A DNA stretch of 64,000 nt from Calditrichia bacterium (GCA_963777955.1 CAVZSQ010000026.1:26457-90456), one strand, 5' to 3'. Counted from the first letter of the stretch, positions 1 to 64,000 are shown. The notes: generated by a model from the sequence alone, not told the origin. Made by a program: numbers and translations.

Positions 1-308
1 TCTATCATGAAGGCACCGTGATGGGACAGTCCTTTCCGCAGGGACAACCGATTAAGGCTGGTTCGCGCATCGATATCACGATCAGTCTGGGTAAAATGAA
101 CCAGGAACGGGTGGTACCGAACGTACAGGGTAAAAGTCTCTATGAAGCCCGCGAAATTCTGAGAGCCCTGGGTTTGAAAATCGGACAAATCGAATATGAA
201 GTGCGACAGGATATCCTGCCGGAAACGGTTGTAGGCCAATCGCTGCCGGAAGGTACGGCTTTTACTACCGAGGCAAGTATTAATCTGACTGTCAGCAAGG
301 AAAGGTAA
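1..308 (+). CDS. PASTA-domain protein, C-terminal fragment (gene begins upstream of the window; PknB-type kinase or PBP)
   Basis: The frame is open to the window edge. Two PASTA-like repeats are visible (VPNVQGKSLYEAREILRALGLKIG...VVGQSLPEGT...INLTVS). Confidence 0.6.
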   Translation, partial: YHEGTVMGQSFPQGQPIKAGSRIDITISLGKMNQERVVPNVQGKSLYEAREILRALGLKIGQIEYEVRQDILPETVVGQSLPEGTAFTTEASINLTVSKER

Positions 309-330
309 TAAACAGAAACGGGATGATTTC

Positions 331-1008
331 ATGCAAATAATTAAACTGGCTCCATCGATCCTATCAGCAGATTTATTAAAACTGGAACAGCAGGTCAGAA
401 CAGTGATCAGGAATGGAGCGGATTTTATACATGTCGATATAATGGATGGGCACTTTGTTCCCAATATCACCTTCGGTCCGGTAATGGTATCCACACTAAA
501 ACGCATCTGCAAATTGCCCCTGGATGTACATCTGATGATCAGCGACCCCGACCGGTATATCCCTGCTTTTGTGACAGCCGGCGCCAGTATACTCAGCGTG
601 CACCAGGAATTGAATCCCCACCTGCACAGTACCATTCAGCGGATCAAGCAATATAAAATAAAAGCAGGCGTGGTGCTCAATCCCGCAACCGATCTTAATA
701 CAATTTTGCCCATGCTGGGAGAATTGGACCTGGTTCTGCTGATGACCGTGAATCCGGGATTCGGCGGGCAGAAATTCATTAAAGATGTGCTTTTGAAAAT
801 AAAGGCACTGGCTGAAATTAAACGAAAAAACCGTTACCAGTTCCTGATCGAAGTGGATGGCGGAATTGAAAATCATACTGTACCGGCTGTGGTGAAAGCC
901 GGTGCTGAAGTTCTGGTAGCAGGCAGTGCAATATTTAAACAGGATGATATAGGCCGGGCCTGCAAAAAACTGAAAGCATTAGCCCTGAGTAGCATTGAAT
1001 CCAGATAG
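331..1008 (+). CDS. rpe: ribulose-phosphate 3-epimerase
   Basis: 225-aa ORF with Rpe hallmarks: APSILSADL, HVDIMDGHFVPNITFG, NPGFGGQKFI, VDGGI, AGSAIF. Confidence 0.95.
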   Translation: MQIIKLAPSILSADLLKLEQQVRTVIRNGADFIHVDIMDGHFVPNITFGPVMVSTLKRICKLPLDVHLMISDPDRYIPAFVTAGASILSVHQELNPHLHSTIQRIKQYKIKAGVVLNPATDLNTILPMLGELDLVLLMTVNPGFGGQKFIKDVLLKIKALAEIKRKNRYQFLIEVDGGIENHTVPAVVKAGAEVLVAGSAIFKQDDIGRACKKLKALALSSIESR

Positions 1009-1297
1009 CCAGCAACTCACCCTCGGCGGGGAATTAAAGCGAAAAACAATTCAGCTGGCCACCGCCATAATACCATTGCTGTTCTACTGTTGCCTGACCA
1101 GGGAACAAATCATTATTGTCTTAGTTTTATTAACAACAGCATTTCTCGTGTGCATAGTCTGTTGATTATCTTAATGTCAGGGCTGCATCTATGGAAATGC
1201 TCCTGGTAGCAGCCTAGCGGTTAACGATAATTTGACCATTCCGCTGGCAGCAGCTTTGACATTGAAATTGATTTCATAATGTTCAGGAGTAAACCAG

Positions 1298-2272
1298 GTG
1301 AAAAAATATATTCTGCTAATTATTCTGATCAGCTTTGATTGCGTTTTGGCTGACGGATTTAAAAAATATGCCGGCGAATTTTTATATAACGGAGTCGGCA
1401 GCCGGGCACTGGCCATGGGCAGTGCCTTCGTCGCTGTGGCCAATGACGTCACCGCCGGTTACTGGAATCCGGCCGGACTGGTTGATGCTCCCGGATTGCA
1501 GATGCAGTTTATGCATGCCAGGCAGTTTGTATCTTCCATTCAATATGACTATCTGGCCGGCTCCATAAATGTGGAATCAAATACAGCCTATGGCCTGTCG
1601 CTTATCCGCCTGGGAGTTAACTACATTAAGGATACCCGTAATGCCCTGCGCGGCGAAACTATCGCTGAAGGACTGGATCCTTCCAGGATCAGTCAGTTCA
1701 ATACTGCCGATTATGCTTTTTATCTGTCTTATGCTAAAAGATTAAATGAAAAATTTTCCTATGGGGCAAATGTCAAATTGCTCTACCGTGACTATGCCCT
1801 GGAGTCTGCGCTGGGTATCGGATTTGATGCAGCAGCACGTTATCGCCTGTCGGACAGGTTGACCATGGGTTTGATCTTCAGGGATGTAACCACCACGATG
1901 ATGGCCTGGACGACCGGGGAGAAGGAATTTATCACCCCTGCTTTACGGCCGGGACTGGCCTATCGCTTCGATTTTGATAAAATCGGTTTGTACGTTCAAC
2001 CGGCCGTCGATCTGAATATGCTCTTCGAATCCCGGGCAGCAGCGGCGCAGATGCATTTAGGTCCGCTTAGCCTGGATAGTTTCTGGGGACTGGAAGTCGG
2101 TTTCAAAAATATCACATTCCTGCGCTTCGGTTACGATGACCTGAATCGAATCAGTGCCGGTATAGGCCTCAGTATTACAAGCCTGGCTGTGGATTATTCC
2201 TATACCAACTATGATCGTGAACTGGGTAACATACACCGGATTTCCTTCCAATTAAAACTACCTTCCTTTTAA
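1298..2272 (+). CDS. outer-membrane beta-barrel protein, PorV/PorQ-like family
   Basis: GTG start and signal peptide. The N-terminal motif GSRALAMGSAFVAVANDVTAGYWNPAGL is typical of PorV/PorQ-type and FadL-like barrels, and the C-terminal residue is aromatic (F). Confidence 0.55.
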   Translation: MKKYILLIILISFDCVLADGFKKYAGEFLYNGVGSRALAMGSAFVAVANDVTAGYWNPAGLVDAPGLQMQFMHARQFVSSIQYDYLAGSINVESNTAYGLSLIRLGVNYIKDTRNALRGETIAEGLDPSRISQFNTADYAFYLSYAKRLNEKFSYGANVKLLYRDYALESALGIGFDAAARYRLSDRLTMGLIFRDVTTTMMAWTTGEKEFITPALRPGLAYRFDFDKIGLYVQPAVDLNMLFESRAAAAQMHLGPLSLDSFWGLEVGFKNITFLRFGYDDLNRISAGIGLSITSLAVDYSYTNYDRELGNIHRISFQLKLPSF

Positions 2273-2273
2273 T

Positions 2274-2292
2274 TCTGCGTAAGCAGATTTTT
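2274..2292 (+). terminator. possible weak intrinsic terminator after the OMP gene
   Basis: TCTGC-GTAA-GCAGA hairpin followed by TTTTT. The stem is only 5 bp. Confidence 0.3.
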
Positions 2293-2510
2293 GCCTGTAT
2301 GTTGTAACACAATGTTTATTCATAAGTTACGATGGTAGTCACGGCTGCCGGTGTAGCCGCTGCTTCTTTATCTCATTAATAAATTTAAACAGCCGGTAAC
2401 TTTTATCCAGTTAAGGGACGGTTGCTGATAGTCAGCATTTTGCATTTATATTATTGTGTACGTAAATTAAAGAAAATATATAAACTTAATAAAGGTAGAA
2501 CTGGATCAAT

Positions 2511-3390
2511 ATGCCCCGTAGTATGACTGGTTTTGGTAAAGCTGATTATCATGATAAGAATTATGAGATCAGTGTAGAGGTTAAAAATTTAAATAACCGT
2601 TTCCTTGATATAAACTTAAAACTTCCTAAATCATTGATGAGTTATGAGTCAATGCTCAAGGAAATCGTTAAAAACAAAGTCAGGCGGGGTAAGTTGACCG
2701 CCACAGTTATTTTCAAAGATTTGAGTCTGACCTCCGGGACTTTTGCGCTTAACGAGGAATCCATCCAGTTTTATTACCGCTTATTGCAGGAAATAAAAAC
2801 CCGGACCGGAGTGTACGGGCGAGATTACCCTGGATCATCTGCTGCATTTTAAGGAACTTATTGAACCGGAGGAGCTGTCCAAGGAAGATGATGAAATCGC
2901 CGAACGGCTCGGTAGAGTCATGAGTGAAGCCCTGGATAATCTGAATACAGTCCGCCAGCAGGAAGCAGTAAATTTGCATGAAGATATTTTAACCAGAATC
3001 AGTACCATCGAGCAGACGACCGAGGATGTATTCCGCAAAGGAAAAGAGAATCCCCGGGCGGAATTGGACAGGTTGTCTAACCGTCTGCAGGATTTGATTG
3101 CGGGCAATAAAATAGACCTCAACCGTCTGGAAATGGAAATGGCGCTCATTGCCGATAAAGTGGATATCACCGAAGAGTGTATCCGTCTGAAGAGCCATCT
3201 CGAAATGTTCCGCGATATTTTTTCACACCAGGATGAGGTTGGCAAACAACTGACCTTCGTTTTGCAGGAAATGCAGCGCGAGACCAACACCATCGGCTCA
3301 AAAACCACCGACATCTACATATCCCATCAGATGATAAAAGTAAAAGACGAAATAGAAAAATTACGCGAGCAGATTCAGAATTTAGAATAA
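2511..3390 (+). CDS. yicC: YicC-family stress-induced protein, apparent frameshift near 2797-2823
   Basis: ORF 2511-2852 (MPRSMTGFGKA..., YicC_N) continues in another frame as ITLDHLLHFKELIEPEE...FVLQEMQRETNTIGSK (DUF1732 end) up to the stop at 3390. The second frame opens after a TAA at 2794-2796, next to an A5/C3 run. Confidence 0.85.
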
Positions 3391-3396
3391 GCTGTC

Positions 3397-3960
3397 ATGA
3401 AAAAACACCTTCGGCCGTATATTGTGCTGTCAGCACCTTCAGGCGCAGGGAAAACAACTATCGCCAGGAAACTTGCCGAGCGTAATCCGAACCTGCAAAT
3501 ATCCATATCAGCAACTACCCGTCCTATGAGGCCGATGGAAAAGGATGGAATTGATTATTTTTTTTTAAACGATGATGAATTCAGCAAAAACTTAAAAGAG
3601 GGTAATTTTCTTGAGCATGAGACTGTTCATGGTTTCCGTTACGGTACTCTGCGGACAGTCCTGAATAAAATGACCGGGGAGGGGAAACAGGTACTTTTTG
3701 ACATTGACGTAAAGGGCGCTCTCTCCATCAAACGACTCTGTCCGGAGGCCATTCTTATTTTTATTAAACCCCCTTCACTGGCCGAACTACGGCAACGCCT
3801 GAAAGCACGGCAGACCGAAACTGCCCAGGCCATCAAGCAGCGGCTCAGCCGTCTTAATTATGAATACCAGCAGGCCGATAAGTTTGATCACGTAGTGATC
3901 AATGACGAACTGGACCGGGCGGTCCGGGAGATTGAATCAATTATCAGTGCTAAGAATTAG
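3397..3960 (+). CDS. gmk: guanylate kinase
   Basis: P-loop SAPSGAGKTT, then TTRPMRP.E.DG.DYFF and the GALSIK region. Confidence 0.93.
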   Translation: MKKHLRPYIVLSAPSGAGKTTIARKLAERNPNLQISISATTRPMRPMEKDGIDYFFLNDDEFSKNLKEGNFLEHETVHGFRYGTLRTVLNKMTGEGKQVLFDIDVKGALSIKRLCPEAILIFIKPPSLAELRQRLKARQTETAQAIKQRLSRLNYEYQQADKFDHVVINDELDRAVREIESIISAKN

Positions 3961-4019
3961 TATTATTCATGGTCAAATCCAGCCATCGCATCATCAGTTT
4001 AAAGGAAAAGGAAATTAGT

Positions 4020-5213
4020 ATGAATCTATCTGGTAAAAAATTGGTACTGGGGATCAGCGGGGGAATCGCTGCCTATAAATGCGCCGACCTGGCACGTCGC
4101 TGGGTGCAGGCGGGGGCAGAAGTTCAGGTGGTTATGACTGAAGCGGCACAGAAGTTTATCACTCCACTGACTTTGGAAACGCTTACCGGAAAACAGGTGC
4201 ATACCAGGCTATTCCCTGCGGATCAGTATAGTGCCACCATCCATATCGATCTGGCTGACTGGGCCGATGTCGTGGTCGTCGCGCCGGCTACCGCAGACAT
4301 TATATCCAAACTTCGCCAGGGTCAGGGCGATGATCTGTTGACAACGATCTGCCTGGCCGCCTGGAAAAAATTATTAATTGCACCTTCGATGAATTCCAAT
4401 ATGTGGAACAATCCGGCTGTACAGGAAAATTTAAAGGCGCTGGAAAAACATGGCTGCCTGATAGTACAACCTGCAACCGGCGACCTGGCCTGCGGATATA
4501 CCGGCGTAGGCAGGCTGGCCGATGCTGAGATAATCAATCACTGGCTGCAGTTCTATCTGCATCCCAAAACCGAACTGGAAGGTAAAACCGTACTGGTAAC
4601 TGCGGGCAGAACCGAAGAAGAAATCGACCCTGTGCGCATCATTACCAACCGCTCTTCAGGTAAAATGGGTTTTGCCCTGGCCGAACAGGCGTTTTTTAAC
4701 GGAGCTCAGGTGATCCTGATTGCCGGACCGAACAATCTGCGGCCGTTGCCCGGGGTAGAATATCATCAGGTGGTATCTGCCGAAGAAATGCATCAGACAG
4801 TATTAAAACTGGTCGACCGGGCCGATGTAGTGATTGCCAATGCCGCTGTCTCTGATTACCGCAGCAAACAGGTCTTATTCCGTAAAATCAAAAAGGAAAA
4901 AAAGGAAATTAAACTGGAACTGGTGGCTAATCCCGATATTATTGCTGATATCGGTAAAAGAAAAAGCAAACGCTTGCTGGTCGGGTTTGCAGTGGAAACA
5001 CATAATGAAAAAGAAAACGCTCTGGAAAAAATGCGGAAGAAAAATCTGGACATGATCGTGCTGAATAATCCGGTGGAGGAAGGTGCGGGTTTTGCCACAA
5101 ATACCAACAAAGTGACTATTTTTAAACACAAAGCAAAACCTATCGAACTTCCGGTGATGGCTAAGACCGAAGTGGCGGCCAGAGTTATTGATGAGATTGT
5201 AAAAATATTGTAG
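4020..5213 (+). CDS. coaBC: bifunctional phosphopantothenoylcysteine decarboxylase / phosphopantothenate-cysteine ligase
   Basis: The flavoprotein N-domain (LVLGISGGIAAYK, PAMN..MW) is followed by a CoaB domain (VTAGRTEE.IDPVR.ITNRSSGKMG, AAVSDYR). I take the start at the ATG at 4020, which follows a purine-rich AAAGGAAAAGGAAA tract; the track start at 3969 is less likely. Confidence 0.92.
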   Translation: MNLSGKKLVLGISGGIAAYKCADLARRWVQAGAEVQVVMTEAAQKFITPLTLETLTGKQVHTRLFPADQYSATIHIDLADWADVVVVAPATADIISKLRQGQGDDLLTTICLAAWKKLLIAPSMNSNMWNNPAVQENLKALEKHGCLIVQPATGDLACGYTGVGRLADAEIINHWLQFYLHPKTELEGKTVLVTAGRTEEEIDPVRIITNRSSGKMGFALAEQAFFNGAQVILIAGPNNLRPLPGVEYHQVVSAEEMHQTVLKLVDRADVVIANAAVSDYRSKQVLFRKIKKEKKEIKLELVANPDIIADIGKRKSKRLLVGFAVETHNEKENALEKMRKKNLDMIVLNNPVEEGAGFATNTNKVTIFKHKAKPIELPVMAKTEVAARVIDEIVKIL

Positions 5214-5492
5214 ATCGACTTCATTCTTTTCAGGTTCTGAGCGCAACCTTTGATTTCTTATAGATTTAAAAAAACTTGTGCTTTTTTTCTCAATTCTAAG
5301 AATAATCACCATTTTTTTAAACAGTATTTAATATCCCAACTTATTGTTTATATTAAGTATATAATTGTTGGCTTTATATTTGCATTTTAATCATCCTTAT
5401 GTTTTTTGCAGACCCGTACGATATTCAGGGAGGAGTTGGCATTGGAATCGGTCAGTAGTACAGATATCGATAAAGAGGCGAAAACAAAACAT

Positions 5493-6059
5493 ATGCATGA
5501 GCACCTGAAAACAAGCCTGCGGGATAGTGTATTCTCGGCTACAGGGCAAAATGTTGCCCGCTGTTATTTATGCGGAAAATGCTCTGCCGGTTGTCCCCTG
5601 ATATCCGAAATGGATTTTACTCCTCATCAGGTTCTACGCCTGCTGCAGCCGGGGCTGGACGATTGGGATAAACTGGCCCTGTCTTCCAAAGCTATCTGGT
5701 TATGCCTGACCTGTGAGACCTGCCATACCCGCTGTCCGCAGGAAGTCGATCTGCCCCGGATCATGGATTTTTTACGCCAGGAATCACGACGTAACAAATT
5801 GGTAAATCCTGCTGCCAAAAAAATTCTCGCTTTTCACCGGACCTTTCTTGATTCAGTAAAATATACCGGGCGTCTGTTCGAAATCGGTTTAATCGGGGGC
5901 TATAAATTGCGATCGTTGAATTTATTTCAGGACATTTCCATTGCGCCAAAAATGTTTTTAAAAGGAAAACTGAAAATCTGGCCGCATCGTGTAAAAAACA
6001 GATCATTGATCTCCCGGATTTTTAAAAAATCCTACGGCAATCAGGAGGAAACGGAATGA
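5493..6059 (+). CDS. hdrC: heterodisulfide reductase subunit C
   Basis: Two 4Fe-4S motifs (CYLCGKCSAGCP, CLTCETCHTRCP). The 4-nt overlap with hdrB suggests coupling. The start is uncertain: the track uses TTG 5406, I prefer ATG 5493, which gives about 189 aa. Confidence 0.85.
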   Translation: MHEHLKTSLRDSVFSATGQNVARCYLCGKCSAGCPLISEMDFTPHQVLRLLQPGLDDWDKLALSSKAIWLCLTCETCHTRCPQEVDLPRIMDFLRQESRRNKLVNPAAKKILAFHRTFLDSVKYTGRLFEIGLIGGYKLRSLNLFQDISIAPKMFLKGKLKIWPHRVKNRSLISRIFKKSYGNQEETE

Positions 6060-6931
6060 AAGTCGGATATTTCCCCGGTTGTTCGTTATTGGGTACTGCC
6101 CGTGAATATGATGAATCCCTGCGCATGATCAGTTCAGCGTTAAAGATCGAATTGGAAGAAATCAGGGATTGGAATTGCTGCGGAGCCACGGCCGCTCATA
6201 GTTTGAATAATATGCTGGCGCTGGCCTTACCGGCACGGATACTGGCCCTGGCCGAGGCACAAGCTGTCACCGAGTTGCTGGTTCCCTGTGCGGCCTGCTA
6301 TCATCGCCTGATGGTTACTCTGCATGAAATCAGGAAGAATCCTGCCTTACTCCCTCGTATTGCAGATACTATCGAGATGCCTTTGACCGGAAATATTAAG
6401 GTTCTGAATATACTGGATTTTCTGGAAAAACATTTTCTGAATCAGGTTGCGACTTTATCTTTTCAACCTTTTGCCCGTAAAGTTGCCTGTTATTACGGAT
6501 GCCTGTTAGTACGGCCGCCGGAAGTTGTAGAATTTGAACGCTATGAAGATCCGCTGGTCATGGAAAATATTGTCCGGAGTGTTGGTGCCGAACCTGTCCA
6601 GTGGGCATATAAAGTGGAATGCTGCGGGGCGGGACTTTCGATTCCCCGTACAGATATCGTTGCGCAGCTGGCCGGTAAAATTGTCGATGATGCCGAGAAA
6701 AGCGGTGCCGCTGCAATTATTGTCGCCTGCCCGATGTGCCAATCCAACCTGGATATGCGCCGCAGCCAGATCGACCGATATCTGAAAAGAAAGAGCCGGC
6801 TTCCCGTTCTATATATTTCACAGGTGATTGGCCTGGCCCTGGGTCTCGACCGCAAGTCCCTGGGACTGCACCGGCACATCGTTCCGATGAACATGCCGCG
6901 TACAGGCAGTACCCGCGGAGGAAAATTAGTT
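6056..6931 (+). CDS. hdrB: heterodisulfide reductase subunit B (no stop codon before the hdrA start)
   Basis: Two CCG-domain signatures (DWNCCGA, KVECCGAG) and CPMCQ.NLD. The frame runs without a stop into the HdrA module. I set the end at the base before the hdrA ATG. Confidence 0.8.
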
Positions 6932-8954
6932 ATGGCCAGAATAGGTGTTTTTGTCTGTCATTGCGGAGAGAATATCGGTGCAACCGTGGATTGTGCACGT
7001 GTAGCCGAACTGGCCGCCCGCATACCGGGCGTTACTTACAGTGTTGATTATAAATACATGTGCTCAGATCCCGGACAGAATATGATCCGTGATGCCATCA
7101 GGGATAAAAAACTGACCGGGGTAGTAGTTGCGGCCTGCTCACCGCGCATGCATGAACCAACTTTCCGGCGGGCCTGTGCCGAGAGCGGATTAAATCCTTT
7201 CATGTGCGAGATGGCCAACCTGCGCGAGCACTGCTCCTGGGTGCATGAGAAAACCGAGGAAACCACCCGCAAAGCACTGGATCTGGTGCGAATACTAGTT
7301 GAAAAAGTAAAACGTAATGCCCCCTTATTTCCGATAAAAGTTCCGGTGACCAAAACGGCACTGGTGCTGGGCGGTGGTATTGCCGGGATACAGGCCAGTC
7401 TGGATATCGCTAATGCCGGTCATAAGGTCATCCTGGTTGAAAAAGATCCCTCCATCGGCGGGCACATGTCGCAACTATCCGAAACCTTTCCTACCCTGGA
7501 CTGTTCGCAGTGTATCCTGACTCCGCGTATGGTGGAGGTAGCGCAACATCCTAATATTACGCTGTATACATATTCAGAATTGGAAAGTGTTGATGGATTC
7601 ATTGGGAATTTTAAAGTGAAGATCCGCAAAAAAGCCCGCAGTCTCGACGAAAAACTGTGTACGGGTTGCGGAATATGCACGCAGAAATGTCCCATCAAAA
7701 AATTACCCAGTGAATTCAATGCCGGTCTGGGTATGCGCACGGCGATCTATGTTCCTTTTCCCCAGGCAGTTCCCAACAAACCAGTTATCGACCGGGACCG
7801 AGTGCACTTTTTACCGCAAAGGATCCTGCAAACTGTGCGCGAAGGTTTGTCCGACCCAGGCGATCCGTTTTGACCAGCAGGATGAGATCATCGAAGCAAA
7901 TGTCGGTGCGATCGTAGCCGCGACAGGATTTGATACGGTAGGTACCGATTTCTTTCCAGAATACGGATATGGCGAATATACCGATGTTATTACGGGATTA
8001 CAATTCGAACGGCTGGCTTCGGCCTCCGGTCCAACCACCGGAGAAATTCGCCGGCCTTCGGATGGTAAGGTGGCAGAAACCGTAGTTTTTATTGCCTGCG
8101 CCGGTTCACGTGATCCGGCCAAAGGGATTGATTACTGTTCAAAGATTTGCTGCATGTACACTGCCAAGCATGCGATGTTGTATAAACATAAAGTCCATCA
8201 CGGCCAGGCTTATGTATTTTACATGGATATCCGGGCGGGTGGAAAAATGTACGAGGAATTTGTTCGCCGGGCTATTGAAGAAGACGGGGTAATGTATGTG
8301 CGCGGGCGGGTATCGCGCATCTACAAAAAAAATGGAAAACTGGTGGTAAAAGGGGTAGATACCTTGCTTAATTCCAAACCAATGGAAATCGAAGCAGACC
8401 TGGTGGTACTGGCCACGGCCATGGTAGCGAACAAGGATGCAGAATCCCTGGCTCAGAAACTGCACATCAGTTATGATCCATATCATTTCTTTGCCGAAGC
8501 ACATCCCAAATTACGCCCGGTTGAAACCAATACCGCCGGTATTTTCCTGGCCGGAGCCTGCCAGGCACCGCGTGATATTCCTGAAACGGTAGCGCAAGCT
8601 TCGGGTGCCGCAGCCAAGACGGCAGCACTGTTTTCACAGGATGAACTTACCCGTGAACCGCTTATTGCCGTGGTCAATCGTACAGCTGCTCCTCTTTTTT
8701 CTTCCTGCGCGGGATGCTTTTTATGCCAGCAGGCTTGCCCATACCAGGCAATTGAAAAAGAGGAAATTAAAACCCGGGATGGCCGCCTGATCAAAACTGT
8801 GGCCAGGATAAATCCTGGTTTGTGTCAGGGTTGCGGCACCTGTGTGGCTGTCTGCCGTTCAAAATCTATAGATTTGCAGGGATATACCCACCGGCAAATT
8901 TATGCGGAAGTTATGTCCTTGTGGAACTGGAGTACTGAAAATGTCAACGTTTGA
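6932..8954 (+). CDS. hdrA: heterodisulfide reductase subunit A (FAD/Fe-S), apparent +1 frameshift near 7790-7800
   Basis: GGAGG sits about 10 nt upstream of the ATG at 6932. HdrA features: GVFVCHCGENIG, the FAD fold VLGGGIAGIQASLDIANAGHKVILVEK, and several CxxCxxCxxxCP motifs. PVIDRD in one frame continues as ECTFYRKGSCKLCAKVCPTQAI in the next, pointing to one extra base near 7799. Confidence 0.88.
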
Positions 8955-9399
8955 GCCGAAAATAACCGCTTTCGTCTGTAACTGGTGCACCTATGCCGGT
9001 GCCGATCTTACAGGCACCAGCCGGATTAAATATGCACCTAACGTACGTATAATCCGTCTGCCCTGCACGGGACGTATTGATTTCATGTTACTATTAAAAG
9101 CATTTGCCGGCGGTGCCGATGGAGTGATCGTCTCCGGTTGTCACCCCAATGATTGCCATTATACTTCCGGTAATTTTCACGCCCGGCGGCGTTGGATCAT
9201 CTTCCGCTCACTGCTTGATTTCATCGGATTCGACAGCAGGCGAATCTTTTTTTCCTGGGTCTCGGCTGCTGAAGGTGCGAAGTGGGCGAAAATGGTGAAC
9301 GAGATCACCCAGGAATTAAAAAATCTGGGACCCCTGCAGAATTACAGGGAACTCGCCAGATCCGCTCTCGATCTCAGCACGGAGAAAAGTTATGTCTGA
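8941..9399 (+). CDS. mvhD: MvhD/FlxD-like hydrogenase delta-subunit-type Fe-S protein
   Basis: KITAFVCNWCTYAGADL...RLPCTGR...GADGVIVSGCHPNDCHY. It overlaps the end of hdrA by 14 nt. Confidence 0.85.
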   Translation: MSTFEPKITAFVCNWCTYAGADLTGTSRIKYAPNVRIIRLPCTGRIDFMLLLKAFAGGADGVIVSGCHPNDCHYTSGNFHARRRWIIFRSLLDFIGFDSRRIFFSWVSAAEGAKWAKMVNEITQELKNLGPLQNYRELARSALDLSTEKSYV

Positions 9400-10198
9400 A
9401 TTGCAAACCAGGGCACGTCAGTTGCTGGAAACGAAGGCTGTAAGCCTGATCATCGGTTATGGCTCTGGTTTTCAGGGCAAACCACGCCCGATTTTTATTG
9501 ATACTCCTGAAGCAGCTGCGAAGTTGATCTGGAATGAACAGTGTGTGCAGAACCTGGCCGTCTATTTGTTAAAGCCGGAAGTAAAAGCCAGCGGGAAGAT
9601 TGGAATTATTGCTGCGCTGCCGGCTATGCTTTCTGTTTTGCAACTGGCTGCTGAAAACCAGATCCGTGACGGGGAAGTGGTGCTGCTTAACGTTTCGGCC
9701 GATGGCCGTCAGGTTTCCGAGTTATCGCTTTTCTCTGATCTGGAAACATGGATCAGCCAGAATATGAAACAGATCACGGCTGCGGATCGCGAAAAAATGT
9801 CAGCTTTGGAGAATAAGTCAAGGGAAGAACGGTGGCAGTACTGGTTGAATGAATTCAGCCGCTGTATCAAGTGTTATGCCTGCCGCGCTGCCTGTCCCCT
9901 GTGCTATTGCAGCAGTTGCACGGTTGACTGTAATCAACCGCAATGGATATCTGTGCCGGCGCATACTCTGGGAAACCTGGAATGGCACGTTATGCGTGCA
10001 ATGCACCTGGCCGGGCGTTGTATCAACTGCGGTGAGTGCGCCCGGGCCTGCCCGGTCGACCTGCCCATTCATTTACTGACTTTCAAGTTGAGTGACGATA
10101 TTAAGGATGCCTTTGGTCAGCAAGCCGGAATAAAGGCCAGGCCGGATTATGCCTTATCCACATTTAAACCGGATGATAAAGAAAATTTCATAAGGTAA
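9392..10198 (+). CDS. 4Fe-4S dicluster protein, FlxC-like
   Basis: CIKCYACRAACPLCYC and CINCGECARACPV motifs. The start overlaps the mvhD stop (ATGTCTGA). Confidence 0.65.
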   Translation: MSELQTRARQLLETKAVSLIIGYGSGFQGKPRPIFIDTPEAAAKLIWNEQCVQNLAVYLLKPEVKASGKIGIIAALPAMLSVLQLAAENQIRDGEVVLLNVSADGRQVSELSLFSDLETWISQNMKQITAADREKMSALENKSREERWQYWLNEFSRCIKCYACRAACPLCYCSSCTVDCNQPQWISVPAHTLGNLEWHVMRAMHLAGRCINCGECARACPVDLPIHLLTFKLSDDIKDAFGQQAGIKARPDYALSTFKPDDKENFIR

Positions 10199-10203
10199 AT
10201 ACA

Positions 10204-11220
10204 TTGAAGACAATGCAAATCAACCAGGGAAAACTCGTCAATTTCCTCGATTCTATAAAACGAGCAGGCAAAATTATCATCGCACCACGCCGGATTGGTG
10301 ATAAAGTTTATTTCAGCCGAGTGGATTCCTGGGACCAGCTAGAGTTTAATTTTATTCAAAGTACTCTCTCGGTCAAAGCGGCGCTTTTCCCGCGTATGGA
10401 AACTTTACTGCAATACAGCGCGGCTGCAAAGGGAATGACTGTCCAGGATGCCGAAGTTCCCGATAATGAAATTGTTGTCTTTGGTTTACACCCCTGTGAT
10501 GCTGCTGCTTTTGATTATGTCAGTGAATTCTTTGGCGAGGGTATTACTGATACCTATATCCGGAAAAGAAGATCAAAGATTACCTTAGTTACCCTGGGTT
10601 GTAAAAAAGCCGATGAGGCATGTTTCTGTACCAGCGTGGGCCTTGGTCCGGGTGCAGTGCAGGGGAGCGATCTGGTGCTTACCGAGATTAAGAATGGTGA
10701 TTATTATGTTGAAATACTGACCCCCACAGGTGAAGTTTTAATAGAATCCGCCAAGGATTTATTTCTGGATTGCGCCGAGATAGATAAAACTCCTTACCTG
10801 GCTCAGGTGCCGCAAAGATTCGATCTTCGCCCCCTCCAGGAAAAATTGGCGAACTGTTATGATGATCCGGCCTGGAAAAAACATTCCTTGCCCTGTTTAG
10901 GCTGCGGAGCCTGTGCTTTCGTATGTCCCACCTGTACCTGCTTTGACATTCAGGATGAGGGGACTTCCTGCAACGGTGTCCGTTTACGCTGCTGGGATTC
11001 ATGTGGTTTTCCATTGTTCACCCTGCATGCCTCGGGACATAATCCACGCCCGGTACAGAGTCAGCGCTGGCGGCAGCGCATGATGCATAAGTTCTTATAT
11101 TCGAAAAATAAAAACCATAACAGCAGTTGTGTAGGTTGCGGACGTTGTTTACGCAGTTGTCCGGCCCAGGTAAGTATCATCGAACAAATGCAAATGATTA
11201 ACCTAGCAGGGGTAAAATGA
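10204..11220 (+). CDS. Fe-S oxidoreductase, AsrA / sulfhydrogenase-beta / FlxB-like
   Basis: CLGCGACAFVCPTCTCFD and CVGCGRCLRSCP motifs with an AsrA/HydB-like layout. The start is TTG 10204 or ATG 10213. Confidence 0.65.
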   Translation: MKTMQINQGKLVNFLDSIKRAGKIIIAPRRIGDKVYFSRVDSWDQLEFNFIQSTLSVKAALFPRMETLLQYSAAAKGMTVQDAEVPDNEIVVFGLHPCDAAAFDYVSEFFGEGITDTYIRKRRSKITLVTLGCKKADEACFCTSVGLGPGAVQGSDLVLTEIKNGDYYVEILTPTGEVLIESAKDLFLDCAEIDKTPYLAQVPQRFDLRPLQEKLANCYDDPAWKKHSLPCLGCGACAFVCPTCTCFDIQDEGTSCNGVRLRCWDSCGFPLFTLHASGHNPRPVQSQRWRQRMMHKFLYSKNKNHNSSCVGCGRCLRSCPAQVSIIEQMQMINLAGVK

Positions 11221-12059
11221 ATTCGCCAGCCAATACCTATATTCCTTACTTGATGCGTATTGAAAAAATTATTGAGGAAGCTCCGGCCACTAAAACCTTC
11301 CGGCTTAAATTTATCGACCAGGAAAAGGGAGCAGATTTTGAATTCCAGGCCGGGCAATTCGGCGAATATTCGATCTTCGGAGAAGGGGAGAGTACTTTTT
11401 GTATTGCTTCTTCGCCCACCCGCCGGGAATATATTGAGTGTACTTTCCGCCAGGCCGGTCGGGTTACCACTGCTTTGACGAACTGTGAAGAGGGGGATAT
11501 CATCGGTTTTAGAGGTCCCTATGGCAATACGTTTCCAGTGGAACGATGGCGGGGTAAAAATCTGCTGTTCATTGCCGGCGGTATTGGCATGGCCCCGTTG
11601 CGCTGTGTTATCTGGAATGCCCTGGATCTGAGAGACCGTTTCGACCAGATCACTATTCTATACGGAGCCCGTACCGTTGCCGACCTGATTTACAAGGCAG
11701 AATTAAAGGAGTGGGGTTCGCGAAAGGATGTCCGCTTAGTCACTACCGTTGATCCCGGTGGAGAAGATCCTGACTGGAAAGGGGAGATTGGTTTCGTTCC
11801 TCATATTTTAAAGAAGATCGCTCCCGCCAGTCAAAATACGATAGCGATAGTCTGCGGTCCTCCGATCATGATCAAATTGACCATTCCCATCCTGACCGAA
11901 CTTAATTTTCCGGCAGATACTATTTATACTACGTTGGAAAACCGCATGAAATGCGGAGTCGGGAAATGCGGGCATTGTATGGTGGGTCCGGTATATGTAT
12001 GTAAGGATGGACCGGTGTTTACTTATGAACAAATGAAAAATTTACCTGCGGAATATTAA
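11217..12059 (+). CDS. FAD/NAD(P)-binding 2Fe-2S oxidoreductase, AsrB / sulfhydrogenase-gamma / FlxA-like
   Basis: FNR-type fold (FQAGQF...IASSP, LLFIAGGIGMAPLR) plus a C-terminal CGVGKCGHCMVG cluster. It overlaps the upstream gene by 4 nt. Confidence 0.75.
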   Translation: MNSPANTYIPYLMRIEKIIEEAPATKTFRLKFIDQEKGADFEFQAGQFGEYSIFGEGESTFCIASSPTRREYIECTFRQAGRVTTALTNCEEGDIIGFRGPYGNTFPVERWRGKNLLFIAGGIGMAPLRCVIWNALDLRDRFDQITILYGARTVADLIYKAELKEWGSRKDVRLVTTVDPGGEDPDWKGEIGFVPHILKKIAPASQNTIAIVCGPPIMIKLTIPILTELNFPADTIYTTLENRMKCGVGKCGHCMVGPVYVCKDGPVFTYEQMKNLPAEY

Positions 12060-12081
12060 TTCTTCTTCTCACTAAATAATT

Positions 12082-12660
12082 ATGAAGAGAGCGGTATCTA
12101 AAGATAAAATTGTTTCTTTTGATGACGAAAAACTGATCGCGGTCGATGAGCAGGATAACATCGTTGCTTATAGAACCAGGATCGAATGTCATCAGGGTGA
12201 AGGTATTCTGCACCGGGCTTTTTCGATTTTCATTTTCAATGGTCAACAGGAACTCCTCCTGCAGAAACGCAGCGCTCAGAAACTGCTCTGGCCGGATTTC
12301 TGGTCCAACAGTTGTTGCAGTCATCCCCGTCAGGGTGAGAAAACGGAAATTGCTGCCAGACGCCGGCTGAAAGAAGAATTGGGAATTGAAGCCGGGCTGA
12401 TTTATCTCTATACCTTTCAGTATCATGCCCGCTTTGGGTCCATCGGATCTGAGCGGGAATTATGCGCAGTATATGTTGGTACAAGTGATGAACCTGTCCG
12501 TTTTAATCAGAATGAGATCTCTGTCTGCAAATATCTTGATATTGATTCCCTGACTGCTGATTTAGTGACTAATCCTGATAGATATACACCCTGGTTCCAG
12601 CTGGAATGGCAGCGGTTGATGCGGGAATACAGGGATAAAATAACTGCCATGTTTATCTAA
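12082..12660 (+). CDS. idi: isopentenyl-diphosphate delta-isomerase, type 1 (Nudix)
   Basis: HRAFSIFIFN...LLLQKRS..K..WP..WSNSCCSHP..GE...A..RRL.EELGI matches the Idi type-1 pattern. Confidence 0.85.
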   Translation: MKRAVSKDKIVSFDDEKLIAVDEQDNIVAYRTRIECHQGEGILHRAFSIFIFNGQQELLLQKRSAQKLLWPDFWSNSCCSHPRQGEKTEIAARRRLKEELGIEAGLIYLYTFQYHARFGSIGSERELCAVYVGTSDEPVRFNQNEISVCKYLDIDSLTADLVTNPDRYTPWFQLEWQRLMREYRDKITAMFI

Positions 12661-12809
12661 AATACCGATCTTTTATGTTATTATGGTGCTATATTTAAAG
12701 TGATAGATGAGCAAAATAACCTCAAATAATAGAAATCCCCTTATATTTATAGTAATACTTTAATTATATTAGACAATTATTCTTAGAATTACATTGTGAA
12801 AGTTATTTC

Positions 12810-13880
12810 GTCCCTGGCGGGACTACACGATATTGGTGTGATCGTGTATCTATAGATATATTGTCCCTGACGGGACAATCGCAAATATGCGGAGCCAATT
12901 TTGTTATAATTATTTTGTCTTTGGCGGGACTACCGATATGTGTGTGATCGTGTATCTATAAATATTTTGTCCCTGGCGGGACAATCGCAAATATGCGGAG
13001 TCAATTTTATTATAATTATTTTGTCCCTGACGGGACTACCGATATGTGTGTGATCGTGTATCTATAGATATATTGTCCCTGGCGGGACAATCGCAAATAT
13101 GCGGAGTCAATTTTATTATAATTATTTTGTCCCTGGCGGGACAATCGCAAATATGCGGAGTCAATTTTATTATAATTATTTTGTCCCTGGCGGGACAATC
13201 ACAAATATGCGGATCAAGTTTATCTATAGATATTTTGTCCCTGGCGGGACAATCGCAAATATGCGGAGCCAATTTTATTATAATTATTTATCCCTGACGG
13301 GACTACACATATATGGGTGATCGTGTATCTATAGATATCTTGTCCCTGGCGGGACAATCGCAAATATGCGGAGTCAATTTTATTATAATTATTTTGTCCC
13401 TGACGGGACTACACGATATTGGTGTGATCGTGTATCTATAGATATATTGTCCCTGACGGGACAATCGCATATATGAACTGAGCATTTGTCATAATTATTT
13501 TCTCCCTGGCGGGATGCTGATATATGGGAATCGTGCATCTATAAATATAATGTCCCTGGCGGGACAATCGCAAATATATGCGGAGCCAATTTTGTTATAA
13601 TTATTTTGTCCCTGACGGGACTACACGATATTGTGTGTGATCATATATCTATAAATATATTGTCCCTGGCGGGACAATCGCATATATGCGGAGTCAATTT
13701 TGTTATAATTATTTTGTCCCTGACGGGACTACACATATTGAGTGTGATCGTGTATCTATAGATATCTTGTCCCTGACGGGACATCGCATATATGCGGAGC
13801 CATTGTTATAATATATTGCCCTGGCGGGACTACCGATATTGGGGAACGTGTATCTATAAATATGTTGTCCCTGACGGGAC
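12810..13880. repeat. tandem hairpin-repeat array, block 1: 21 copies of GTCCCTGRCGGGAC with two alternating linker families (about 106-bp dimer unit)
   Basis: Palindrome starts: 12810, 12863, 12917, 12969, 13023, 13075, 13129, 13183, 13237, 13290, 13342, 13396, 13449, 13502, 13552, 13608, 13662, 13716, 13769, 13818, 13867. Linker A is about TACCGATATGTGTGTGATCGTGTATCTATAGATATATT. Linker B is about AATCGCAAATATGCGGAGTCAATTTTATTATAATTATTTT. Confidence 0.95.
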
Positions 13881-14022
13881 AATAATCCGTAATAAATAAT
13901 AGATCTTTAATATTCATCTTATAGATTAAAATGTAGTTCAAGGTACGGATTTATACTATGCAATCACCCATAATATTGTCCCATAAGGATCGAATATTAT
14001 GAAATTGTTAGCACAGCATGTA

Positions 14023-14506
14023 GTCCCTTCAGGGACGACATATCTATAGCAATCGCCCATCCTCACAATCGCTAGTCCCGCCAGGGACGTAATATTTATG
14101 ACAATCGCCAATCATCCCAGAATCTTCAGTCCCGCAGGGACGACATATCTATAGCAATCGCTCATCCCCACAATCGCTAGTCCCGCCAGGGACGTAATAT
14201 TTATGACAATCGCCAATCACCTAGAATCTTCAGTCCCGCAGGGACGACATATCTATAGCAATCGCTCATCCCCACAATTGCCAGTCCCGCCAGGGACGTA
14301 ATATTTATGACAATCGCCAATCACCCAGAATCTTCAGTCCCGCAGGGACGACATATCTATAGCAATCGCCCATCCTCACAATCGCTAGTCCCGCCAGGGA
14401 CGTAATATTTATGACAATCGCCAATCACCCAGAATCTTCAGTCCCGTCAGGGACGACATATCTATAGCAATCGCCCATCCTCACAATCGCTAGTCCCGCC
14501 AGGGAC
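14023..14506. repeat. tandem hairpin-repeat array, block 2: 10 copies of the same stem with inverted loop polarity (GTCCCGCCAGGGAC / GTCCCGCAGGGAC), about 105-bp dimer unit
   Basis: Palindrome starts: 14023, 14075, 14129, 14180, 14233, 14284, 14337, 14388, 14441, 14493. The linkers GTAATATTTATGACAATCGCCAATCACCCAGAATCTTCA and GACATATCTATAGCAATCGCCCATCCTCACAATCGCTA alternate almost perfectly. Confidence 0.95.
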
Positions 14507-14629
14507 GTGATATCCCTGATAATATTAAAAAAATTTGGATAATTAGAATCGGGTCGTTAAAATTTCTTATTCCTGTCCGAAGATGGGTCAGATCCACATC
14601 AGTATTTAAATTTGAAGGGAGAATGAGAC

Positions 14630-16306
14630 ATGCTAAAATCAAAAAAATACGCAATAATAATTCTAACTCTTGCTACACTTTTGAGCGCATGTTTTACTGC
14701 AGATCAACCGCGCACAATTCAGCGCAGCGATGTGATTTCTGCCGAAAATATTATAGGGCTGAATTTTACCGATGCCGAGCGGGATTCTCTGCTGAAAGAT
14801 TTACAGGATAACCGCCGCCAGGCCTATTCTAAGATCCACGAAATAGTGATACCGAACCAGATCCCCCCGGCGCTCACATTTAATCCGATCCCGCTGGGAT
14901 TCCAACCCAAAAATCAGCAGAACATTTTAAAGTTGAGCCCCCCGCAGCAACTGACTGTGCCCGAAAACAGGGAAGAGTTGTGCTTTTATACTGTACGTGA
15001 TCTGGGTGAACTGCTGCGTACCCGCAAGATTACATCGGTTGAATTGACGCACTTATACTTAAACCGCTTAAAAAAATATGATCCGCAATTGCATTGTGTC
15101 ATCTCTCTGACGGAAGAGCTGGCTTTGCAGGAAGCACAGGCTGCCGATCAGGAAATCGCAGCCGGTAATTACCGTGGTCCGTTGCATGGTATCCCCTATG
15201 GCGCTAAAGATCTGCTGGCGGTCAAAAAATATAAAACGACCTGGGGTGCCATGCCTTATAAAGATCAGGTTATCGACCGTGATGCAACTGTTATTAAAAA
15301 ATTACATGCCGCCGGCGCAGTGCTGGTGGCTAAACTTACCCTGGGCGCACTGGCCTGGGGGGACGTGTGGTACGGAGGTAAGACCCGAAATCCCTGGGAT
15401 CCACAGGAAGGTTCCAGTGGATCGTCAGCAGGATCAGCCGCGGCAACTGCGGCCGGACTGGTTCCTTTCGCTATTGGTACCGAAACCTGGGGCTCAATTG
15501 TGTCCCCTTCGACACGCTGTGGTACCAGCGGTCTGCGTCCCACTTACGGGCGGGTCAGCAGAACCGGAGCCATGGCCCTGAGTTGGTCCATGGATAAAAT
15601 CGGTCCCATCTGCCGGTCGGTCGAAGACTGTGCCATAATATTTAATACAATATATGGACCGGATAATGAAGACCAGTCAGTCTATGACTTTCCTTACAGT
15701 TATGATGCCAATCTGGATCCCACCCGATTAAAAGTCGGGTATCTGAAATCTGCTTTTGAGGAAAAATATGACCAGCAGCGATTGGATCAGGAAACTCTGG
15801 ATATAATGCAGCAGAAGTTGAACGTACAGTTAATTCCCATCACACTGCCAGATCTCCCGATTCAGTCCCTGGCCATTATCTTAAATGCCGAGGCCGCTGC
15901 CGCATTTGACGATTTAACCCGTTCCAACCGCGATGATTTAATGGTGCGGCAGGTGCGCGATGCCTGGCCCAACGTTTTCCGTGCTTCACGATTCATCCCG
16001 GCAGTTGAATATATTCAGGCAAACCGTATTCGCTTTATGCTGATCCAGGAGATGCGTAAATTGTTTGAACAGATTGATATCTATATCGCACCTTCCTTTG
16101 CCGAGGATAATCTGCTGCTGACCAATCTTAGCGGACATCCTTGTGTGGTGCTGCCGAATGGTTTTGATCAGAAGGGCAACCCAACCAGTATCAGTATCAT
16201 CGGTAATTTATTTGATGAGGGCAGATTACTGGCTTTTGCCAATGCCTACCAGCAGGCCACCTCATTTCATAAACAATATCCGCCACAATTTAAAGTTTCT
16301 GATTAA
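14630..16306 (+). CDS. amidase-signature family enzyme, predicted lipoprotein
   Basis: Lipobox LLSAC after an N-terminal hydrophobic segment. Amidase signature GSSGSSAGSAAATAAGLVPFAIGTETWGSI..P and a KD(L/N) catalytic Lys region. Confidence 0.85.
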   Translation: MLKSKKYAIIILTLATLLSACFTADQPRTIQRSDVISAENIIGLNFTDAERDSLLKDLQDNRRQAYSKIHEIVIPNQIPPALTFNPIPLGFQPKNQQNILKLSPPQQLTVPENREELCFYTVRDLGELLRTRKITSVELTHLYLNRLKKYDPQLHCVISLTEELALQEAQAADQEIAAGNYRGPLHGIPYGAKDLLAVKKYKTTWGAMPYKDQVIDRDATVIKKLHAAGAVLVAKLTLGALAWGDVWYGGKTRNPWDPQEGSSGSSAGSAAATAAGLVPFAIGTETWGSIVSPSTRCGTSGLRPTYGRVSRTGAMALSWSMDKIGPICRSVEDCAIIFNTIYGPDNEDQSVYDFPYSYDANLDPTRLKVGYLKSAFEEKYDQQRLDQETLDIMQQKLNVQLIPITLPDLPIQSLAIILNAEAAAAFDDLTRSNRDDLMVRQVRDAWPNVFRASRFIPAVEYIQANRIRFMLIQEMRKLFEQIDIYIAPSFAEDNLLLTNLSGHPCVVLPNGFDQKGNPTSISIIGNLFDEGRLLAFANAYQQATSFHKQYPPQFKVSD

Positions 16307-16307
16307 A

Positions 16308-16330
16308 TAACCGCGGAACGTCTGCGGTTA
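16308..16330. terminator. putative bidirectional terminator hairpin between convergent amidase and selB genes
   Basis: TAACCGC-GGAACGTCT-GCGGTTA lies in the 29-nt gap between the two stop codons. The flanks are A/T-rich on both sides. Confidence 0.45.
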
Positions 16331-16335
16331 ATATC

Positions 16336-18249
16336 TTATAAATTAGGGCCTTTTTTTCGAATGTCGCCGCTGCGAATGGTGAAACCGCTGGCATCCAGAT
16401 ATTCGAAAATGGGTATGGCATATTTTCTGGTTGTGGCAATAAAATTTTTTAAAGCCGCCACCGGCATTTGTGCTTGACCCGAGAAATAATCCCGCAGAAA
16501 CTGAATTAACTGTTCGTGAACCGCATGATGCAAAAATAATTTTTGATTGATGGAAAACAGCAGTTTCTGCCTGATCAAAGTATTGATCAGTACGCGCACT
16601 TCTTCGACCGGCATTTGCAGCAATCCGGATAATTCAGTTATATCAGGCGGGCTGAATTTGGCCCTGGCCAGTTTTTCCAGAAGATGTTCTCCGGACTGGT
16701 TCAGATCCTGAGCGATCTTGATGGTAAAATCAGCAAGAGAATAAACATTCTGATCCTGCTTAATAAGATTAGCTTTCACTGAATTCTGCAAAACCGCTGT
16801 ATATAATTCTTCCGGCAGCCAGTTTTTTCCGGTACCTGTTCTTAATTCCGGCAAATTAATTCCGGCCTTAAGGGGATTGCGGCGATGAAAATTTCTGATA
16901 TGATCGGTGATTTCAGCACTTAGCGCTTTAAAATGAGCGGTATGAACATAATGTTCCGATCCTTTGATGGTAATTATCCGGACTTTCTCCGCCGCCGCCA
17001 GTTCGGCAGTATATTTTTTAATGGTATCCGGCTGTTCGAATAGTTTTGCCTGCAAAAATTGCCAGGGCAGGGGATTGAGTTCCTGATCGAAAATTATCCT
17101 TTCGATCTGTGCCGGAACGTCATTTCCGGACATGACGGCAAAGTATTCCGGCCAGTTTTTTTCTGCCGATGCCAGGCGGGCTGGATTAATCTCCAGGATA
17201 GTTCCACCGGCCAGAGTAAGCACCGGGGAATGCCGGCGGACCAGAAAGGCATCACCGGGTGCAGCCGCGACCGCTTCGTCTAATTTAATGCGAACATGGT
17301 AGGATTGATTTGCCTGCAGAAAACGTGTATCATCATACCAGAAAATATGACCCGGTTTTTCTGCCGTACCGGTATATACCTGTACCCGGCTCCGGTTTTT
17401 AATTTGAACAGGTAAATGGGAAACCGTGCGCAGGCTGCCGCAAAATTCAATGACCGGCAGCATGGTACCGGGTGGTGCCAGCACATCACCGCGAAGAATC
17501 TCGTCTTTAGCCAGGTCACTGAGATTTACCGAGGCCCGCTGATTTATTTCGACCTGATCGGTGTCCCGGGTATGGATCTGTAATCCCCGCACTTTGACTT
17601 TCTTGCCGCCGGGATAAATCTCTACTTCTGCACCTGTATTCAGGTTTCCGCTCAGAACGGTCCCGGTCACCACGGTACCAAAACCTTTGATCTGAAAGGA
17701 TCGGTCGATCGACAGGCGGAAAGGACGGCTGGAATGTTTCTGCCGGGCAGTATTGATTTTATCTTCGATAGCCTGCCGGAGCTGAACGATATTGATATTT
17801 TTCAGCGCCGAAACAGGAATTACCGGTAAATGTTCAAGGCTGTATTTTTTTAATAAACTCACAACCTCCTGTTGAACCAGTTCCAGCCACGGTTGCTCCA
17901 CCAGGTCGATTTTGTTAAGTACCACAATACCATCACGGATATTAAAGAAATTCAATATATCCAGATGCTCAATTGTTTGCGGCATAATACCATCATCGGC
18001 GGCAATAACCAGCAGGAAAAAATCGATGGTACTCACCCCGGCCACCATGTTGCGGATGAATTTTTCATGACCGGGTACATCAATAATAGTTACCTGATCA
18101 TGCCAGTAGGCGAAACCGATATCGATGGTGATACCGCGTTCTTTTTCTTCTTTTAACCGGTCGGTATCGATACCGGTAAGGGCTTTGATTAAGGCGGTTT
18201 TTCCGTGATCAATATGTCCCGCGGTGCCGATGATAGTGTGTTTGTTCAT
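16336..18249 (-). CDS. selB: selenocysteine-specific translation elongation factor
   Basis: GTPase motifs [16 protein letters not shown] and NKID, followed by long C-terminal winged-helix extensions (637 aa). It lies immediately downstream of selA with a 4-nt overlap. Confidence 0.92.
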
Positions 18250-19613
18250 GGCAGGTTATTCAGGGCGGATATAATTTCAGAGCAATCTTTTTTGAATACA
18301 GCCAGCAGGTTAAGATGAAAGAAATCATTTTCGATGTAGCCGATAATGGGTATGGCACGCTTGCGGAAATAAGCGGAAACTTTTTCACTGGTCAGTGTTT
18401 GAGATATAATCTTCAAGGCTACTGCCGGAAGCGGAAATACCGGATATGCTCCGCTGCCCACCCGGCCCTGCGCTTCTTCGACTATTACTTTATCGCGCAA
18501 TTCCGCTTTTAAACTGCCGAGAATTTCACGGGCCAGCATCCTTAATTCTTCGGGTCGGCGTGATAATAAGTTCAGGGTCAGATTATCCTGCCGCAGGGAT
18601 TCTTGTTTCAGATATTTCCTCAGACAATCGGCCAGCAAGCTCAGGGTTGTCTTATTACAGCGTAAGGCGCGCAATAAATGATTCTGTCTGATTTTTTTCA
18701 GTAATTCTTTTTTACCCAGGATGATGCCGGACTGAGGGCCGCCCAGCAGTTTATCTCCGGAGAAAGTTACGATGTCGATTCCTGCGCTGATCATTTCGCT
18801 TACCACCGGCTCGTAACCTAAACCCAGTTCACGCATATCGACCAGCGCACCGCTGCCCAGATCGAAAATCAACGGCAACTGCTTTGCCTGAGCCAGGTTG
18901 TGGACATCTTTGATCGCCGGTTTAGCTGTAAAGCCTACGATTTGATAGTTACTGGGATGAACCAGCAGAATAGCGGCCGTACGGGCAGTAATGGCCTGTT
19001 CATAATCAGTTAAATGAGTTTTATTGGTAGTACCCACTTCCACCATTTTTGCCCGGCTTATTTTCATCACATCCGGCATGCGGAAGGATCCCCCGATCTC
19101 AACCAGTTCACCGCGGGAGACGATGACCTCTTTATTGACGGCCAGGCTGTTCAGGGTCAGCAGAACCGCCGCAGCATTGTTATTTACTACCACGGCATCT
19201 TCTGCACCGGTTAATATTTTTAGCAGTGGAACCACATGATCCAGGCGCTCACCGCGTTTACCGTTCTCCAGGTTAATTTCCAGATCAACGTATCCAGCCT
19301 GCTGCGATAGCAGCCGGAGATCCTGATCAGCAAAGGGCGCGCGTCCCAAACCGGTATGGAGAATAACACCGCTGCAATTGATGACATGTTTACAGGCCGG
19401 AACCAGCAGGGCTGCGATCGTTTTTTCCACCCGCTGGCTGATCAGCGTTAATAGTTCTTCACGGTCCGCTTGCTGCAGGGGGGTCTGACGCAACTGAGTC
19501 AGTTCTGTTTCAATAATCCGTTTTAGATAGATCTGATCGAGGTGCCGCAATTGCGGGGCCAGCTGTTCAAGTATCTGGTTGACGGGCGGTATATTTGCGA
19601 AGGGATTAGTCAT
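18246..19613 (-). CDS. selA: L-seryl-tRNA(Sec) selenium transferase
   Basis: 455 aa with INCSGVILHTGLGRAP, the PLP-lysine region FSGDKLLGGPQSG, and the overall SelA layout. Confidence 0.9.
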   Translation of the reverse strand: MTNPFANIPPVNQILEQLAPQLRHLDQIYLKRIIETELTQLRQTPLQQADREELLTLISQRVEKTIAALLVPACKHVINCSGVILHTGLGRAPFADQDLRLLSQQAGYVDLEINLENGKRGERLDHVVPLLKILTGAEDAVVVNNNAAAVLLTLNSLAVNKEVIVSRGELVEIGGSFRMPDVMKISRAKMVEVGTTNKTHLTDYEQAITARTAAILLVHPSNYQIVGFTAKPAIKDVHNLAQAKQLPLIFDLGSGALVDMRELGLGYEPVVSEMISAGIDIVTFSGDKLLGGPQSGIILGKKELLKKIRQNHLLRALRCNKTTLSLLADCLRKYLKQESLRQDNLTLNLLSRRPEELRMLAREILGSLKAELRDKVIVEEAQGRVGSGAYPVFPLPAVALKIISQTLTSEKVSAYFRKRAIPIIGYIENDFFHLNLLAVFKKDCSEIISALNNLP

Positions 19614-20881
19614 TCAATTTTTCTTTGATAATTACCCGTACCTGTTTAATCCGGCGTCTGAATACTTTTTCAATCACAAATTCGTAACCATTAAAAAGAA
19701 CCGATTGTTTCTCCTGCGGAACCGATCCAAACTGGCCATATAAAAATCCGGCCAGCGTGGTTACACCCTCTTCAGCCGGTAAATCGAGTTTTAATATATC
19801 TTTGATCTCGCTCAGGTCCATGGAACCATCAATGATAATTTCAGTTTCGTTCAAACGCTGATACAACGGCAGTTCCAGATCATGTTCATCCTGGATTTCA
19901 CCGAAAATTTCTTCCATTATGTCTTCCAGCGTAACTAATCCGGAAGTACCTCCGTACTCATCGACCACAATCGCCATATGAATTTTCTGACTTTGAAATT
20001 CCCGTAATAATTCATCGATCTTCTTCTGTCCGGGCACGAAATAGGCCGGACGAGCCAGTTTTTCCAGGTTGATCCCGCTGCCGGCCTGCTGATCAAGATA
20101 GACCAGCAGATCTTTGACGAACAGTATACCCACGATATTATCCACTTTTTCTTTATATACCGGAATGCGGCTGTGCAGGTTCTTACGAATCAGATCTAAC
20201 AGCAGGTTGAATTCAATATCCAGAGGCACACAGACCATATCGATCCGTGGGACCATAATTTCCCGTACGGTGGTTTCGCCAAATTCGAAAATGGAGTGAA
20301 TCATCTCCTTCTCTTCTTTTTGCAGGGTCCCTTTTTCTTCGACAAAATCCAGCAGGGAACGTCAGCTCCTGATCGGATAAATGAAGTTTGTTCTTATGTA
20401 TTCTGAAAAGGGTGGTAAGCCATTGGGTCAGGGTATAGAAGATGCTGACCACGGGCAGAAACAGATAGTATACGAGAGTGAGCGGGAAGGCAAACCTGCG
20501 GGCCAGGTGTTTGGCATTTCTGACTGCGCCGATTTTAGGGACAATTTCAGAGAAGATCAGGATAACGAAAGTGACCACTATAACATTGATTAAAATACCA
20601 ATCTGCAGATCTATATTTAAATTCCGGCAGATATCCAGGGTCAGGATGGTGGCCAGAGATGCTGCTGCGATATTGACAATCGTATTACCGATTAAGATGG
20701 TAATCAGCAATTTTTTGGGGGAGGTCAGCAATTGGACGATATGCCGGCTCTGGAAATCGGTCTTGCTGCGCAGGCGTTCCAGATCTGTCGACGAAAGGGA
20801 AAAAAATGCCGTTTCACTGGCGGAAAAGAAAGCCGAGATGATCAATAACAGCAGGAATATGAATAAATATGCTACGTACAT
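19606..20881 (-). CDS. CorC/HlyC-family transporter-associated protein (DUF21-CBS-CorC_HlyC), apparent frameshift near 20355-20362
   Basis: The N-terminal DUF21 membrane part (ORF 20213-20881, ...LHLSDQELT) continues in another frame as SLLDFVEEKGTLQKEEKEMIHSIFEFGETTVREIMVPR, followed by the CBS pair and the CorC_HlyC domain (ORF 19606-20304). Confidence 0.85.
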
Positions 20882-20934
20882 AGAATTATATTTTGTTAAT
20901 CCAAAATTTGTAATTAGTAATTGCTGGCCAATCT

Positions 20935-21361
20935 TCAGGTATAAAATTTCCGGGCCAGTTTTAATAAGTGTTCTTCCTTTTTTTTCATAACTTTCCGGTC
21001 CTCAATTTGCAGATCTGAAAATCCGGCCAGATGCAGGCAGCCGTGTATGATCAGGCGGGAAATTTCATCCAGCAGGGTTACACCATAGGTACCGGCCTGA
21101 TCTCTGGTCTGTTCCAGGTTAATATATATTTCTCCTTCAATTTTTTTATCCTCGGCCAGATTGAAAGTCAACACGTCACCGGGAGAATCGTCCTGCAGAT
21201 AATCTTGATGCAGTTTTTGAAATTCTTTTGAGCTTATAAAAATGATATCGAGTGTTGAAATATTCAATTTTAATTGTGTGCAGACCCGGTTACTTAGTTT
21301 CTTGAAGTAGTGCCTGCGACTTTTTTAATTCGCCCTGCTCAGAGTGAATTTGGATTTTCAT
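20935..21361 (-). CDS. ybeY: rRNA maturation endoribonuclease YbeY, apparent frameshift near 21300-21325 (T6 run)
   Basis: Zinc motif HGCLHLAGF plus PGDVLTF. The N-terminus MKIQIHSEQGELKKS lies in the frame of ORF 21290-21475 and joins ...HYFKKLSNRVCTQLKLNISTLDIIF in the ybeY frame. Confidence 0.8.
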
Positions 21362-23649
21362 TATTTTGCGGTTTTGGCGTTGTTTCTTTTCTGCTTCTGA
21401 CCGTTTTTTCGGCAACGGTTTTGGGGTATTCCACCCGTTTATGATAGATCCCGGTGAGCACAGGAATGAAAGCATCGATAATCGCCTTCAGATCACGCAT
21501 GGTTAAATCGCTATCGTCCAATTCTCCTTCCAGGAATCTCTTTCTCGATAAGTTCTTCGGCCAGTTTCCGCAGCCGGTTAGGGGTGGGATTGGTCAAAGT
21601 CCGGGCAGCCGCTTCTACCGTATCGGCCAGCATGACAATGGCTGTTTCCTTGGAATGGGGCGAAGGACCGGGATAGCGATAATCATCCTCATGCAACTCG
21701 CTGCCTTCCTGGGTTTCCAGCGCTTTGTTATAAAAATAGGCCATTAAATTTTTACCATGATGTTCGGGGATGAAATTACGGATATCTTTGGGCAGTTTAT
21801 ATTTTTCAGCCAGTTCCAGGCCGGTTTTTACATGCGAGGCCAGGATCAACGCGCTCATATTAGGAGCCAGGGTTTTATGACGGTTTTCACCGGCCGGTTC
21901 ATTTTCGACGAAGTATTCCGGGCGGTCTATTTTACCGATATCATGATAATAACTGCCCACCCGGGCCAGCAATGGATTGGCATCCGTCGCTTTAGCAGCA
22001 GCTTCGGCCAGATTACCGATGATCACACTATGATGAAAAGTACCCGGTGCTTTCAATGATAATTCTTTCAGCAGGGGATGGTTTAAATCGGATAGTTCCA
22101 GCAAGGTAACATCTGTGGTAATATCAAACAGCCGTTCGAATGGTCCCAGTACCATATAAGTGATGATCGGTGAAAGAATTGCATTCGGCAGCATGAATAA
22201 AGCAAATTTTTTCAGGATTTCATCAAATTTTTCATAATTAAGAATACCCAGAGTTACCGCCATGAAACCATAAGCTATAATCAGATAAAAAATTGCTTTA
22301 AAAATCTGATTGCGGGTGCGGATCTCGGCCACCGAAAAGATAGCCACCAGGCCGACGAAGGAACTGAGCAGGATGAAGAAATAGTCAAATCCTACTATCC
22401 CGCCGAGCAGCAGGGCAATGATCACGGTACCCACGAAACCTATGGCCGGTTCGAATAGAATGCCCAGCAGCATCGAAGAAATTGTAGTCGGTAACACCAG
22501 CGCAGGCAGTCCCAGAGTATTAGGATTGACAATCAATGAGGCCAGCACTACCTGTAATAACAGCAGGATGGCCAGCAGCAATATTTTTTTATTATCATGG
22601 AGAATTTCCGGTCGATTAATGCGCAGATATAAAATAAAAATGAACAAGATTACGGTAATCAGCAGATAGCGGGAGAGTAAGGAAAGCAGGTCCTGGATAT
22701 TTCCGCTTTCGCTATACCTGGTTGCCGTAGCCTTTTCCAATGAATACAATTTCTGATATATGTTTTCGGTCACCCGTTCGTTGGCGTCAATAATCCTTTC
22801 GTTCTCATAAACGATATCTTTGGCAGTAGCGACGGCTGCCACCATGTCCCGCTGCCGTTGCTCGGTCAGAGTCTGGTTGAACAGCAGATTGGGGGTAAAG
22901 AATTGAGCCACAATTTTGCGCCACAGGCCGGCATTCTCCAATTTTAAAGGCAATACTTCAATAAATTGCTGCTTGACGGCAGAATCGATCAATAATTCCA
23001 GGGCTATATCTTCTTCGATGCCATCCTGCAAAACTGTAATCCTGGGTTGTGCAATGGCGTTCTTGGAGAGATCAATATAATTTTTTTGGTACAGACCGGA
23101 TAACGCTGCAGTCAGAATGGCCAGCAACTGTTTGTTATCACTTTTATAAACCTGATGGATCAGGGAATTTACTTCATCCGGTTCCAGATTAATACGCCAG
23201 ATGGCATACATTTTTTCTGATAAATTGAATAGTACCGAATCTGCTATGGGGCCAGCGGTACGCAGTGCCTGCTGATTGCGGGAATCCTTTTGCGGGTTAG
23301 CCAGCAGATCAAGTACTTCTCTGAGATTAGCAGTTTGTTTCTGCTGCACCTGCTGATTTTTATCGAATATTAATTGCACCTTGTCACGCGCTTGTTGACG
23401 TTCAATACGTATTTCTTCATCAGTTTTCAGCACAGAAAAGGTAAAAGGTGCAATAATTTTTTTATTTACGATGCTGCCGATACGGAGATCCGTATACTTG
23501 AATGAGCGGCCGGAGGGAAAAAATGCCGGAATCAGCAAAATAAGTATGAGCAAATATGCCAATTGCACAAGAAATTTGGACACAGTAAGAGAGCCGATTC
23601 TTGTCTTTAATATTTTATCAACAATATTTGAGTTTTTCGTTGCCATCAC
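21339..23649 (-). CDS. 7TM-receptor/HD-domain membrane phosphohydrolase (PgpH/YqfF family), apparent frameshift near 21520-21540
   Basis: Extracellular domain, then 7 TM helices, then an HD domain (HHSVIIGNLAE...GSYYHDIGK, PEHHG). ...ELIEKEI in the first frame continues as LEGELDDSDLTMRDLKAIIDAFIPVLTGIYHKRVEYP in ORF 21339-21521. Confidence 0.85.
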
Positions 23650-23727
23650 TGCGCTGATCCTGTCAGATTTTCATTTCACGAAAGTTAATCTAAGAAGATT
23701 GGATCGTAGTTACTATATATTTCAGTG

Positions 23728-24081
23728 TTATACCGGTTTACTATGATTCTGTTCATCGACCAGAACGACAACCGGCCGGTGCTGGGGAACTTGTTCTTCG
23801 GGCAGGATGATATAGGTCATAATGATGATTAAATCGCCGATACTACCGAGGCGTGCTGCTGCGCCGTTAAGACAGATTTCGCCGGAATTTGGACGCCCTT
23901 TAATCGCATATGTATCAAAGCGTTCACCATTGGATATATTAGCGATCTCCACCTTTTCATAAGGCAGAATATTTGCTTTCTCCATCAAGACCGGGTCGAT
24001 GGTCAAACTGCCTTCGTAGTTCAAACTGGAATCGGTGACCCGGGCCCGGTGTATTTTTGATTTTAATAAAATGCGTTGCAT
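23728..24081 (-). CDS. panD: aspartate 1-decarboxylase
   Basis: [29 protein letters not shown] is the PanD N-terminus and includes the G-S self-cleavage site. Confidence 0.93.
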
Positions 24082-24174
24082 TAATTTTAGTCCTGTTTTT
24101 TCTTCATTTACAACACTGAGCTTATAATTTAAAAACTGAATGCTCGATTTTCAACATTAACTTGGGTTTTGTTT

Positions 24175-24233
24175 AACCCATCCCCTAACCCCCTTCCCTT
24201 ATGTATAAGGGAAGGGGGATGGGGGGATAGGTC
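24175..24233. repeat. G/C-rich long palindromic element, copy 1
   Basis: AACCCATCCCCTAACCCCCTTCCCTTA-TGTA-TAAGGGAAGGGGGATGGGGGGATAGGTC. The inner 13-bp stem is perfect and the outer arms pair imperfectly. Confidence 0.8.
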
Positions 24234-24252
24234 AGAAAAAAAGTGAATTAAT

Positions 24253-24291
24253 CCTAACCATGTATAAGGGAAGGGGATTGGGGGATGGGTC
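24253..24291. repeat. half copy (right arm only) of the same palindromic element
   Basis: TGTATAAGGGAAGGGGATTGGGGGATGGGTC repeats the right arm of copy 1, about 55 bp downstream. Confidence 0.7.
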
Positions 24292-24479
24292 ATAACTATT
24301 TAATTCTTGATATTTTAAAGGTAAATCAGTAAAATTTGCTGATTTTTAACGTGAAAACATAAAAAAACTCAGAAATTGAATCGAAATTCAATATTTCAGA
24401 ACTGAGCAAAGGCAATCCAAAGTACAGCCGGCTATTGCAGCGGGACGGCTTTTAAAAATTTAAAATAAAGCGCAGGATC

Positions 24480-24821
24480 TTGCGGATTAAGAAATCAAAA
24501 ACATTCGGCCGAAAAATATCGGCCATCCTGGATCAACTCAAACAAAAGAAACGGAAAAAGCAGTTGATCATCGGTTCGATTATCCTGCTGGTCCTCATCT
24601 TTTTTATTTCCGGCTCGAGGGGTAGTTACCAGATGTTCCGTTTTATGAACCAGAAACGACTGGTCGAGCAGGAGATAAATAGACTGGAAAAAGAAAAACA
24701 GGATCTGGAAAAACTGCGTAAGCGAGCTGAGCAAGATCCGGAATATATTGAAAAGATCGCCAGGGAAAAATATAAGTTAAAGAAAAAAGACGAAAAAGTA
24801 TATCAGGTCGTAGAGGAATAA
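24480..24821 (+). CDS. ftsB: septum formation initiator (FtsB/DivIC family)
   Basis: Small bitopic protein with one TM helix, a coiled coil (LVEQEINRLEKEKQDLEKL) and IEKIAREKYKL. The start is TTG. Confidence 0.7.
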   Translation: MRIKKSKTFGRKISAILDQLKQKKRKKQLIIGSIILLVLIFFISGSRGSYQMFRFMNQKRLVEQEINRLEKEKQDLEKLRKRAEQDPEYIEKIAREKYKLKKKDEKVYQVVEE

Positions 24822-24843
24822 CCATCCAGCCTGCAATTCTTTA

Positions 24844-26616
24844 ATGCGCACACCTATCATTTTATTGCTCGCCAGTCTGTGGGTTACAACGGCAGCCCAG
24901 AATCCGGTTTCCTGGCCCTCGGGCGATTCTTTGCAAATTACCTTCCTCAAGCAGGATATCACCTGGGACTGGCGGGGGATTCTGCATTACTCCATCGAAC
25001 CCCGTTCGGCCGGCAGCGGTTTTTATCTGATGGATAAATTCAATTCCAATTTATTGATGCCGAACCGGGAAACCCGCAAATGGCGGGATGAAAATTCCTT
25101 TGACGGTTTTTTCTTTTATAAATCACTGCATAGCTACCACGGGCTTTATGCCAGATCCTGGCAATTGTCGGACTGGCAAGCGCAAAATTATTCTCAGTAT
25201 GGAAATCATGCCGCCGGATTCAAAGCCATCTATAATTTACCTGCAGCAGTGTCCGTTATTCCTTACCTGGGCTATCAACGTTCCCAGAATAAATCCATAA
25301 TCGAATGGGGCTGGGACCTGGGCCTGGACGCCTTCTGGAAAACAATTCCACTCGGTTCTTACCAGGGTAATCTGCAGGCCGATGCCGATTATGATTTTTA
25401 TGACCGGCGGCAAAATTCCAGTAACAACATATCCATAGCTATCAAGGCTGATTTTTCACCGCAGGCCAGTGATTCAATTGCCCTGAGCTATCTGAATGAC
25501 CGCCAGCAATATTTTGCCGTGAGCGTGGTCAATCCGGTGAATGTTCATATTCAGAATAAAAGCCTGTTTAACCAGTTACATTATCTGCTCAGCCGGCGCT
25601 CAACCCTGGATTTGACTACTATTCTATGGTCACGGAATATTCTGGATGAATTACCCGGGGATGTCAATAAGCGGAATGTATTCCGCTTCGAGAACCGCCT
25701 GGTCTGGCGCCGTTATTACCGGCAGTTTCTGCTGGCCTTAGGTTTGAATACCTTTCAGGAAACACAGGATAATCTAGGAATCCGCACCGACAGCAAATCA
25801 TTGCAGAGCGGGTTGTTCGGTGATGCGGTATATTTACTGGATGCGGATAACAGCCTGCATCTGCAATTAAACCTGGTCAAATTTCAATTTGATACCCCCG
25901 ATTCAATTACCAATAATGACGACCGGGATGAAATGCGTTTTAGCGGGCTGCTGAATTATTCCCACCGCTTCAGCCCGCTATTACAGTTTGATCTGGAGGC
26001 TTATGCCAATTTATTTCATAAAATTTATATTTTTAAAGAACAGAGCGCCAATAATAACTGGAACCGCATCTATCGCCTGAGCGCCCGGATACAATACCGC
26101 TATCATGACTGGCATAACGTTCTCACGACAGCAGTTCTGGCAAATTATACAGTCTATGATTTCGAAAAGTTATTTACGATTCCCCGCAGTTTTATTTTCC
26201 GCAAGTATTCCCTGGCTGACTCCCTGCTGGCACCCCTGCTGGCCCGGCTGGATCTGGGGATTTATACTCAGATTGAGTTAGAGGACCGCGGAACTTTCTT
26301 CGAGCAGGAATTCAGTCAGCAACTGGTAGAATCATCGCAAAGCCAGTATTATGATTTTTTCCTGCGCTTTAAAAATATTGTATCGTTCAATATGGAAACA
26401 GGTCTGAATCTGTTCCTGTGGGACGGCTGGCGGCATATTCCGGCCAGTAAAAAGGAACGTGAGATACGGCGCAGCAGTCCCTATCTTCGCCTGAATTATC
26501 TGCTGGGCCGGAAACTCAGACTGTTCGGTTCAATTGCTTTAAATTTTCTGTCGGATGCAGGACGGGAACAAAGGAAATATACAACCGGAAGTTTGAATTT
26601 AATTTATAGTTTTTGA
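24844..26616 (+). CDS. hypothetical outer-membrane beta-barrel protein
   Basis: Signal peptide (LLLASLWVTTAAQ), alternating aromatic/polar beta-strand pattern and a C-terminal ...NLIYSF. I recognise no family. Confidence 0.5.
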   Translation: MRTPIILLLASLWVTTAAQNPVSWPSGDSLQITFLKQDITWDWRGILHYSIEPRSAGSGFYLMDKFNSNLLMPNRETRKWRDENSFDGFFFYKSLHSYHGLYARSWQLSDWQAQNYSQYGNHAAGFKAIYNLPAAVSVIPYLGYQRSQNKSIIEWGWDLGLDAFWKTIPLGSYQGNLQADADYDFYDRRQNSSNNISIAIKADFSPQASDSIALSYLNDRQQYFAVSVVNPVNVHIQNKSLFNQLHYLLSRRSTLDLTTILWSRNILDELPGDVNKRNVFRFENRLVWRRYYRQFLLALGLNTFQETQDNLGIRTDSKSLQSGLFGDAVYLLDADNSLHLQLNLVKFQFDTPDSITNNDDRDEMRFSGLLNYSHRFSPLLQFDLEAYANLFHKIYIFKEQSANNNWNRIYRLSARIQYRYHDWHNVLTTAVLANYTVYDFEKLFTIPRSFIFRKYSLADSLLAPLLARLDLGIYTQIELEDRGTFFEQEFSQQLVESSQSQYYDFFLRFKNIVSFNMETGLNLFLWDGWRHIPASKKEREIRRSSPYLRLNYLLGRKLRLFGSIALNFLSDAGREQRKYTTGSLNLIYSF

Positions 26617-26793
26617 TGCCGATATTTGTATTGACTGAAAAATCGAATTTTAATAAATTGTTTTGGGTATCTCCTGAGAATAAATATTAATATTTTCTGA
26701 ACTTAGCACCCGCATTGAGGAAATATCTGGCGATGCCGGCTTATTTTTTCTATTCAATCTATTTTAATATCACGTATATTATGCCGGCCGGAG

Positions 26794-26819
26794 ATGCCTG
26801 TCGGTATACCGACAGGCAT
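26794..26819. promoter_or_regulatory. perfect 26-bp palindrome, candidate operator upstream of the cNMP-binding gene pair
   Basis: ATGCCTGTCGGTA|TACCGACAGGCAT lies 47 bp upstream of the ATG at 26866. It has a TGTCG-N6-CGACA core, and no T-tract follows it. Confidence 0.45.
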
Positions 26820-26865
26820 ATATTCACCGATCAATTTGCTTTAAGCCGCAGACCAAGGAGGCAGG

Positions 26866-27945
26866 ATGATTCAGATCAGTAAAATTCTAAAACAGGTACC
26901 CATCTTCAGAACGCTGGGCAAAGAGAGTATTGATTTTATCGTCGAGCGCTTAAAGTTTAAAACGTTTGATCAGGGTGAGGCCGTCTGTAAAATCGGTGAT
27001 CCGGGTGATACCATGTACATCATCATTACCGGCAATGTCAATATATGTATTTACGGTGCGGATGGCAAAGAACAGGTGGTAGCAACCCTTGGACCGGGTG
27101 ATTATTTTGGAGAGATGGCCTTATTGACCGGGGAAACACGTTCCGCCACAGTTAAAACTTCCGAACCCTCAGAGATGTTTCTGCTGTATAAAAATGATTT
27201 TGATGTGATCCTGGAAAGATTTCCCTCGATATCTCTGAGCATGGGTAAAATAATGAGTAAACGTCTGCGCGAAACACTCAGTAAAGCATCACAAATGCCG
27301 CAAGCCAAGGACCTTACCGAAACCGGCCTGAGCGGATCGCTGACCGATAAAACTATCGTGGATTTGATTACTTTCTGCGAAAGCAATTCCCTGACCGGCT
27401 CAATGACTATCATCAAAGGAAGTGAGAAGGGAATTTTCGAATATAAAAACGGGGAAGTGGTAGCTGTCCAGCTGGGTTCATTGAGAGATGATGCGGCCCT
27501 GGATACGCTGCTGGGCTGGAAAGAAGGAAAGTTTGAAATCAAGGTAAAACCGTTAACACTGGAGGTCAAAGAGAAGGCCGACGGTGCTAAAGAGATTAAG
27601 GATATCATGATCATCAATAATAGTCTGGTGGTGAGAAAATTGATCGAACGTGCTTTTAAAGGCCTGGGTTACAATGTCAGTTCTGCTGAAAGTATCAGGA
27701 AAGCCCAGGAACTGATAAATCAGAAAAGCCCGGATATTGTGATTACAGATGTAAAACTGGCGGATGGACTGGGCCTGGATTTCTGCCGCACTGTCAAAGC
27801 CCGGAAGGACATTCCTTTTATTTTCCTGGCAGATGATTCATTGAAATCTGATTTTGATCAGGAGTTGAAAACCATCAGTAATGCGGCCCTGACTAAAACC
27901 CATGAAATAAGCGAGATTGTCAAACTGGTGGAGAACATGCTCTGA
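26866..27945 (+). CDS. cyclic-nucleotide-binding domain / DUF4388-like / atypical receiver-domain protein
   Basis: CAP_ED motif GDYFGEMALLTGETRSATV. The middle segment LSGSLTDKTIVDLITFCESNSLTGSMTI...AALDTLLGWKEGKFEI is DUF4388-like. The C-terminal REC-like fold has NN (IMIINNS) where the acidic DD pair normally sits, while ITDVKL is retained. Confidence 0.75.
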   Translation: MIQISKILKQVPIFRTLGKESIDFIVERLKFKTFDQGEAVCKIGDPGDTMYIIITGNVNICIYGADGKEQVVATLGPGDYFGEMALLTGETRSATVKTSEPSEMFLLYKNDFDVILERFPSISLSMGKIMSKRLRETLSKASQMPQAKDLTETGLSGSLTDKTIVDLITFCESNSLTGSMTIIKGSEKGIFEYKNGEVVAVQLGSLRDDAALDTLLGWKEGKFEIKVKPLTLEVKEKADGAKEIKDIMIINNSLVVRKLIERAFKGLGYNVSSAESIRKAQELINQKSPDIVITDVKLADGLGLDFCRTVKARKDIPFIFLADDSLKSDFDQELKTISNAALTKTHEISEIVKLVENML

Positions 27946-27946
27946 T

Positions 27947-29065
27947 ATGTTTGATAATCCTCTGAGTTATATTCAAACCATACCGCCATTCAAAGATCTG
28001 CCTGCCGAGTCGATCCGCTCTCTGGCGGTTAATCTTGAGCAGATACGTATCCCCGGTGGAAAAGTCATATTTGAAGCAGGGGCCCACGGGGATTGTTTTT
28101 ATATTATCCGCGAAGGAACAGTACAGGTGTATGTCAAGGAATCCGAGTCCAGGGAAAAAATTGTACTTTCCCTGCTTAATGCCGGCGATTATTTCGGAGA
28201 GATGGCTTTATTGACGGGTGAACCCCGTTCGGCCAGCATCGAGACGATGAGCGAAGTTACCCTGATCAGGATAGATAAACGTGGATTCGAACGATTAATC
28301 AAAGAGAATCCTTTGATTTTATTACCACTTACCCACATGTTGAGCCACCGTTTGAAAAATGCCAACGCCCAGCGGATCAATACAGAAAAACAACTGCTGT
28401 CAAAAATAAAACCGTCCGGCCGGTTGGCCGAAATATCCTTTGCCGAACTGCTGAAGTATTGTGAACAAAATTCACTTACCGGAAAAATGTCGGTAAAAAA
28501 TAAGGACAACTCGGCTGAGATTCTGTTCAGCAAAGGTATTGTGCAGCAGGTATTTTTAAACGATTTAAAAGATGCGGAAGCCCTGGATGTCCTGATGCAA
28601 TGGAACCAGGGATCATTCATTATCGAACCCAGCATGTTCTCATTCGAAGAAGAGAAAATTCATAAAAAGGATAAAAACCACATGAGTAAAAATGTACCCG
28701 GCTTACTGGAAGACCTGATTCAGCAATCATTTGAAAAATTGGTTGCCGTGGTCGGATCACAGATTTTAAAGGAAGTGGTTGGTTATGCCTTAAAGGAATT
28801 GATACCCTTTTTCCCAACCCTGGAGAAATGCACCTTCACGGTTGTACCGAAAGTTTCGGCCCAACTGGACCAGGTAGGAAAGTGGAGTGACAAGCAGACT
28901 CTGGCGATCGCGGTTCTGTTACAGACCATCTTTAAGAATTGCCGTTCCATGGTAGTCGGAATGAATTTTCTTAATATCGAAGAAATCGCCGGTGACGATA
29001 AACCCGCACTGGATAAAATATCTTTCTTCGAATACATGGCCCACGCCAATGAATTCGCGATCTGA
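27947..29065 (+). CDS. cyclic-nucleotide-binding domain / DUF4388-like protein with an uncharacterised C-terminal domain
   Basis: Paralog of the upstream gene (GDYFGEMALLTGEPRSASI; ISFAELLKYCEQNSLTGKMSV...AEALDVLMQWNQGSFII). I take the start at ATG 27947, 1 nt after the upstream stop; the track start is 27917. Confidence 0.72.
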   Translation: MFDNPLSYIQTIPPFKDLPAESIRSLAVNLEQIRIPGGKVIFEAGAHGDCFYIIREGTVQVYVKESESREKIVLSLLNAGDYFGEMALLTGEPRSASIETMSEVTLIRIDKRGFERLIKENPLILLPLTHMLSHRLKNANAQRINTEKQLLSKIKPSGRLAEISFAELLKYCEQNSLTGKMSVKNKDNSAEILFSKGIVQQVFLNDLKDAEALDVLMQWNQGSFIIEPSMFSFEEEKIHKKDKNHMSKNVPGLLEDLIQQSFEKLVAVVGSQILKEVVGYALKELIPFFPTLEKCTFTVVPKVSAQLDQVGKWSDKQTLAIAVLLQTIFKNCRSMVVGMNFLNIEEIAGDDKPALDKISFFEYMAHANEFAI

Positions 29066-29068
29066 TGC

Positions 29069-29878
29069 TCAGTCGCGCCTGGATTTAGTTTTCTTCTGCT
29101 TGTTTAACTTTTTGGTCAGATAAGCAAAGGCATCATCTACGCTGTCACTGAAATACAACAAGTCTAAATCCTCTGCATCAATCGTGCCCCAGCGGACCAA
29201 CGCCTGAAAATTAATAATTTCATTCCAGTAATCGGTGCCATAAATTACTACCGGTAGTTCCTCGTCAATTTTTTTGGTCTGCAGTAAAGTCATCACTTCC
29301 ATTAACTCATCCATAGTCCCGTAGCCGCCGGGGAAAATGACCAGAGCCTTGGCGAAATAAGCAAACCAGAATTTACGTATAAAAAAATAGTGAAATTCAA
29401 GTTGTAATTCTTCGCTGATATAGGGATTGGGAATCTGCTCGTGCGGCAAACTGATGTTCAGGCCGACGGATTTACCTCCGGCCAGGTAAGCCCCTTTATT
29501 TGCAGCCTCCATCATGCCCGGTCCGCCCCCTGAACAAATCACGTGCGACTGCTTGTGTGTTTTACGATTCATCGACCATTGCGTTAGTCTTTTGGCCAGG
29601 AGAACCGCATCTTCGTAATATTCGGCCAGGCGCAACTTGTTCCAGTTGGTATCCTCCATTTCCGGTAATGAAGCAGTTTTGACAATTTCCCGCTTGCTTG
29701 TTTCCAGATCTTTGGAACGGGCGGAACCAAAAAAAACTATGAAACTGTTTATGCCATGCCGGTGAAATCTTGAAAAAGGTTCAAGATATTCGGACAGAAT
29801 ACGGATTGTTCTGGCATCGGGACTGTTCAGGAAATCAAGATTATTGTAGGCTTTGACATTATTAGTGGGTTTTTTCAT
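29069..29878 (-). CDS. LOG-family (TIGR00730) nucleotide 5'-monophosphate nucleosidase-like protein
   Basis: PGGYGTMDELMEV (PGGxGTxxE) and GGGPGMMEA motifs. Confidence 0.85.
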   Translation of the reverse strand: MKKPTNNVKAYNNLDFLNSPDARTIRILSEYLEPFSRFHRHGINSFIVFFGSARSKDLETSKREIVKTASLPEMEDTNWNKLRLAEYYEDAVLLAKRLTQWSMNRKTHKQSHVICSGGGPGMMEAANKGAYLAGGKSVGLNISLPHEQIPNPYISEELQLEFHYFFIRKFWFAYFAKALVIFPGGYGTMDELMEVMTLLQTKKIDEELPVVIYGTDYWNEIINFQALVRWGTIDAEDLDLLYFSDSVDDAFAYLTKKLNKQKKTKSRRD

Positions 29879-29894
29879 ATGAGAATCCTTATTT

Positions 29895-29965
29895 GACCCT
29901 TCCCTCTAACCCATCCCCTTGTTCCCCTTCCCTTATATATAAGGGAAGGGGCTAGGGGATAGGTC
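29895..29965. repeat. G/C-rich long palindromic element, copy 2
   Basis: It contains the perfect 28-bp palindrome CCCCTTCCCTTATATATAAGGGAAGGGG (29924-29951). The flanking ACCCATCCCC / GGGGATAGGT arms are the same family as at 24175. Confidence 0.8.
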
Positions 29966-30071
29966 AATTAAAAATATTACCAATAAAAATCTTTTTAAAC
30001 AATAATTTTAATTGCATGCCAAAACATATGTTTTAAATTCACATTGTGCTTACTAATTTTTCCGATGCCGT

Positions 30072-31217
30072 ATGCAATTCGAACTACTAGCCAAAGATAA
30101 AAACAGCAAAGCCCGCTGTGGTGAATTGGTCACTGCCCATGGCAAAATAGAAACTCCGGTATTCATGCCGGTCGGTACCCAGGGAACGGTTAAGACATTA
30201 TCCCCGCGGGATCTGCATGAGGCGGGTGTCAAAATACTTTTAGGCAATACTTATCATCTTTATCTGAGACCCGGTGCAGCGGAGATTGCGCAATTTGGCG
30301 GATTACATCGTTTTATGGCCTGGGAGCGGCCTATCCTGACCGATAGCGGCGGATTTCAGATATTCAGTTTAAGCCAGTTGCGCAAGATCGATCAGGAGGG
30401 CGTGGAATTTCAATCACATCTGGACGGTTCCTATCACCAGCTGACCCCTGAAAAAGCAATCGATATTCAACGCCAGCTGGGTCCGGACATCATGATGACA
30501 TTGGACGAATGCCTGCCTTATCCCAGTACCAGAGAATATGCCCGGCACTCCATTGATTTAACGCGACAATGGGCCATACGCTGCCTGGAACAGTGGCTGA
30601 ACAGCGAACCAAGATTTAATTACAGTCAAGCCTTGTTTGCTATCGTTCAGGGTAGTATCTTTAACGACTTGCGGGAAATTTCTGCCGGCAATTTGAGCGC
30701 GTTGAATTTTCCGGGTTATGCTATCGGCGGTTTGGCTGTTGGTGAACCGGCTGAGGTACGTAATCAGGTTACATCTTTGTGTACCGATATTCTCCCGGAG
30801 TTCAAACCTCGTTATCTGATGGGAGTGGGAACACCTGCAGATATTCTGGAATCAATCAATTTGGGTGTAGATATGTTTGATTGTGTTATTCCGACACGTA
30901 ATGCTCGAAATGGCACTGTCTTTACCAATAATGGAAAATTAAATATCAAAGCAGCAGCCTTCAAAAGCGACCAGGACCCGCTAGATCGGGATTGCACCTG
31001 TTACGTCTGCAAGAACTTTTCCCGCGGTTATCTGCGTCATCTTTTTAACGCCAATGAAATTCTGGGTTTACATTTAGCCACTTTGCATAATGTGTCGTAT
31101 TATATTCAATTACTCGGCCAGGCCAGAGAGCATATTGCTGCAGGGGATTTTGCGCAATGGAGCAAAGGACAAATAGAGTCCTGGCGGAACCAGCACGGAT
31201 CACCGCTGTTAATATAA
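30072..31217 (+). CDS. tgt: queuine tRNA-ribosyltransferase
   Basis: TPVFMPVGT, LGNTYHL, DSGGFQ, and the zinc site CxCxxC...H (CTCYVCKNFSRGYLRHL). Confidence 0.95.
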   Translation: MQFELLAKDKNSKARCGELVTAHGKIETPVFMPVGTQGTVKTLSPRDLHEAGVKILLGNTYHLYLRPGAAEIAQFGGLHRFMAWERPILTDSGGFQIFSLSQLRKIDQEGVEFQSHLDGSYHQLTPEKAIDIQRQLGPDIMMTLDECLPYPSTREYARHSIDLTRQWAIRCLEQWLNSEPRFNYSQALFAIVQGSIFNDLREISAGNLSALNFPGYAIGGLAVGEPAEVRNQVTSLCTDILPEFKPRYLMGVGTPADILESINLGVDMFDCVIPTRNARNGTVFTNNGKLNIKAAAFKSDQDPLDRDCTCYVCKNFSRGYLRHLFNANEILGLHLATLHNVSYYIQLLGQAREHIAAGDFAQWSKGQIESWRNQHGSPLLI

Positions 31218-31336
31218 TCAGGATACAGAATAAATTCCGATGCAGAGAGTACCTGTATTTTAATGTATATGTATTAAATATCCATAGATAGTAGTTCGAC
31301 TTACAATGTCATACCAGAATAACTAAGGAGTAGAAC

Positions 31337-31666
31337 GTGATAGCATACGTATTATTGATGACCACGCCTCAGGGACAACAGGGTGGTGGCTCGGCCTTGC
31401 TTAGCATGTGGCCCATCGTGTTGATTTTCGTCATCATGTATTTCCTGATGATCCGTCCGCAGGTTAAACGTCAAAAAGAGAGACAGAAAATGCTGAATGC
31501 CCTGAAAAAAGGGGACGATGTGATTGTTGCCGGGATCTACGGAAAAATCATGGCCTTTACCGATGAGGATAAAGCGGTAATTGTGAAAGTTGACGATAAT
31601 ACCAAGATGAAAGTGGATCGCGCTGCGATCAGCGTGATAGTAAAAGAAGCCAAAGAAAAAGGATAA
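31337..31666 (+). CDS. yajC: preprotein translocase subunit YajC
   Basis: AAGGAG RBS 6 nt before the GTG start. One TM helix followed by MIRPQ.KR.KE...ML..L.KGD.V...G..G. Confidence 0.85.
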   Translation: MIAYVLLMTTPQGQQGGGSALLSMWPIVLIFVIMYFLMIRPQVKRQKERQKMLNALKKGDDVIVAGIYGKIMAFTDEDKAVIVKVDDNTKMKVDRAAISVIVKEAKEKG

Positions 31667-32601
31667 TGCGTATAATTTTTATGGGGACGCCCAAATTTGC
31701 AGCGGTGTCCCTGCAACGTTTATTACAGGCTTCACTTGAAATCGTAAACGTGGTGACTGTACCGGATAAACCAGCCGGACGCGGTCTGCATTTGCATGTT
31801 TCGGCGGTCAAAGAACTGGCTCTGCAGAATAATCTGTCCGTTTTACAACCGGAAAACCTGCATGACCCGGATTTTGTTTCTGCGCTGCAATCTGCCCGAC
31901 CGGATCTGCTAGTAGTGGTAGCCTTCCGGATTCTGCCTGAGGAAGTTATTAAAATCCCTCCACGGGGCACTGTAAATCTGCATGCTTCATTATTACCCAA
32001 ATATCGCGGCGCGGCCCCTATATACTGGGCAATTATAAACGGAGAAACAGAAACCGGTCTGACCACCTTCTATATACGCAAAACAGTCGACACGGGAAAT
32101 ATTATTGATACGGTGAAAGTCGAAATCAGCCCGGATATGACCACGGGTGAGTTACACGATATTCTGGCCGAACGGGGAGCGGACCTGCTGTTGAAGACCA
32201 TCCGCTTAATAGAGCAGAACCGCGCCAAGGCATTTATTCAGAATGAAGCATTAGCCAGTAAGGCGCCGAAAATCAAGCATCAGGATTGCCGGATTAATTT
32301 TAATAAACCGGTACAGAATGTACATAATCTCATCCGCGGATTATCCCCTTTCCCGGCGGCCTTTACATACTGGCAGGAAAAATTAATCCGGTTATACTCG
32401 ACCAGGGTGGTCGATCTGCAAAAGAAAGACAAACCACCCGGAACAATTGTCGATATCGTAAATAAAGAAAAATTGATCATCCAGTGCGAACCCGGCTGGC
32501 TGGAGGTCAGGGAAGTTCAGCTGGAGAGTAAAAAGCGAATGTCCGTGCAGGAATTTCTGCATGGTCATGCGCTGGCGGCGGGGGAGAGATTAGTAAGTTA
32601 G
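31666..32601 (+). CDS. fmt: methionyl-tRNA formyltransferase
   Basis: MRIIFMGTP.FA, NLHASLLP.YRGAAPI..AI..GE..TG, and the C-terminal Fmt domain. Confidence 0.93.
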   Translation: MRIIFMGTPKFAAVSLQRLLQASLEIVNVVTVPDKPAGRGLHLHVSAVKELALQNNLSVLQPENLHDPDFVSALQSARPDLLVVVAFRILPEEVIKIPPRGTVNLHASLLPKYRGAAPIYWAIINGETETGLTTFYIRKTVDTGNIIDTVKVEISPDMTTGELHDILAERGADLLLKTIRLIEQNRAKAFIQNEALASKAPKIKHQDCRINFNKPVQNVHNLIRGLSPFPAAFTYWQEKLIRLYSTRVVDLQKKDKPPGTIVDIVNKEKLIIQCEPGWLEVREVQLESKKRMSVQEFLHGHALAAGERLVS

Positions 32602-32680
32602 ATCCGCGCAGAGATAATGAAATAAATTGCATAAAAATTCGTTGTATAAATTTTTCTTTTTGGCTACCTTAAAATTTTAA

Positions 32681-33706
32681 TTGAGGGATATCCGGTTGAA
32701 CGATAAATCAAAAATCCTGATCGTGGATGATCATGCGGAAAATATTAAACTGGTAAAACATTTCTTCAAGCATCTGCCTTATGAACTTTACACTGCCCTG
32801 GATGGTCTGACCGCGCTGGAGCTGATTAAAAGCAATCCTCCCGATTTGATTCTGCTCGATATGATGATGCCCGGCCTGAACGGTTTCGAAGTCTGCCAAA
32901 AATTAAAAAGCGATGTAAAGACCAGGTTGATTCCCATCATCATGGTCACTGCTTTTGGTAAACAGGAGGACCGTCTGCACGGTATTGAACTGGGAGTGGA
33001 TGATTTTGTAACCAAACCAATAAATTTCCTGGAATTAAGAACCAGAGTGACTTCGCTGTTGCGCATGAAAAAATATACAGATGAATTGGAAAGTGCCGAG
33101 AAAATAATTTTTACGCTGGCCAGCGTGGTGGAAGCCCGGGACCAGTATACCATGGATCATTGCAAGCGCATGGCACATTACGGAACCTCGCTGGCAGAAA
33201 AACTGGGTTTGGATTCCGAGCAGATTCAGAATATTCAGCGGGGAGCGTACTTGCATGATATCGGTAAAGTCGGGGTTGCCGATAATATTTTATTGAAACA
33301 TGGAAATCTGGATGATCAGGAATTCGGGCAAATCAAGCAGCACACGATTATCGGCGAAAAGATATGCCAGCCGCTGCGCACCCTCAAACCGGTATTACCG
33401 ATCATTCGTTCGCATCATGAGCGTTTCAATGGCAGCGGCTATCCCGACGGACTGGCCGGAGAAAATATTCCCCTGATCGCTCAGATCGTGGCCCTGGTGG
33501 ATTGTTATGATGCCATGAGCAGCACCCGGCCATACCGGCAGGCCCTGGAGAAAGAAGTAGTCATCGAGATGCTGCGGGAAGATACCAGGAAGGGCTGGTG
33601 GGAAACAAATATGGCCACAACCTTTCTGGAGCTGATCGCTTCGAATCGCATCGAACAATTAAATTTACAGACTGAACCCGGCTGGTTGCAGGCGAACATA
33701 CCCTAA
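32681..33706 (+). CDS. response regulator with HD-GYP phosphodiesterase domain (RpfG family)
   Basis: REC domain (ILIVDDH...LILLDMMMPGLNG...VTA) followed by HD-GYP (AYLHDIGK ... HHERFNGSGYP). Confidence 0.88.
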   Translation: MRDIRLNDKSKILIVDDHAENIKLVKHFFKHLPYELYTALDGLTALELIKSNPPDLILLDMMMPGLNGFEVCQKLKSDVKTRLIPIIMVTAFGKQEDRLHGIELGVDDFVTKPINFLELRTRVTSLLRMKKYTDELESAEKIIFTLASVVEARDQYTMDHCKRMAHYGTSLAEKLGLDSEQIQNIQRGAYLHDIGKVGVADNILLKHGNLDDQEFGQIKQHTIIGEKICQPLRTLKPVLPIIRSHHERFNGSGYPDGLAGENIPLIAQIVALVDCYDAMSSTRPYRQALEKEVVIEMLREDTRKGWWETNMATTFLELIASNRIEQLNLQTEPGWLQANIP

Positions 33707-33837
33707 AACCTGGATCTAAACAGGTCAGGTTGTTTCATAACCAGTTTAAAATTATTGAACTAAAATTTGATTTAGCGCACAAGCAATAGAAAGAAGTATT
33801 GTTAATATAAATATTAATTTTTACCAGGGAGGAAGAG

Positions 33838-34793
33838 GTGAAGATCTCTAGACATGTTTTATTTCTTTTTATCGTCTGGCTGGCCTGGCCATGGAATTGT
33901 TCCCTGCCGCCGATCGACGATATTACCCCGCCGGTCATTTTAATTGTCTATCCCGCCAATGGAGCAGTGGTGGCCGGGAATATAAAGATAGCACTATTGA
34001 ATCCACGGACGATGAGGAGGTAGATAAAGTCTGGTACTATCTGGATAACGAAGTAAAGGGTGTGTCGAACAAATCCAATGCCCTGTTTGATTTAGACGTA
34101 ACATCCTACGCTGATAATCAAACCCATGTGCTGCTGGCAGCTGCTGCTGATAAAGCAGGGAATATCGGCTATTCGACGCAGATTACCGTGACTATTTCCG
34201 ATTCCTATGATATCACTCCCCCCACCGTACAAATCGTAAATCCAATCGAGGGTCAGGTGGTGGAAGGTGACGTACATATACTGGCCAGTGCCGATGATAA
34301 CCGGGGTGTCCGGGAAGTCGCTTTCTTTATAAATGGTGATTCGTTGATCTCGGATACTGATTATCCCTATGAATATTTTTGGTTGACCGAAGATCTGTCA
34401 GATTCGACCAGCCACGGAATTTTTGCCAAGGCCTATGATTTATTTGGTAACTGGTCGGTTTCACCGGTTATACGCGTGACCGTTTATCCACGTTCTGACG
34501 ATGTCATAGCGCCCTCCCTGATCCTGTTGTACCCCCTGGCCGAAAGTATTTTGACCGGTACGGTGCGGGTAACTATCAGTGCCAGCGATAATATCGGGGT
34601 GACCCGGATGGAATTTTTTGTAGACGGCGGCAATAATGCACAACCTCAATTTTCGAAAACCAGTCCGCCCTGGATTTACGATTGGGATACTTCTGGCAAG
34701 GCTGATGGCGGTAATCATACTTTATTTGTTAAAGCTTATGATCTGGCCGGAAATGTCGGCACTTTAGGTCCCATTGCTTATACGATCCAATGA
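33838..34793 (+). CDS. secreted protein with three Ig-like repeats, apparent frameshift near 33980-33990
   Basis: GTG start and signal peptide. A repeat of about 95 aa occurs 3 times (PP..I..P..G..V.G.V.I.A.A.D..GV..V.F..DG). The first repeat breaks between AGNIKIA and ESTDDEEVDKVWYYLDN. Confidence 0.65.
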
Positions 34794-35085
34794 GTATATT
34801 TTTAACAGGATTTACTCGCCAGAAAGTGTGATAATAATCACGATGGAATTGAGTGATACTTTTAAGTTAATAAAAATATCTACGACAAGATATTATACCT
34901 GTGGAGACCATTTGTCGATTGCAGAGTATAATCAAAAATGTTCAATCGAAATTGCAGGTAATGTAACTAACGTGGCGGAGCTGTCTGAAAAATATCAGCG
35001 GGCTGCTCCAATGCTCCTTTTTCTATAATGGCCACAAATAATCTCAGGCTTTTATTATTATATAAACCTGGTTGCTGAAAGTTTA

Positions 35086-36123
35086 ATGGAAAATCGAGTC
35101 AATGATTATGGCCGGGATCTGCGAACAATAAATGACAACTCTGATGTAAATATAAGTGCGGGCAGGAAAAGGACCGGGATGCGTAATACGCTCATTATAG
35201 GCTGGAATCGTGAAGCTTTAAATTTGTATGACAAAATAAGAACATATACCGCGCTGGGCTATAATGTTAAAGGTTTTATTACACTAAGTGATAAATTTGA
35301 AGAAGCACAATACCAGGATACACCGCTCCTGGGCGGATTGATTTCCCTGGTCTCCTGGGTCCAGTTTTATAATATCGAAGAAATCCTGATCGCGATTGAG
35401 CCGGAACAGCACAAGATTCTGCCCTTTATAATCGATGCCTGTAAGAATACCAGGGTCAATTACCGGATTGTATCCGATGTTTATGACACGGTCTACGGGG
35501 ATTCAATCCATGAAATCTATAAGGACCTGTTCGCGCCAAAAGAATTCGGCTTCAGGAGAATTATTGATTTAGCGGGTGCGCTGGTTTTGATGTTATTATT
35601 ATTCCCGTTTTTTATCATCGTAGCTCTGGCTATAAAATTAGAATCGTCCGGTTCGATATTTTATTCTCAGATCAGGATGGGCAAGGATGGAAAGACATTC
35701 AGAATTTTTAAGTTCCGTTCGATGGTTCAGGATGCCGAAAAAAAGAGCGGACCGGTCTGGGCTCAGAAAAAAGATCCGCGTATCACGCGGGTCGGTCATT
35801 TTATGCGCACCACACGAATTGACGAGCTGCCGCAGTTGATGAATATTTTGAAAGGGGATATGAGTTTTATCGGGCCGCGTCCGGAAAGGCCGTTTTTTAT
35901 CGATAGTTTTAAACAACAGATACCCCTGTATCAGAAGCGTCTCGAATGCAAACCGGGTGTGACCGGCTGGGCACAAGTCAAATGGCGCTATGATGAATCC
36001 ATCGAAGATGTTAAGGAAAAACTGAAATATGATTTATATTATATCAACAATCATTCTTTATGGCTGGATATAAAGATCGCCTTTTTGACGGTTTCTACCG
36101 TATTTTCACAAAAAGGTCAATAA
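35086..36123 (+). CDS. exopolysaccharide priming polyprenyl-phosphate glycosyl-1-phosphate transferase (bacterial sugar transferase family)
   Basis: N-terminal Rossmann/CoA-binding-like region, a TM helix, then FRIFKFRSM, DELPQLMNILKGDMSFIGPRPERP and KPG.TGWAQV. Confidence 0.9.
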   Translation: MENRVNDYGRDLRTINDNSDVNISAGRKRTGMRNTLIIGWNREALNLYDKIRTYTALGYNVKGFITLSDKFEEAQYQDTPLLGGLISLVSWVQFYNIEEILIAIEPEQHKILPFIIDACKNTRVNYRIVSDVYDTVYGDSIHEIYKDLFAPKEFGFRRIIDLAGALVLMLLLFPFFIIVALAIKLESSGSIFYSQIRMGKDGKTFRIFKFRSMVQDAEKKSGPVWAQKKDPRITRVGHFMRTTRIDELPQLMNILKGDMSFIGPRPERPFFIDSFKQQIPLYQKRLECKPGVTGWAQVKWRYDESIEDVKEKLKYDLYYINNHSLWLDIKIAFLTVSTVFSQKGQ

Positions 36124-36218
36124 AAGCTGTTTATTTGTCATGCAGTTTTACTTATATTAAATAACGGTTTAAATCGCAGCCGGGAATAAAAAGCATACAG
36201 AAAATAGTATAGTATAGA

Positions 36219-37040
36219 ATGGAAGAACTAAAAATTAAAACCGATTTTCATCCCGTTTATAATGATATTGTAATCATCCAATTAGGCGGTTACATAGATC
36301 AAACCAATAGCGGACAGATTGAAAGAATTATTAATGATATCCTGAAAACCGGGAAGAAAAAATTCATCTTTGATTTCGGCGGATTAATTTATATGAGCAG
36401 TGCCGGCTGGGGAGTCTTCGTCGGCGAAATTAAAATGGTTCGCGATCAGGGCGGGGATATAAAAATTGCGGCAATGTCTCCTGAGGTGTATGAAGTTTTT
36501 CAAATGCTGGAATTCTATCATATTATCAAGGAGTATATCACGATCGATGAAGCGGTAGATAGTTACAATGATGGCATGATAACTATCAAGAAGATCAAGG
36601 ATAAACGAATCCCGGAAACGGAATCGGAATCTATCGAAGATTTATTATTAAAATCGGGTGTGAAAGCATCCAGTCTTATTGCTGAAGATGCCAGCGAAAA
36701 GATTGTGCTGGAGGAAACGGCACAACCGGAAGTAATAAAAACCGAACGAACTCCGGCCAGCACGCCGACACCTCAGGCACCACCCCGCAGAGTCAGTACA
36801 GAGACATTTCACCCCGGCAGTTTTGAATCGAATATTGATATCACGACTCTGCCGCTTATGGAAAAGATAAAAAAGCTGGTGGCCAACTATCCCTTACTAA
36901 GCATCTGGCAAATCAGAAAAATGTTGCAGCATGATAAATTCGGTAATGTCCAGGTCAGCATATTCAAATTATATAGTACCTTAAAATTTCTTAATTTACA
37001 TAACAAAAAGAATCGTTACCGTTTTTACCGGTCAATCTAA
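36219..37040 (+). CDS. STAS-domain protein (anti-sigma-factor-antagonist fold) with long linker and extra C-terminal domain
   Basis: STAS core (IIQLGGYIDQTNSGQIE...FIFDFGGLIYMSSAGWGVF...V.EVF.M..F), an acidic/Pro-Thr-rich linker, then a basic C-terminal module of about 70 aa. Confidence 0.7.
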   Translation: MEELKIKTDFHPVYNDIVIIQLGGYIDQTNSGQIERIINDILKTGKKKFIFDFGGLIYMSSAGWGVFVGEIKMVRDQGGDIKIAAMSPEVYEVFQMLEFYHIIKEYITIDEAVDSYNDGMITIKKIKDKRIPETESESIEDLLLKSGVKASSLIAEDASEKIVLEETAQPEVIKTERTPASTPTPQAPPRRVSTETFHPGSFESNIDITTLPLMEKIKKLVANYPLLSIWQIRKMLQHDKFGNVQVSIFKLYSTLKFLNLHNKKNRYRFYRSI

Positions 37041-37091
37041 TTTTCATTTACTATAAGAAGGTGAGAGAAGGATATGTGCAATGTCAGGTAT

Positions 37092-37833
37092 ATGAAACCA
37101 ATCAGTATAGTGATGATTGCCTTGATTCTGCAATTGCAGATTTTACCGATTATGGATACTGTCCTCAGCTGCTGATGATCCGGGTACTGCTACGGCGGAG
37201 AATGGGAATCTGCAGTCCCGACCTAAAACCGGTACCCAACAGGTTTTTGTGCCTGGTGACGCTGTCCTGATCGACATGTTTCCCGATACCACCTCATTCC
37301 TGAATAATGTTTTCGCCATCGACGATGATGGGAATGTTGACTTTCCCATCATAGGTAAAACCAAAATTTCCGATATGAGTGTTGCTCAATTAAAAGACTA
37401 CATCCGCAATCAATTTAAAATGTATTTACGCTCGGCGGAATTTAAATTAACCCCGCTGATCAGAGTGAGTATGTTGGGGGGATTCACCGCTCCGGGACAA
37501 TACTATGTAAACCCGGATAATTCGCTCTGGCAGACAATTGATCTCGCCGGCGGAGCAACATTTGAAACAGGTTTCCAGGAAATGCGCTGGGAAAGAAACA
37601 GAGATGAAGTCATCGACGACCTGATACCGTTTATCCAGGAGGGGATATCCCTGAAAAAGATGGGTTTTAAAAGCGGCGATCAGATCTGGACCCCTACAGC
37701 CGTTCCCCTTGATTTCGGACAAACCTTGAATTTATATCTGCCCTTTTTTACCTTTGCGACCAGCATCATTTTCTTTTACCTGACTTATCAGCAGCAACTT
37801 TATCTGTCGCAACTTACACTTTTGCGACGCTGA
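37092..37833 (+). CDS. polysaccharide export protein (Wza/Poly_export-like), apparent frameshift between 37126 and 37173
   Basis: The signal peptide MKPISIVMIALILQLQILP... is in one frame (stop at 37173). The mature part ...SSAADDPGTATAEN...VFVPGDAVLIDMFPD...DDDGNVDFPIIGK..ISDMSVAQLK (Poly_export motif) is in the next frame and runs to 37833. Confidence 0.75.
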
Positions 37834-37942
37834 CTTGCCGGTTTTATCCGGAGTTATTGAACCGCTAGTCTGCTGAGGGTAAATATTTTTTTATCTGCAC
37901 TATAAACTTATTTTTAAATATTAATTTACTGAGGAACAAAAT

Positions 37943-39928
37943 ATGTGCGGCATCGCCGGTATTTATCAGCCCTCGAATAAAAATAAAAATTCAAACGATC
38001 CGGCTATTCAAAACATGGTACAGTTATTGAGCCACCGCGGACCCGATGAGTATGGCTTTCATCTGGAATCCGGGATTCAATTGGGCATGGCGCGCCTCAG
38101 CATCATCGATCTTTCAGGCGGCAAACAACCGATTTATAACGAAGACAAATCCATTTGTGTCATATATAATGGCGAGATATTCAATTACATCGAACTGAAA
38201 ACCATGCTGGAGGGCAGGGGACACCGTTTTTATACCAAAAGTGATACGGAGATCATTGTTCACGCCTATGAAGAATTCGGTTACGATTTTTTTGAGCATC
38301 TGATCGGCCAGTTCGCCATTGCTTTATGGGATTCGAAGAAAAAGGAATTACTGCTGGCCAGGGACCGTGTCGGCATCCGTCCGCTGTTCTATGCCCAGGG
38401 CCCGGATGGCACTCTGTTTTTTGCCTCAGAGATCAAATCGATCCTGACCGCTATGCAGACGGTGCCTGAAATTGATCTGATTGGTTTGAATCAGATCTTT
38501 ACCTTATGGGTTACCGTACCGCCGCGGACAATTTTTAAAGGTATCCAGGAATTACCTGCGGGACATTACATGACCGTTTCGAAGCAGGGCCGGAAGATCG
38601 TTAAATACTGGAGCCTGAAGTTTCCCAGAATGAATGAATATGAAGATAAACCGCTCGGATTCTACAGGCAGAAACTCGAAGAACTGCTATACGATGCGGT
38701 GGCCTTACGGCTGCGCGCTGATGTACCCGTCGCATCATATTTAAGCGGGGGTATTGACTCTTCCGTTATCTCGGCCCTGGTTAAAAAATATCATAACAAT
38801 GACCTGATCACATTTTCGGTCGCTTTTCATGATCCGAATTTTGACGAACGCATTTACCAGCAGCAAATGATCGATCATCTTAAGACCGACCATCGCATGA
38901 TTGAAGCAACCTATAACAATATCGGCAACTATTTCCCACAGGTGGTCTGGTTTGCCGAAAAACCGATGCTACGCACAGCTCCGGCACCACTGTACCTGTT
39001 ATCCAGTCTGGTGCGCTCCAATAATATAAAAGTCGTCCTGACCGGGGAGGGCTCCGATGAAATATTCGGAGGTTACGATATTTTTAAAGAAGATAAAATC
39101 CGCCGGTTCTGGGCCCGCTTCCCGGAATCAAAATTCCGGCCAGCGCTGCTGACCAAGTTGTATCCCTACATTCCCCGGGATGCAGTGACTCAGAATTTCT
39201 GGCAGTCATTCTTTAAAAAGAACATAATGGATGTGACCAACAAATATTATTCGCATGAAATACGCTGGAATAATACTGCCCAGATAAAAAAATTCCTGCA
39301 TAAAGAGATACAAAACCAGTTTAATACCCAGCAACATATTTACGATGAATTGGACCGGTATCTGGATCCGGATTTTACCGGCTGGCATCCGTTCTGCCGT
39401 GCCCAGTACCTGGAAATGCAGTTGTTCCTTTCCGGATATTTATTGTCAACACAGGGTGACCGGATGATGATGGGCAATTCGGTTGAAGGCCGTTTTCCGT
39501 TCCTCGATCACCGGGTGGTTGAATTTGCCAGCACCATCCCGCCGGCATTTAAGATGAATGTATTGAATGAAAAATATATTTTGAAGGAGACGTATAAAAA
39601 ACTTCTGCCCGACAGCATTACCAAAAGAGTCAAACATCCTTACCGGGCTCCGATTTCGCAATGTTTTAATGCACAAAATGGCCGGATGACCGCGCAAATG
39701 CTGGAAGCTGAACAAATAAAAAAGTACGGTTATTTTGATCCTGCTATGGTCGAGCGCTTAATAAAAAAAATTGATAAAGCCGGCGGTGAAGTCATAGCCG
39801 AACGCGATGATATGGCCGTAGTTGGCATCGCTTCCATGCAATTACTGCATTACTGGTTCATTGAAAATAAACGGCACCTGCAAGTGCCTGCGCATACCAA
39901 TCCCACCTCCCTTTCTGAAAGTAATTGA
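37943..39928 (+). CDS. asparagine synthase-family glutamine amidotransferase
   Basis: N-terminal nucleophile MCGIAG, Ntn-GATase domain, and PP-loop SYLSGGIDSS. Confidence 0.9.
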   Translation: MCGIAGIYQPSNKNKNSNDPAIQNMVQLLSHRGPDEYGFHLESGIQLGMARLSIIDLSGGKQPIYNEDKSICVIYNGEIFNYIELKTMLEGRGHRFYTKSDTEIIVHAYEEFGYDFFEHLIGQFAIALWDSKKKELLLARDRVGIRPLFYAQGPDGTLFFASEIKSILTAMQTVPEIDLIGLNQIFTLWVTVPPRTIFKGIQELPAGHYMTVSKQGRKIVKYWSLKFPRMNEYEDKPLGFYRQKLEELLYDAVALRLRADVPVASYLSGGIDSSVISALVKKYHNNDLITFSVAFHDPNFDERIYQQQMIDHLKTDHRMIEATYNNIGNYFPQVVWFAEKPMLRTAPAPLYLLSSLVRSNNIKVVLTGEGSDEIFGGYDIFKEDKIRRFWARFPESKFRPALLTKLYPYIPRDAVTQNFWQSFFKKNIMDVTNKYYSHEIRWNNTAQIKKFLHKEIQNQFNTQQHIYDELDRYLDPDFTGWHPFCRAQYLEMQLFLSGYLLSTQGDRMMMGNSVEGRFPFLDHRVVEFASTIPPAFKMNVLNEKYILKETYKKLLPDSITKRVKHPYRAPISQCFNAQNGRMTAQMLEAEQIKKYGYFDPAMVERLIKKIDKAGGEVIAERDDMAVVGIASMQLLHYWFIENKRHLQVPAHTNPTSLSESN

Positions 39929-39998
39929 TATACTCTAAATAACTGAATATATTATAACTTCATTCGATAATTATTATCAAAACCCGGTGTAATTTATT

Positions 39999-41537
39999 GT
40001 GAGCATGTTAGTAAATAATTTTCTTGAAAATTCCGTGCAAAAATTTCCGGATAAGCAGGCGGCCTGGTATAAGAATCAGTGGATGACTTACGCTGAAATT
40101 GAGCAGTTGGCAAACAAGGTGGCGCAGTTCCTGACCGAGTCTAAAATCGGCCGCGGCGATCGCGTGGCTTTGTTACTGGAAAATTCATTCGATTACATTG
40201 TCAATTATTACGGTATATTAAAATCTGGTGCGGTCACGGTTGCCCTGAATACGGAAACTACAACCGAATCATTAACTTATCTGTTGAATGATTCCGGAGC
40301 CAGGGCAATAATCACGCAAGCCAGGTTTTCCAAGTATCTGCTGCCCGCCCTGTCACGCGTACCCTACCTGAAATGGGTGATCATTGATCAGCAGAATCTG
40401 GATGATTATAAAGCGATTGCTCATTGTGAGCAGGTCAGCCTGCAGGCAATTTATCAAAATGCCCCTTCCACCACACCGGCCAGCCCCTGTATCGATCTGG
40501 ATCTGGCTTCGCTGGTTTATACCTCGGGCAGTACCGGTAAGCCCAAGGGTGTGATGCTCAGTCATCTCAACATCGTAGCCAATACCAATTCTATCGTGCG
40601 CTATCTGCAGTTGACCAGCGAAGATAAAATCATGGTGGTTTTGCCGTTTTACTATATCTATGGTAAATCCTTATTGAACACACATTTTTTTGCCGGTGGA
40701 TCGGTGGTAATCGACAATCGTTTTGCTTTTCCTAACGTGATTCTGGAAACCATGTTAAAAACCGGAGTAACAGGATTTTCGGGAGTTCCTTCGACATTTA
40801 TGATTCTACTGAACAAATCAACTTTGCGCAGCCAGAAATTCAGTACTTTACGTTATGTGACACAGGCGGGCGGGGCAATGGCACCGGCGATTCAGAGGGA
40901 AGTAGCCGAAATATTTGCGCCGGCAAAGTTGTTTATTATGTACGGAGCAACCGAAGCTGCTGCCAGGCTATCGTATCTCGATCCGGCCTTTCTGCCGCAC
41001 AAGTGGGGTTCTATCGGTAAAGCCATACCCAATGTAGAGTTATTCATCGCTGACGGAAGCGGAAGGGCTCTGCGGGCTGGTGAAGAGGGGCATATTGTGG
41101 CCAGGGGCTCCAACCTGATGCAAGGCTACTGGAATGATCATGCCGGTACAGCCGAGGTTTTAAAGAATGGACTGTATTTCACCGGTGACCTGGGCCGGAT
41201 GGATAAAGATGGATTCCTTTACGTGATCGGGCGAACCAAAGATATGATAAAAGTCGGCGGTGAAAGGATCAGCGCCAAAGAAGTGGAAGAGGTGATCCTG
41301 GAACTGAAACAGGTGCAGGAGGTAGCGGTTATCGGGGTAGCGGATGATTTGCTGGGTGAAGCGATCAAAGCCTATGTGGTAACCGCGGTCGATCACCAGA
41401 CTGACATTACTGAGATCAAAAATTACTGTAAAAAACGCTTGCCGCCGATCAAAAACCCGAAATATATCGAAATAATCGCGAGTTTACCCAAAAACCAGTC
41501 GGGTAAAGTGCTTAAGGAAAAATTAAAAGAAAAATAG
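39999..41537 (+). CDS. AMP-dependent synthetase/ligase (acyl-CoA or acyl-carrier-protein ligase)
   Basis: Adenylation motifs LVYTSGSTGKPKGVMLSH, YGATE, TGDLG..D.DGFLY..GR.KD.IK.GGE, and a C-terminal GKV.K. Confidence 0.88.
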   Translation: MSMLVNNFLENSVQKFPDKQAAWYKNQWMTYAEIEQLANKVAQFLTESKIGRGDRVALLLENSFDYIVNYYGILKSGAVTVALNTETTTESLTYLLNDSGARAIITQARFSKYLLPALSRVPYLKWVIIDQQNLDDYKAIAHCEQVSLQAIYQNAPSTTPASPCIDLDLASLVYTSGSTGKPKGVMLSHLNIVANTNSIVRYLQLTSEDKIMVVLPFYYIYGKSLLNTHFFAGGSVVIDNRFAFPNVILETMLKTGVTGFSGVPSTFMILLNKSTLRSQKFSTLRYVTQAGGAMAPAIQREVAEIFAPAKLFIMYGATEAAARLSYLDPAFLPHKWGSIGKAIPNVELFIADGSGRALRAGEEGHIVARGSNLMQGYWNDHAGTAEVLKNGLYFTGDLGRMDKDGFLYVIGRTKDMIKVGGERISAKEVEEVILELKQVQEVAVIGVADDLLGEAIKAYVVTAVDHQTDITEIKNYCKKRLPPIKNPKYIEIIASLPKNQSGKVLKEKLKEK

Positions 41538-41620
41538 ATAAAAAGTTCAAAATTATTTCCGAAATAATGATTATTCCTTTTTAAACATGAATCATATATA
41601 AGAAAAACAGGAAAATAAAA

Positions 41621-43988
41621 ATGAATGAAAAAAATACCCGGGTTACACCAAATGCCCCCGATACCTCTGCCGAACTTAAACGCTATCTGAATATTCTATT
41701 GAAGAATAAATACTGGATTGCCGGCATCACCATTTTTTCGACTATTGCCTGGTTGTTCCTGTACTTCTTGTTTCTGGAACAGGAAAAAACATACGACACC
41801 TCCACCGTTATACGGTTTAGTGATCAGCGGGGCAGAGCCACCACGACGGTCGGTGCCGTCCGTGAATTCGGGAACATGTCAAACGAGAGTAAAGCCGCTG
41901 TACTGCAAAGCAATATTTTTCTGGGCCGGGTAATCGATACGCTGAAATTAAACGTAATAATCGCCACACCCAAAATTCACCGGTTGGAATTATTGAAAAA
42001 AATTGAAGTCACAACGGATGTGGAATTTGGCGTTTATGAATTTATAAAGACAGAAAATAGTATCGAAGTATACTTTACCGACAGAAAAAAGAAAGTTGAA
42101 GATCTATTGGTATATACCGAACGCGATCTCAGTAAAAAAGAATTTGAATTCCAGCGCCCGGGTTTAACTCTGCTAATGACTCAGGATCAGTTCGATCTCA
42201 AACGTAAAATAAAAATTAGCATTGTGCCCAGGACTGTGGCCATTGAAGATCTGAGAAAAGCGATGGTTACACGGATGGATCCATCACAGACTTTACTGCA
42301 GTTGATTTATTCCGACAAGGATCCTGAATTCGGCGCGAAGGTCACCAATACCATGGCTATTCTTTTCCTGGATCAATTGTTATCTTATAACCGCTACCAG
42401 ACAACATCGGTACTGAAATCTATGGAAGAACAGTACACGGTTGCCGCAAAAGAATTGAAGGATTCAGAAGAAGCAGTGCGAATATTCAAAGAAAACAATC
42501 CATCCGTTATTCTGGCCAATGAACAACAAACCCTGGCCAACGATCTGGCCAACCATGAAGTCAGCCTGGTCAACGTCAGTCATACCAGGGAAGATCTGCT
42601 CAATCTGTTGAACAAAAAAAGTCAGATGAGCGGCGATCAGAATATGCGTTTCGTCAATGAAGAGGTTCTGGCTTTTTTAATCGCCCGCAATGTGCCGGGT
42701 GCATCCTCCTATTCCAATCAGTATGAAACGCTATTTTCCGATTTACAGGTATTGCAGGACGGTAATTATTCGGAAGATAATCCACAGCTGATCAACACCA
42801 GAAACCAGATCGCCAACCTGGAACGGAAAATAGACGAATCGGCTCAGGACTATCTGAATTCTCTCGGAAAAAATCGCGATCAGGCCCAGCAGAATCTTTC
42901 CCGGTCGCAGTCGGAACTGCGCCGTATGCCGCAGAAATCAATTGCGTCTGGCCGAACTGGAGCGGGACCGCCGGGTAAAAGATAGCATCCTGTCGAGTAT
43001 TTTATCACGAATTAACGAAGCCCGGGTCAATGATGCAGCCATCATCGCCGATGCTTTTATTATTGATGAAGCACAGCCACCTATCGTCAGCAACAAACTG
43101 ATGGAAAAATTGCCATTCTATGTCGCCGGTCTGTTCATCGGTCTGATCTTTTCTGTGGTCTTATTTATCGGAATGGATTTTTTAGATAGCAGTGTGAAGA
43201 GCATTTCGGATATCGAACAAAAAGTCCATTTTCCTGTTTTAGTGACCATTCCCGTCATCGGCTCCGAAAAAGAAATTCCGGATATGAAAGATCTCAAAAA
43301 GGATTACGATCCGAAACTTATCACTTCAGATTATGCACCGCATATTGCCGGTGAAAAATTCCGTTTATTACGCACCAAATTGGTTTTAGGCGATGGACGG
43401 ATGAAGAAAACTGTCCTGCTTACCAGTTTACAGCCGGGCGAGGGAAAATCTCTGGTGGCGGCCAACCTGGCTGTTACCTGTGCCCAGCAAAAACTGACCA
43501 CACTGCTGATCGATGCCGATTTGCGCAGGGGAGTATTACACCATACATTTAACCTGAAAAAGAAACCGGGTCTGGCCGAGATTCTGGTAAATAAAGCACC
43601 CCTGGCTCTGGAGGACCTGATACTGCGGCTGCAAAATACACATATTCCCAATCTGTCCCTGCTTTCCAGTGGAATGCAAATCCCTAATCCATCCGAATTA
43701 CTGGGTAGTGCCCGGATAAAAGAATTGCTGGGAATTTGTGAACAAAAATTCGATTATATTATAATCGATACTCCTCCGGTCGAATTCATACCCGATGCCA
43801 TAGTGCTGAATTCGCATATTCATAATGTCCTGATGGTTGTCCGCTACGGTAAGACGAACCTTAGCAAACTAAAAGAAAAACTTAATGAATATACAAATTT
43901 TCATAAGGATTTTCAGGGATTGATCATTAATGCTCATCAGGATTTTTCAAAAAAAGACAAATATACCTACTCATATTATCATTACTAA
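41621..43988 (+). CDS. polysaccharide co-polymerase / BY-tyrosine autokinase (Wzc/GumC-like), apparent frameshift near 42930-42945
   Basis: Wzz/chain-length domain with TM1 and a coiled-coil periplasmic region. ...ELRRMPQKS in the first frame continues as LRLAELERDRRVKDS in the next. Then TM2, Walker A GEGKS, LLIDADLRRG, IIIDTPP, and a Tyr-rich tail KYTYSYYHY. Confidence 0.85.
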
Positions 43989-44260
43989 TGCCCAAGAAAG
44001 GAAATATGTATATGGACAGCAAAGACCTGATAAAAAAATTCATCGAAAATAATTATATGGTTGAATTTAAAGAGGATTTTCAGGAGACGGATTCTTTTTT
44101 AGATAACGGTATCATCGATTCGACGGGTGTTTTAGAATTGATCGTATTTCTGGAAGAGAAGTTTGGCTTCAAGGTCGAAGATGCAGAGATTATCCCGGCT
44201 AACCTGGATAGTTTTAAGAATATTGAAAATTATATCAAATTGAAATCTACGAAAAATTAA
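43988..44260 (+). CDS. acyl carrier protein
   Basis: 90 aa with the phosphopantetheine attachment context LDNGIIDSTGVLELIVFLEEKFG. The start overlaps the upstream stop (TAATG). Confidence 0.8.
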   Translation: MPKKGNMYMDSKDLIKKFIENNYMVEFKEDFQETDSFLDNGIIDSTGVLELIVFLEEKFGFKVEDAEIIPANLDSFKNIENYIKLKSTKN

Positions 44261-44323
44261 CCAGTACTTTATTCTTTCCATTCAGGCAAAATTTGTAATT
44301 AAAATTGGACCTGCTGAAATATA

Positions 44324-45517
44324 ATGATATTTGATTTTATATTAATAATCCTGACAGCGATTGGCTTTCTGTTTTTATCCTATTATATTTTTTTATTGGT
44401 CGTATTATTATTTAATAAAAAAATGAGGGAAGTAATAGTACATGATCATCCGGAATTCAAGTTTGCCATCATAATTCCGGCCCATAATGAATCCGTAAAC
44501 CTGATTCCAACTGTTGAAGTTTGTAAAAAACTCGACTACCCGCAAGAATTATACGGTATTTATATAATTGCGGATAATTGCAGCGATGATACAGCAGTGA
44601 TTGGCCGCAACCTGAAGGTGAATGTACTTGAACGCAATGATCCGTTCCAAATTGGTAAAGGTTTCGCCCTGCAATGGGCCTTCAGTCAACTGTTACAAAA
44701 AGAGTATAATGCGTTTATTGTCCTGGACGCTGATTGTATTATTGATGCGGATGCGCTGTTATATTTTAACACCTATCTACTAAACGGCTTCAGGGTACTG
44801 CAGGCCAATTATCGGGTAAAAAATCCGGATGACAGTTTAATCAGTTATGTACTGGCGGTGGGGAATTATATTGAAAATAATTTTTTTTACCGCCCCAAAT
44901 CCCACACCGGTTTATCCGTTCTGCTGCGGGGAACCGGAATGGTCTTTACCCGGGATATCCTGGAGAAATATCCGTGGGATGCGCATTCCCTGGCTGAAGA
45001 TTCCGATTACTCACTGCTGCTGATCCGCGGGGATATTCAGATCAAGTTTTTGGATAAAATAAATGTTTTCACGGATATGCCTGTGAACCTTAAACAATTA
45101 CAGGTCCAGCGTGTCCGTTGGGCTGCGGGAAATTTTCAGTTGTGGAAAACGCATGCGCTTAAATTGATAATTGAAGGTATGCTGAAAAGAAAATGGATAC
45201 TGATCGATACAGGTTTTACTATGCTGGTAATGAGTAAGCCGATTGTCCTGTTACATCTGGTAGTGACCCTGACCCTGGCCATAATTAATGTATTTTTCGA
45301 TAATGGCTTACTGGCGCATCTCATTCTGATCATGGCTTTGTCGCTTTTATTACTAAATCTGATCTATTATTTGCTGAGTATTCAGAGACTGGGCCTCACG
45401 CGAAAACGGTTGTTATTTTTACTGAAATCACCTATGGTTATTTTTAAACTTTCCATTTTTTCCATCAAAGGACTTTTCGGAAATCTGCAACAATCGTGGA
45501 CCAAAACACCCCGTTGA
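44324..45517 (+). CDS. membrane-integrated family-2 glycosyltransferase, processive synthase type
   Basis: N-terminal TM helix, FAIIIPAHNE, IIADNCSDDT, VLDADC, the QVQRVRWAAG (QxxRW) motif, then about 4 C-terminal TM helices. Confidence 0.85.
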   Translation: MIFDFILIILTAIGFLFLSYYIFLLVVLLFNKKMREVIVHDHPEFKFAIIIPAHNESVNLIPTVEVCKKLDYPQELYGIYIIADNCSDDTAVIGRNLKVNVLERNDPFQIGKGFALQWAFSQLLQKEYNAFIVLDADCIIDADALLYFNTYLLNGFRVLQANYRVKNPDDSLISYVLAVGNYIENNFFYRPKSHTGLSVLLRGTGMVFTRDILEKYPWDAHSLAEDSDYSLLLIRGDIQIKFLDKINVFTDMPVNLKQLQVQRVRWAAGNFQLWKTHALKLIIEGMLKRKWILIDTGFTMLVMSKPIVLLHLVVTLTLAIINVFFDNGLLAHLILIMALSLLLLNLIYYLLSIQRLGLTRKRLLFLLKSPMVIFKLSIFSIKGLFGNLQQSWTKTPR

Positions 45518-45525
45518 AACAAGAG

Positions 45526-46638
45526 ATGGAAAAAAAAATCCTGCATCTGATCGCCACCAATTTTTATGGAGGTCCGGAAAAACAAATTGTTGAGCACCTG
45601 GTCCTATTGAACAGCAATAAAGATTTTTGCGGAATGCTGGGCTCGTTCCTGGAGAATAACCGGCCCAATGAAATACTGGAACAAGCCGCGGGAAAACAAA
45701 TAAAGACATTCGCTATCCCCATGTCCAGTGCGGTCGACCTGGGGGCGTTATTTCACCTGATCCGGATATTGCGCAGAGAAAAAATTGAACTGCTATGTGT
45801 ACATCATTATAAATCGGTGGTTCTTGGCATATTAGCCGGCAAATGGCTTAAAATTCCGGTGCTCGATTATTCCAGGGGATTCACAGCCGAAAATAAAAAA
45901 ATTGCATTTTATGAATCCCTGGAAAGATTCTTTTTACGCTGGATCGATGGGATTATCACAGTTTCTGCCGGGCAGCTGAACCTGCTGCACAGTTATGGCA
46001 TTAAACCCGCAAACATGTGGGTCGTTCATAACGGAGTACAAGTGGATATCCGGCAAACTTCCGGCCGTGATCTAAAAAAAGAATTGAATCTACCGGAAAA
46101 TACTTTGCTGGCCGCCACGGTCGGCCGCCTGAGTCCGGAAAAAGGACATACTTACCTGATTGAAGCTTTGTCGTACCTGGCCAGTGACATCAGAATCGTT
46201 CTCCTGTTCTGCGGTGACGGAGTAGAGAGCGCGAAACTGCAAGCACAGGCCCGGGAACTTGGCGTTAGCGAAAAATGCCGCTTTCTGGGATTTGTCAAAA
46301 ATATCAATGAGATTTATCAGGGGATTGATTTCCTGGTGCTGCCTTCCTTAACCGAAGGAATGCCCAATGTAGTACTGGAAGCATTTGCATTTAATAAACC
46401 GGTCGTGGCGACGGCGGTGGGAGGAGTTCCGGAAGTGGTCAGTGACGGGATCAATGGTTTTCTGGTTCCGCCGGAAAAGAGCAAGCACCTGGCTGAGGCC
46501 ATTGAAAAATTGAGCCGGGATGCGCAACTGCGTTCAAAAATGGGTGAAGCCGGACAGCGGGCAGTGCAAGAACGGTTCTCCTTTGAGAATCAAACCGGAA
46601 AGTTAATAAAAATTTACAATCTCTTTTTGAAAAATTAG
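45526..46638 (+). CDS. family-4 (GT-B) glycosyltransferase
   Basis: GGPEKQ N-domain, then GRLSPEKG...LPSLTEGMPNVVLEAFA..KPVVAT.VGG.PE (EX7E region). I take the start at ATG 45526, after the upstream stop. Confidence 0.88.
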   Translation: MEKKILHLIATNFYGGPEKQIVEHLVLLNSNKDFCGMLGSFLENNRPNEILEQAAGKQIKTFAIPMSSAVDLGALFHLIRILRREKIELLCVHHYKSVVLGILAGKWLKIPVLDYSRGFTAENKKIAFYESLERFFLRWIDGIITVSAGQLNLLHSYGIKPANMWVVHNGVQVDIRQTSGRDLKKELNLPENTLLAATVGRLSPEKGHTYLIEALSYLASDIRIVLLFCGDGVESAKLQAQARELGVSEKCRFLGFVKNINEIYQGIDFLVLPSLTEGMPNVVLEAFAFNKPVVATAVGGVPEVVSDGINGFLVPPEKSKHLAEAIEKLSRDAQLRSKMGEAGQRAVQERFSFENQTGKLIKIYNLFLKN

Positions 46639-46639
46639 C

Positions 46640-47681
46640 ATGCCGTACCTTTCAGTACCTTCAACAACTTCAACACAGGAATCGTTGCCATTCGTCACCG
46701 TGGTTATACCGGTAAGGAATGAGGAGCGTTTTATCAGGGAAACAATACTGCAAATTCTGCAGCAGGAATATCCACCGGAAAAATTCGAAATTATCGTTGC
46801 CGACGGATTTTCCAGCGACGCCACCCGGGACATTGTCGGTGAATTATCCCGCCGGTATGAACAGGTCATATTAATGTCCAATCCCGGCCAATTGCCCAGT
46901 TCCGGCAGAAATGTGGGATTCCGCAACGGTAAAGGAGATCTGTTCCTGGTCATCGACGGACATTGCCTGGTTGAAAACCGGAAGATGCTGAAAGAAATGG
47001 TTGAAGCATTTTCACGAAGTGGTGCAGCTTGCCTGGGCCGGCCGCAACCCTTCCATATTCCTGAGCAACCCACCTGGCAACGGGCCATCGCCATAGCCAG
47101 AACCTCCCGCCTGGGACACAGTTCTAACTCATTGATACATTCTAAATTTGAAGGGATGATCGATCCAACCAGCGTGGGTTGTGCCTATAAAAAGGAAGTC
47201 TTTGAGCAGATCGGCTACGTGGATGAATCGTTCGATGCCTGTGAAGATGTGGAATTTAACTACCGGGTGCAGCAGGCTGGTTTTAAATCCTATTTCACCT
47301 ACAAAATTGCCGTAACATATTTTCCCCGTGAGAATCTCAGCGGACTGTGGAAACAACTGGTGCGCTATGGCGAAGGGCGGGCCAGGTTCATGCTGAAACA
47401 TACCCGGACTTTAAATTTCGATATGCTGCTGCCGGTCCTGTTTACGCTCGGTGTATCCGCAGGCTGGCTGCATGGGATTCATACACTGGATATTTTTATT
47501 ACTCTGGATTTTAGTGCTTGGAATTTATCTCGGTATTGTTATTGGAGTTTCAGTATCTTTACGCCAGAGCGAACCTTTTACATTCATTTTTAAGTTAAGC
47601 GCGGTTCTTTTTGTCGTTCATTTCAGTCTGGGCTTTGGCATAATCAAATGCTTTTTAAAAAAATGGTTTAAGCGGATCTGA
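46640..47681 (+). CDS. family-2 glycosyltransferase, apparent frameshift near 47455-47500
   Basis: VTVVIPVRNEE, IIVADGFSSD and VIDGHC motifs. The C-terminal TM helices continue in the frame of ORF 47451-47681, whose stop overlaps the next ATG (ATGA). There is a T5 run at the shift. Confidence 0.82.
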
Positions 47682-48535
47682 TGACTGAATTTCAAATAAA
47701 AAAAATAGCGAATCTTTATAAAAAATCACATTTACCGCTGCACCGGGTAAAGAAGTTTACCTCGGCTATCCTGGTCTATCACGGTGTCGCGGAACATATT
47801 CAAAAAAACTGCATATCAATCGAACAGTTCAGGGATCACCTGAATTATTTAGAAAAAAAGTATGTAATCATCAAGTTAACTGAATTAATCGAGCGTATTC
47901 GGGCCGGGCAAGTTGACCGGAATTATGTGGTACTCACATTTGATGATGCCTATTCGAATTTATATCAGTATGCTTATCCGGAATTGGTCAGACGTAAGTT
48001 GCCGGCTATTATTTTTATTCCGGCCGATTATCTCGGACGGCATAATGCCTGGGATTATGACCGTAATCCGGTCAGATACCCATATCTGCAGGTCATGTCG
48101 CGGCAGGAATTGGCAGCCTTGGATGCGCAATTGATAGATTTTGGGTCGCATTCGCTGTCGCATAGACGGATGAAAGATCTGGATAGAATCGAACTTGCGA
48201 AAGAAATACAGGAATCGAAGCTGGTCCTGGAACAGAATCTTGGCCGCGAAATAAGATTTTTTGCTTTTCCTTACGGACAACTGACCGATTTTGATTCGCG
48301 GGCTGTAGAGTTGTTGAAAAATTCCGGATACAGCGGTTGCTGTACGACGCATTTTAGCAGATTTAACGACCGGACCAGTCCGTACCTCCTGAACAGAATA
48401 AGTGTCTGTGCTGATGATCAGGCTGTTGATCTTGAAAATAAGTTGTGCGGATACTATGACTGGCTGTCCGGGAAGGAAATTATCGTAAATAATCTGTCAC
48501 TGCTAAAAGTATTTAAAAGTAATGCAAAAAACTAA
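47681..48535 (+). CDS. polysaccharide deacetylase (NodB homology domain)
   Basis: VVLTFDDAYSN, FGSHS.SH and FAFPYG motifs. Confidence 0.88.
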   Translation: MTEFQIKKIANLYKKSHLPLHRVKKFTSAILVYHGVAEHIQKNCISIEQFRDHLNYLEKKYVIIKLTELIERIRAGQVDRNYVVLTFDDAYSNLYQYAYPELVRRKLPAIIFIPADYLGRHNAWDYDRNPVRYPYLQVMSRQELAALDAQLIDFGSHSLSHRRMKDLDRIELAKEIQESKLVLEQNLGREIRFFAFPYGQLTDFDSRAVELLKNSGYSGCCTTHFSRFNDRTSPYLLNRISVCADDQAVDLENKLCGYYDWLSGKEIIVNNLSLLKVFKSNAKN

Positions 48536-49811
48536 TTACACACCTTATCTGGTTATCCTGTATTTCTGGTGGATGATCACCACCCCCTTCGTTCGCTTTA
48601 CTATTTTTACCACTATCCGTTTCGAGCTGCTGTTGGTGTTCATCATGGCCATCAGTGTCTTCATGAATCTGAACCAGAATGTCAATTTAAAAAAAATGAC
48701 CATGCTGACGGTCGTGTTCGTATTTTTCTATTTCTGGATGCTGATCTGTTTCTTTTTATCCCCGTACAAAGTTAACAGCAACAGTTTATGGTGGTTTGAT
48801 AATTACTGGAAGTATCTGGTATTTTATTTTCTGATGATTTTCGGTATAAATGATTTTAAAGACCTGAAATTAGTGATTACCGGTTTTGTGGTAGCCACCT
48901 TTCTATACCAGATCCATTCCTGGCTGGATTTTATGCGCGGCGGCAGTTATGTATATCAGCAGGGCATTAAACGGATGGTCGGCACCTGGTCGGGTGGCGG
49001 AATCGGCGCGGCCAATGCTTTCGGATTGCTTTCGTTATTTCCATTGCCGCTGACCTATTTTTTGATGACTACACAAACAAATAAACGGTATAAGTATTTT
49101 TTTATGGGCTGTCTGGCCGTTTCCATTCTTTCGGTAATGTTTTGCGGCACCCGCGCAGCCATGGCCGGGGTAGTGGTATTCATATTGATCAGCATGAAGT
49201 ACAGTAAGAATATAATAAAAGTGATATTTGTCGCAGCGATATTTATGGTCTTAACCTATTTTATCCTGCCGGAATCATTGAAAAGCCGTTACTTCAGTTT
49301 TATGAGTAAAAGCGAATATCAAATGGATGATCTGCAAAAAAAGTTATCGGAACAATCGGCACATAGCCGCATAGAAGGATTGGTTGACGGCTGGAAACTG
49401 GCCATGCAGCGGCCGATCACCGGTTATGGTCCCGGTGCCTCCCCGGTAGCCAGGCTTTTAAAATTAAACAAGCAGGCTGATGCCTTAATGCCGGAATTAC
49501 TGCAATTACATAATTTATACGGCCAGGTGCCTGCCGAGACGGGAATTGTGGGCTTCATCATTTTTCTGATGCTGATTATGATATATTTTTCCCAGTTAAG
49601 AGCGGCTAAACCGTATTCCGATGTAGAGCTGATAATGCAATATAAGAAAATGTTCAGAAACCTGATGCTGTTGTGGTTATATTACGGTTTTGCCAGTCAT
49701 ACGCTTTTTCGGATCAACTGGTTCGTCATGTTTACCATGCAGAGCATCTTTATTTATAATTTAAAAAATAAAACTTTTGAGGAATTCAATTTAGATGATG
49801 AAAATTATTAA
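48522..49811 (+). CDS. O-antigen ligase/polymerase-like membrane protein (Wzy_C family)
   Basis: About 10 TM helices with a large loop carrying SRIEG...GYGPG and LHN.Y-type motifs. Confidence 0.75.
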   Translation: MQKTNYTPYLVILYFWWMITTPFVRFTIFTTIRFELLLVFIMAISVFMNLNQNVNLKKMTMLTVVFVFFYFWMLICFFLSPYKVNSNSLWWFDNYWKYLVFYFLMIFGINDFKDLKLVITGFVVATFLYQIHSWLDFMRGGSYVYQQGIKRMVGTWSGGGIGAANAFGLLSLFPLPLTYFLMTTQTNKRYKYFFMGCLAVSILSVMFCGTRAAMAGVVVFILISMKYSKNIIKVIFVAAIFMVLTYFILPESLKSRYFSFMSKSEYQMDDLQKKLSEQSAHSRIEGLVDGWKLAMQRPITGYGPGASPVARLLKLNKQADALMPELLQLHNLYGQVPAETGIVGFIIFLMLIMIYFSQLRAAKPYSDVELIMQYKKMFRNLMLLWLYYGFASHTLFRINWFVMFTMQSIFIYNLKNKTFEEFNLDDENY

Positions 49812-50388
49812 ACTGGCCTTGTTGACTTTTTTCGTGGTATGCCTGAGCCCCCTGATCATTCTGACCCGGCTCGGTTATCTGCTCAAATTTGAAGAATTTT
49901 TGGACATATTTGGAAAAATGCTGAGTGTTTTCCCCGGCCGCCTGGGAAGTTACCTGCGCATTGCCTATTATAAATTCGTGATAACAGGCATCGATACGAG
50001 TGTGCACATTGATTTCGGCAGTTTTCTATCCCGCCGGGATACGCTGATAGATGCCGGAGTGGTAATCGGTGCTTATTCGATCATCGGCCAGGCCCATATT
50101 AAAAAAAATACACTGATTTCCAGCCGGGTAAGTATCCTGAGCGGTAAATATCAGCATGGTAAAGCCTTCGGCACTGCCGGGAAATCGCTTAAAGAAAATA
50201 AAATGGAATTCGAAAAAGTGCAGGTAGGATCGGGCTGCTGGATCGGCGAGAATGTGATTATCATGGATGATGTTGGTGATGATTGTATCATCAGCGCAGG
50301 TTCCGTGGTAACCAAAAAAATACCCAACCATTCACTGGCTATCGGCAATCCGGCGCGTATAATGAACAGGGAAAACTGGAATGATTGA
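49795..50388 (+). CDS. hexapeptide-repeat (LbH) acyl/acetyltransferase
   Basis: VGSGCWIGENVIIMDDVGDDCIISAGSVVTKKIPNHSLAIGNPARI. Confidence 0.85.
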   Translation: MMKIIKLALLTFFVVCLSPLIILTRLGYLLKFEEFLDIFGKMLSVFPGRLGSYLRIAYYKFVITGIDTSVHIDFGSFLSRRDTLIDAGVVIGAYSIIGQAHIKKNTLISSRVSILSGKYQHGKAFGTAGKSLKENKMEFEKVQVGSGCWIGENVIIMDDVGDDCIISAGSVVTKKIPNHSLAIGNPARIMNRENWND

Positions 50389-51850
50389 AAAACTGAAAAA
50401 ATTTGGAAGCCATTCTCTTACTTACGGACTGGGTAATGTGCTGGGAATTGCCGCGGGATTTTTACTCATCCCGTTATATACCAATGTTCTGAGTACCACG
50501 GAATATGGAATTCTGGAATTATTAAACCGGACGGCCGATGTCCTGTTGTTGTTCATGTTTATGGGTATACGCCAATCATATATCCGCTTCTATTTTGATC
50601 AAAAGGATGAAAACTGGAAAAAAATCGTGACCTCCACGACTATTATTTTCCTGTTCATATCCAGTGCAGTGGTATTTGTGGTGGTGGCGCTGCTGCGTGA
50701 TGTACTTTCGATAACCCTGTTCGGCGACCGGACTTTATCGTATTATTTTATCCTGGTTTTATGCTGGCTGCCCTTGGAACTGGTTTATAACATCGGCTTG
50801 ACTCACCTGCAAATTGAATTGCAGTCAAAAAAATATGTGATTATGAACGGTATCCGCCTGGTACTGATGGTGGTTTCGAATATTCTGCTCGTCTATTATT
50901 TTGATCAGGAAATCAGGGGTGTGTTAATTACGAATATATGGATCACCCTCGGTTTTTCACTGTATTTCCTCACGGATTTCGCCCGCTGGACTCATTTCAA
51001 ATTTTCGAAGGATTTGTTAATGAAAATGCTGAAATTCGGTTTACCGTATATTCCTTCTGCATTTTTCGTTTATATTATTTCAAACTCTGACAGATTTTTC
51101 CTCACCAAAATAGTATCCCTCGATGCCGTCGGTATTTATGCCCTGGCTTTTAAAATTGGCATGCTAGGCGGAGCTATTTTATTCGAACCGTTCTCAAAAG
51201 TCTGGGGCCCGTTTTTATTTGACAATTATAATAAACCGGACGGTGTGGAAATAATTAATAAAATAGTCGCAATATTTATAGCTGCCAGTGCCGGCATCAG
51301 TCTGGCCATTTCGGTCTTCTCACCGGTGGTGCTGCCCGTAATTTCCGGGAAAAATTACCATGGTGCTATTTATTTAATCCCGATGATCTCCATCGCTTCG
51401 ACATTTTATGCCATGACCAATATTGCCGACGCAGGAATACTGATTTCTAAAAAGACCTATTATAAACCTTTCATCTTCGGAATTTCAAGTTTGATAACCA
51501 TTATAGTCAATTATATAATGATTTCCGCACTGGGATTGCTGGGAGCCTGTATTTCTCTGCCGATAAATTTCAGTGTCATGTTTTTTATTACCCATAAAAT
51601 TTCGTCGCGATACTTTGCACTGAAAATAGATATAAAGAATATTCTGATTATTTTTGGTACTGCTATAGCTTTGTACCTGGTCTTCTATTATGCCGCCCAT
51701 TTGACCAATTCTTTCATATTATTAACCCTGGGGGCAATTGTGGTTATGTTCTTATACTTCATTATCTTATGGTTCAGCGGATTTGTCAGTAAGACAGAAA
51801 AGGAATACCTCAAGGGACTAGTCGAAAAATTGTTAGCGAAGGAAAATTAA
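50381..51850 (+). CDS. wzx: oligosaccharide flippase (Wzx / MOP superfamily)
   Basis: 489 aa with about 12-14 TM helices and a typical polysaccharide-biosynthesis-protein layout. It overlaps the upstream gene by 8 nt. Confidence 0.8.
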   Translation: MIEKLKKFGSHSLTYGLGNVLGIAAGFLLIPLYTNVLSTTEYGILELLNRTADVLLLFMFMGIRQSYIRFYFDQKDENWKKIVTSTTIIFLFISSAVVFVVVALLRDVLSITLFGDRTLSYYFILVLCWLPLELVYNIGLTHLQIELQSKKYVIMNGIRLVLMVVSNILLVYYFDQEIRGVLITNIWITLGFSLYFLTDFARWTHFKFSKDLLMKMLKFGLPYIPSAFFVYIISNSDRFFLTKIVSLDAVGIYALAFKIGMLGGAILFEPFSKVWGPFLFDNYNKPDGVEIINKIVAIFIAASAGISLAISVFSPVVLPVISGKNYHGAIYLIPMISIASTFYAMTNIADAGILISKKTYYKPFIFGISSLITIIVNYIMISALGLLGACISLPINFSVMFFITHKISSRYFALKIDIKNILIIFGTAIALYLVFYYAAHLTNSFILLTLGAIVVMFLYFIILWFSGFVSKTEKEYLKGLVEKLLAKEN

Positions 51851-51934
51851 GTTATTTTGTTGTGAATGGAATATTAAAGGTATCGCTCAGGTTGGAAGGT
51901 TAAAGAGTTTAGAGGCAGTGGGGAAGGAGAGAAT

Positions 51935-53302
51935 ATGAAAGTATTAAATAGATTGTCAGGTCAGCTGCTGCTCTCAGGCCTGTTTTTACTGGTTTTATTC
52001 GCCACAGCCGATGCGGCAACTCAGATCACCAGTTTACCCTTTACCTGCAGTTACACTGATACATTTATTATTGCCGGCAACCTGCAGTCCGGCAGCGGTA
52101 ATGCCCTGACTATTGCTGCCAACAATGTGATCATTAACGGAAATAACAAAACCATTACCTATGCCGTCTCCGGGGCAGGTATCGGAATCCGCTACTCTGG
52201 TTCCCGCAGCGGCCTGGAGGTTTTCAATCTGACTCTTACTGAAGGGAACGGCGGTGGCAATGCCATTGTGCAGAACCAGGATTCTTTTAACGGAATGAAA
52301 ATACACCATTGTACTATCAACTGTAATACATCAGCCGCATTTGCTTTTCGTTTTACCAATTTTATTGCCGGGCAAACAGGCATTGCAATCTATAATTGTA
52401 CAATTAACTGCAATCCGACCTCGGGAACATATGCGCATGCCCTGGCTTTCGAGGGGTCCGGTAATCCGGCTTTAAGCGGTTCCATTCATGATAATACCAT
52501 CACCATCGGCGGCACCCTGAGTTCCAGCAGGCCGACGAACATCTTTTTAAGCAATACCAACGGGGTCATGGATATCTACAATAATAATTTATATATGAAC
52601 GGACCGGATGACAACAATGCCGTACGGTTCTGGGCCAGCAATAACAATAAAGTACACGGTAATAATATTTATATGAATTGTGATCACTGCCGCGGTATCA
52701 ATGTAGATGGCGGTTCGGAAGGCAATCAGGTTTATGAAAACATCGTTGACGCTAATACGACATCTGCCAATGGCAGTAGTTCCTGCATCCGGGTCCGCTT
52801 CGGGTCGGATGACAATAGTTTCTGGAGCAATACGATCGACACGCGCGATGCGATCGATTGTTTCGGTATCCGGCACGGAGAACGCCAATCGTCAACTCCT
52901 ACCGATTCACCCAAAAGAAACAGATATTATTATAATAATCTTACCGGCCACCAGCAACTGGTACGGATCGAAAATGCTTCCGATTCAACCGTATTTTTCG
53001 GCAATACCTATACGGTTACGGATGGCGGACCCTGTGTCTACCTGCTCAGTACCGGTACAGGCCAGCAGATAGATTCACTGTACTTCGAACACGAGACATT
53101 CAATACCAGCGGTATTACCAAGGTCTATTTCAGTACCTATGCCGGCACTAGCCAGTACAGCAATATCGTTTTCTGTGCCTGCGGTATAACAGCCGCCAAT
53201 GTTTACGATGATGGCGCAACAGGTTTTGTAATCCGCAATGAACCCTGCCGGATCGTAGTCAAATTTCCGGACAAAGTACAGGGGGTAAAAATTTTACCAT
53301 AA
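51935..53302 (+). CDS. secreted right-handed parallel beta-helix repeat protein (candidate polysaccharide lyase/epimerase/hydrolase)
   Basis: Signal peptide, then many N/G-rich repeats of about 22-25 aa (NNVIINGNN.TI, IHHCTINCN, IYNCTINCN, IHDNTITIG, GNNIYMN). Confidence 0.65.
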   Translation: MKVLNRLSGQLLLSGLFLLVLFATADAATQITSLPFTCSYTDTFIIAGNLQSGSGNALTIAANNVIINGNNKTITYAVSGAGIGIRYSGSRSGLEVFNLTLTEGNGGGNAIVQNQDSFNGMKIHHCTINCNTSAAFAFRFTNFIAGQTGIAIYNCTINCNPTSGTYAHALAFEGSGNPALSGSIHDNTITIGGTLSSSRPTNIFLSNTNGVMDIYNNNLYMNGPDDNNAVRFWASNNNKVHGNNIYMNCDHCRGINVDGGSEGNQVYENIVDANTTSANGSSSCIRVRFGSDDNSFWSNTIDTRDAIDCFGIRHGERQSSTPTDSPKRNRYYYNNLTGHQQLVRIENASDSTVFFGNTYTVTDGGPCVYLLSTGTGQQIDSLYFEHETFNTSGITKVYFSTYAGTSQYSNIVFCACGITAANVYDDGATGFVIRNEPCRIVVKFPDKVQGVKILP

Positions 53303-53394
53303 TCTTTACCTGTCGTGACTGGAGCCGAATCGTCTTCAGTTAGAATTAAACCATCCGATGATAATACTTAATATTTAACCTAATTACGAAATGA

Positions 53395-54412
53395 GTGCTC
53401 GTGTCTAAAAAAGCGCTTGTGGCCAAAGCAATTTTTAAGTACTTACGGTTTTTTTCCCACTATCTTGAGCAGTTGAAGTCAAATCAGCTCTCCATACTGG
53501 GCTACCACCGTATTTTTGATTATGGCCGGAAAAATTTCCCTTTTTATCGCAGTATTATCAGTGCCAATCCCGAGATGTTCGAACAGCAAATGCGCTTTAT
53601 AAAGAAAAACTTCAATGTGATCAATTTTCAAATCATGCAACAGATGATTGATGCCGGGGAGCAGATACCCAAGGGTACTTTGATCATCACCTTCGACGAC
53701 GGTTATGCCGATAATTATGATATTGTTTTCCCGATCCTGAAAAAATATGACTTAACCGCAACGATATTTACTATGACGTCAGCCATTACCGACGGTGAAC
53801 CGTTCTGGTTTGAACTGATAAAATACTTCTTTGATACCTGTAAGCCCGGATTATATACATTTAAAGATGAAATATTGCGTCTGGATATTACTGACACGAG
53901 TCGTGAAAGTAACCCGTAAAGAGTTTTGGATATATATCCGCGCTATTGAGAATGCCCGGCGTGTAAATATTATCAGAAAAATTAAAAATGATATAAGTAC
54001 ATCGTTATCAGCAGCGGATTTGGAACTAATAAAACCGCTGAACTGGGAACGGATCCGCGAGATGAGCGAGCGGGGGATTGAATTCGGCTCGCATACAATC
54101 AGCCACCCCTATTTGATTAATCTGACCCCGGATGAGTTGATCCATGAATTGACTGTATCTAAAAAGACAATTGAAGAAAATATCAATAAGCCGGTTATTA
54201 GTATTGCTTACCCATTCGGTGCCCATAATGAGCGGGTCGAAGAGCAGGTCAAAAAGTGCGGGTACCGCTTCGGGATTTCTTACAGAAATGATGTGATAAA
54301 AAACTTGAACAATCAGGACATATTTAAACTACCGCGTATTCATGTGGATTATGAATTCGATTATTTCTTTTTTAAAGCAAGATTATTGCTACCCGGACTG
54401 TTTCTGAACTAA
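53395..54412 (+). CDS. polysaccharide deacetylase (NodB domain), apparent frameshift near 53890-53915
   Basis: LIITFDDGYADNY is in the first frame. GIEFGSHTISHP and IAYPFGAHN are in the second frame (ORF 53831-54412). Confidence 0.82.
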
Positions 54413-54422
54413 GGAGATCAAA

Positions 54423-55445
54423 ATGATACATCTTGAGGAATATAAACCTGAATATAAAGACGATATTATAAAACTTTTAGGTAACCGGGAATATAAAAAA
54501 AGGATCTGGGACTGGCAGTATTTTATGAATCCTTATACCGGCGAAGGTTTGCGAATGCCGGTGATTCTGGATGATGATAAGGTGGTCGGCTTTTGCGCAG
54601 CCGCACCGGTCAAAATAAAGTTTAAACAAAAACTGATGCTTGCGCACTGGATTGTTGATCTCTATGTCCATCTGCTTTACCGCGGTAAAAACGTAGGCCG
54701 CCGGATCTATCAATTACAGAAGGAGTATCCGCTTTCTATTAACGTATGGTATCAGCGATATGGCCGCTCCGATCGTCAGAAAACTGGGCTGGAAAGTAAA
54801 TTACGAGATAGAGGAATATTACTTGCAAAAGCGGATTACGGACATTAAAAGTCTTATAAAAGTAGGAATTCAAAAATTTTCCAAAATGGGTAAGTCAGCA
54901 CCCCAGGCTATTCATAGTTCTTTGACAGCAGTAGTAGTTCCTGTAGGGGAAATATTGGGCTTGATAGATTCAATCTGGAATCCATGTCAGAATGCCTATC
55001 CGAATGTAATTATCGAAATGCAGAATATATAGCCTGGAAATATTCAAAACATCCCCTGGCTACTATCGTGCCATATTAGTCAAAAAAGAGGATAAGCCGG
55101 TTGCTATCGGAATATTTCGTGCTAATAAAAACAGGGCCAGGCTGGTCGATTATATCGGCCCGTATCGTGATAGCGAAATTAAATCAAAAATTATCGATAC
55201 TTTTATTGCCGAATGTCCTTCCTCGGCACAGTTAAACTGCATCTCGACCGATTCAGGGAGTTAAACTCCTGTTTGAGGACTATGGTTTCTTAAAATTCAA
55301 GCGCAGACCCAGATTCTACGTCTTTTCTAAACAATTTAGAGGTGAAGAAATTGAGCGCGACTGGTTCATCATGGCCGGCGATGCCGATGATGATTTGCTC
55401 GAAGCCGCAAAAGATTATTATGCCTTAGGAGCGGACTCACGATGA
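54423..55445 (+). pseudogene. GNAT-like acetyltransferase gene broken by about 4 frame disruptions
   Basis: Pieces in three frames can be concatenated: ...VVGFCAAAPVK...LYRGKNVGRRIY.. / GISDMAAPIVRKLGWKV.. / RNAEYIAWKYSKHPL / YRAILVKKEDKPVAIGIFR..ARLVDYIG.. / ELKLLFEDYGFLKFKRRPRFYVFSK..DWFIMAGDADDDL. The final stop overlaps the racemase ATG. Confidence 0.7.
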
Positions 55446-56209
55446 AAAGAGCGAAAATCATCGGTGTGGTGGGCGGGGTAGGCCCCTACGCCGGCCTGGA
55501 TTTAAATAAAAAAATTTTCGATCAGACCAGGGCGGTCACCGACCAGGATCATGTACCGGTCATTCTTGTTTCCCTGTCCGAGCAGATTCCAGACCGCACG
55601 GAATTCTTATCCGGTAAAGTAGAACAAAATCCCGCTGAGCCGATTGCCAAAATAATCAAAACCTTGCCGGCACTGGGAGTGAAAGTGGTGGGTATCCCCT
55701 GTAATACAGCACATGCCCCGCGGATATTCAACCGGATAGTGCAAATATTGAAGCATAATAAGATACGAATTAAAGTACTGAACATGATCAGCGAAACAGC
55801 CCGCTATACCAGGAAATCGTACCCGGCGGTTAAAAAAGTCGGATTACTGGGGACCAGCGGAACCGTTAATGCTGATGTTTATGGTCAAATCATGCGACCG
55901 CTGGGTCTGGATCTAGTATACCCCTCTGAAGATTTTCAACATAAACTCGTCCACGATGCCATATACAATAAAAAATACGGGATAAAAGCACAATCCAGCC
56001 CGGTTTCGGCCAGAGCGCAGCTGCAGTTATTGAAAGCAGCGGTACAACTTAAACAAAAAGGGGCACAATTAATTATTCTGGGTTGCACGGAAATACCCCT
56101 GGCTCTCAGCGGAAAAAAAATAGCAGGGCTGCCGGCTGTTGATCCGACATTAATCCTGGCCAGAGCTTTAATCAGGGAAGTTGCGCCACAAAAATTAAAA
56201 AAAGAGTAG
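55442..56209 (+). CDS. aspartate/glutamate-family amino-acid racemase (aspartate racemase-like)
   Basis: IGVVGGVGPYAG, GIPCNTAH and ILGCTEIPL, i.e. the two catalytic Cys contexts. Confidence 0.85.
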   Translation: MKRAKIIGVVGGVGPYAGLDLNKKIFDQTRAVTDQDHVPVILVSLSEQIPDRTEFLSGKVEQNPAEPIAKIIKTLPALGVKVVGIPCNTAHAPRIFNRIVQILKHNKIRIKVLNMISETARYTRKSYPAVKKVGLLGTSGTVNADVYGQIMRPLGLDLVYPSEDFQHKLVHDAIYNKKYGIKAQSSPVSARAQLQLLKAAVQLKQKGAQLIILGCTEIPLALSGKKIAGLPAVDPTLILARALIREVAPQKLKKE

Positions 56210-56284
56210 AACATTTTTCTCGTACTAAAGATTGTTATAAGCACACCGATTAACAAATTAATCAGTATAACAGGGTAGCCGGCA

Positions 56285-57295
56285 ATGAAAGCAGTCATAT
56301 TCAAATCTTTAAACCGTTTTGATGCCTTTTTAACCAGGTTGAATGAACTTAACATTGATACAACTGTTCTGGATTTTTCAGATCCGGCCTGGATAGATTT
56401 TGATTACAGCAAAGTTGATTTTGTTATCTATTTTTCAAATTTTAAATTCTCGTCCAATCATCCTCTGGCTCTCTACGAGGTCTATGATAATTTAATTCAT
56501 ATCAGCCAGCATTATCCACATTTGAAAATGTTTCCTGATCCGAATATCATCCGTTTTTATAATGATAAATACAAGCAATACCTGTTCCTGACTAAAAATG
56601 GTTTTCCGATACCGCCCACCTTGCCGCTTTATTCGGAAGCCTGTGTTGCACTGGCTGAACAAAGATTTGGTTACCCGCTGATTCTGAAGAATAGATATGG
56701 TGCCGGCGGCGATTATGTACTTAAAATTGATACGCCAAAGCAGCTGAGAACCTACTATAATTTTTCAAAACTGAACCTGTTCAATTTTCCGGCGCTGAAA
56801 TACTTTTTTAAATTATTCAGCAACCGTGAATTCCTGTATCTGTGGATTAAAGCAAGAAACATGAAGTATCCGTTTTTCTCTGCCCCCTTGCTGGCACAGA
56901 AATTTATTAAAATTGATTGTGATCTTAAGATTGTTGTAGGGGACGGTGAAGTTGTGGAAGGGCATTGGCGCAGACCGGCCGACACAAATATGTGGAAAAT
57001 GAATATTGACGGGGGCGGAGTAGGTGTGTGGAGTTATATACCGGAATCGATTCTGGAACTCAGCACCACCCTGGCCAAAAAGTTAAACACTTCCTGGTTG
57101 AATATCGACCTGTTCCGGAGCGGAGACCAATTCGTTATATCCGAGTTTTCACCGGTCTGGCATCATTATCGCTACAAAGAGAAACCATCATTCATCTATG
57201 CCGACGATTATAATGTAAAAATGCCCCTGGAGAAATCCTTAAAATTGGAAGAAATCATTATTGAATCACTCATAAACAGGGTTAAAAACAAATAA
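56285..57295 (+). CDS. ATP-grasp domain protein
   Basis: K..Q..FL...G.P.P.T, GYPLILKNRYGAGGDYV, and the E-rich Mg/ATP region EFSPVWHHY. Confidence 0.7.
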   Translation: MKAVIFKSLNRFDAFLTRLNELNIDTTVLDFSDPAWIDFDYSKVDFVIYFSNFKFSSNHPLALYEVYDNLIHISQHYPHLKMFPDPNIIRFYNDKYKQYLFLTKNGFPIPPTLPLYSEACVALAEQRFGYPLILKNRYGAGGDYVLKIDTPKQLRTYYNFSKLNLFNFPALKYFFKLFSNREFLYLWIKARNMKYPFFSAPLLAQKFIKIDCDLKIVVGDGEVVEGHWRRPADTNMWKMNIDGGGVGVWSYIPESILELSTTLAKKLNTSWLNIDLFRSGDQFVISEFSPVWHHYRYKEKPSFIYADDYNVKMPLEKSLKLEEIIIESLINRVKNK

Positions 57296-57322
57296 CCATT
57301 ACGGTGAGAGTAGTAAATCCTT

Positions 57323-58705
57323 ATGCGCCTCTATGAATCCTTGGTGAAAAAAGTCCTCTATCCCCTGTGGATGGTCCAGCAGGGTGACCGCGGAATTATA
57401 AAGTATTTAAATTATTTTGATCCGGTTGATCACTGGCAGGCTGCACAACTTGAACAATGGCAAACGCAATGGCTTAAAAATATTCTGATTCATGCTTATG
57501 AGCATACGAAATATTTCAAAGAAGTTTTCGACCAGCTTAAGTTTAATCCGCAGCAGATTAAACGGGTGCAGGATATAAGCCTGTTACCAATACTGGAAAA
57601 ACAGACTATCCGGGAAAGATTCGCAGATTTAACCGCAACAAATATCAAACCGGCTGATCTGCTGGACGCTTCGACCGGCGGATCGACCGGAATACCGCTT
57701 AAATTTCTTCGCGACCAGGAGTGTGTGTATTTACGCAAAGGGCAGGAATTATATTTTGATCGTAAAATTGGTTATGACCTCGGCAAACGAATGGCCTATT
57801 TTGTTTCCGGTTCTCATTATAGCGGGGCCATTGCTTCCCTGAAAGCTAAGCTAAAAAATTTTACCTGCGAACGCATGCTCAGTTTCGATCCGCATGATAT
57901 AACCGATGACTATATGCAGGAGTTTGCGGAAAAATTTATTGAATTCAGACCGGAAATAGTCAAGTGCTTTCCCAACGCCCTGATACCCTTCGCCGAATTT
58001 GTTCAGAAAAACAGAATTGAACTTCCTGCCGTAAAGGCAATAACCTGCACCGGTGAAACGTTGTATGACGATCAGAAAAAATTGCTGGAACATGTTTTTA
58101 AAGGGAAAGTATACGAAAAAGTCGGCACCCGCGAATCGGGTGTTATTGCCGCTGAATGCCTGCAACGCGACGGACTGCACATCTTCTCCGCCGGAGTTCT
58201 ATTTGAGATCCTGCGGGCCGACGGAACCCCCGCGGCCGCAGGGGAAATCGGCAGGGTTATACTGACTGATTTTTTTAACAAAGGCATGCCGCTGATACGT
58301 TATGACATAGGGGATATGGCTGTTGCCGCCCCCGGGCAAAATTGCCCCTGCGGAAGCCCGCTGCCTAAAATTGCCCGGTACCTGGGCAGAACACGTGATA
58401 TTGTCATCGATGCTAAAGGAAATCCCCGCCCGGGCTATCTGTTTGTGGAGGTGATCCGCAACATGAATTATAAATCACAGTTTCAGATTATCCAGGAAGA
58501 AAATTCTCTCCTGCATACCAGGATAATTAAGCAGGAAAATGAAGAAATCGATTTGGTAAAAATTAAGGCGGAATTCGAGAAGATAGTCGGCAGCAGTTTC
58601 CGTATCACTTTCGAGTTCGTCAAGGAAATACCCAGGGATCCTTCCGGAAAATACGGTTATGTGATTTCAAAAATCAAAAAACCGCTAAAATTACAGAATG
58701 TCTAA
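57323..58705 (+). CDS. phenylacetate-CoA-ligase/CapK-like adenylate-forming enzyme
   Basis: ASTGGSTGIPLKF (a degenerate SSGTTG motif), YDIGD, and a C-terminal SGKY..V segment. Confidence 0.75.
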   Translation: MRLYESLVKKVLYPLWMVQQGDRGIIKYLNYFDPVDHWQAAQLEQWQTQWLKNILIHAYEHTKYFKEVFDQLKFNPQQIKRVQDISLLPILEKQTIRERFADLTATNIKPADLLDASTGGSTGIPLKFLRDQECVYLRKGQELYFDRKIGYDLGKRMAYFVSGSHYSGAIASLKAKLKNFTCERMLSFDPHDITDDYMQEFAEKFIEFRPEIVKCFPNALIPFAEFVQKNRIELPAVKAITCTGETLYDDQKKLLEHVFKGKVYEKVGTRESGVIAAECLQRDGLHIFSAGVLFEILRADGTPAAAGEIGRVILTDFFNKGMPLIRYDIGDMAVAAPGQNCPCGSPLPKIARYLGRTRDIVIDAKGNPRPGYLFVEVIRNMNYKSQFQIIQEENSLLHTRIIKQENEEIDLVKIKAEFEKIVGSSFRITFEFVKEIPRDPSGKYGYVISKIKKPLKLQNV

Positions 58706-59822
58706 GATAAAAGTCGCTTTTGTTATAGATCTTATCTCGGAACATCCCGGCGGCACCGAAAACCAGTTACTGCTGCTGCTGAAACATATAGATAAGAGCC
58801 GTTTCGATCCTTATCTGATTTTATTGCGTACCGACCGGCAGATCTTACCGGAAATTCCCGAAGTACATATACACGTATGCCATTTTGGATCTTTCCTCAG
58901 TTTAAAATCCTATTATAACCTGCTTAAATTGAGCAGGTTCTTTAAAAAAGAAAGAATCAGCATAGTCCAGACCTACTTCAGAGATGGTAATATAGTCGGT
59001 GTAATGGCAGCCTGGTTTGCCGGTGTGGCTACCATAGTCTCCAGCCGCAGAAATCAGGGCTTCTGGCATAACCGCAGGGAAATCATGATCCTGCGGCTGC
59101 TTAACCGGTTAGTAAACTGCTTTATTGCTAATTCCCAGGCTATCAAGACCTATACGCATCAGGTTGAAGGTGTCCCTCTGCAGAAGATAGAAGTAATCTA
59201 TAATGGGTATGACGCGAATGCTGATTATCCGCTGCCGTTGCCGGAACAATCCCCACGGCCGGCCGGCCAGCTGGATCTGGAAAAATATCAACAGGTAATT
59301 GTTCAGGTCAGCAATCTGAGAGAGGTGAAAAGAATTGATGTACTGATCAGGGCTGCCGGTGTGGTTGCAGCCCGTTTTCCCCGGACATTATTCCTGGTTA
59401 TCGGCGAAGGACCTGAACGTGGTCGCTTAACTGCCCTGATCAACGAACTGCAGTTAGCCGATCACGTTTACCTGGCCGGATTCCGTTCTGATGTCAAAGA
59501 AATTCTGAAACAGAGCACCATCGGGATCCTGAGCTCAGATTCCGAAGGGCTATCCAATACTATTATCGAATATATGGCTGCAGGTTTACCGGTGGTTTGT
59601 ACGGAGGTCGGCGGAAATGTTGAACTCATTGAGCACAATAAGCAGGGATTTTTATTCAAACCCGGCGACTATCAGGAGTTAGCCAGCTGCCTGATGTCGC
59701 TGATTCAGGATCGTAAACTGGCCGGTACATTGGGACAGGCCGCAGCACAGCGAGCCCTGGAAAAATTTGGAGTTGAACGGTACATCGCGTCGACCGAACA
59801 ATTTTTTCTTGAACATTGCTGA
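58698..59822 (+). CDS. family-4 (GT-B) glycosyltransferase
   Basis: GGTENQ N-domain, then SNLREVKR.D.LI.A, SSDSEGLSNTIIEYMAAGLPVVCTEVGGN.E. Confidence 0.88.
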   Translation: MSKIKVAFVIDLISEHPGGTENQLLLLLKHIDKSRFDPYLILLRTDRQILPEIPEVHIHVCHFGSFLSLKSYYNLLKLSRFFKKERISIVQTYFRDGNIVGVMAAWFAGVATIVSSRRNQGFWHNRREIMILRLLNRLVNCFIANSQAIKTYTHQVEGVPLQKIEVIYNGYDANADYPLPLPEQSPRPAGQLDLEKYQQVIVQVSNLREVKRIDVLIRAAGVVAARFPRTLFLVIGEGPERGRLTALINELQLADHVYLAGFRSDVKEILKQSTIGILSSDSEGLSNTIIEYMAAGLPVVCTEVGGNVELIEHNKQGFLFKPGDYQELASCLMSLIQDRKLAGTLGQAAAQRALEKFGVERYIASTEQFFLEHC

Positions 59823-59867
59823 AATTGTTTGCATACTACAATTGTCGCTGATACGGCAAATCCGGCA

Positions 59868-61313
59868 ATGGATCAGAACCAGACTGAGCACCGCGTTATG
59901 ATAAAACCTTTAATAACTTTCTTAAATATATTAAAATGGAAAGGTCATCACTGGTTACCCGGCTATTATTCCTGGTGGCAGGAGAATAAAAAAATTTCCA
60001 GGACCGGGAACATCCAGGTAATGTTTCTGGTGGTTGATCATTTTGAGCCGTCCAGGAAAAAAGGAGCGCTGGGTGTGCAGGAATTGCGGGAATGGTGTGA
60101 AAAATATGCTGAAATTGCCGCCAGGCATACCGATCCCGATGGTACACATCCCCAGCATACCTGGTTTTATCGTTATGATTATCCTAATTTTGAATGTATA
60201 AAGATATTGAGTGAATATGTATTCAAAGGATTCGGTGAAATCGAATTTCACCTGCATCACGGTAACGACACTGCTGAAACTTTTGAAAAAAAGATCAAAG
60301 AAGGGGTTGAATGGTTTAACCGCTGCGGAGCGATGATAACTGCCGGCGAGATACAGCAGAAGTTCTTTGCCTACATTGCCGGCAACTGGGCGCTGGATAA
60401 CGGCAGGCGCAATCCGGAATTCAGCGGTGTAAATACCGAACTGGCCATACTGAACAAATATAATTGTTACGCTGATTTTACCTTCCCGGCTTTTGCTACG
60501 AATGCTCAACCCCGGCAGGTCAATTCACTATATTATGCCCAGGATGATCCGGGGCCAAAATCCTATAACACCGGCATTAAAATGAAAGTCGGCGGCCAGA
60601 AAAGCGGGGACCTGCTTATTTTTGAAGGACCTTTGTATGTGGACTGGAATTCCAGAAATATAGAATATGCTTCTTTCGAAAATTTCACTCCTTATAATCC
60701 CCGCAGGATTCAATACTGGTATAAGTCCGGTATTCATGTGCAGGGCAGACCGGAGTGGATATTTATTAAATTACATACTCATGGTATGCAAAGCCGGGAT
60801 ACATTTCTGAGCGACCAATTGCACCGACTTTGCACCGATTTGAAACAATGGTCCAGCGAAAATGGTATTGGCCTGCATTATGTCTCAGCCCGGGAGGCCT
60901 ATAATATTGCCAAAGCTGCCGAAGCAGGTCAAAGCGGCAATCCTGCAGCGTACCGGGACTATATTATCAACAAACCAGTGAACCGGCTTTTGTATTGCTC
61001 ACAACCGATGAGAATCGAAAAAATGACTGCCCAACAGGCTATTATTCATCTGGAGAATAATGGTCATGCTGCGCAAACAACCGAATTAAGATTCAACCAG
61101 GGGCTGCTGGCCGGAATCGAGGGTTACGGGATAAAATGCATCGAATACCTGGTGGATGGTCAGTCAACACTGCGACTCAAAATTGACGGGGCAGGGCAGG
61201 GAAAAATTCGTTTCCATAAGGACTACCGCTTGAAATCATCTCAGACTCCTGATCCAGTCAATTTTCCACTGGATGAACGATACGAATTGGTAAAAAACCA
61301 GCAGGGATCTTAA
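59868..61313 (+). CDS. hypothetical protein (last gene of the polysaccharide locus)
   Basis: Long ORF with coding-like composition. I recognise no family. Conserved-looking His/Asp-rich segments are VVDHFEP, EIEFHLHHGNDT, IAGNWALDNG and IKLHTHGMQ. The start is uncertain (TTG 59829, ATG 59868 or ATG 59898). Confidence 0.5.
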   Translation: MDQNQTEHRVMIKPLITFLNILKWKGHHWLPGYYSWWQENKKISRTGNIQVMFLVVDHFEPSRKKGALGVQELREWCEKYAEIAARHTDPDGTHPQHTWFYRYDYPNFECIKILSEYVFKGFGEIEFHLHHGNDTAETFEKKIKEGVEWFNRCGAMITAGEIQQKFFAYIAGNWALDNGRRNPEFSGVNTELAILNKYNCYADFTFPAFATNAQPRQVNSLYYAQDDPGPKSYNTGIKMKVGGQKSGDLLIFEGPLYVDWNSRNIEYASFENFTPYNPRRIQYWYKSGIHVQGRPEWIFIKLHTHGMQSRDTFLSDQLHRLCTDLKQWSSENGIGLHYVSAREAYNIAKAAEAGQSGNPAAYRDYIINKPVNRLLYCSQPMRIEKMTAQQAIIHLENNGHAAQTTELRFNQGLLAGIEGYGIKCIEYLVDGQSTLRLKIDGAGQGKIRFHKDYRLKSSQTPDPVNFPLDERYELVKNQQGS

Positions 61314-61362
61314 TTGTTCTTTACATTAGAAAAGTTAACGATACAAGAAAGACGGTTATAAG

Positions 61363-64000
61363 ATGAAAAAGATCTTTCTGCTCTTGTCATTAATCTTCGT
61401 TGCCAATTTGGCTGCTAAAGATGTAACGGGTAATCAGGAAGGTGTCTGGAAATTAACCGATTCCCCTGTACGAATTGTAGGGGATGTAACCATCCAGGCC
61501 GGTGATACTTTAACCATCGAGCCGGGCGTGATTGTCAATTTTAGCGGCGATGTCCCTCCCAACTGGTTGTCCATCTACAGGATAAATATTTACGGAACCC
61601 TGCTGGCCCGGGGTACCTTTGAAGATTCGATTATATTTAAACATGAAACCTCCGGCCGGCGGCACTCTTCCCTGGATATCCTGGATGCAACTACTGTTTC
61701 AGTATTTGAATATTGTCGTATACAGGACGGTGGACATGATAATGTTCAATCCAGAGGCGGGGCAATTTTCGTTCAAAACTCATCTCCACTTATCAAAAAC
61801 TGTACTTTTTATAATAATTATGGATTATGGGGCGGAGCTGTTTATCTGTTATATAGTTCGGCAGCAATAATTGAGTCAAATCTTTTTCTAAACAACCATG
61901 CGAGCAACCTGGGCGGGGCAGTCGGCTGTAATGCCTATGATAGTAGTTACAGTAATACTCCTATGATCAGGAATAATATATTTGTTTCAAACTCCGATAC
62001 AACCTATGGGGGTGGTGCTCTAAGTTTTTATACCCACATCAAGGCGAACGTGATAAATAATGTATTTTATAATAACCATGTTGCCACGGGCAGTGGAGGA
62101 GCAATACTGCTATACGAGCGTTATAATAATGTTAATGTTTCCAACTGTGTATTTTGGGGTAATACTGCCGGCAGCCCGGGCAGTCAAATTTATGTGGCGG
62201 GTACGGATACTTTGAATATCGATTATTCAAATATTGAAGGAGGAGCCACAGGTATCGCCGGAACCGGTTTGATCAATTACGGAAGTCACAATATAAATAA
62301 TGATCCCCTTTTTACCAATCCTGGCGGTAATGATTTTCAGTTTGAGGCCAATTCGCCTTTACTGGATGCGGGTACCAGCACTGCTGCACCGGCGACGGAT
62401 TTTTATGGTAATGCCCGGCCCTTTGACGGCGACCGGGATAATAGCGCAGAGTATGATATCGGTGCCTATGAATACCAGAATACCGCCCCACAGATTACAT
62501 CAACAGCGGTTTTGAATGCAACGGAAGATGTAGCTTACAGTTACCAGGTGGTGGCCAGCGACCCCGATTACGGGGATGATTTGACTTACTCATTACCCAC
62601 GGCACCGGCGTTTCTTACAATTAATCCGTCAACCGGTTTGATCTCCGGAACCCCGGCCAATGAAGATGTCGGTTCTCGACCCGTTATTGTGCGGGTTGTG
62701 GATTTAAACGATGCGCCAGCCACGCAGCCATATACCCTGACGATAACTAATGTCAATGATCCACCAGTGGTCGCTGATATTCCCAACCAAACGATTAATG
62801 AAGGTGCAACATTTACAACGATTAATCTGGACAATTATGTATCGGATGTTGATAATACTGGTGCCCAGATCGATTGGGGATATTCGGGAAATGTCAGTCT
62901 GATCGTAGATATCAATCCGTCTATGCGTAGAGCCACGATTTCCACACCGGACGCTAACTGGTTTGGAAATGAGACCATTACTTTTACGGCCACAGACCCG
63001 GGACTTTTGACCGATAATGATGCGGCCGCTTTTATAGTGAGATCGGTTAATGATGCCCCGGTGGCAGTTAATGATGCAGTAACGACAGATGAAGATACGC
63101 CGGTAGTTATAGATGTTTTAGACAACGATGGTGATGTTGATGGGACACTGATAGTTTCCACCGTAACTCCGACCGATCCACCACATGGTTCAGCCACGGT
63201 CAATCCTTCAACCGGAGTGATCACTTATTCGCCGGATGCTAATTATGGTGGTTCGGATTCATTCACCTACACGGTGCGTGATGACAGCAACGCCGTATCG
63301 AATGTAGCCACGGTAAATGTCACGGTGAACCCGGTCAACGATGCACCGGTAGTGACTGATATACTGAACCAGTCGGTAGCGGAGGGGAGTAGTTTTGCGA
63401 CGATTAATCTGGATGATCATGTGAGCGATGCCGAGACTGCCGACGCCGATATAATCTGGACCTACAGCGGGAATACTGATCTGACCGTGTCGATTGTGAA
63501 CCGGGTAGTTACAATTACTGCACCAAACGGGGAGTGGAACGGGAGTGAGACGATCACCTTCCGGGCTACCGATTTGGCAGGATCGTATGATACGGATGCT
63601 GCGATGTTCACAGTCACAATGTTAAGCGATGCACCGGTGGTTAGCGATATACCGAACCAGTCGATAGCGGAGGGGAGTAGTTTCACGGCAATTACCCTGG
63701 ACAATTATGTAAGCGATGTGGATAACAGTGATGCAGAAATGACCTGGAGTTACAGCGGGAATACGGATCTGACCGTTTCGATTGTTAACAGGGTGGCGAC
63801 GATATCTCCAGCGAACGGGGAATGGAACGGGAGCGAGACGATCACCTTCCGGGCCACAGATCCTGATAACTTATTCGATAGCGATGAAGCAACGTTTACG
63901 GTCACGGCGGTGAACGATGCGCCGGTGCTAACGGATATTCCGAACCAGATCGTGACAGAGGGGGGCGGTTTTGTCACGATCACCCTGGATAACTATGTGA
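61363..64000 (+). CDS. large secreted surface protein: beta-helix region + cadherin/Ig-like domains + 96-aa tandem repeats (3' end beyond the window)
   Basis: It is absent from the ORF track because it has no stop, but I read the frame open from ATG 61363 to the window end. Signal peptide MKKIFLLLSLIFVANLAA, G/N-rich beta-helix repeats, a LTYSL...INPSTGLISGTP cadherin-like module, VNDAVTTDEDTPVVIDVLDNDGDVDG, then repeats of NDAPVV.DIPNQ...EG..F..I.LD.YVSD. Confidence 0.8.
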   Translation, partial: MKKIFLLLSLIFVANLAAKDVTGNQEGVWKLTDSPVRIVGDVTIQAGDTLTIEPGVIVNFSGDVPPNWLSIYRINIYGTLLARGTFEDSIIFKHETSGRRHSSLDILDATTVSVFEYCRIQDGGHDNVQSRGGAIFVQNSSPLIKNCTFYNNYGLWGGAVYLLYSSAAIIESNLFLNNHASNLGGAVGCNAYDSSYSNTPMIRNNIFVSNSDTTYGGGALSFYTHIKANVINNVFYNNHVATGSGGAILLYERYNNVNVSNCVFWGNTAGSPGSQIYVAGTDTLNIDYSNIEGGATGIAGTGLINYGSHNINNDPLFTNPGGNDFQFEANSPLLDAGTSTAAPATDFYGNARPFDGDRDNSAEYDIGAYEYQNTAPQITSTAVLNATEDVAYSYQVVASDPDYGDDLTYSLPTAPAFLTINPSTGLISGTPANEDVGSRPVIVRVVDLNDAPATQPYTLTITNVNDPPVVADIPNQTINEGATFTTINLDNYVSDVDNTGAQIDWGYSGNVSLIVDINPSMRRATISTPDANWFGNETITFTATDPGLLTDNDAAAFIVRSVNDAPVAVNDAVTTDEDTPVVIDVLDNDGDVDGTLIVSTVTPTDPPHGSATVNPSTGVITYSPDANYGGSDSFTYTVRDDSNAVSNVATVNVTVNPVNDAPVVTDILNQSVAEGSSFATINLDDHVSDAETADADIIWTYSGNTDLTVSIVNRVVTITAPNGEWNGSETITFRATDLAGSYDTDAAMFTVTMLSDAPVVSDIPNQSIAEGSSFTAITLDNYVSDVDNSDAEMTWSYSGNTDLTVSIVNRVATISPANGEWNGSETITFRATDPDNLFDSDEATFTVTAVNDAPVLTDIPNQIVTEGGGFVTITLDNYV
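63337..64000 (+). repeat. in-frame 288-bp tandem repeats inside the surface-protein gene
   Basis: Units are 63337-63624, 63625-63912 and 63913 onward, roughly 80% identical by eye at the DNA level. A more diverged copy begins near 62755. Confidence 0.85.

Follow-up and report, generated by a model that had tools for sequence, protein, structure and literature searches.

In BIMEs, successive REPs alternate in orientation, and the known REPs are lineage-specific. REP, BIME and REPtron elements are built from short G+C-rich extragenic hairpins, which are recognised as folded single-stranded DNA together with an unpaired motif beside the stem (PMC3733652, PMC8266576). Their clusters arise when a two-unit motif is repeated in tandem, and in the REPtron inverted copies lie on both sides of a small Y1 HUH gene. 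In the REP families described so far, dimers are seldom arranged head-to-tail (PMC3733652). REPINs are inverted REP doublets of Pseudomonas. The elements of the IS200/IS605 group and PATEs, their derivatives reduced to the hairpins, depend on a Y1 HUH transposase and on subterminal hairpins recognised in single-stranded DNA, with the recognised motif distant from the hairpin foot. Recognition of the folded single strand is established for the TnpA of IS200/IS605 and for TnpA_REP (PMC8266576). Among the TnpA_Y1 proteins, subclass 1.2 is related to IS200, has a low copy number and is centred on Bacteroidetes and Cyanobacteria (Quentin et al. 2018, PMC6006769). Its members are ~148 aa long, carry a YIKNQKEHH-type Y motif and a specific C-terminal tail, and were reported without REPs and generally without IS200-type end structures (PMC6006769).

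Here we describe a gene-free stretch of ~1.7 kb in a Calditrichota chromosome, which contains 31 REP-like hairpins, 21 in arm 1 and 10 in arm 2. It lies within a window of 64,000 nucleotides, the whole stretch of DNA that was analysed and to which all coordinates refer. The locus is probably a hyper-amplified REP-like cluster that started from a REP/REPIN-like module and grew by unequal recombination. Elements of this kind are known already; though unusually large, the present one does not represent a new system. The array and its two neighbouring genes are arranged as follows.

12082–12660, plus strand: NUDIX hydrolase, the upstream neighbour, outside the element.
12794–13880, plus strand: arm 1, 21 head-to-tail REP-like units, each a flank followed by the hairpin GTCCC-TGRC-GGGAC, with a period of 48–56 bp and alternating A and B linkers that give a dimer of ~106 bp.
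13075–13250, plus strand: run of four B-type units, including the A/B chimeric linker at 13197–13236.
13396–13462, plus strand: representative two-hairpin module of 67 bp, composed of the inner hairpin, linker A and the outer hairpin.
13881–14022, no strand assigned: AT-rich centre of 141 bp between the converging arms, with one degenerate hairpin, from direct reading of the sequence.
14023–14522, minus strand: arm 2, 10 units in the orientation opposite to arm 1, three of the hairpins having 3-nt loops.
14630–16306, plus strand: amidase, the downstream neighbour, outside the element.

The hairpin sequence GTCCCTGRCGGGAC has 29 matches in the window with up to two mismatches, compared with 0.40 expected from shuffled sequences (shuffle maximum 3). 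The hairpins of arm 1 are located at 12810–13867 on the plus strand; 17 of the 21 are exact, and the four at 12917, 13290, 13502 and 13817 are degenerate, with one or two mismatches. Neighbouring hairpins are spaced by 48–56 bp, and by 52–54 bp in 16 of the 20 intervals. This recount agrees with the initial sequence-only reading, which had placed 21 hairpins 52–54 bp apart, four of them degenerate, at 12810–13880. The extent given there covers the first arm, and the array continues beyond it with the second, inverted arm, whose 10 hairpins span 14023–14506. The 14-mer, previously described as a perfect palindrome, is composed of a 5-bp stem and an asymmetric 4-nt loop. Owing to this asymmetric loop and to the one-sided flank, every hairpin copy has an orientation. 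Judged by loop asymmetry and by the flank scoring matrix described below, the units of arm 1 all point one way and those of arm 2 all point the other way. The alternation of units had been compared with BIMEs; the two linkers do alternate, but the units within an arm are all head-to-tail, so that the comparison fails. Only short mechanical ORFs of at most 83 aa occur in the array region, and the earlier term 'ORF-free' is correct in this sense only. Single strands of the array fold into predicted hairpins, with z = -4.5 and -5.3 relative to shuffled sequence.

The linkers of arm 1 follow the order ABABABBBBABABABABABA. Linker A (TACACGATATTGGTGTGATCGTGTATCTATAGATATATT) includes the motif TATCTATA(G/A)ATA, the palindrome TATCTATAGATA and an 8-bp hairpin of its own, and linker B (AATCGCAAATATGCGGAGTCAATTTTATTATAATTATTTT) harbors a TATAAT, which ends 6 nt 5' of the next hairpin. 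TRF detects a 106-bp period (4.2 copies, 88%) and a 54-bp period (18.4 copies, 70%). Both linker families, their alternation in a dimer of ~106 bp, the palindrome of linker A and the position of TATAAT in linker B are as first reported. In the representative module at 13396–13462, the arms of the linker A hairpin are TACACGAT...ATCGTGTA, the linker carries the strong family flank TCTATAGATATATT, and the stem of the outer hairpin lengthens to 8 bp (ATTGTCCC/GGGACAAT). Arm 2 is built from a 104-bp dimer (4.7 copies, 96% identical), and its hairpins are followed on the plus strand by GTAATATTTATGAC or GACATATCTATAGC. The degenerate hairpin of the centre, GTCCCATAAGGATC, is located at 13978–13991 between the inverted sequences ATAATATT and AATATTAT.

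The units have diverged, with a mean identity among same-type units of 85% for A and 90% for B, and the longest exact repeat inside the array is 85 bp. The B units at 12969, 13075, 13129 and 13342 are mutually 100% identical, unit 1 of arm 1 is 98% identical to unit 12, and the linker at 13197–13236 is a chimera of A and B. Such features point to unequal recombination or gene conversion, in line with the earlier interpretation of the four-B run and its hybrid linker as a footprint of unequal recombination. Assemblies are error-prone at tandem repeats, and a short repeat might have been spuriously expanded or mis-joined; the copy number of arm 2, whose dimers are 96% identical, is the least certain. 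However, with exact repeats of at most 85 bp and same-type units only 85% and 90% identical, the array is resolvable. The units carry many private substitutions and indels, and normal single-copy genes flank the array on a 64-kb contig. An assembly artefact, a concern raised at the outset, is very unlikely in view of this internal sequence.

Every unit of the array belongs to a repeat family that consists of the hairpin and a one-sided 16-nt flank, TTTCTAYnrATATnTY, ~30 nt in total. The family occurs in Bacteroidota, Ignavibacteriota, Calditrichota, Planctomycetota, Acidobacteriota and other phyla. Representative genomes were scanned for two GTCCC-N4-GGGAC hairpins 44–60 bp apart, and the matches listed include Bacteroidota, Planctomycetota, Ignavibacteriota, KSB1, Acidobacteriota, Verrucomicrobiota and others, together with four viral contigs. 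Although the scan left the loops unconstrained, among the matches listed they are nearly always TRRC or its complement. The flank consensus derived from other genomes, TTTCTACCnATATnTY, is located on one side of the hairpin, and the family conserves CTAC/CTAT (GTAG/ATAG on the other strand) within the flank, ~10 nt from the stem. A 16-nt flank scoring matrix was built solely from hairpins in other genomes and phyla. With this matrix, 27 of the 31 window units exceed the 99.9th percentile of the background in the window; those of arm 1 score on the plus strand and those of arm 2 on the minus strand.

Linkers A and B both end in the family flank, A in the strong form TCTATARATATnTT and B in the degenerate form TTATAATTATTTT, the source of the 'TATAAT'. 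The idea that each dimer carries a TATAAT promoter is rejected, since this sequence is the degenerate flank and the sigma-70 promoter scan shows no enrichment (13 found, 11.3 expected). The flank also bears on the relation to REPs. In its form the unit agrees with a REP, a short (20–40 bp) extragenic stem-loop, with the 14-nt hairpin and 16-nt flank located between the NUDIX and amidase genes. In REPs an unpaired GTAG or CGTC abuts the stem, whereas the motif conserved here is the 16-nt flank with its CTAC/CTAT ~10 nt away. On the minus strand, the GTAG that had been noticed before the hairpins does abut A-type hairpins (8 of 9), whereas no B-type hairpin has it; its position is not conserved in the family, and the conserved flank is located on the opposite side of the hairpin. 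Moreover, in contrast to the lineage-specific REPs, nearly the same element is found here across many phyla.

The basic module of the family is a head-to-tail hairpin doublet with ~52 bp between the hairpins, and modules in other genomes measure 64–72 bp. In the window, the 67-bp segment of A hairpin, A linker and B hairpin corresponds to this two-hairpin module, and linker B forms the junction between modules. Family copies also occur as inverted doublet pairs (- - + + or + + - -) and as short tandem arrays. The common free-standing form, in which modules usually occur, is the inverted module pair, in which four hairpins within 160–200 bp can fold as one long hairpin. The A flank and hairpin of the window were found in metagenomes on 25 contigs, for the most part in the form of doublets or of elements with four hairpins; on 22 of these contigs there is a partner hairpin 49–57 bp away, nearly always in the same orientation, and three carry a Y1 gene. 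Dispersal is seen in other genomes, on several contigs of the MAG WRGA01 and of JAISLW01 and at two separate loci on Ga0209717_1000006. The pattern of B-type hairpin and linker gave just three unrelated matches in representative genomes.

Tandem arrays of 8–11 units are present at loci L222, L249, L270, L271 and L300, and several of them abut a Y1 gene. Arm 1 is the longest array among the ~310 loci examined, about twice as long as the next longest (8–12 copies), and the arms of 21 and 10 copies exceed the typical REP or BIME cluster. The inverted module pair of the family, and the two inverted arms of the window locus, resemble REPINs. They differ from REPINs in that each half is a direct doublet with a fixed period of ~52 bp, and in the window one arm is amplified 10-fold and the other 5-fold, with divergence between the two. 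The GTAG-1 REP arrays of Thauera sp. MZ1T (Di Nocera et al. 2013) are similar in their 5-bp stems and their occurrence mostly in clusters or arrays, and were found via a tandem-repeat database; they belong to a different, proteobacterial sequence family in which GTAG abuts the stem. Text searches of the open-access literature with the hairpin sequences found no paper, and in the open-access literature searched on RAYT, REPIN, Bacteroidetes and subclass 1.2 no description of the hairpin family or of a link to subclass 1.2 was found.

The stems of the family covary. When sites in loci retrieved by the Y1 protein were anchored on the flank only, 80 of 109 have a perfectly paired 5-bp stem and a 3–4-nt loop, as against 0.44% of random 14-mers. 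Among the compensatory variants are ATCCC/GGGAT, GTTCC/GGAAC, GCTCC/GGAGC, ACTCC/GGAGT and ATGCC/GGCAT. Conservation of the fold with covarying stems fits folded single-strand recognition and, at the level of sequence comparison, points to the family hairpin being recognised in this form. The same covariation argues against a duplex-DNA operator and bears directly on a proposal made in the sequence-only reading, namely a centromere-like or nucleoid-anchoring array for a dimeric DNA-binding protein, considered here as a double-stranded DNA-binding protein with sites every five helical turns. The palindromic core does recur every ~53 bp, close to five turns. The spacing is real, but it is a constant of the two-hairpin module across phyla (~52–53 bp), found also in isolated doublets scattered through other genomes, and is not specific to this locus. 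In addition, no par genes of a parS/parC-type centromere are adjacent, and the sole ParA-like P-loop protein of the window (42942–43988) is located 29 kb away in a polysaccharide cluster. Blastn of the array against the PLSDB plasmids gave no match. With stems that keep the fold over the sequence, the opposite of what a duplex operator would show, an array of this kind is extremely unlikely.

In other genomes, the hairpin family is linked to a Y1 HUH transposase. All ORFs of ~120 loci, which had been retrieved by the hairpin-pair pattern alone, were clustered; the most widely shared family is a Y1_Tnp protein of ~150 aa, encoded directly between inverted hairpins at nine loci. This protein matches Pfam PF01797 (Y1_Tnp) with E = 1e-28 and NCBIfam NF033573 (IS200/IS605 transposase) with 68–73 bits (cut-off 55), and scores 27–33 bits, below the cut-off of 80, with NCBIfam NF047646 (REP-associated tyrosine transposase). 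In the reverse direction, 80 loci were retrieved by the Y1 protein alone. An exact hairpin is located within 250 bp of the Y1 gene in 35 of them (upstream in 23, downstream in 27, on both sides in 15), and the remote flanks of the Y1-retrieved loci contain 16 hairpins in 350 kb. Loops upstream of the Y1 gene read GTYA and those downstream read TRAC, which indicates that the copies are inverted around it.

The REPtron arrangement, with Y1 bracketed by inverted hairpins, was found in other genomes only, including two MAGs of Calditrichia/Calditrichales (L211 and L271), in which the Y1 gene is embedded in such repeats. A flank from L211, TTTTCTATAGATATAT, matches the core of the A-linker flank of the window (TCTATAGATATAT). 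The early proposal that these REP-like hairpins are tied to a RAYT-type Y1 enzyme is supported insofar as a Y1 HUH gene elsewhere, also within Calditrichia, has the hairpin and flank on both sides; the RAYT part does not hold, since the protein falls below the cut-off of the RAYT model. In this respect the cognate Y1 differs from RAYT/TnpA_REP, being of IS200 class (73 bits, as against 33 bits on the REP model with its cut-off of 80).

The alignment of these Y1 proteins (141–162 aa) contains the invariant residues H55, H57, W95, Q96, Y115, I116, Q119, H122 and H123. Their Y motif is Y---Q--HH, not the YxxxNP of class 2. The signature DH[IV]H / WQ / Y---Q--HH, together with the length and a conserved C-terminal tail, matches subclass 1.2 in Table 1 of PMC6006769. 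By this signature alone, the Y1 proteins between hairpins would be assigned to TnpA_Y1 subclass 1.2. They share with that subclass the size of ~150 aa, the signature, the C-terminal tail and the Bacteroidetes-centred distribution. The difference is that no REP is listed for subclass 1.2 in PMC6006769, whereas 35 of 80 genes here have a hairpin within 250 bp. Compared with IS200/IS605, whose ends lie on the same strand, the ends of the gene-bearing loci are inverted, each with one or two hairpins and the flank, and in the window there is no transposase gene between or near the arms.

The gene content of the window is that of an ordinary chromosome. Upstream of the array it encodes, among others, ribulose-phosphate epimerase, guanylate kinase, CoaBC, a heterodisulfide-reductase/hydrogenase-like cluster and the NUDIX hydrolase. 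Downstream of the array are the amidase, SelB, SelA, Tgt and Fmt, followed by a long polysaccharide-synthesis cluster. A domain scan of 50 window ORFs found no cas, par or transposase genes, a tRNA/tmRNA scan of the window found none, and tblastn with six Y1 proteins found no Y1 gene in the window (best E = 0.37). No further hairpin copies are located in the remaining 62 kb of the window. The density of a REP-rich genome would predict several hairpin copies in 62 kb. The lack of both a Y1 gene and another copy in the window counts against the REP-like reading, and for the source genome dispersal and a cognate enzyme are putative. Exact look-up of the two flanking proteins (NUDIX and amidase) in public assemblies found neither on record. 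The best match of the amidase is in an uncultured Calditrichota MAG (L004), with 86% amino acid identity, and the following matches are largely from Calditrichota, which places the source organism in this phylum. Upstream of the amidase ortholog in L004 there is a single degenerate hairpin instead of an array, and a different upstream gene. The noncoding part of the amidase upstream region does not align between L004 and the window.

The layout of the locus resembles that of a repeat-spacer array, with ~30 nt of flank and hairpin as the 'repeat', ~22 nt as the 'spacer' and the hairpin closing the conserved part on its 3' side. Transcription of the units and processing of the transcripts could yield small RNAs that are structured or guide-like. 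The variable segments are not the same from locus to locus, nor always within one array (L205, L300). In the window, however, the 'spacers' are just two alternating repeated sequences, no cas or other nuclease gene is present and promoters are not enriched. Rfam at its gathering threshold found nothing meaningful in the whole window and 12 related loci. At E <= 10 on 12.6–14.7 kb, the best hits reach 18–20 bits, far under threshold (for example Acido-Lenti-1 at 18 and CRISPR-DR37 at 18.7, the threshold of the latter being 40). Both orientations and the inverted pairs around the transposase gene fit mobility at the DNA level. An RNA array is very unlikely on these grounds, and the battery of small RNAs considered earlier was not borne out. 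A Cas12a-like repeat-spacer array, with 30 conserved and 22 variable nt, was dropped given the Y1 association and the inverted arrangements. CRISPR arrays share with the locus regularly spaced, partially palindromic repeats in a noncoding stretch, but they have unique spacers rather than two repeated linker types; the locus has no cas genes and no leader, and its arms converge. The sequence-only reading had likewise excluded CRISPR.

A further reading is that the array has a REP-like origin and has been exapted as a cis-acting element, which is now kept for its effect on the neighbours or the chromosome. It might insulate or attenuate transcription between the NUDIX and amidase genes, stabilise mRNA 3' ends, or serve as a platform for a nucleoid protein or gyrase; such roles have been put forward for the BIMEs of E. 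coli and are discussed for REP/BIME (PMC3733652). The array is located between two co-directional genes and has a regular period, its single strands fold far better than shuffled sequence, and weak terminator-like matches are enriched (13 found, 2.5 expected). On the other hand, the hairpins have no real T-tracts, as had been noted before, the copies are diverging at 85–90% identity, and the array is not conserved, given that in the closest relative in which the amidase ortholog occurs, the upstream gene is a different one and there is only one hairpin. Exaptation is unlikely on balance. Most likely, the array has no dedicated host function and any effects on neighbouring genes would be incidental, although the regular period and strict head-to-tail order could instead reflect selection for function.

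The locus is best explained as an amplified REP-like cluster, and we infer the following course of events. A Y1 enzyme, encoded elsewhere in the genome or since lost, would recognise the folded hairpin and flank on single-stranded DNA. It would have seeded one inverted module pair between the NUDIX and amidase genes. Unequal recombination, replication slippage and gene conversion would then have multiplied the modules of 106 bp (arm 1) and 104 bp (arm 2) at the site, resulting in 21 and 10 copies that converge on the 141-bp centre. A more far-reaching reading takes the subclass-1.2 Y1 proteins as the enzymes of a cross-phylum REP-like system, whose mobile unit is the head-to-tail doublet with its fixed ~52-bp period and whose arrays also grow by self-targeted insertion. 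Here, the Y1 enzyme would catalyse one insertion after another beside a copy already in place, and the CTAY...ATAT flank would be both cleavage site and target. This extension is tentative and on the whole doubtful; if true, the locus would record repeated single-strand transposition into its own copies.

With the amplified REP-like cluster as the preferred reading, a striking noncoding array is explained as amplified selfish DNA, not as an RNA-guided or chromosome-organising system. The comparison links a hairpin family that is absent from Rfam and from the literature searched with the 'orphan' Y1 subclass 1.2. A nearly identical hairpin and flank is common to many FCB/PVC phyla and beyond, in contrast to the lineage-specific classical REPs, and the head-to-tail doublet architecture is largely missing from classical REP families. 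Such arrays break short-read assemblies and can pass for CRISPR-like loci in metagenome mining, so that annotation benefits from having the family described.

Elsewhere, head-to-tail arrays of 9-11 hairpin units directly adjoin a Y1 transposase gene assigned by its signature to subclass 1.2, at four loci from Chitinophagaceae, Flavobacteriales, Planctomycetota and Calditrichales genomes. This subclass has been recorded as lacking REPs (PMC6006769).

Head-to-tail hairpin arrays beside the Y1 gene
L222, 3927-4366
L249, 2459-2951
L270, 1811-2568
L271, 2390-2880

Tandem arrays of related hairpins, which differ in period, are found on other metagenomic contigs that carry the family. L305 contains eight copies of the hairpin CTCCCTACGGGAC, and L304 contains four copies of GTCCCTGCGGGAT.

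Tandem arrays of related hairpins
L305, 1233-1497, 36-bp period
L304, 4542-4752, 66-bp period

Within the window array, unit 14 (13502-13551), a diverged unit of the A type, differs in its inner linker hairpin, where TAC...GTA has become TGC...GCA. The substitutions on the two arms compensate for each other and preserve the pairing. Selection on the fold is one possible cause, and template switching between the two arms is another.

Several genes in the window were also observed. Two long plus-strand ORFs in different frames (6056-7873 and 7710-8954) overlap by ~160 bp and belong to a heterodisulfide-reductase-like cluster, with selA and selB located 8-10 kb downstream. The overlap may be genuine, or it may mark a frameshift or a site of recoding. 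Another overlapping plus-strand pair (53395-53919 and 53831-54412) shares the same Pfam polysaccharide deacetylase domain, matching profile positions 5-46 (N-terminal part) and 47-123 (C-terminal part), respectively. This pair looks like a single gene split by a frameshift, which would make it a pseudogene unless the shift is an error in the sequencing. At 61501-64000, an open frame running past the window end codes for a large secreted protein that contains repeated units of ~96 aa ('VNDAPV...DIPNQ...'). The DNA tandem repeat at 63332-63948 (288-bp period, 2.1 copies, 75%) corresponds to a pair of these units.

In termite-gut Bacteroidales MAGs (L084, L090, L113, L127 and L182), the four-hairpin core, an inverted pair of head-to-tail hairpin doublets, is enclosed in a larger element of ~330 bp, which possesses its own terminal inverted repeats (TTAAATGATTATCGGATGTTGCACCTAyCTAT...).

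Element of ~330 bp with the four-hairpin core
L084, 3300-3700, termite-gut Bacteroidales MAG

The right end of this element is also present on a viral contig from IMG/VR (L205, 13500-13600). With the four-hairpin core lying inside an element that bears terminal inverted repeats of its own, the whole looks like a miniature element of composite or nested build.

Follow-up and report, generated by a model that had tools for sequence, protein, structure and literature searches.

The window, by which we mean the whole 64-kb stretch of Calditrichia DNA that was analyzed, contains a long array of short hairpins between a NUDIX hydrolase gene and an amidase gene, both of which lie on the + strand. The neighboring genes are of the housekeeping kind, with Hdr/Mvh-like genes upstream and the genes for SelB, SelA, CorC, YbeY, and a 7TM-HD receptor downstream, and, as a first-pass annotation of the stretch had already observed, no par, rep, or dnaA gene adjoins the array. 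Homologues of the amidase include Calditrichota MAG proteins at 65–67% identity, and the nearest ones are encoded on metagenome contigs (76–86%). The DNA probably comes from an uncultured member of the FCB group. An exact-protein look-up of the NUDIX and amidase proteins of the window returned no record. The hairpins come in two types, R and L, the R-type being the reverse complement of the L-type, and the locus is composed of the following features.

12082..12660, + strand: NUDIX hydrolase gene, the upstream flank; outside the element, a marker of the syntenic site
12810..13880, + strand: block 1, an R-type array of 21 hairpins GTCCC-TGRC-GGGAC with a period of ~53 nt, mostly in 106-bp dimers; dimer order: inner hairpin, B-linker (TACACGATATTGGTGTGATCGTGTATCTATAGATATATT, with its own 7–8 bp stem), outer hairpin, A-linker (AATCGCAAATATGCGGAGTCAATTTTATTATAATTATTTT)
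13075..13250, within block 1: consecutive A-only monomers and a single A/B hybrid linker
13881..13960, no strand: AT-rich unique spacer between the arrays, with no conserved counterpart in other R/L arrays
13961..14022, + strand: decayed L-type unit, CAATCACCCATAATATT + GTCCCATAAGGATC + GAATATTATGAAATTG, with CAATCACCCATAATATT-GTCCCATAAGGATC at 13961–13991
14023..14506, + strand: block 2, an L-type array of 10 hairpins with loops GCCA/GCA/GTCA/TTCA, 4.7 dimers of 104 bp; dimer order: outer hairpin, GACATATCTATAGCAATCGC... linker, inner hairpin, GTAATATTTATGACAATCGCC... linker
14507..14629, + strand: right junction, up to the amidase start; orthologous to the junction of a relative (L123)
14630..16306, + strand: amidase gene, the downstream flank; outside the element, a marker of the syntenic site

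A motif scan of block 2 finds ten GTCCC-loop-GGGAC hairpins with start-to-start distances of 51–54 nt, in agreement with the number and with the GCCA and GCA loops given in the first-pass annotation. The loop has 4 nt in seven of these hairpins (TTCA, GCCA five times, and GTCA) and 3 nt in the other three (GCA, at 14129, 14233, and 14337). Block 1 holds 21 hairpin positions, 17 of them exact and 4 degenerate. Polarity is uniform inside each block, with 21/21 hairpins of block 1 pointing one way and 10/10 of block 2 the opposite way. Within the 64 kb, the exact motif occurs at the array locus only, 24 times with a 4-nt loop and three times with a 3-nt loop, against shuffle expectations for the 64 kb of 0.01 and 0.03, respectively, and permitting one mismatch brings in a single additional hairpin site outside the locus. 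The hairpin core is 14 nt long (GTCCC-N3-4-GGGAC), and the stem reaches 8 bp in many block-1 units. The window repeats thus have the REP-type feature of a short GC-rich stem-loop palindrome outside genes. The periods of 104 and 106 bp are not multiples of 3, which indicates that the array is noncoding.

The two blocks differ in how alike their units are. TRF assigns block 2 a period of 104 with 4.7 copies and 96% matches, which accords with the ~105-bp near-identical dimers described earlier, and assigns block 1 a period of 106 bp with 88% matches; a higher-order period of 320 bp is also detected in the array. In our own dimer comparison, the mean pairwise identity is 0.949 in block 2 vs 0.878 in block 1, so block 2 is indeed the more homogeneous of the two, and the recent amplification or homogenization that had been proposed for it fits with this difference. 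The view of block 2 as a diverged, inverted relative of block 1 also holds up, and it extends to the linkers. When reverse-complemented, two block-2 dimers align with block 1 over ~175 nt, both linkers included, and the local score of block 2 vs block 1 is 62 in the inverted and 17 in the direct orientation. The linker start after the outer hairpins is ACATATCTATAG. The short motif CAATCGC, as had been noticed, keeps the same orientation in both blocks, with 9 copies in block 1 and 13 in block 2, all on the + strand (GCGATTG has a count of 0). It is found neither in the orthologous cluster of L123 nor in other lineages, and we rejected it as a candidate strand-specific cleavage mark for this reason. 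An AT-rich spacer does separate the blocks. The length of ~140 bp first given for it (13881–14022) must, however, be reduced, since the unique part measures ~80 bp and the rest is a decayed L-type unit, recognized from a repeat family (D7) that ties 13961–13977 to the block-2 linkers and from a fuzzy hairpin at 13978–13991. The fold of the unique part (13881–13960) is not significant (z = −1.6).

Three genes within 10 kb of the array carry frameshifts in comparison with their orthologues. Indel errors in the assembly are thus suggested, and the distinction between 3-nt and 4-nt loops, a single-base difference, is less certain. The copy number of the near-identical units and the single-base details of the repeats are those of this assembly, at the level of contigs rather than of confirming reads. 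It is conceivable from these frameshifts, and from the 96–97% identity of the block-2 dimers over 104 bp, which is hard for short-read assembly, that the size and regularity of the array are partly an assembly artifact, in block 2 especially, with a misestimated copy number and units collapsed or expanded. We consider this quite unlikely because substitutions are scattered among the units, as they would be among genuine copies, because an independent assembly has orthologous flanks and junctions, and because arrays of comparable size (13–20 hairpins) are present in several unrelated assemblies.

Short hairpin repeats that are regularly interspaced could also suggest that the two blocks are CRISPR-like arrays, or tandem arrays of small RNAs, with transcription from the AT-rich middle, and in a search of the array by E value three of the hairpins give weak partial matches to the Acido-Lenti-1 small RNA of Rfam (RF01687, 18.3 bits, model positions 24–45). 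These scores are far under the gathering threshold of 37, and a search of 20 related loci at that threshold gave no match, so membership in Acido-Lenti-1 was rejected. Rfam at gathering threshold found no relevant family in the entire window, and a tRNA/tmRNA scan found none of these genes. The features of a CRISPR array are lacking too: the "spacers" are two alternating linker types throughout, the repeat core is just 14 nt, and no cas domain was detected in ten neighboring proteins. With promoter-like sites at the level of chance as well (11 found vs 10.7 expected), we give the explanation by CRISPR-like or small-RNA arrays almost no credence.

The hairpins are not confined to this organism. 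We collected similar loci by scanning metagenomes for three tandem hairpins and by a genome scan of one-genome-per-species contigs for two hairpins 48–58 nt apart, the latter yielding at least 120 loci; both scans fix the stem and the gap, so the counts and spacings of the hairpin-selected loci are biased and serve as examples and not as a census, and the source genome is not among the loci listed. The genome-scan loci among the matches listed come mostly from Bacteroidales, Planctomycetaceae, Ignavibacteria, and related MAGs. A set of 2.9 million viral contigs contains only 4 two-hairpin matches, and the hairpin family is therefore not obviously phage-borne. Many loci among the matches listed contain a four-hairpin module. 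In its L-type pair, the loop is GNNR, with AAYATATYGGTAGAAA after the first hairpin and GTAATRT after the second; in its R-type pair, the loop is YNNC and TTCTACCAAYAT-NN precedes the outer hairpin. The L-type consensus is GTCCC-GNNR-GGGAC followed by an ATATYGGTAGA or ATATTTATAG box, and the R-type consensus is a TCTACCRATAT or CTATARATAT box followed by GTCCC-YNNC-GGGAC. Compensated variants of the stem (ATCCC/GGGAT, GCCCC/GGGGC, and GTGCC/GGCAC) occur beside the conserved box.

The complete unit contains a Y1 transposase gene, with two L-type hairpins 5′ of the gene and R-type hairpins 3′ of it, ~53 nt apart. At L069 and L114, for example, LL and RR hairpins bracket a Y1 gene of 162 aa. The product is a small HUH protein with the motifs DH[IVL]H, WQ, and Y[IV]xNQxxHH; it matches Pfam Y1_Tnp (1e-28) and the IS200/IS605 model NF033573 of NCBIfam (71.4 bits, cutoff 55), and a profile of 14 Y1 proteins has the solved TnpA structures of ISDra2 and IS608 as its closest PDB matches. 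Against the curated RayT model NF047646, the score is 31.6 bits, under the cutoff of 80. Relatives are nonetheless labeled "RayT" in some JGI records. The pairing of gene and hairpins is seen from both directions. Starting from the hairpins, a Y1 gene is present in 37 of the 243 hairpin-selected loci listed, and in 36 of these 37 a hairpin lies within 300 bp of it, often with arrays on both sides. Starting from the protein, all four Y1 genes that were picked by protein similarity alone are flanked by hairpins with a spacing of 50–58 nt. Among the matches listed, the pairing occurs on many contigs of Bacteroidota, Ignavibacteria, and Planctomycetota, and each of four exact Y1 proteins is found in a single gene neighborhood across samples. 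Modules without the gene exist as well and, among the matches listed, are more numerous than the genes; six contigs of one Azobacteroides MAG carry them without a Y1 gene, and one 160-kb contig has three separate hairpin loci with a Y1 gene at one only. The 64 kb of the window hold one hairpin locus, and other lineages listed have several per MAG or contig.

The repeats of the window match the ends of these units in detail. Block 2 shows the loop polarity of the L-type and both of its linker starts, GGGAC-GACATATCTATAGCAA (the TATAG version of ATATCGGTAGAAA) and GGGAC-GTAATATTTATG; the general forms GGGAC-RACATATC(GG/TA)TAG and GGGAC-GTAATRT are those of the two left-end (upstream) hairpins of Y1 genes. 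Block 1 agrees with the right-end (downstream) hairpins in its R-type polarity and in its box, TATCTATAGATAT-NN-GTCCC. The TATAG/TATAAATAT version of the box is common to the window, Ignavibacteria, Kapaibacteria, and other MAGs, and at two loci (L027 and L020) it brackets a Y1 gene. From the loop polarity together with the box and linker matches to the Y1 ends, and thus by sequence comparison, block 1 is an R-type doublet amplified ~10-fold and block 2 an L-type doublet amplified ~5-fold. We also considered ATGACAATCGCC, which follows the inner L hairpin, as a relic of the region around the Y1 start codon (ATGGCAAATACC), and rejected it, the similarity being ~10/18 only, by eye. A tblastn search of the 64-kb window with the Y1 protein gave nothing better than E = 1. 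The window thus has no transposase gene, and the array is not an IS copy.

The site could be compared in three syntenic contigs. In two of them (L121 and L122, amidase 85–86% identical), the spacer between the NUDIX and amidase genes is 342–372 bp long and contains no hairpin. The third (L123, amidase 76% identical) has, in the same place and order, 2 R-type hairpins, a 45-nt spacer, and 3 L-type hairpins. From the last L units to the ATG, the right junction aligns with that of L123 at 78% column identity (e.g., AATTTGGATAATTA.AAT...GTTAAAAT), and the left side is alignable through the first R doublet. The simplest reading of these alignments would be an old RR-LL(L) insertion that expanded in the lineage of the window and was lost from, or never present in, the L121/L122 lineage. 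The hairpin-free spacers of L121 and L122 argue that the array is dispensable for the flanking genes.

The same comparison bears on a transcript-level explanation, in which the array would have been exapted between the two genes as a 3′-end stabilizer, attenuator, or insulator made of hairpins in read-through RNA, a kind of function that has been proposed for the REPs of E. coli. Such a role is compatible with an origin from transposase ends, and it would suit an array that lies directly 3′ of the NUDIX gene and 5′ of the amidase gene on the same strand, in which terminator-like sites (a hairpin plus T) are in excess (13 found vs 2.3 expected) and block-1 dimers fold significantly better than shuffles (z = −4.2 for one dimer). 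E. coli REPs are reported as 3′UTR regulators (10.64898/2026.03.23.713779). However, the same gene pair is free of hairpins in the closest relatives, the terminator-like calls amount to nothing more than the repeat unit, whose 5-bp stems are weak and whose T tracts are poor, and block 2, which makes up half of the array, folds no better than shuffles. In addition, a role of this kind would not require thirty copies. We regard exaptation at the transcript level as unlikely.

Clusters with the same R^n-L^m layout recur in metagenomes among the matches listed, with 14R+6L (L197), 15R+2L (L226), 13R+2L (L233), and 12R+2L (L126). Another, of 6R+8L (L162), adjoins a Y1 gene, two from the genome scan (L035 and L038) are similar to these clusters, and there are many smaller ones. 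In these other clusters the linkers are unrelated to those of the window and often GC-rich, and the period of ~52–53 nt and the CTACC box persist; the R-L spacers vary from ~23 to 330 nt and are unrelated in sequence. With 27 exact hairpins, the cluster of the window is the largest among the matches listed, and clusters of its kind are common.

The first-pass annotation had likened two repeat blocks around an AT-rich core to replication, partition, or recombination sites. The layout does bear a superficial likeness to tandem centromere repeats, sopC of the F plasmid being one example. The 52–54 bp period is near five helical turns and the 14-bp core is palindromic, as might be expected of a dsDNA protein-binding array (a centromere, an iteron origin, or a nucleoid-organizing site) that presents palindromes every ~5 helical turns around an AT-rich core. 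The features of a replication origin or centromere are nevertheless absent. Cumulative GC skew climbs through the window with no turn at 13–14.5 kb, DnaA-box sites are at chance level (22 found vs 19 expected), which agrees with the earlier remark that no such signal is visible, and par, rep, and dnaA are missing from the neighborhood. Related genomes had been named beforehand as the place where the idea could fail, and there the array is missing at the syntenic site of the two closest relatives and shrinks to 2+3 hairpins in L123. The R-L spacer is conserved in neither sequence nor length across other arrays. Finally, genomes of other lineages each carry the repeats at many scattered loci, with a transposase gene bracketed by them, and the 53-nt period is already inherent to two-hairpin transposase ends. 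These observations make a dsDNA-binding array very improbable. What survives of the comparison is the recombination site, not in its original sense but in the sense of ends that would be recognized by the single-strand HUH Y1 transposase family.

Taken together, we conclude that the locus is probably a gene-less, tandemly expanded REP/BIME-like cluster belonging to an HUH Y1 (IS200-like), "REPtron"-like system. Because the same hairpins elsewhere flank the gene of an IS200-like single-strand transposase, the array reads as selfish or neutral repeat DNA and not as a replication or partition site. The RR-spacer-LL(L) module in the NUDIX-amidase spacer of L123 suggests that the module was present in a common ancestor with that lineage. 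A Y1 enzyme with its gene elsewhere in the genome may have seeded it there by acting on single-stranded hairpins at the replication fork; this organism would then possess a cognate Y1 enzyme whose gene lies outside the 64 kb of the window. Recognition of the hairpins as single-stranded DNA by that enzyme is proposed by analogy with the TnpA proteins of IS608 and ISDra2 and with E. coli TnpA_REP, for which such recognition is established (PMC6006769 and PMC8266576). The arms would then each have grown, most simply through replication slippage or unequal recombination among units of 53/106 bp, a mode of growth suggested by the A-only monomers, the A/B hybrid linker, the 320-bp period, and the pattern of identities. 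Block 2 may represent the most recent growth or homogenization. No host function would be needed for the array, and if the NUDIX or amidase transcripts were affected, this would be a secondary effect.

Several observations count against the reading as a REP/BIME-like cluster. One hairpin locus per 64 kb is far under the density of classical REPs, the hairpins inside each block run head to tail, unlike those of alternating BIMEs, and the one-strand CAATCGC of both blocks is unexplained by a simple history of inverted arms. That unrelated lineages share the R^n-L^m layout is a hint that the reiteration of units may be driven by the enzyme. A stronger form of this idea is that the doublets belong to a so far unrecognized REPtron-like system, in which a Y1 enzyme of "subclass 1.2" has its own direct doublets (5-bp stem, ~53 nt apart) in FCB and PVC phyla and in which the enzyme, not slippage alone, drives the expansion of R and L arms. 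We put this forward tentatively and hold it to be somewhat doubtful; if true, the system would be a tractable model of REP cluster growth.

The reading as a gene-less REP/BIME-like cluster has consequences mainly for specialists in mobile DNA. For annotation, it removes a false lead, namely an origin, a centromere, or a CRISPR-like array. It also provides a recognizable signature, GTCCC-N4-GGGAC doublets ~53 nt apart accompanied by a CTACC/CTATA...ATAT box, that marks widespread noncoding repeats in Bacteroidota, Ignavibacteria, Calditrichota-like, and Planctomycetota genomes. A Y1 subgroup reported in 2018 as IS200-like and without REPs is now tied to a cognate repeat family, which can swell to arrays of 20–30 hairpins, and the orthologous pair of 2+3 and 21+10 hairpins is a natural before/after case for the expansion of a REP cluster.

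By analogy, the arrangement resembles the REPtrons of E. coli, Pseudomonas, and Stenotrophomonas, in which REP/BIME repeats accompany a TnpA_REP (RAYT) gene, in several respects. The repeats are short extragenic palindromes with GC stems, of the kind recognized as single-strand hairpins by an HUH Y1 protein, and the gene, here seen in other genomes, has its own repeats on both sides, inverted relative to each other, and occupies one fixed context per sequence (4/4 exact Y1 proteins here). Dispersed gene-less copies are found, and the repeats are reiterated locally in tandem together with linker DNA, as REP clusters are, whose dimers are tandemly reiterated along with flanking DNA (PMC3733652). 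The differences are also clear. The enzyme here is class-1-like (IS200-like), with PDB matches to IS608 and ISDra2 and not to TnpA_REP; the stems are 5 bp long; and each end is a direct head-to-tail doublet ~53 nt apart without alternation. Head-to-tail dimers are rare among GTAG REPs (PMC3733652), and BIMEs are defined (PMC2817692) as regularly spaced REPs in alternating orientation, a definition that does not cover the blocks of the window. REPs have a conserved tetranucleotide, GTAG (or CGTC), at the stem base (PMC3733652), whereas the GTAG/CTAC box here is 6–10 nt off the stem in most family members and takes the form TATAG in the window. The lineage of the window also has a low density of the repeats.

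The Y1 proteins themselves match TnpA_Y1 subclass 1.2 of Quentin et al. (2018, PMC6006769) in the motifs DH[IV]H, WQ, and Y---Q--HH, and we assign them to it provisionally, by motifs rather than by placement in a tree. A length of ~150–160 aa, a low genomic copy number, and a presence in Bacteroidetes are further points of likeness. The subclass was described as close to IS200 transposases, low-copy, and without IS properties or REPs (PMC6006769). The genes found here, in contrast, are consistently bracketed by hairpin doublets, which also occur as gene-less modules and long arrays. Among insertion sequences, the IS200/IS605 family (IS608 and ISDra2) is closest in the sequence of its Y1 HUH fold and likewise has subterminal recognition hairpins at both ends. 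In IS608, the left and right hairpins are on the same strand and in the same orientation; the ends described here are instead reverse complements of each other, have at least two hairpins each, and come without a tnpB gene. REPINs, the inverted REP doublets of Pseudomonas, share the inverted pair of arms (RR-LL or LL-RR) as a nonautonomous unit and the persistence of modules at orthologous sites between related genomes. They differ in that each arm here is a direct doublet, that the arms expand independently to 10–20 hairpins, and that the Y1 class is another one. The functionally nearest systems are therefore REP/BIME clusters with their Y1 gene, that is, REPtrons, and REPINs.

The fold of a single block-1 dimer, the repeat unit of the R-type hairpin array, contains three stems (z = -4.2), because the B-linker of block 1 (window 13391-13496) carries an inverted repeat of its own, 7-8 bp in length (TACACGAT...ATCGTGTA), as well as a perfect 12-bp palindrome, TATCTATAGATA. 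In the block-2 dimers, which make up the L-type array of opposite polarity, this extra B-linker-type structure has been lost. The heptamer CAATCGC is present in 22 copies across the two blocks (window 12876-14490), all of them on the plus strand, and its strand is thus constant despite the inversion of the blocks relative to each other. It was not found in the small orthologous hairpin cluster of the syntenic relative L123.

Single-base details of the repeats are to be trusted less, since three genes in the window are split between frames when judged against their orthologues in L123 and in L121, another syntenic relative:

6932-8951, HdrA-like gene, frame switch near 7710-7810
19615-20881, CNNM/CorC gene, frame switch near 20291-20361
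21342-23646, 7TM-HD receptor gene, frame switch near 21541-21551

These splits reflect either indel sequencing errors or pseudogenes. A further tandem repeat, at window 63332-63948 (288-bp unit, 2.1 copies, 75%), falls within a large ORF that starts at 61339, continues past the window end and encodes Big_9, cadherin-like, He_PIG and beta-helix domains; we conclude that it consists of ordinary domain repeats in coding sequence.

Partial matches to the Rfam Acido-Lenti-1 sRNA, which score 18.3 bits and so stay below its gathering score of 37, occur at three sites, each comprising one hairpin plus UAUG:

14129-14150, minus strand, Acido-Lenti-1 partial match
14233-14254, minus strand, Acido-Lenti-1 partial match
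14337-14358, minus strand, Acido-Lenti-1 partial match

None of the 20 related loci matched this model at threshold. Acido-Lenti-1 annotations of unknown role are reported for Tannerella genomes in a 2026 preprint. It is possible that the Acido-Lenti-1 motif and the GTCCC/GGGAC hairpin family are related.

Other contigs carry the hairpins together with a small HUH Y1 transposase gene. In L247 (1900-2700), a type I restriction-modification operon has its hsdM and hsdS genes separated by a Y1 gene belonging to this family, and ∼45 bp from the hsdM 3' end are duplicated, flanking the Y1 gene on both sides. In a subgroup of contigs (L069, 5300-5330; L005; L092; L114; L070; L245), the last codons of the Y1 gene at its 3' end (...PDGT stop) are supplied by GT(A/G)CCTGACGGCAC, a variant of the inner R hairpin, so that the right-end hairpin overlaps the coding sequence.

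In L067 (6720-7566), a contig from an Ignavibacteria MAG, a complete RR-spacer-LL module of ∼240 bp occurs in four or more tandem copies. The mode of amplification differs between the two arrays: the whole module is repeated in L067, whereas the R and L arms have been expanded separately in the window.

Follow-up and report, generated by a model that had tools for sequence, protein, structure and literature searches.

The window analysed here is a stretch of 64,000 nucleotides from an uncultured Calditrichota bacterium (genome completeness 91.8%), and the cassette under study lies within its exopolysaccharide (EPS) gene cluster. The cassette comprises intact, closely packed open reading frames (ORFs) on one strand encoding a racemase, an ATP-grasp ligase, and a CapK-like enzyme (Table 1), with gaps of 75 nt between the first two and 27 nt between the last two, while the start of the next gene, a GT4 glycosyltransferase, overlaps the CapK-like stop by 8 nt. 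The three genes are each present in single copy in the genome, their products are full length (98–100% coverage against homologues), and terminator-like sites show no excess.

Table 1. Features of the cassette and its flanks, in coordinates of the window.
Feature	Position	Strand	Evidence
GNAT-like gene in about four frames (context only)	54423-55445	+	weak GNAT matches, first piece
PLP-independent Asp-type amino-acid racemase (255 aa, P0001)	55442-56209	+	PF01177, TIGR00035
ATP-grasp ligase, RimK/LysX/ArgX-like fold (336 aa, P0002)	56285-57295	+	PF08443, AlphaFold model
CapK-family (PaaK-like, ANL superfamily) adenylating enzyme (460 aa, P0003)	57323-58705	+	4r1l match, adenylation motifs
GT4 glycosyltransferase	58698-59822	+	Glycos_transf_1 and Glyco_transf_4 matches
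CE4-like-fold protein, C-terminal beta domain (P0364)	59829-61313	+	predicted fold; no Pfam model

A flippase, a Wzy-like gene, and deacetylases are found upstream of the trio and the GT4 gene downstream, so that the glycan genes noted on both sides in the original prediction are confirmed, and the locus is of the Wzx/Wzy exopolysaccharide type. An AsnB-like amidotransferase is also encoded in the locus. The end of the GNAT-like gene overlaps the racemase start; the two genes directly upstream of the trio are frameshifted, which may reflect partial decay of the locus or an error-prone assembly. As for the XrtA/PEP-CTERM exopolysaccharide system, the matches to TIGR03108, TIGR03098, TIGR03007, TIGR03018, TIGR03097, and TIGR03088 all fell below their cut-offs, and the exosortase PF09721 was not found in the 91.8% complete genome.

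Family assignment of the encoded enzymes

The racemase belongs to the superfamily described by PF01177 (96.7 bits, cut-off 31) and to TIGR00035 (asp_race; 140 bits, cut-off 93.1). Both catalytic cysteine motifs are present, PCNTAH (Cys87) and GCTEIP (Cys215); the aligned counterparts in the Pyrococcus aspartate racemase 1JFL (E 1e-32) are Cys82 and Cys194. Together with R52 and K182, the equivalents of Arg48 and Lys164 in 1JFL, these positions are kept in 20–21 of 21 locus-linked homologues; the cysteine pair is invariant in all 21, and the loss of a catalytic cysteine, raised earlier as a possible objection, was not seen. The family includes Arg/Lys, homoserine, and cysteate racemases (PMC8142540), and the cysteate racemase CuyB is a member established by experiment (PMC11193023). 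Among NCBIfam models the racemase scores best, over its full length, against CuyB (NF052483), but assignment as a CuyB equivalog was rejected, as 177.7 bits lies close to but under the cut-off of 190. The D-amino acid need not then be Asp or Glu, to which the donor had previously been restricted; the sequence points to an aspartate-like substrate, with cysteate still a candidate.

If the substrate were L-cysteate, or a different Asp analogue that is sulfonated or beta-substituted, and the rest of the module worked as proposed below, the polysaccharide would gain a permanent negative charge through a D-sulfonate residue. The CuyB match favours such a substrate, but with its score under the cut-off, with bona fide aspartate racemases (1JFL, 2DX7, and 5B19) as the closest solved structures by sequence similarity, and with no cysteate or sulfolactate biosynthesis gene among the window ORFs scanned with Pfam, it is distinctly improbable. 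To our knowledge, no polysaccharide contains cysteate.

The ATP-grasp ligase matches the RimK-like domain PF08443 at 38.9 bits (cut-off 21), which places it in the superfamily. Its AlphaFold model (pLDDT 84) has its best Foldseek matches in ArgX (3vpb), LysX/ArgX (5k2m), and RimK (5zct), with TM values of 0.6–0.77 and a probability of 1.00. Two narrower names were rejected: RimK family alpha-L-glutamate ligase (TIGR00768; 58.2 bits against a cut-off of 143.4) and TupA-like amidoligase of the Cj1438C type, as a Pfam scan at E 0.01 gave only the RimK and ATP-grasp_3 domains. The name of the D-aspartate ligase AslA/Aslfm is absent among its NCBIfam matches. The protein is a member of an uncharacterised EPS-locus family with 525 homologues at about 56–62% identity; 49 genome loci of this family were retrieved for neighbourhood analysis, and homologues of the glycan genes of this locus were found in 44 of the 47 scorable ones.

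The CapK-like enzyme matches the PaaK-like structure 4r1l (E 1e-23), its NCBIfam matches are PaaK-like and sub-threshold only, and the name phenylacetate-CoA ligase PaaK (TIGR02155) was rejected at 75.1 bits against a cut-off of 646.3. Its membership in the CapK family follows from PF27533, a domain named CapK_C by the Atlas and precomputed on nearly all of its homologues, including the 97% identical P0124. It carries a STGGSTG loop at residues 117–123 and a C-terminal SGK lysine, K443, and the residues T118, G119, S121, T122, G123, S441, G442, and K443 of these adenylation motifs are invariant in 23 homologues. The family assignments first made for the three proteins are thus borne out.

The best NCBIfam matches of the GT4 glycosyltransferase, stp2 and BshA-like, are both below cut-off, and sub-threshold BshA/MshA matches were obtained for both GT4 genes of the locus. 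The next product (494 aa if translation begins at TTG 59829, about 481 aa if at ATG 59868) has no Pfam or NCBIfam match (Polysacc_deac_1 included) and no PDB sequence-profile match at E 1. Its model (pLDDT 84, pTM 0.88) aligns in VIA-align to the HP0310 deacetylase 3qbu at Z 17.1 (rmsd 3.4, 236 aligned), followed by 3rxz (Z 16.6), 5znt (Z 16.2), chitin deacetylases (16), and ArnD (14); Foldseek agrees. The modelled structure has the CE4 (beta/alpha) barrel fold, which makes the protein a candidate deacetylase, and its residues D70, H71, H143, H144, D147, and H318 are invariant in 13 homologues.

Recurrence and modular inheritance

The cassette is not unique to this genome but is a recurring, unstudied set. 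The exact three-gene cassette of the original prediction was found in the same order on six other contigs from Nitrospiraceae, Syntrophorhabdus, and metagenomes (L004, L008, L052, L054, L057, and L064), although no fixed trio exists, the ATP-grasp gene being without the racemase in 38 loci, most of those in which it occurs. Rearranged sets of the three genes are present on L033 and L042, and in the Gammaproteobacteria L013 and L014 the genes run Wzy-flippase-racemase-ATP-grasp, with a CapK-GT4-CE4-like block a few kb upstream. Counting the co-occurrence of the three proteins, as the original prediction had proposed, gave a recurring order on the one hand and, on the other, a mostly racemase-free ATP-grasp and seven loci in which the racemase accompanies CapK alone; the loci counted were gathered with the ligases themselves as anchors, and related contigs among them are non-independent samples. 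ATP-grasp and CapK occur without the racemase in two loci (L070/L071 and L075/L076), and since the ATP-grasp gene mostly lacks the racemase as well, the three enzymes do not form an obligate unit. The more constant partner of the racemase is CapK, because the racemase gene is directly followed by CapK, with no ATP-grasp gene, on L055, L065, L067, L069, and L072. In about 17 loci the racemase gene is immediately followed by a gene for a ligase, which supports a functional tie between the racemase and the ligases.

The three genes could also be independent tailoring functions that are mere neighbours in a mosaic locus, the racemase serving one ligase or a general D-amino-acid supply and the other enzymes attaching unrelated acyl or amino groups. 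Each gene does occur without the others in many loci (ATP-grasp in 38; CapK alone or with GT4/CE4-like only in 11), racemase homologues are very numerous (5727 matches), and the distribution is patchy, with the ATP-grasp in only four of 86 genomes of the phylum and a CapK ortholog in the query genome alone among 201 sampled Thermodesulfobacteriota. However, the gene order is preserved, its junctions being short or overlapping, in at least three phyla, all racemase-linked CapKs, the window enzyme included, fall in one clade of the CapK tree, and the racemase-linked ATP-grasps cluster on theirs (8 changes vs 12.5 in shuffles, with 1 of 500 shuffles as low). The only member of the racemase family found in this genome is, moreover, the one inside the locus, and mere neighbourhood is considered improbable.

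The co-inherited unit is modular and larger than the trio, including the next two genes. GT4 orthologues (41–47% identity) directly follow CapK on L004, L008, L043, L052, L054, L056, L058, L059, L061, and L062, and the CE4-like protein co-occurs with the CapK clade in 13 retrieved loci besides the window. Of the 14 ortholog loci, 13 have a CE4-type gene no more than 2.5 kb from CapK, as do 19 of the 33 paralog loci; for the control genes, one is as near in 1/35 (ATP-grasp), 1/10 (flippase), 1/6 (Wzy), and 2/11 (AsnB) cases.

Sets of ATP-grasp, GNAT, and AsnB-like enzymes are known to make free peptides such as N-acetylglutaminylglutamine amide, and the AsnB-like protein of the locus has a sub-threshold NCBIfam match to an amidotransferase of that amide family. 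A free small molecule (a D-amino-acid dipeptide, solute, or signal) in place of a glycan substituent is nevertheless very unlikely, as nearly every sufficiently flanked locus has the racemase and ligase subfamilies set among genes for a flippase, a polymerase, and glycosyltransferases and no small-molecule-specific exporter or regulator was seen adjoining. A peptidoglycan or poly-gamma-glutamate setting left no sign in the loci, which were inspected without a dedicated search for mur or cap genes.

Acceptor sugar and proposed mechanism

The original prediction placed the amide on a sugar carboxylate: a uronic acid of the repeat unit would have its C6 carboxylate activated by the ATP-grasp, the CapK-like enzyme, or both and amidated with the D-amino acid from the racemase, to give a D-aspartyl or D-glutamyl uronamide. 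Characterised precedents act in this way. The glycine amide on GulNAcA in the lipid-linked VPS intermediate, a decoration dispensable for chain assembly, depends genetically on VpsH of the Vibrio cholerae VPS cluster, a cytoplasmic CapK/PaaK-like enzyme inside a Wzx/Wzy EPS locus as here (PMC13463779); VpsH differs, compared by description, in placing achiral glycine on a uronic-acid carboxylate and in having no racemase, ATP-grasp, or CE4 partner described. VpsH is the only genetically studied CapK-like enzyme, and its action on a uronic-acid carboxylate and not a sugar amine weighs against the module reading given below. The C-terminal ATP-grasp domain of Cj1438 from the Campylobacter jejuni HS:2 capsule amidates GlcA and is likewise encoded in a glycan locus beside donor-making enzymes; however, it is of the TupA-like family, whereas the window protein is RimK/LysX-like without a TupA-like match, and its donors are ethanolamine or serinol phosphate instead of a D-amino acid (PMC11800379).

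The locus itself offers such an acceptor no visible source. Searches of the genome with PF03721 and PF00984, models that match 13 and 11 of 14 control genomes, gave no UDP-sugar 6-dehydrogenase (UDP-glucose/GDP-mannose dehydrogenase family), although the gene could be missing through incomplete assembly, the genome being 91.8% complete; nor was a uronic-acid pathway seen. Of the 23 module-bearing loci that span at least 8 kb, only 1 encodes the enzyme, vs 11 of 31 distant CapK-paralog loci; the trio locus L004 has, at its end and immediately behind the module, a divergent UDP-sugar dehydrogenase, which, with the AsnB-like amidotransferase of the present locus, speaks for a uronamide. The tight linkage of CapK to the CE4-like gene would be left unexplained, and uronic-acid amidation is judged rather unlikely and, here, less probable than re-N-acylation of an amino sugar.

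De-N-acetylation followed by re-N-acylation is favoured because the proximity of CapK to CE4-type genes is far above that of other locus genes and no UDP-sugar 6-dehydrogenase was seen. The trio is tentatively read, with a probability of about 0.45, as the front of a five-gene co-transcribed tailoring module. This module would act in the cytoplasm, on the repeat unit of a Wzx/Wzy exopolysaccharide as that unit grows. GT4 would add an N-acetyl amino sugar, from which the CE4-like protein would remove the acetyl group to leave a free amine, and the racemase would convert an L-acidic amino acid (aspartate-like or possibly cysteate) to its D form. The CapK-like enzyme would then use ATP to form an acyl-adenylate and, from it, the first amide bond involving the D-residue. 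A second amide bond would be made by the RimK/LysX-like ATP-grasp via an acyl-phosphate, most likely joining the amine of an amino acid to the carboxylate left free on the decoration, and the fold of this enzyme, nearest to those that join acidic amino acids to carboxylates (ArgX, LysX, and RimK), supports the module reading. All substrates, the order of the steps, and the ligase that takes the D-residue are what we infer. Against the module stands the frequent presence of CE4 deacetylases in EPS loci, where they may work on the polymer on their own.

Known parallels and implications

An Asp racemase is paired with an ATP-grasp D-Asp ligase in the racD-aslA operon (PMC4155827). As in this system (Racfm-Aslfm; Lactococcus lactis and Enterococcus faecium), the window racemase gene adjoins the ligase gene, and in the proposed reading the racemase would similarly supply a D-residue that a ligase installs via an acyl-phosphate (PMC4155827; PMC13631041). 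In that system the D-residue goes onto the L-Lys of UDP-MurNAc-pentapeptide, whereas the window pair occurs in exopolysaccharide loci, where a third, CapK-like ligase is present and the ATP-grasp is usually racemase-free; the two ATP-grasps are likened at the superfamily level only. RimK, LysX, and ArgX, the nearest folds to the window ATP-grasp, attach an acidic amino acid, through its amine, to a carrier-held carboxylate; identity to them is only 14–20%, and their acceptors are proteins (RpsF and LysW), of which no such carrier is encoded at the window locus.

In the mycothiol (MshA-MshB-MshC-MshD) and bacillithiol (BshA-BshB-BshC) pathways, a GT4 enzyme transfers GlcNAc, deacetylation then exposes the amine, and an amino acid is coupled to it by an ATP-dependent ligase, an order of chemistry that matches the one proposed for the window. 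The analogy is one of logic only, as these pathways give free thiols, use L-cysteine, and rely on deacetylase and ligase families unrelated to those of the window.

The most likely outcome of this enzyme set would be an acidic amino acid in the D form hung on a sugar chain. A broader possibility, speculative and improbable, is that CapK-like and CE4-type enzymes constitute a widespread, undescribed de-N-acetylation/re-N-acylation pair in environmental EPS loci, which in the present clade recruited the racemase and the RimK-like ATP-grasp to build, on an amino sugar, a short acidic peptide stub that holds a D-residue and might be sulfonated or, as RimK products are, oligomeric. If that were true, a secreted glycan would carry a peptidoglycan-like side chain.

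Gene content of the exopolysaccharide locus

The Asp-type racemase, the ATP-grasp and the CapK-like gene (the trio) belong to an exopolysaccharide (EPS) locus encoded on one strand of the window (see table). NCBIfam matches of its genes to families of the XrtA/PEP-CTERM system all fall below the cut-off, and exosortase (PF09721) was not detected in the genome, a 91.8% complete MAG (4.24 Mb; 27 contigs), despite the large EPS locus with XrtA-system-like genes; the PEP-CTERM/XrtA identity was therefore rejected, and the locus is named only as a Wzx/Wzy-type EPS locus, nothing more specific. A scan for promoters and terminators gave site counts at the level of shuffled sequence and was uninformative.

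Features of the window, with the EPS genes in locus order, and of loci fetched from other genomes or metagenomes (L handles)
Feature	Position	Remark
Overlapping ORF pair	6056-7873, 7710-8954	same strand
Overlapping ORF pair	19606-20304, 20213-20881	same strand
EPS locus	~35 kb to beyond 61 kb	one strand
Polyprenyl glycosylphosphotransferase		TIGR03025, above cut-off
STAS protein
Wza-like exporter
AsnB-like amidotransferase
AMP-ligase
Wzz/Wzc-like genes
GT2 and GT4 transferases
CE4 deacetylase
Wzy-like gene
Hexapeptide acyltransferase
Wzx flippase
Unassigned protein
Second deacetylase (CE4), split	53395-54412	ORFs 53395-53919 and 53831-54412
GNAT-like gene	54423-55445	in several frames
Racemase	55442-56209	+ strand
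ATP-grasp	56285-57295	+ strand
CapK-like gene	57323-58705	+ strand
GT4	58698-59822
CE4-like protein, 494 aa	59829-61313	without family
Large Ig/beta-helix surface protein
GT2 of L002	8772-9941	racemase-less locus
GT2 of L006	8819-9967	racemase-less locus
GT2 of L030	8820-9992	racemase-less locus
Dehydrogenase of L004	15280-16932	Syntrophorhabdus

A frameshift or assembly error divides the second polysaccharide deacetylase (CE4) into two overlapping ORFs, which hold the N- and C-terminal halves of PF01522, respectively. The GNAT-like gene, approximately 340 codons long, is readable only across about four frames, with its last piece ending on the racemase start codon, and is far more damaged than the intact trio 3' of it. 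The two other overlapping ORF pairs may be further frameshifted genes, and several frame breaks within one window suggest an error-prone assembly or gene decay.

The racemase, the ligases and the CE4-like protein

For the trio and its partners, the analysis shows intact genes, family and fold assignments, residue conservation and linkage. Each of the three genes is single copy in the genome, and metagenomic near-copies of the three proteins (93–97% identity) have equal protein lengths. Reading of the sequences revealed no signal peptide and no obvious membrane segment in any of the three proteins.

The racemase scores above the Pfam and TIGR00035 cut-offs, and its closest solved relative is the aspartate racemase of Pyrococcus horikoshii (E 1e-32). 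It retains both catalytic cysteines as well as an Arg and a Lys aligned with P. horikoshii Arg48 and Lys164, residues that, in the 2008 work of Ohtaki et al., reportedly bind the side-chain carboxylate. Among NCBIfam models it scores best with that of the cysteate racemase CuyB (177.7 bits; cut-off 190). For CuyB, membership of the Asp-racemase family has been demonstrated by experiment (PMC11193023); the family also includes Arg/Lys and homoserine racemases (PMC8142540). The substrate is therefore assignable by similarity only, and is predicted to be Asp-like and acidic.

The ATP-grasp has a weak RimK-domain match and a confident predicted model (pLDDT 84), the nearest folds of which are ArgX, LysX, and RimK. 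A TupA-like signature was not found in it, and the Cj1438 amidoligase type (PMC11800379) is therefore ruled out. The CapK-like protein falls in the CapK family of the ANL superfamily; CapK_C is present on its homologues, and neither the adenylation loop nor the C-terminal lysine varies.

The GT4, whose start overlaps the stop of CapK, and the 494-aa protein encoded after it accompany the CapK clade of the window protein and complete a five-gene cassette. Matches of the GT4 to BshA/MshA-type GlcNAc transferases are sub-threshold. The 494-aa protein, with homologues in 13 loci, is matched by no Pfam or NCBIfam model and by no PDB sequence, and a PDB sequence-profile search with its alignment returned 0 matches, so that fold comparison alone is informative. 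The model (pLDDT 84, pTM 0.88) has a CE4-superfamily barrel followed by a C-terminal beta domain and resembles the Helicobacter HP0310 deacetylase (Z 17.1), mycobacterial and insect chitin deacetylases (Z 16–17), and ArnD (Z 14). It has an invariant Asp/His cluster (D70, H71, H143, H144, D147, and H318), and the Atlas cluster of the family holds approximately 400 unnamed members.

Recurrence and modularity of the cassette

Every gene of the window locus was mapped onto the loci of two scans, one anchored on the ATP-grasp (49 loci of species-representative genomes) and the other on the CapK-like protein (80 metagenome loci). Homologues of the window glycan genes are present in 44 of the 47 scorable ATP-grasp loci, and the ATP-grasp family extends over Thermodesulfobacteriota, Nitrospirota, Calditrichota, Gammaproteobacteria, Fibrobacterota, and others. 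The racemase–ATP-grasp–CapK order recurs on L004 (Syntrophorhabdus), L008 (Nitrospiraceae), L052, L054 (near-identical to L008), L057, and L064, and rearranged sets of the three genes are found on L033 and L042. The gammaproteobacterial L013 and L014 carry a CapK–GT4–unknown block a few kb upstream of Wzy–flippase–racemase–ATP-grasp. A CapK orthologue also occurs in the genomes of L005 and L049, its position relative to their loci not being fixed, and four further metagenome contigs, matched by equal size only, are common to all three homologue lists.

Within the phylum of the window, 4 of 86 genomes searched encode the ATP-grasp, and the three besides the window genome lack both the racemase and the CapK orthologue, a sample too sparse for co-occurrence statistics. 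Among Thermodesulfobacteriota, the CapK orthologue was seen only in the Syntrophorhabdus genome and was absent from approximately 200 others sampled evenly around it. The module is thus rare and patchy, which fits horizontal movement of EPS tailoring modules.

Parts of the trio also occur separately. The ATP-grasp is found with neither racemase nor CapK orthologue in 38 loci, and racemase and CapK without ATP-grasp in seven, the racemase lying directly upstream of CapK in L055, L065, L067, L069, and L072. In another seven loci, the fetched span includes ATP-grasp and CapK but no racemase; three of them end just upstream of the ATP-grasp, where a racemase is possible. Among the fetched loci there is no cultured carrier of the trio; Geobacter hydrogenophilus DSM 13691 (L046) has the ATP-grasp alone. 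A tree of 93 CapK-like sequences, made with FastTree only, resolves three groups: paralogs that stand alone, in contexts with AsnB and dehydrogenase; a clade at 30% identity located a few kb from racemase-less ATP-grasps; and the clade of the window protein, which holds every racemase-linked CapK. On a quick tree of the ATP-grasps, the racemase-linked members cluster (8 label changes vs 12.5 expected; 1 of 500 shuffles as low), and the window protein falls, with the rest of the trio members, in a basal group that is poorly resolved. In our reading, the ATP-grasp and the CapK-like enzyme form a general pairing in these loci, to which the racemase has been added in one CapK clade only, CapK being its most constant partner.

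Other arrangements were seen in the fetched loci. A GT2 of approximately 385 aa lies directly 5' of the ATP-grasp in the racemase-less L002, L006, and L030, and a DUF362 protein follows the ATP-grasp in L006. In L096, L100, L102, L124, L130, and other metagenome loci, distant CapK paralogs (26–31% identity) have a canonical CE4 deacetylase gene directly 3', and an AsnB-like gene and a UDP-sugar dehydrogenase often lie 3–4 kb upstream.

Acceptor and proposed pathway

The original prediction had the ligases amidate a sugar carboxylate with a D-amino acid. The characterized precedents, Cj1438C and VpsH, both amidate a sugar carboxylate; genetic evidence shows that lipid-linked GulNAcA gains its glycine amide only with VpsH (PMC13463779). 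The UDP-glucose/GDP-mannose dehydrogenase family (PF03721, PF00984) was not detected in the 91.8% complete genome, and the two domain models match 13/14 and 11/14 control genomes. In loci of 8 kb or more, a dehydrogenase gene occurs in 1 of 23 that bear the module vs 11 of 31 with distant CapK paralogs; the single module-bearing case is L004, in which a gene for a divergent 550-aa member of the family comes last, after the module. This protein has all three domains at low scores, and a similar gene is present in the Nitrospiraceae genome (G092 C70).

Linkage to deacetylases was counted where a CapK-like gene has 2.5 kb or more of sequence on each side: 13/14 orthologue and 19/33 paralog loci have a CE4-type gene no farther than 2.5 kb away. 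For control genes in these loci, taken where CapK is not close by, the counts are 1/35 (ATP-grasp), 1/10 (flippase), 1/6 (Wzy), and 2/11 (AsnB). The CapK–CE4 linkage seems general. Together with the undetected or rare dehydrogenase, it makes a freed sugar amine the more likely acceptor for the CapK clade. The evidence is circumstantial, as part of the genome is missing, loci of relatives do not count as independent cases, and the action of CE4 enzymes on the polymer may have other grounds. The sub-threshold BshA/MshA matches of the GT4 point the same way.

With a sugar amine as acceptor, the GT4 would place an N-acetyl amino sugar on the lipid-linked repeat unit and the CE4-like enzyme would take off its acetyl group. 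The racemase would supply a D-acidic amino acid, the CapK-like enzyme would form a first amide bond via an acyl-adenylate, and the RimK/LysX-like ATP-grasp would form a second via an acyl-phosphate, probably, to judge from its structural relatives, by joining the amine of an amino acid to a free carboxylate. We infer all substrates, as well as the assignment of the D-residue to one ligase. The proposed logic resembles that of mycothiol and bacillithiol synthesis, in which GT4, deacetylase, and ATP-dependent aminoacylation follow one another. The closest documented pairing of Asp racemase and ATP-grasp is racD-aslA of lactic acid bacteria, where D-Asp is activated as beta-aspartyl phosphate, joined to the peptidoglycan precursor and, in some species, subsequently amidated (PMC4155827; PMC13631041). 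A role in amidating the D-residue is possible, as speculation, for the AsnB-like genes that often adjoin the module.

Polysaccharides decorated with amino acids are already known, as are loci in which the enzymes making the donor are encoded next to the ligase. New here are the combination of an Asp-type racemase with a RimK-like ATP-grasp and the CapK clade, the inclusion in this set of a GT4 and of a CE4-like family that lacks a Pfam model, the CapK–CE4 linkage, and the evidence against a uronate acceptor in the window genome. To our knowledge, very few enzymes that add amino-acid substituents to polysaccharides are known, and almost none from environmental phyla. The cassette is a defined, recurring five-gene set in which every step is a testable prediction, and it highlights the CE4-like family; the CapK–CE4 linkage could explain the role of many "CapK" genes in EPS loci. 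With amino-acid substituents, surface polysaccharides change in charge, antigenicity, and resistance to enzymes, and D-residues in biofilm matrix polymers would feed the environmental D-amino-acid pool.
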